Shown one piece after another: positions 1-14,851 of a DNA stretch of 14,851 nucleotides (positions are counted from its first letter, which is position 1; each line of letters opens with the position of its first letter). The position numbers and the translations under genes are program-made. Source of the stretch: Gemmatimonadota bacterium (GTDB lineage: Bacteria > Gemmatimonadota > Gemmatimonadetes > Gemmatimonadales > GWC2-71-9); assembly GCA_036679645.1 (NCBI GenBank), contig JAZDCY010000049.1:1-14851 (forward strand). Direction: 5' to 3'. The notes beneath the pieces were generated by a model that had not been told where the DNA came from, searched no databases, and saw only the letters and a program-made list of their open reading frames with translations.

Positions 1-374
1 TCACCGGTTTGCTCGTATTCACGCCGGCCGGTCTCGTAGTAGGCGTTGTAGATTTGGGGCGCGCGCGCGAGAAAACGGTGGGGCTCTCCCTCGGCCAGGA
101 AGCTCCTGTGAGGACCGCCCAGGTTCTTTTCCGCCGATACTTCGCCGAGTCGCTCGAAGAACTCCGTGCGACCTTCCCCCAGTTCGCTCACGATGGCATC
201 GTCCAACCGCTTGCCCAGCTCGAACGGGTACCACCCGACACCGACCAGAGCATCGAGGATATTGCGATCTTCTTCGGTGAGTGCGGCACGGACACGTTCG
301 GACGCCTCGGCACCGCCGTGTTCCTCTACGAATGCCAGGCGCGACTTGAGCACGCTGCCCTTGACCTGTTGCAC
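1..374 (-). CDS. TIGR02265/DUF2378-like protein (H-NOX/V4R-like small-ligand-binding fold), 3' end beyond the window edge
   Basis: Not in the ORF track because it has no stop inside the window. Manual translation from GTG at 374 (SD GGGAG at ~382-386): MQQVKGSVLKSRLAFVEEHGGAEASERVRAALTEEDRNILDALVGVGWYPFELGKRLDDAIVSELGEGRTEFFERLGEVSAEKNLGGPHRSFLAEGEPHRFLARAPQIYNAYYETGRREYEQTG... The frame is open to base 1. The VKG...GWYP...LG..SA..NL...YY.TG pattern resembles TIGR02265-family proteins (recognised from memory). Confidence 0.75.
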   Translation of the reverse strand, partial: MQQVKGSVLKSRLAFVEEHGGAEASERVRAALTEEDRNILDALVGVGWYPFELGKRLDDAIVSELGEGRTEFFERLGEVSAEKNLGGPHRSFLAEGEPHRFLARAPQIYNAYYETGRREYEQTG

Positions 375-439
375 GGCGCGACTCCCTGTGGAATCTGTGT
401 GCCAACTTTGCAGGAATCAACGGAACGGGCAAGGATGGG

Positions 440-445
440 TATGAT
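440..445 (+). promoter_or_regulatory. Putative sigma70-type -10 element (TATGAT) for the TonB-dependent receptor
   Basis: TATGAT (5/6 match to TATAAT) in the short divergent intergenic region, 7 nt upstream of ATG 453. No convincing -35 element. Confidence 0.35.
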
Positions 446-452
446 AGGGGCG

Positions 453-2522
453 ATGAGAGACGATGCGGAGTCGCGCGACCAAACCCCGGGCGTGAGCCCG
501 TGGTTAAGGGCGATCCTAGGGGTGGCCCTCGTTATCGGCGTCTGGCATCCGCTCGTGGGTCAGGAGCGGCCCCTCCCCGCCGATTCGGCAACCCCCGTCG
601 AGCCGATCGTGGTCACGGTCACGCGAGTTGCCGAGACCGCGTCGCGCGTTCCATATGGTCTGTCGGTGCTTGGATTGCGTGACTTGGTCCGCGCTTCGTC
701 TGGAACGTCATTGGCTGGGGCGTTGGCCCTGGTGCCCGGTGTCACCGCACAGAACCGATTCAACCCGGCGCAGGACGAGCGCATCTCGATCAGAGGGTTC
801 GGTGCGCGAGCGGCGTTCGGCATTCGCGGCGTGCGGATTCTTCTCGATGGCATTCCGCAGACGCTGCCCGACGGCCAGGGACAGCTCACCAACATCGACC
901 TGCGCCGGATAAGCCGGATCGAAGTTCTCCGCGGTGTGTCGTCGAGTCTCTACGGCAACGCGAGTGACCCGCTTGCGCGGGCGGATCTCGAGCCGGAGGC
1001 TCGCGTTTTCTATGGGACGGACGACCTCTTCGTCACCGATGCCGGACTCACAGTTCCGCTCGAGAGCGGCTGGCTGGCCGTTCGGGGTTCGCGGACCAGA
1101 GGTGACGGGTTCCGGACACAGAGTCGGTTCGAGACGTGGCGCGGCAGTGTGCGGGCCTCGCTGCACGTGGGTGCGCGCACTCAGGTGCTCGCGGCCGTTC
1201 ATCTGTCGGACACACCCCGCGCCGAGGATCCCGGCGGGTTGAATGCGGACGAGTTGGCGGCCGACCCGGCACAGGCGCATCCGGGTCATGTCAGCGTGGA
1301 CGCACACAAGGACGTGTCTCAGGGCCAGGTAGGCATCACGGTGCGTCACGCAATGCGGGGTGGTGGTCGCGTCAACGCAACGATCTTTGGTCTCCGGCGC
1401 GATCTGTTCAACCAGTTGACGTTTGCCAGGATCGATCTCGAGCGATGGGCCTACGGTGCACGCGCCGTCGCCTCGTTCCCACTTCCGGTGGACGTCCCTG
1501 CCGAGGTGAGCGTTGGGGCCGATGTCCAGTGGCAGCGCGACGATCGGCGGAACACGGAGCCTGACGGGAGCGCGGTGACGCGAGATCAGCTCGAGACGGT
1601 GCGGGAGTTCGGTCCGTTCGTCCAGTTCCGTCTTCAGCCGGTCTCACGCGTCGCACTCACCTTAGGGGGGCGGTTCGACGATGTGCAGTTCCAGGCTGCC
1701 GACCGACTCATAGCTGACGGAGATCAGTCGGGTGTCCGGTCGATGTCGGCCCTGTCGGGGACGGCCGGTCTGGCGGTCGAAGCCCATCCGGCACTCACCG
1801 CCTACGCCAGCGTCGGAAACGGATTCGAGGCTCCCACCACGACGGAACTGGCCAACCAGGCGGACGGGAGCGATGGGTTCAACAGGGATCTCGACCCGCA
1901 GCGAGCGACCCAGTTCGAAGTGGGCATCCGGGGCAAGCGCGGGCCGGTGAGCTATGACGTGGCGGTCTTTCAGGCCAACGTGACCGGCGCGCTGATCCCG
2001 TTTGAGGTTCCGTCGGTTCCAGACCGCACCTTCTTTCGCAACGCCGGCAAGACGCGTCACCGGGGCATCGAGGTCAGTGCCCGAGCCCAACCTGTCAGCG
2101 CCGTATGGCTCACGGCCGCGTACACGTTCATGGATCTGGAATTCATCGACTTCGTAACCGAGAGCGGCGCGCTGGACGGCAACACGATCCCGGGCGTACC
2201 GCGACATTTCTTCTCCGGCGCGTTGCGCGTTCAGCGAGGCCCAGTTCGGTTGCAGGCCGACGTCCGCGTGTCATCATTGGTCTTCGTGAATGACGCGAAC
2301 GCGACGAAGACCGACGGGTGGTTTGTCGCAGACGTTCGGGTGGACGCCGAGGTGACGGCGGGTGGTTTCCGGGTGGTGCCGTACGCCGGTGCCGAGAACC
2401 TGTTCGACGAACGCTACGTCGGGGCCGTTCGTGTCAATGCGGGTTTTGGGCGGTTCTACGAGCCCGCGGCGGGGAGGAGGGTCTTTGTGGGCGTAGAACT
2501 GGCGGGAGGTGACGGGCGATGA
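453..2522 (+). CDS. TonB-dependent outer-membrane receptor, YncD/PqqU-like
   Basis: Signal peptide (SPWLRAILGVALVIGVWHPLVG-Q), TonB-box-like EPIVVTVTR, and plug motifs QNRFNPAQDERISIRGFGARAAFGIRGVRILLDGIPQTLPDGQGQLTNIDL and IEVLRG..SLYGNAS. Barrel motifs DPGGL, GFEAPT, ENLFDERY and YEPAAGR. The start is probably ATG 453 or GTG 492, not 9; that upstream part is the antisense shadow of the minus-strand gene. Confidence 0.9.
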   Translation: MRDDAESRDQTPGVSPWLRAILGVALVIGVWHPLVGQERPLPADSATPVEPIVVTVTRVAETASRVPYGLSVLGLRDLVRASSGTSLAGALALVPGVTAQNRFNPAQDERISIRGFGARAAFGIRGVRILLDGIPQTLPDGQGQLTNIDLRRISRIEVLRGVSSSLYGNASDPLARADLEPEARVFYGTDDLFVTDAGLTVPLESGWLAVRGSRTRGDGFRTQSRFETWRGSVRASLHVGARTQVLAAVHLSDTPRAEDPGGLNADELAADPAQAHPGHVSVDAHKDVSQGQVGITVRHAMRGGGRVNATIFGLRRDLFNQLTFARIDLERWAYGARAVASFPLPVDVPAEVSVGADVQWQRDDRRNTEPDGSAVTRDQLETVREFGPFVQFRLQPVSRVALTLGGRFDDVQFQAADRLIADGDQSGVRSMSALSGTAGLAVEAHPALTAYASVGNGFEAPTTTELANQADGSDGFNRDLDPQRATQFEVGIRGKRGPVSYDVAVFQANVTGALIPFEVPSVPDRTFFRNAGKTRHRGIEVSARAQPVSAVWLTAAYTFMDLEFIDFVTESGALDGNTIPGVPRHFFSGALRVQRGPVRLQADVRVSSLVFVNDANATKTDGWFVADVRVDAEVTAGGFRVVPYAGAENLFDERYVGAVRVNAGFGRFYEPAAGRRVFVGVELAGGDGR

Positions 2523-2552
2523 TGGAGGCGATGATCGCCCCTATCACCGCCC
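2514..2552. terminator. 18-bp imperfect hairpin between convergent stop codons (possible bidirectional terminator or 3' stabiliser, no U-tract)
   Basis: GGGCGATGATGGAGGCGA-tga-TCGCCCCTATCACCGCCC: 15/18 Watson-Crick pairs, and 17/18 paired on the minus-strand RNA when G-U is allowed. Confidence 0.5.
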
Positions 2553-4808
2553 TACTCTCCCCCCATTCAGCTGGTTCAGCATGCGCCCCGCCAGATCGGT
2601 CGCAACTGTGGCGAGTCGCAGACGCTCCGTCGCCACGCTGTCGGATAGTTGTTGCACTATCTGCGCGTAGCCCCCGTACGTGACGTAGTACAGCGAGAGA
2701 ATGTTGTTCGACGGCCCGTCGACCCAGCCGCGGGGGCGATCGCGTGCGGCGCTCTCCGGATGGTACACGTCAAACAGCAGGCGCTCAGTCCGGTCCAGGT
2801 CCAGCCAACCAATTCCCGCGATGCGAAAGATGTTATCGCTCTCCTCGACGGGCTCCGGCTTCAGGCGTCGCACGAATCCCTCCGCCAGGAGGTGCGCGGT
2901 GAGGCCCAGCTGATCGGCCGTCCCGCCGGTCGTCCGCGCGAAGTAGACCGGGCGTTTGCCCAAGTTGTTCCGGATGAGTTCTAGAGTGATCAGGTCGGCA
3001 CGGCTGTAGCGACCGGGCTCGAGCACTGCCTCTAGCGATCCCACGCGAAACACGCTGCGTTGCGCGACCGGCCAGACGAGCGGCAGGGCATTCACCTCAG
3101 AGCCGTCGAACTCGCGGTACGGCGGAGCGGCGTTCACGATATCGAACGGCTCTACCTCACGGCGGATCAGCTGGCGCAGGTGCCACTCGGTGTTCATGAG
3201 CGACTGGTTGAACACGAGCACGTCGCGTCGAACGTGCTCCACCTCCTGCGCGTACCACAGCGGGAAGAGATCATTGTCGCCGGCCGTGATGAGGATGGCG
3301 TATGGCTCGACCGATTGCAGCAAGTCGACCGCGAAGTCGCGCGCCAGCGTCTCGCCCGCCCGCGGCGCGGTAAGGGTGTTCCCGCCAAGTGGAATGAGGG
3401 CGACGAGCAGTACCGATGATGCCCCTATCCACGCCACTGGTGCGTCCAGCCTGGTTCGGAGCACGGTCTGCAGTTGCGCATACAGGGCACCCAGTCCCAT
3501 AGCGACCCAGAGCCCCAGGAGTTGGAACGAGATGACGAAGAAGTAGTCTCGCTCGCGTACTTCCCGGTCGAGCGCTTCACCCGGCCGGTAGGAATAGCCG
3601 TACCGGAAGTTCAGGTAATAGATCAGAACGACGGTGACGGTCAGCATGAGGCCGATCATGGCGAGCGCGGCGCGGCGGTCACGCATCCACTGGACAACTA
3701 CCCCATAGAGGGCAAGCATGCCAAAAAACGCCGCCACGATACGACCGGCCCGAACGCTCCAGTCATGCCCGAACTGCCACGAGAAGTACTGCAAATAATT
3801 GCCGAGCTGTGAAGGAAAATCGGCCATGCGGACGGAGAGCGGCGGCTTCTGGTATTGCTCGCGTGCCAGCACGCCGAGCAGCGCATCCCACGTCGTGGGC
3901 TCGCCCTCGTTGATGGCGGGGAACGCGGCGGCGCGCAGCGGTAGGAAAACGAAATTGAGTGAGATCCCGACGACGGCCGCACCGATCGCCGCATAGAGCA
4001 ACGGGCGGGCAAACTCCTTAGGGTCCCGCCACGCGGCGTACGCCAGCGTGCCCACGATGGCAATCACGGACAGCGTTCGCCAGTCGGTTGGTCCGCTCAC
4101 GATGGCGGTCCACTTACCCGTAATGGCGAGCCCGCCAAAGACGGCCAGCGCGATCACCCACGGTCGCGTCATGTCCCGCCAATCCGTGAGCGCCACGTAC
4201 GTCAGCACGGCGGGCAACACCAGGACGCCCATCATGTGGTTCGTCGACGTCAGCACGAGCAGGTAGCCGATCAGCAGCAGGATCTTGTCCCGTGCCAACC
4301 CGCGCGGGAGGTCCGCCCAGCGCACGACCAACCAGAAGATGACCGCGATGAAGAACAGGCTCACCGTGTAGACCTTCGCGTTCACTACCGACTGGTTCCA
4401 CACCGTGAACGTCGTGGCACCGACCAACACGCCTGCGAAGGCCGCCGCACAGCGCGGCCAGGCATCGGCAATCACCGGTCGCAAGAACCGGTGGGCCACC
4501 AAGAACAGGAATCCCGACGCCACGGCGCTGGTGAATGCCGCGAAGAGATTGATACGCAACGCGTAGTGCGTCGCGAGGGGTAGTTGGCCCCACACGTTGG
4601 CCATGAGCACGAACAACGGGCTGCCGGGTGGGTGGGGGATACCGAGCACCTTTGCCGCGGCGATGTACTCGGATGTGTCCCAGAACTGGGTCGTCGGCGC
4701 GATCGTGAACGCGTAGAGCGCGAAGATCGCGGTCGCGACGACGGCCGCAATGCCGTAAGGCGGCCGTTCGCCTACCTCGTTTGTCATCGGTTGCACGTCG
4801 TCGGTCAT
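2544..4808 (-). CDS. DUF2723 / TMEM260-family GT-C membrane glycosyltransferase (putative protein O-mannosyltransferase)
   Basis: N-terminal TM helix followed by APTTQFWDTSEYIAAAKVLGIPHPPGSPLF (DxxE and HPPG.PL family motifs). Also VWNQSVV.AKVY, many TM helices, INEGEP, REQY.KP, EVRERDYFF and LITAGDNDLFPLWYAQEVE. SD GGAGA 5 nt before ATG 4808; double stop TGA-TAG. Confidence 0.88.
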   Translation of the reverse strand: MTDDVQPMTNEVGERPPYGIAAVVATAIFALYAFTIAPTTQFWDTSEYIAAAKVLGIPHPPGSPLFVLMANVWGQLPLATHYALRINLFAAFTSAVASGFLFLVAHRFLRPVIADAWPRCAAAFAGVLVGATTFTVWNQSVVNAKVYTVSLFFIAVIFWLVVRWADLPRGLARDKILLLIGYLLVLTSTNHMMGVLVLPAVLTYVALTDWRDMTRPWVIALAVFGGLAITGKWTAIVSGPTDWRTLSVIAIVGTLAYAAWRDPKEFARPLLYAAIGAAVVGISLNFVFLPLRAAAFPAINEGEPTTWDALLGVLAREQYQKPPLSVRMADFPSQLGNYLQYFSWQFGHDWSVRAGRIVAAFFGMLALYGVVVQWMRDRRAALAMIGLMLTVTVVLIYYLNFRYGYSYRPGEALDREVRERDYFFVISFQLLGLWVAMGLGALYAQLQTVLRTRLDAPVAWIGASSVLLVALIPLGGNTLTAPRAGETLARDFAVDLLQSVEPYAILITAGDNDLFPLWYAQEVEHVRRDVLVFNQSLMNTEWHLRQLIRREVEPFDIVNAAPPYREFDGSEVNALPLVWPVAQRSVFRVGSLEAVLEPGRYSRADLITLELIRNNLGKRPVYFARTTGGTADQLGLTAHLLAEGFVRRLKPEPVEESDNIFRIAGIGWLDLDRTERLLFDVYHPESAARDRPRGWVDGPSNNILSLYYVTYGGYAQIVQQLSDSVATERLRLATVATDLAGRMLNQLNGGRVGR

Positions 4809-4851
4809 ACGGGTCTCCGTCGGGGTCGGGCGCGCGCTCGCTGCCAGAATG

Positions 4852-6387
4852 CTAGTGTCGAAACTGGCGGCGTCCGGTCATGACCATGGCAACGTTCATC
4901 TCGTCGGCCGCGGCGATGACCTCCTCGTCCCGTTTAGACCCGCCGGGTTGTATGATCGCCCCGATACCAGCGTTGGCCGCTTCTTCCACTCCATCGGCAA
5001 AGGGGAAGAAAGCGTCCGAGGCAAGGACGGCCCCGTTGGGATCGTGACCCTCCTTGCGCGCCTTGTGCACGGCAAGGAACGACGCGTCTATGCGGCTCAT
5101 CTGTCCCGCGCCGATACCTATTGCCGCTTCCTTCTTGGCGAGCAGAATGGCGTTCGACTTCACCGCCGCGATCGCCGCCCACGCAAACCGAAGATCCCGC
5201 CATTCGCCATCCGTCGGGACCTTTTTCGTCGCGACCCTCCATTGGCTCTCGTCATGCGTGAAGCGAAACCGATCCTGCGCCAGAAACCCGCCCCGTATGC
5301 GCTTGAAATCGAGTGAAGGCGTCTCCGGTGCGGGGGCGCGCGGCCACTCGATCACACGCAGGTTCTTTTTCTTCCGAAAGATCTCCAGTGCCTCGTCGTG
5401 AAAGCGCGGTGCCACGACGACCTCCACAAAGAGATCGCGCATTGTCTCCGCGGTCTCGGCGTCCACGACGGTGTTGTACGCTACCACCGACCCGAACGCC
5501 GAGGTCGGATCGGTTGCCAGTGCCCGGCGATAGGCATCTGCCGTGTTGGCCCCCAGCGCGATGCCGCATGGTGTCGTGTGCTTGATGATCGCGCATGCGG
5601 CCCGGTCGTCCCACGGCTCGACCGCGAGCAGCGCTCCCTCGATGTCGATGAGGTTGTTGAACGACAGCTCCTTGCCGTTCAGCTGAAACATGGCACGCAC
5701 CCCGCGCGGCTCGTCCACGCCGTAGAGCGCGGCACGTTGCGTCGGGTTCTCGCCATAGCGCAACGGCATGAGGCGCTCGAGCGCGAGGCCCAGGCGGGGG
5801 GGCAACTCGTCGCCACCCGCGTTCAGGTACCCGGCAATGGCCGCGTCGTAGGCTGATGTATGAGCGAATACGTTGGCCGCCAGCTCCCGGCGGAATTGTT
5901 CGCTCGGGCCGCCGTCGTCGAGCGCAGACACGACCGCGTCATAACTGCCCGGATCGACAACCGGGAGAACCGCTGTGTGGTTCTTGGCTGCGGAGCGGAG
6001 CATGGACGGGCCGCCAATATCGATCTGCTCGATCGCGTCCTCGAACCGCACGTTCGGTTGGCCGATCGTAGCCTGGAATGGATAGAGGTTCACCGCGACC
6101 AGGTCGATCGGTAGGATTCCGTGGGCCGCGAGCGCGTCCATGTGCTCCGCGAGATCACGTCGCGCGAGCAGTCCGCCGTGGATCTTGGGGTGCAACGTCT
6201 TCACGCGGCCGTCGAGCATCTCCGGAAATCCCGTGACCGCGTCCACCGGAGTGACGGTCACGCCTTCCTCCTGCAGCAATTGCGCGGTCCCGCCTGTCGA
6301 GATGATCTCCCAGCCGCGCTCGGCAAGCGCGCGGGCAAAGGCGGCGACACCCACTTTATCGAAAACGGAAATCAGCGCGCGTGGCAC
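4852..6387 (-). CDS. purH: Bifunctional AICAR transformylase / IMP cyclohydrolase
   Basis: Motifs [77 protein letters not shown], and the C-terminus TGRRQFRH. Start is more likely GTG 6387 (SD GGGGAG, 5-nt spacing) than 6393. Confidence 0.98.
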
Positions 6388-6401
6388 TGTCACTCCCCCG
6401 G

Positions 6402-7073
6402 TTAGTGCGGTAACCGCTCGTGAGTACCAAGCAGGTCGGTGATCCGAGCGGATTCAGGTGTAGCGTTGAACGCGTCTCCCGGAGCCGGCAACCGCACGAC
6501 GCGACCGGCGCGTGCGGCGGCGAGCACGACTGCCGGGAGCAATTGGTGTTCCGTGGCGAGCACGCGATCGCGCAGCATGTCGGGCGTGTCGTCGGCCAGG
6601 ACCGGAACGGGCCACTGCGCGAGTATCGGTCCCCTGTCGTACTCCGTGGTGACGAGATGCACCGTGGACCCGCTCACGGTGGCACCGGATTCCAGCACCG
6701 CACGGTGCACCCGCATGCCGTACATCCCTTTGCCACCAAACGACGGTAGAAGCGCGGGATGGATGTTGATCATGCGGCCGGCGTACGCTTCGACGACCGG
6801 TCCCGGAATGAGCTTGAGGTACCCCGCGAGGACGATGAGGCCAGCGGTGACCTGTGTCAGCGCCGCCAACAGTGCGTCGCCGTCGTCGGGATCGGTGATG
6901 ACGTGCGTCGCAACTCTCGCCTGGCGTGCGCGTGCCAGGGCGCCCGCACCTGGTTTGTCGCTTGCAACGAGTACGACCGCGGCCGGCTCAGGGGGAACAC
7001 ACGCGTCGAGCAGGGCCTGCAGGTTGGTGCCGGATCCGGACGCGAGGACCGCGACCCGCAACACGTCAGCCAT
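6402..7073 (-). CDS. purN: Phosphoribosylglycinamide formyltransferase
   Basis: Motifs VAVLASGSGTNLQAL, VLAGYLKL, NIHPALLPSFGGKGMYG, TVHLV...YDRGPILAQ and EH.LLP. Lies directly upstream of purH. Confidence 0.97.
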   Translation of the reverse strand: MADVLRVAVLASGSGTNLQALLDACVPPEPAAVVLVASDKPGAGALARARQARVATHVITDPDDGDALLAALTQVTAGLIVLAGYLKLIPGPVVEAYAGRMINIHPALLPSFGGKGMYGMRVHRAVLESGATVSGSTVHLVTTEYDRGPILAQWPVPVLADDTPDMLRDRVLATEHQLLPAVVLAAARAGRVVRLPAPGDAFNATPESARITDLLGTHERLPH

Positions 7074-9192
7074 TGCACGCGGCCGGGTCTACCGGACCCG
7101 GCTCCGTCAGAACGCGCAGGACGAACGCTCCTGTTTGGCCGGGCGCGACCGACGACGCGGCGACCCGATAGGTTGCCGTCTCCGGGAACGTGAGCGTGAG
7201 TCGTGCATTGCAGGCACCGGCGCCGTCGTCGTCTGTCTCGAGGTCGAGTCCCGCGCCGGTTGCGATCAGAATCGCGTCGAATTCGTCGGACAGCAGCTCG
7301 ATCGTAACCGACTCCCCGGCCGTTCCGTCGATTTCGTAGAGCAACACATAGCTGCCCTCGATTTGTGATGCCGATACGGAGTCGAGATCCGCATGGAGTT
7401 CCGTCCCGAGGGCAATGGTTCCCGTGACAGGCAACCCGTCGAGTTGTGCGCTCATCTCGTCCGCATCGGGATCGGAAGTGTTGCACCGGGCCACGCCGGG
7501 ATCCGTACCCGGGGTTACGAACAGTGAGTAGGGACCGGTCTCCCCCGGGCTGAACGTGGTCACGACGACCCGATATGACCCGTCTTCCGGAAAGGTGACG
7601 ACGAGGCGCGAGTTGGAGTCGTCACCGCAATCGTCATCCATGGCATCGAATGCGAGTCCGGGGCCGATGACGAGCACGACGGCGTCGAATGCGTCCGAGA
7701 TGAGGTCGATCGTGACCATCTCACCGGCGTGCGCCGTGTACTCCCACGTGTGGGCGTACGGGCCTTCGCCCAACAGACTGGCGTTCTCCTCGGAGATCGT
7801 GCCGTTTCCCTCGCTCTCCGCCGAGAGTGTTCCCTGGGGCGGCAGCGCCATGAGTTGAACGACCGCTTCATCCTGCATCTCGTCGCTGCATTCGCCGCCG
7901 ACAGGTGGGCTTGCCTCCCCGGGGGCGGCCGCGCTCAGCGTGAAGGTGCCCGTAGCGGCGACGAACGAACTAACCACTACGCGGTACGTACCGGTCTCGG
8001 GGAACGTCACGGTGATGCGAGCGTGACATTGCCCGCCGCCGTCGTCGTCGGTGAGCGGGATCCGCAGCCCGGGACCGGTGAGATGCAAGAAGGCGTCGAA
8101 CTCATCCGAGACCAGGTCGATTGTCAGTTCGTCGGCGAACGTGGCGTCGAGGGCGTAGGCGCGGACGTGCGCACCGCTCGGCAACGTTGGATCGTCTGAC
8201 TCGAGCGCTTCGGCAAGCGGCCGGCCAATTACCAGGCGTCCTGACTCGGGCAGCGCGGCCAGCACGGAAGCGGGCGTATGCGCGGTGCGACACGCCTCGT
8301 CCGCCGCCGGCGGTGGCGCGTCGGTGACGCGGATCGCGTACGCGCCGCGGTGATCGTCGCCCAACGAGCCGGCCAGGATGAGGTAGGTCCCGTCGGTCTC
8401 CAGGTCGAGCGTGAGCCGCGCGTCACAGTAGCCCGCACCGTCATCGTCGATCAGGGCCGCCTGCGTGCGTGGTGGGAGTACCGTCAGATACGCATCGACG
8501 TCGAGCGAGATGAGATCGATGGTGACGCTCGTTCCGGCGCGACCCTCGAGCCCCCAGATTTGAACCCGACGGCCATCGGGGAGTTCAGGGTCCTCGTCGG
8601 TGAAGACGCCGTTGACGCTGTCACCGAGTGCTACCGTGCCGACACGGGGCAACAGCAGTACCGTGGCGGTATCGAGGGCAGGTCCCTCGGGCTCGGAGGT
8701 CGCGATCCCGGAACACATCTCCTCGCTGGGTGGGTCGGGGGTCTTGGTGACCCGCAGGGTAAAGGCGCCGACCGCTCCGGCGCTGACGGAGTTCACGACG
8801 ACCACGTAGGAACCGGTATCCGCCAGTGTATGGGTGATGCGGGCGTTGCAGCCACCGGCGCCGTCATCATCGGTGAGCGGATTGGTAATGCCCGGCCCGA
8901 CGAGCATGAGAAACGCGTCGAACTCCTGCGAGATCAGGTCGACGGTGACCGTCTGCCCGGCTGCCTGGAGTGCCCAACCCTGCGCGAATGTTCCGTCCGG
9001 CATGGGGAAGTCGCTCGCGGCGAGTACGCCGGCGTGCTCGCGGCCCAGCTCGAGGCGACGGTCCGCCACCGGGAGCGATCGGAACTCTTGGCCGGCGAGT
9101 ACGGTGGCCGTCCCCAGAGTCATGCAGGCCGCGATCGCCGGAGGGCACCAGCGCAAGGATAAGCGCATTCGTTGCTCGTGGTTGGGGTTCAT
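7066..9192 (-). CDS. Secreted protein made of five tandem PPC-like (pre-peptidase C-terminal) beta-sandwich domains, no catalytic domain
   Basis: Signal peptide ending around TATVLAG-Q. Five ~135-140 aa repeats with consensus VTIDLISxxFDAxLxxxGPG...DDDGAGxCxARLTxTFPExGxYRVVV...TGAFTL. ATGA overlap with the selA stop and an 8-nt overlap with purN. Confidence 0.85.
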   Translation of the reverse strand: MNPNHEQRMRLSLRWCPPAIAACMTLGTATVLAGQEFRSLPVADRRLELGREHAGVLAASDFPMPDGTFAQGWALQAAGQTVTVDLISQEFDAFLMLVGPGITNPLTDDDGAGGCNARITHTLADTGSYVVVVNSVSAGAVGAFTLRVTKTPDPPSEEMCSGIATSEPEGPALDTATVLLLPRVGTVALGDSVNGVFTDEDPELPDGRRVQIWGLEGRAGTSVTIDLISLDVDAYLTVLPPRTQAALIDDDGAGYCDARLTLDLETDGTYLILAGSLGDDHRGAYAIRVTDAPPPAADEACRTAHTPASVLAALPESGRLVIGRPLAEALESDDPTLPSGAHVRAYALDATFADELTIDLVSDEFDAFLHLTGPGLRIPLTDDDGGGQCHARITVTFPETGTYRVVVSSFVAATGTFTLSAAAPGEASPPVGGECSDEMQDEAVVQLMALPPQGTLSAESEGNGTISEENASLLGEGPYAHTWEYTAHAGEMVTIDLISDAFDAVVLVIGPGLAFDAMDDDCGDDSNSRLVVTFPEDGSYRVVVTTFSPGETGPYSLFVTPGTDPGVARCNTSDPDADEMSAQLDGLPVTGTIALGTELHADLDSVSASQIEGSYVLLYEIDGTAGESVTIELLSDEFDAILIATGAGLDLETDDDGAGACNARLTLTFPETATYRVAASSVAPGQTGAFVLRVLTEPGPVDPAACNG
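7072..9081 (-). repeat. Five diverged intragenic tandem domain repeats (~410 nt period)
   Basis: The DDD(G/C) motif recurs at residues ~108, 249, 382, 519 and 654 of the 708-aa ORF. Repeats are clear at protein level and diverged at DNA level. Confidence 0.85.
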
Positions 9193-10310
9193 GCCACCGC
9201 GGCGGCAGCCGCGGCCGCGACGGTGTCGAATTCGTCGTCGCGCAGTGTCCGGACGTCGAGCAGCACCGCTCCGTCACCGGCACGCGCGATGACCGGTGGG
9301 TCATGGCGCCGCAGCGCCGTGAGGAAGTTATCAGGATGGGCCGCGGGAATCACCACGAGGGTGGTCGGCAGATCCGCTTCGGGGAATGCGCCGCCGCCGA
9401 CCGACGACTGACCGGGCGCCGTGGTGACGCCGATCTTCCGAGCGAGCCGACGCGCGCGGCGCTTCAGGAGATCGTGTGGTGCCGTCAGCATCGCCAGCGT
9501 GGGGATCTCCCGTATGGCGGCATCCCGATCACGATATAACGCGAGCGTCGCCTCGAGTGCGCCGATGGTGATCTTGTCCGGGCGCAGCGCCCGCGCGAGT
9601 GGATGGGTCGCGACTTGGGAGATCGTCTTCTGCGGGCCGGCGATGATCCCCGCCTGAGGGCCGCCCAGGAGCTTGTCACCCGAGAAGACCGCGACGGCCC
9701 CAGCGGCGACGCTGTCTCTGGCCATCGGCTCGCCAGAGAGGCCCCACGGGGAGAGATCGACGAGGAGTCCGCTGCCCACGTCGTGAATCACCGGGATGCC
9801 TCGCGGTTGCATGAGCCTCGCGAGGTCGTCGATGGTACACTCGGTCACGAAGCCGGAGAGCGTGAAGTTCGATCGGTGGACCTTGAGCGCGCACCGTGTC
9901 CGCGGTCCGATGGCGGCCTCGTAGTCCCGCAGCCGCGTGCGATTGGTCGTGCCGACCTCGACCAGCACACTGCCACTACGCGCGAGGATATCCGGGATCC
10001 GGAACCCCCCGCCGATCTCGACCAGTTCGCCACGGGATACGATCGTCTCGCCGTCGGCCGCAAGGGCGCTCAGCGTCAGAAACACGGCAGCGGCCGCGTT
10101 CGTGACGACCAACGCGTCCTCCGCACCGGTCAGCTCCCTAACAAGGGCACTCGTATGTCGTTGCCGCGAGCCGCGGCCACCGGCGTCTAGATCGTACTCC
10201 AGCGCGCTGTACCACGCGCCGTCGAGCCCAGCGCGGATGGCCGACTCCGCAAGCGGGGCGCGCCCGAGATTCGTATGGAGAACGACACCTGTTGCGTTCA
10301 CCACGCGCAC
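9189..10310 (-). CDS. selA: L-seryl-tRNA(Sec) selenium transferase (selenocysteine synthase), catalytic PLP domain; separated from its N-terminal domain by a frameshift
   Basis: Motifs VVNATGVVLHTNLGRAPL, LEYDL..G.RGSR, VSRGELVEIGGGFRIPD, EVGTTNRT, LKVHRSNF, FSGDKLLGGPQAG (PLP lysine), RALRPDK and VGGGAFP. The homologous frame extends to ~10325 (ERRSL) but has no proper start there. Confidence 0.93.
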   Translation of the reverse strand: MRVVNATGVVLHTNLGRAPLAESAIRAGLDGAWYSALEYDLDAGGRGSRQRHTSALVRELTGAEDALVVTNAAAAVFLTLSALAADGETIVSRGELVEIGGGFRIPDILARSGSVLVEVGTTNRTRLRDYEAAIGPRTRCALKVHRSNFTLSGFVTECTIDDLARLMQPRGIPVIHDVGSGLLVDLSPWGLSGEPMARDSVAAGAVAVFSGDKLLGGPQAGIIAGPQKTISQVATHPLARALRPDKITIGALEATLALYRDRDAAIREIPTLAMLTAPHDLLKRRARRLARKIGVTTAPGQSSVGGGAFPEADLPTTLVVIPAAHPDNFLTALRRHDPPVIARAGDGAVLLDVRTLRDDEFDTVAAAAAAAVA

Positions 10311-10471
10311 CAGCGAGCGACGTTCCCGCCGCCGTGTGCTCGCGCGGTAGCGAGCGTGTCGCGTATGGCCTGTACCACCACGGCCCGCGGCGATGTGGCA
10401 GTGAGACCCGCCTCTTTCGCATCGGCCATGAGCGTGTTCACCGCCGGAAGCCGTCGCCGCCGGTCGGTCAT
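10298..10471 (-). pseudogene. selA: N-terminal fragment of SelA (tRNA-Sec-binding domain), out of frame with the rest of selA
   Basis: ATG 10471 overlaps the upstream TGA (ATGA) and reads MTDRRRRLPAVNTLMADA...PRAVVVQAIRDTLATARAHGG, matching the SelA N-terminal R.LPSVD.L...R..V..A.R..L...R pattern. It runs out of frame at ~10326-10333 and stops at 10298-10300. Confidence 0.75.
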
Positions 10472-11754
10472 GGGGGCGGTGGTTCCTCGGGCGCCTCGGG
10501 CACGATCAGGAGCGTGCGAGACTCCGCCACGGCACCGTTGACGTTCGCGACGACCGCGTCGATTACATAACGCGCCCCCGGCACCAGCGGGGTGGCCAGG
10601 CGGATCACCCATTCGTCGATCAAGGCGGGCCGTTCGAGGAGGAGACGTTCGATGCGGGTCGTGTCGGCAGCGGCTTGGGTGGTATCCTGGGCCGCCTCTG
10701 CGGGCCTTGCACGATCCGCATCCCGACGCGCGTCCGTCGTATCCGCCGCGGCCGAATCGTCCGGCGCGACAGCGGCGACAGTGTCCGCGGCCGCGAGGGA
10801 GTCGGCCAGCGCCTGCGCTGCAACTGAATCCGCCACGCGCGCCGCCTCGATCTCCACCGCATGAACGGAATCGTAGACCGTAGGTGTCCAGACCGCCGCA
10901 AGCGCAATTGGGAGGGAATCGGGAAGAATACGTACGGTGATGACCGCGCTGTCGGCGGGTCCCGGTTCCAGGTTCTGACTGAACGTGACGCGCACGGTGA
11001 CGCTGTCGACCAGCGTCGTCTGACGCAGCTGCGGCCCGGCGGAATCGTGCGCGAAGGCCCAGAACACGCTCGTCGCGGTCGAGTCGACGGTCACCGCCAA
11101 GGAATCGTAGGACTCACGCCGGTCGCGTTGCCGGTTGCCGTTGCCGTCGACGGTTGCAAACACCTGGTACTGGCCTAGGGGGAGGGCCGTGAACGTGAAA
11201 TCGCCGGCCGAATCTGTTTGCGTCACGTAGACGAGCGAGTCCGGCATCAGTACGGCCTCGACCAGGCTCTGCGCGGAAGCTCGTTGTGCGGCCCAGTCGA
11301 TCACGGTGCCGGTGTAGGTCGTCGCCGGGATCGGCCCGCCGGTGGAGAAGATCAGCGTGACCCGGTCCTTGAGTCGGTTGTTGCTCAGGTCGGTCATGCC
11401 CGGCAGCAGCGTCAGATGGTACACGGTGCCAGGGAGCCACCCGCCGCCGGGACGCACTGTCAGGCGGCTCCGTTTCCACGACACGTTGATCTTTTCCGGT
11501 CGCGGCGAGAGGAGCACCAGGTTGTCGAGCCCGCCTCCGGACTGCTCGCTGATCACCTCGTCGAACTGGAACTCCGCGTCGCCGTCGAAGTCCGGGAGCA
11601 CCGCGCCTGAATCGGGGCGCGTTGACAGCAGGACGGGCGGCGCGAAATCCTCCGGGCCGCCCGGCGGGTTTCCCATGGATGCGCAGCCGGCGAGCAGAAC
11701 TAGCAGCCCAGGACGCGCAGCTTCTCGGAAAGCGTGGCGCGTTGGTCTCGCCAC
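10468..11754 (-). CDS. Ig-like (Big_5-type) domain lipoprotein with an Asp-Ser/Thr-rich, Ala-rich C-terminal stalk
   Basis: GTG 11754 with a strong SD (GAAGGAG, 5-nt spacing). Lipobox LLAG-C (Cys24, 11683-11685) followed by CASMGNPPGGPEDFAPP..., F.FDE.I, W.PGTVY.L...G.TDLSNN, L.FSTG, and a second beta-sandwich with DGNGN. This family pattern is typical of FCB-group bacteria. Confidence 0.82.
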   Translation of the reverse strand: MARPTRHAFREAARPGLLVLLAGCASMGNPPGGPEDFAPPVLLSTRPDSGAVLPDFDGDAEFQFDEVISEQSGGGLDNLVLLSPRPEKINVSWKRSRLTVRPGGGWLPGTVYHLTLLPGMTDLSNNRLKDRVTLIFSTGGPIPATTYTGTVIDWAAQRASAQSLVEAVLMPDSLVYVTQTDSAGDFTFTALPLGQYQVFATVDGNGNRQRDRRESYDSLAVTVDSTATSVFWAFAHDSAGPQLRQTTLVDSVTVRVTFSQNLEPGPADSAVITVRILPDSLPIALAAVWTPTVYDSVHAVEIEAARVADSVAAQALADSLAAADTVAAVAPDDSAAADTTDARRDADRARPAEAAQDTTQAAADTTRIERLLLERPALIDEWVIRLATPLVPGARYVIDAVVANVNGAVAESRTLLIVPEAPEEPPPP

Positions 11755-14405
11755 GTACGCTCCTTCTCGCGCTCGCGTGCGACCACCTCTGCCGGCGCGC
11801 GGCTGGTGAATTGCTCGTTGGCGAGCTTCTGTTCCTGGGCGGCCAACCTGCGATCGAGTCCGGCGAGTTCCTCCGTCAGTCGCGTGCATTCTTTCTCGAT
11901 GTCAATGGCGTCGCCGAGGGGAACGAAGACAGCAGTGCCGTCGCCGAGCACCGCGTGTGCTCCGGTGCCCTCAGCGTCCCCGTCCAGGACGAGTGGGTCG
12001 ATCTTGGCGAGCCGCTCGATCGTGCGTTGCTCCGCATTGAAGGCCTCGGTGGCATCGAGCGAGGCCGGCTGCACCACGACCCGGACCGTTCGGTTCGGGG
12101 GTACCCCGTACTCGGCACGCACGTTTCTGACGGCTCCCACCAGGGCCTGTACGTGCGCGAACTGCGCTTCCGCTTCCATGTCGATCAGCGCGGGGTTGGG
12201 GCTCGGCCAGGCCGAAGCCGCGAGCATGGTGTCGTGCGCGCCGGGGAGATGATCCCACAGGGCCTCGGTAATGAACGGCATGACCGGATGCAACAGCCGC
12301 AACGCCGTTTCGAACACGTGGAGCAGGATCGCGCGGGCAACCTCCGTTCCGCGCTGCGTGCCGTAGAGCCGTGGTTTCACCTGCTCGGCGTACCAGTCCG
12401 CCAGCGCGCCCCAGACGAAGCGGTAGACGAGGTTCGCGGCATCGTTCAGGCGGAACCGTTCGATGGCGTCGGTCGTGTCGGCAATCGCGCGCTGGCACTG
12501 CGAGAGGATCCACCGATCGGCCAGCTCGAACTGAGCGGGGTCGAGGGTGTCAACCGGGGTGGCTGTCCCGTCGGTCGCCGACAGAACGAACCGACCCAGG
12601 TTCCAGAGCTTGTTCGCGAAGTTCCGGCCGGCGGCGAAAGTCCCCTCGAGATCGGCCCGATCCATGATGATATCGGTGCCTGCGGCTGCACCGGCGACCG
12701 ACGTGAATCTCAGTGCGTCGGCGCCGAACAGGCGCACGATGTCGAGCGGGTCGATGCCGTTGCCCAACGACTTGCTGAACGAACGATGCTGCGGGTCGCG
12801 CACCATCCCGTTCAGGTAGACCGTGTCGAACGGCACCCGGTCGAGGAAATGGAGCCCGCCCATCACCATGCGAGCTACCCAGAAAAAGATGATATCGGGG
12901 CCGGTGACAAGCGTGTGTCCGGGGTAGAATCGATCGAGGTCCACCGTCCGTTCCGGCCAGCCGAACGTGGCGAACGGCCAGAGCCATGACGAGAACCACG
13001 TGTCCAACACGTCCTCATCCTGTCTCAATGCGGCGCCACCGCAGGCGGGGCAAGCCTCGGGCGCGGTCTTCGCAACCGCAATATGGTCGCAGCCCTGTGC
13101 CTCACAGTACCATGCCGGTATCCGGTGTCCCCACCACAGCTGTCGCGAGATGTTCCAGTCCCGGATCTGGGTGAGCCATTGCTCGTACACACTGCCCCAG
13201 CGTTCCGGAACGAAACGGACCGCGCCCTGGCGGTGCGCCTCGAGCGCGCGACTGGCGAGCGGCTTCATCTTCACGAACCACTGATCGGAGAGCCGCGGCT
13301 CAACCGGAGTGTGGCAGCGGTAGCAGTGCCGAATGGCGTGCTCGTAGGGTTCGATTCCTTCGATCAGGTCTTCCGCTTCCAGCAGCTCGACAACCCGCTT
13401 GCGCGCCTCGTAGCGGTCGAGTCCGCGCAGCGCCTTTGGCACGCGGTCGCTCTGGGCCATCGCGGCATCTTCATCGATGATCACCGGTGGGTCCACGTCG
13501 GGCAGGATGTCGTGGGCTATGTCGAAGTCGGTTGCGTCGTGCGCCGGCGTCACCTTCAGCATTCCCGTGCCGAAGTTCGTTTCGACCAGCGTGTGCGTGT
13601 GGATCGTGATCCGGGTTCCGGAGAGCGGAATCTCGACCTCGCGTCCGGTCAGCGCCGCGAACCGCTCATCGTCGGGATGGTGCACTACCGCGACGTCACC
13701 GAACATCGTCTCGGGCCGGGTAGTCGCGACAATGATGTACTCCCCCTTTCCCCCCTCTTCGGGACCCGGGGATCGCGGGCGCAGACGATAGCGAATGTGG
13801 TACAACTTTCCTGCCGTATCCTCGAATTCCGCTTCTTCGTCGGACAACGACGTGTGGCAGCGGGGACACCAGTGGATCACGCGATGTCCGCGGTAGATTA
13901 GTCCCTGCTCGTGGAGCGTGACAAAGACGTGAACGACGGCTTGACAGTACGCCTCGTCGAACGTGAACCGGGTTCGCGACCAGTCACACGACGCGCCGAT
14001 CGCCCTGAGCTGTTCGAGGATCGTCCCGCCCTTCTCGCGTACATGCTCCCACACGCGTTCGACGAAGCGTTCGCGCCCCAAGTCTTGTCGCCGCTTGCCC
14101 TCTTTCGCGAGCTGGCGTTCGACTACGTTCTGTGTGGCGATACCCGCGTGATCGGTACCCGGGAGCCACTCGGTCTCGCGTCCGCGCATGCGCTCGAAGC
14201 GGATGAACACGTCCTGGATCGTGTTGTTCAGGCCATGTCCCATGTGCAGCACGTCGGTGACGTTCGGCGGTGGGATGACTATCACGTATGGGTCCCGGTC
14301 GGACGCCGGGTCCGCCACGAACACGCCCTTATCGAGCCAGCGCTGGTATACGCCCGCCTCGATCTCGCTCGGGTTGTACTGCGGCGCAAGTTGTGTCGTC
14401 GTCAT
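11700..14405 (-). CDS. valS: Valine--tRNA ligase
   Basis: PPPNVT..LHMGH (HIGH), GTDHAGIATQ, DWSRTRFT, ATTRPETMFGD, GTG.LKVTPAHD, DWNISRQLWWGHRIP, DEDVLDTWFSS, DIIFFWVARM, SFSKSLGNGIDP (KMSKS variant), NFANKLWN, LHPVMPFITE, and a C-terminal coiled coil KLANEQF...AP.EVV. Start is ATG 14405 (SD-like GGCGGA). Confidence 0.98.
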   Translation of the reverse strand: MTTTQLAPQYNPSEIEAGVYQRWLDKGVFVADPASDRDPYVIVIPPPNVTDVLHMGHGLNNTIQDVFIRFERMRGRETEWLPGTDHAGIATQNVVERQLAKEGKRRQDLGRERFVERVWEHVREKGGTILEQLRAIGASCDWSRTRFTFDEAYCQAVVHVFVTLHEQGLIYRGHRVIHWCPRCHTSLSDEEAEFEDTAGKLYHIRYRLRPRSPGPEEGGKGEYIIVATTRPETMFGDVAVVHHPDDERFAALTGREVEIPLSGTRITIHTHTLVETNFGTGMLKVTPAHDATDFDIAHDILPDVDPPVIIDEDAAMAQSDRVPKALRGLDRYEARKRVVELLEAEDLIEGIEPYEHAIRHCYRCHTPVEPRLSDQWFVKMKPLASRALEAHRQGAVRFVPERWGSVYEQWLTQIRDWNISRQLWWGHRIPAWYCEAQGCDHIAVAKTAPEACPACGGAALRQDEDVLDTWFSSWLWPFATFGWPERTVDLDRFYPGHTLVTGPDIIFFWVARMVMGGLHFLDRVPFDTVYLNGMVRDPQHRSFSKSLGNGIDPLDIVRLFGADALRFTSVAGAAAGTDIIMDRADLEGTFAAGRNFANKLWNLGRFVLSATDGTATPVDTLDPAQFELADRWILSQCQRAIADTTDAIERFRLNDAANLVYRFVWGALADWYAEQVKPRLYGTQRGTEVARAILLHVFETALRLLHPVMPFITEALWDHLPGAHDTMLAASAWPSPNPALIDMEAEAQFAHVQALVGAVRNVRAEYGVPPNRTVRVVVQPASLDATEAFNAEQRTIERLAKIDPLVLDGDAEGTGAHAVLGDGTAVFVPLGDAIDIEKECTRLTEELAGLDRRLAAQEQKLANEQFTSRAPAEVVAREREKERTWRDQRATLSEKLRVLGC

Positions 14406-14437
14406 TTGCGTTCCGCCGGCCACGCTGCCGAGCCGGC

Positions 14438-14851
14438 TCAGGTCGTTTCGGGGGTAGTCTGGTGTGGTTGCGGGGGGAGATCGCTCCCATTCACGAGAAT
14501 CCGGTTCACGACGACATCTGCCCCGGGCACCGCCCGCGCTACGTCCCCGGCCGCCTGACGGGCTACGGCATCGGGCGCGAGCCCGGTGAGCTCGATCAGC
14601 CCCGCGCCGGGCGCGAGGACAGTGATGTCAAACAGACGGGTCGCGTCGTGCTCCCGGAGCGCCTCCTGCACCGCTTCGCGGATCAACTCGGGGTCGAGGG
14701 ACGGTTCTTTCCGGCCACGCAGGCGGCCGACGGCGCGCCGGATGCGGTCGGAGCGCACGTCGCCGAGCATCTCACCGGCGACCATGCCCACGACGAGACC
14801 GCACGCGAAGCCGAACGCGGCGGTGATGCCGGCCCCGATAGGGCTCTCTTC
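14438..14851 (-). CDS. BON-domain protein with an N-terminal membrane helix, 5' end beyond the window edge
   Basis: The frame is open to 14851: EESPIGAGITAAFGFACGLVVGMVAGEMLG (TM helix), then the BON pattern AVQEAL......DITV...G.IELTG......Q.A.DVARAVPGADVVVNRILV. Confidence 0.78.
   Translation of the reverse strand, partial: EESPIGAGITAAFGFACGLVVGMVAGEMLGDVRSDRIRRAVGRLRGRKEPSLDPELIREAVQEALREHDATRLFDITVLAPGAGLIELTGLAPDAVARQAAGDVARAVPGADVVVNRILVNGSDLPPQPHQTTPETT

Follow-up and report, generated by a model that had tools for sequence, protein, structure and literature searches.

A sequon-rich Ig-like lipoprotein of Gemmatimonadota as a likely substrate of Bacteroidota-type O-glycosylation

In this study, we analysed a lipoprotein encoded in a 14,851-nucleotide stretch of DNA (the window) from a member of the Gemmatimonadota, and its best reading is that it is likely to be heavily O-glycosylated at Bacteroidota-type sequons. 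This reading is favoured because the motifs exceed shuffled expectation, are conserved in orthologs and follow a genome-wide compartment bias, because family members in Bacteroidota are glycosylated according to mass spectrometry (MS), and because O-glycans at such motifs can be seen in a Gemmatimonas structure. The lipoprotein is very probably a core Gemmatimonadota protein that is O-glycosylated at most of its 16 motifs by a general extracytoplasmic system of the Bacteroidota type.

The gene (10468..11754, minus strand) is an open reading frame of 428 aa that probably starts at the GTG at 11754, 5 nt after an AGGAG; a promoter consensus was looked for at the gene and none was found. Residues are numbered here as in P0001, the 423 aa translation that starts five codons later, at 11739. 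A predicted signal peptide II (11683..11754, minus strand) carries the lipobox L-A-G-C, whose Cys (codon 11685-11683) is kept at 90% or more in 114 aligned homologs; the mature part has 405 aa and a computed mass of 42.9 kDa. The signal-peptide region at 11700-11754 (minus strand) shares 55 nt with the end of valS, read in a different frame, and similar N-termini are found in several close orthologs. The mature chain begins with a Big_5 Ig-like domain (11341..11643, minus strand; Pfam PF13205, E 1.1e-10), which holds a single extended-motif DSG at 11613-11605, outside the span of the 16 sequons. It is followed by a CarboxypepD_reg/Cna-B-like beta-sandwich (11125..11313, minus strand), assigned from the model and from a PF13620 match slightly below the cut-off (E 1.7e-7). 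The lipobox, a PPGGP motif and the succession of a Big_5 and a Cna-B-like domain are the features of the FCB Big_5 lipoprotein family, and all were found. As a lead, look-alike protein clusters occur in Fibrobacterota, Ignavibacteriota, Chlorobiota, Zixiibacteriota and Rhodothermota.

The AlphaFold model (114 sequences, pLDDT 92.6) consists of three beta-sandwiches, the third of which is broken by a long helix together with a stretch modelled at low confidence. The first half of this third Ig-like domain (10885..11049, minus strand; strands 220-266 of the mature chain) carries sites D232, D245, D263 and D274, and the second half (10504..10650, minus strand) comprises model strands 356-394. Between them is inserted an Ala-rich stalk (10651..10884, minus strand), modelled as a helix and then a low-confidence segment. 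The function of the lipoprotein could not be read from its structure, because a sequence search against solved structures returned no homolog (best E 0.021) and a fold search with the model gave only generic tandem beta-sandwich matches (TM 0.13-0.21). An NCBIfam profile search gave no match.

The first-pass annotation of this DNA had counted by hand about 35 Asp, 17 D[ST] and 16 sequons plus a DSG, and our recount agrees exactly, down to the motif breakdown: P0001 has 35 Asp, 17 D[ST] and 16 D[ST][AILVMT] (DSL and DSA four times each, DSV and DTT three times each, DST and DTV once each, with one DSG in addition). The sequons span 10657..11241 (minus strand), from D167, whose codon starts at 11241, to T361 (10657). 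When P0001 was shuffled 20,000 times at fixed composition, as had been proposed, the mean was 2.39 sequons (sd 1.45) and the maximum 9, against 16 observed (p = 5e-5, the floor of the test). No other protein among the 3,177 of the genome has a higher sequon density, and mirror motifs in P0001 are at no excess (E[ST] 2, N[ST] 0, [ST]D 3). Eight sites are in the stalk (D290, 304, 313, 319, 328, 333, 352 and 359), and the cluster of seven motifs that had been placed there is found at residues 304-361. The label 'mucin-like' suits only this stalk (78 aa with 26 Ala, 12 S/T, 3 Pro and about 33 residues predicted to be helical); the other eight sites lie on folded Ig-like domains, and no long Pro/Thr/Ser-rich unstructured domain of the mucin kind was found in the lipoprotein.

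The cytosolic neighbours that had been set against the lipoprotein are less telling. PurH (4852..6393, minus strand) indeed has no D[ST] among 34 Asp, but this is weak evidence alone, as zero also arises in 5.0% of 5,000 shuffles. For ValRS, encoded by the upstream neighbour valS (11700..14423, minus strand), the 'about 4' motifs of the annotation become 5 (2.4 expected, p = 0.09). Two other exported proteins in the window, a TonB-dependent receptor and a PPC-repeat protein, are not enriched (1 sequon against 2.4 expected and 3 against 4.5, respectively); therefore the claimed compartment bias cannot rest on the window, and it is the genome-wide data that carry it.

Some other features of the window deserve mention. 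The best plasmid-collection matches of the TonB-dependent receptor (405-2522, plus strand) include proteins named PqqU. The PPC-repeat protein (7066-9192, minus strand), between selA and purN, is acidic and exported, and paired Cys occur in each of its several PPC repeats; a counterpart was found in two of the 25 Gemmatimonadota loci compared, and D[ST] is under-represented in it (5 against 10). The selA gene (9189-10471, minus strand) is split by a frameshift, with its PF12390 N-terminal domain (E 3.4e-9) and the PF03841 remainder in different frames; around 10298-10330 it lacks about 17 codons that two relatives have. It is either a pseudogene or an assembly error.

For the genome-wide comparison, exported and cytosolic sets were defined by our own gene calls (3,563 genes) and our own heuristic localisation classes, leaving out 1,384 ambiguous, transmembrane or short genes. 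The 656 exported proteins contain 1335 sequons where 822 are expected, a ratio of 1.62 (1.54-1.71), against 0.91 for the 1,523 cytosolic proteins, and removing the top 30 proteins lowers the exported ratio to no less than 1.40. Enrichment in exported proteins is seen for A, I, L, V and T as third residue, D[ST] before other residues being depleted, and the mirror motifs are flat (E[ST]x 0.97, N[ST]x 0.78). Furthermore, within 53 membrane kinases the ratio is 1.72 on the outer side and 0.80 on the cytosolic side. Statistically, if not chemically, the sequon excess is confined to extracytoplasmic proteins and domains.

Other genomes were sampled with the identical statistic and a simpler gene caller, the control samples being small (17-49 exported proteins). 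Two other Gemmatimonadota samples show the exported excess (G067, 1.59; G032, 1.88), and in 600-kb samples of two further families the proteome as a whole is not enriched (G058, 0.82; G061, 1.10). The lipoprotein orthologs of G058 and G061 nevertheless carry 25 and 20 sites, and it is possible that these families have fewer substrates or select against sites. Three proteobacterial controls, in which no TMEM260-like protein was matched, have no exported excess (Cupriavidus 0.74, Novosphingobium 0.74, Methylobacterium 0.94); the positive control, Prevotella, gave 1.21 overall and 1.61 for DS[AILVT].

The lipoprotein is a core gene of the phylum, with a match in 148 of 151 genomes and exactly one match in 144, usually in the gene order valS, lipoprotein, selA, purN, purH. 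Conservation of the motifs in orthologs, a check suggested at the outset, was confirmed, and they are retained even in unalignable regions. All 35 close orthologs, a set that includes the window's own, have 8-19 sequons (1.1-2.6 expected). In 20 of 20 orthologs sampled across the phylum there are 3-28 (0.7-3.0 expected), and in four of four homologs from Bacteroidota (E 4e-8 to 8e-16) 14-18 (about 2 expected). Summed over 150 representatives, 1,817 sequons stand against 267 expected; such totals over homologs are descriptive, because homologs are kin and statistically dependent. Orthologs of families f6 and f7 at loci L062-L067 carry 20-28 sequons, and their tails contain near-tandem repeats.

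Glycans have been reported in relatives on both sides of the phylum boundary. In P. intermedia, a Big_5 lipoprotein (BWX39_01155) has seven MS sites and is among the three most glycosylated proteins (PMC10897501), and the T. forsythia counterpart (Tanf_02405) has seven MS-mapped glycosites; both are tied to the P0001 family through their peptides and Pfam label. By eye, the P. intermedia glycopeptides can be matched to parts of the Prevotella homolog of P0001, and site 176, in the folded second domain, falls within a few alignment columns of D167. In Gemmatimonas phototrophica, cryo-EM led to O-glycans being modelled at Thr108 of cytochrome c (PufC) and Ser331 of RC-M (PufM), with a core of mannose, glucuronic acid and rhamnose like that of Pedobacter heparinus (PMC8849296; PDB 7O0U). 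The accessible text of that paper gives the glycans in its methods, assigned by map fit without MS, and mentions neither a sequon nor 'Bacteroid'. From the PDB chains, the two residues lie in D107-T108-L109 (PufC) and D330-S331-F332 (PufM). Thus, a glycan on the Ser or Thr of the motif occurs within the phylum, at two sites in another species and by map fit rather than MS. PufM has a terminal tail with 3-5 sequons in four of five phototroph loci, and other PufM chains compared have 259-332 residues against 367 and 392. Among phototrophic Gemmatimonas-like genomes, the periplasmic C-terminal tails of PufM and PufC at L217-L220 have repeated D-S/T-X, and PufM at L216 has none. The structure paper on G. 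groenlandica makes no mention of glycosylation, mannose or sugar.

How far glycosylation reaches is a matter of degree. Modification could be partial, mainly in the stalk and tail, or the Gemmatimonadota system could serve few proteins rather than being general; we regard this as a possible but distinctly less probable account, and it overlaps the preferred one. Families f6 and f7 show no proteome-wide excess, sites at turns of folded domains may be hard to reach, and seven sites have been mapped on the Bacteroidota members where the homologs have 14-18 motifs. Nevertheless, the persistence of the excess without the top 30 proteins of the genome and its recurrence in G067 and G032 speak for a general system, and the very high glycosite occupancy reported for P. 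gingivalis and the modified site 176 in a folded domain of the P. intermedia protein argue for broad occupancy.

Under heavy O-glycosylation, the lipoprotein would be exported and then lipidated at the lipobox Cys, and a membrane GT-C enzyme would read D-S/T-(small or aliphatic residue) in the periplasm and move a lipid-linked, mannose-rooted glycan with a Man(Rha)-GlcA core onto Ser/Thr. With a glycan like that of G. phototrophica (about 0.77 kDa by our own arithmetic), full occupancy would add approximately 12 kDa to 42.9 kDa. The glycans might lend stability to the Ig-like domains and make the stalk stiffer and better shielded; in B. fragilis and P. gingivalis, too, stabilisation and shielding have been suggested speculatively. 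We infer that the periplasm is a more likely location than the surface, where the first-pass annotation had allowed for either, and the protein may be a membrane-anchored periplasmic spacer or scaffold. Mannose substituted at O2 and O4 is bound poorly by ConA. The lectin, which had been suggested as an assay, would therefore serve badly here, as the core mannose of the G. phototrophica glycan carries substituents at both positions (PMC8849296).

The transferase could plausibly be the YfhO-like protein of genome contig C42, a serious but uncertain candidate; a TMEM260-like protein is a contender of the same standing, and some other enzyme is rather doubtful. YfhO-like and TMEM260-like proteins might also work one after the other. 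The YfhO-like gene (C42:1032-3431) belongs to a family with matches in 60 of 61 genomes, 41 of them over the cut-off, and its product aligns over its full length with the ahcY-adjacent YfhO of Bacteroides (22%, E 2e-27). It lies downstream of rpoN in a cluster (L190:320-6453, on C42) of a GT2, a GT4, an LPG-synthase-like membrane protein, the YfhO-like GT-C and a second GT2, whose best match, below the cut-off, is a polyprenyl-phosphate sugar synthase. The LPG-synthase-like protein and the sugar-synthase-like GT2 flank YfhO in all 15 loci of class Gemmatimonadetes and are absent at five YfhO loci from other classes. Because LPS-like genes (recognised by eye) adjoin the cluster, as does rpoN, and YfhO modifies lipoteichoic acid in Bacillus, service in LPS modification is a live alternative for this cluster. 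A preprint (10.64898/2026.07.27.740950) predicts the YfhO family as the Bacteroidota transferase and, in its accessible part, describes the enzyme as still unidentified in July 2026. P. gingivalis failed as a discriminator between the enzymes: the preprint gives it no YfhO, but a supplement lists PGN_1968 as a putative YfhO/PMT, along with the DUF2723 protein PGN_0192. The Prevotella control (one replicon) has a YfhO match and no PF11028 match. Elsewhere in the genome, a GT-C with a PMT_2 match (C35:54338-57063) adjoins a GT2 and type IV pilin genes and may concern pilin glycosylation, and the three Wzy_C matches are all on contig C38.

The window itself encodes a TMEM260-like (DUF2723) GT-C membrane protein (2544..4808, minus strand; PF11028, E 5.6e-40), a member of the candidate transferase family. 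It matches human TMEM260 (PDB 9rql, E 1.6e-17) with D45 aligned to D52, a residue required for activity (PMC10214176); judged by sequence, it has both the PF11028 domain and the catalytic Asp of GT117/TMEM260. In our literature search, which reached few subscription journals, no paper joining TMEM260 with Bacteroides was found. That this gene encodes a dedicated transferase of the lipoprotein is unlikely. It shares the strand of the lipoprotein gene, 5.7 kb downstream, has the catalytic Asp aligned, is nearby in five of five f2 loci and five of five of L001-L005, and represents a family found in 150 of 151 phylum genomes and in one of 14 controls, B. thetaiotaomicron. However, selA, purN and purH lie in between, and linkage is found in two Gemmatimonadales families only: the gene is absent from nine f5-f8, five f10-f12 and one f3 loci, over stretches of 20 kb or, for some, shorter. 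The lipoprotein homologs of Bacteroidota have other neighbours, the preprint prefers YfhO, and the genome has a second paralog (C40:5791-7389; 532 aa as called, near a contig end and with its C-terminus seemingly out of frame).

A more basic objection, that the motifs stay unmodified and serve the Ig-like folds structurally, as Asx/ST turns and helix caps, is very improbable, even though parts of the protein lend themselves to it. In the model, five sites are in hairpin turns (D167-SL and D176-SA of the second domain, D219, D245 and D274) and one each at a strand start, in a D-T-x-x-P type linker before the third domain and at a short helix; three are in or at the span of the long helix and the remainder in the low-confidence stretch. 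Asp 167, 176, 212, 232, 245 and 274 are 95-100% conserved, and D176 is in a Cna-B-like D-x-x-G turn that is present in NOMO2 too. Since these predicted turns include several near-invariant Asp, sites D167, 176, 219, 245 and 274 may be structural in addition to being modified.

Structural turns do not account for the eight sites in the helix or disordered stalk, for the absence of an exported excess in three proteobacteria or for the glycans at the motif in Gemmatimonas. Among 113 homologs, the Big_5 domain, although just as rich in beta strands, shows no surplus (50 sequons against 42 expected), whereas the second domain has 363 against 56, the third 322 against 54 and 22 against 9, the stalk 488 against 44 and the tail 219 against 20. 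The stalks, 25 to 128 residues long, cannot be aligned, and yet 548 of 648 stalk Asp (112 homologs) are followed by S/T, as are 804 of 962 Asp in stalk and tail together (113 homologs). Of the 808 motifs there, 798 have A, T, L, V, S, I, G, M or F as third residue, none has Pro and four have Arg, although Pro and Arg make up 15% and 12% of these regions. Such a restriction resembles an enzyme recognition motif and matches the extended O-glycosylation motif of Bacteroidota (PMC8729774; PMC10897501).

Finally, a DNA-level effect, by repeat expansion or by selection for GANTC sites created by Asp-Ser codons, is extremely improbable and was rejected: although the gene has 13 in-frame GANTC against one out of frame and enrichment is stronger for Ser encoded by TCN (2.31) than by AGY (1.72), there is also an excess of D-T sites and of D-S sites with AGY codons, the codons at motifs are mixed, no tandem DNA repeat crosses the stalk, and the excess is specific to frame, compartment and third residue.

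That this lipoprotein family is a substrate of heavy glycosylation was already known in Bacteroidota; two points are new against the literature searched, namely extending the system to Gemmatimonadota and locating the glycans of G. phototrophica within the motif. Among the titles and opening abstract lines searched, with few subscription journals covered, no paper describing such O-glycosylation in Gemmatimonadota was found. If the reading is true, this sugar-tagging system, so far described as belonging to Bacteroidota, extends to a second phylum and its origin moves deeper, hundreds of glycoproteins are predicted in a phylum abundant in soil and water, and the motif accounts for two glycans reported without one in the structure paper. 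Furthermore, the lipoprotein offers a 16-site reporter substrate, and the search for the enzyme narrows to families common to both phyla. More tentatively, sequon O-glycosylation might be ancestral to the FCB superphylum, with the lipoprotein as its most constant substrate, the YfhO cluster as the missing core pathway, YfhO or YfhO plus a TMEM260-like protein transferring, and horizontally gained photosystem subunits fitted to it by growing sequon tails.

Several known systems can be compared with this one. PglL-type O-OTases of Neisseria, Burkholderia and Acinetobacter likewise target Ala-rich disordered stretches of exported proteins, but without a defined sequon. Human TMEM260 (GT117), an O-mannosyltransferase that the window protein matches with D52 aligned, differs in serving IPT domains, and the accessible text reports no D-S/T-X sequon for it (PMC10214176). 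The O-glycans of the G. phototrophica RC-dLH come from the same phylum and order-level group and sit on periplasmic Thr/Ser in D-T-L and D-S-F, although there are two sites, on photosystem subunits rather than a lipoprotein. The Big_5 lipoproteins of Bacteroidota share the N-terminal lipobox-PxGGP-Big_5-Cna-B architecture (four homologs) and a sequon that follows the first strands in the second domain, and seven MS sites each are known there; they are longer (610-640 aa against about 405) and 22-26% identical, and lie beside DUF3108, whereas the Gemmatimonadota protein has an Ala-rich stalk in its third domain and lies beside valS. An lfg-like locus of flippase and glycosyltransferases is a feature of O-glycosylation in Bacteroidota. 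The general system of B. fragilis, T. forsythia, P. gingivalis and P. intermedia belongs to another phylum, the outer sugars differ in the one Gemmatimonas structure, and two Gemmatimonadota families sampled lack a proteome-wide excess. However, it acts on exported proteins only, uses the motif D-(S/T)-(A/I/L/V/M/T), extended by S/G/C/F, and has a core of the Man(Rha)-GlcA type found in G. phototrophica, and YfhO and DUF2723 proteins occur in both phyla. The D-[ST]-[AILVMT] motif with its restricted third residue is the mark of a Bacteroidota-type system that the lipoprotein bears, and on the features compared the Gemmatimonadota system belongs with that of Bacteroidota.
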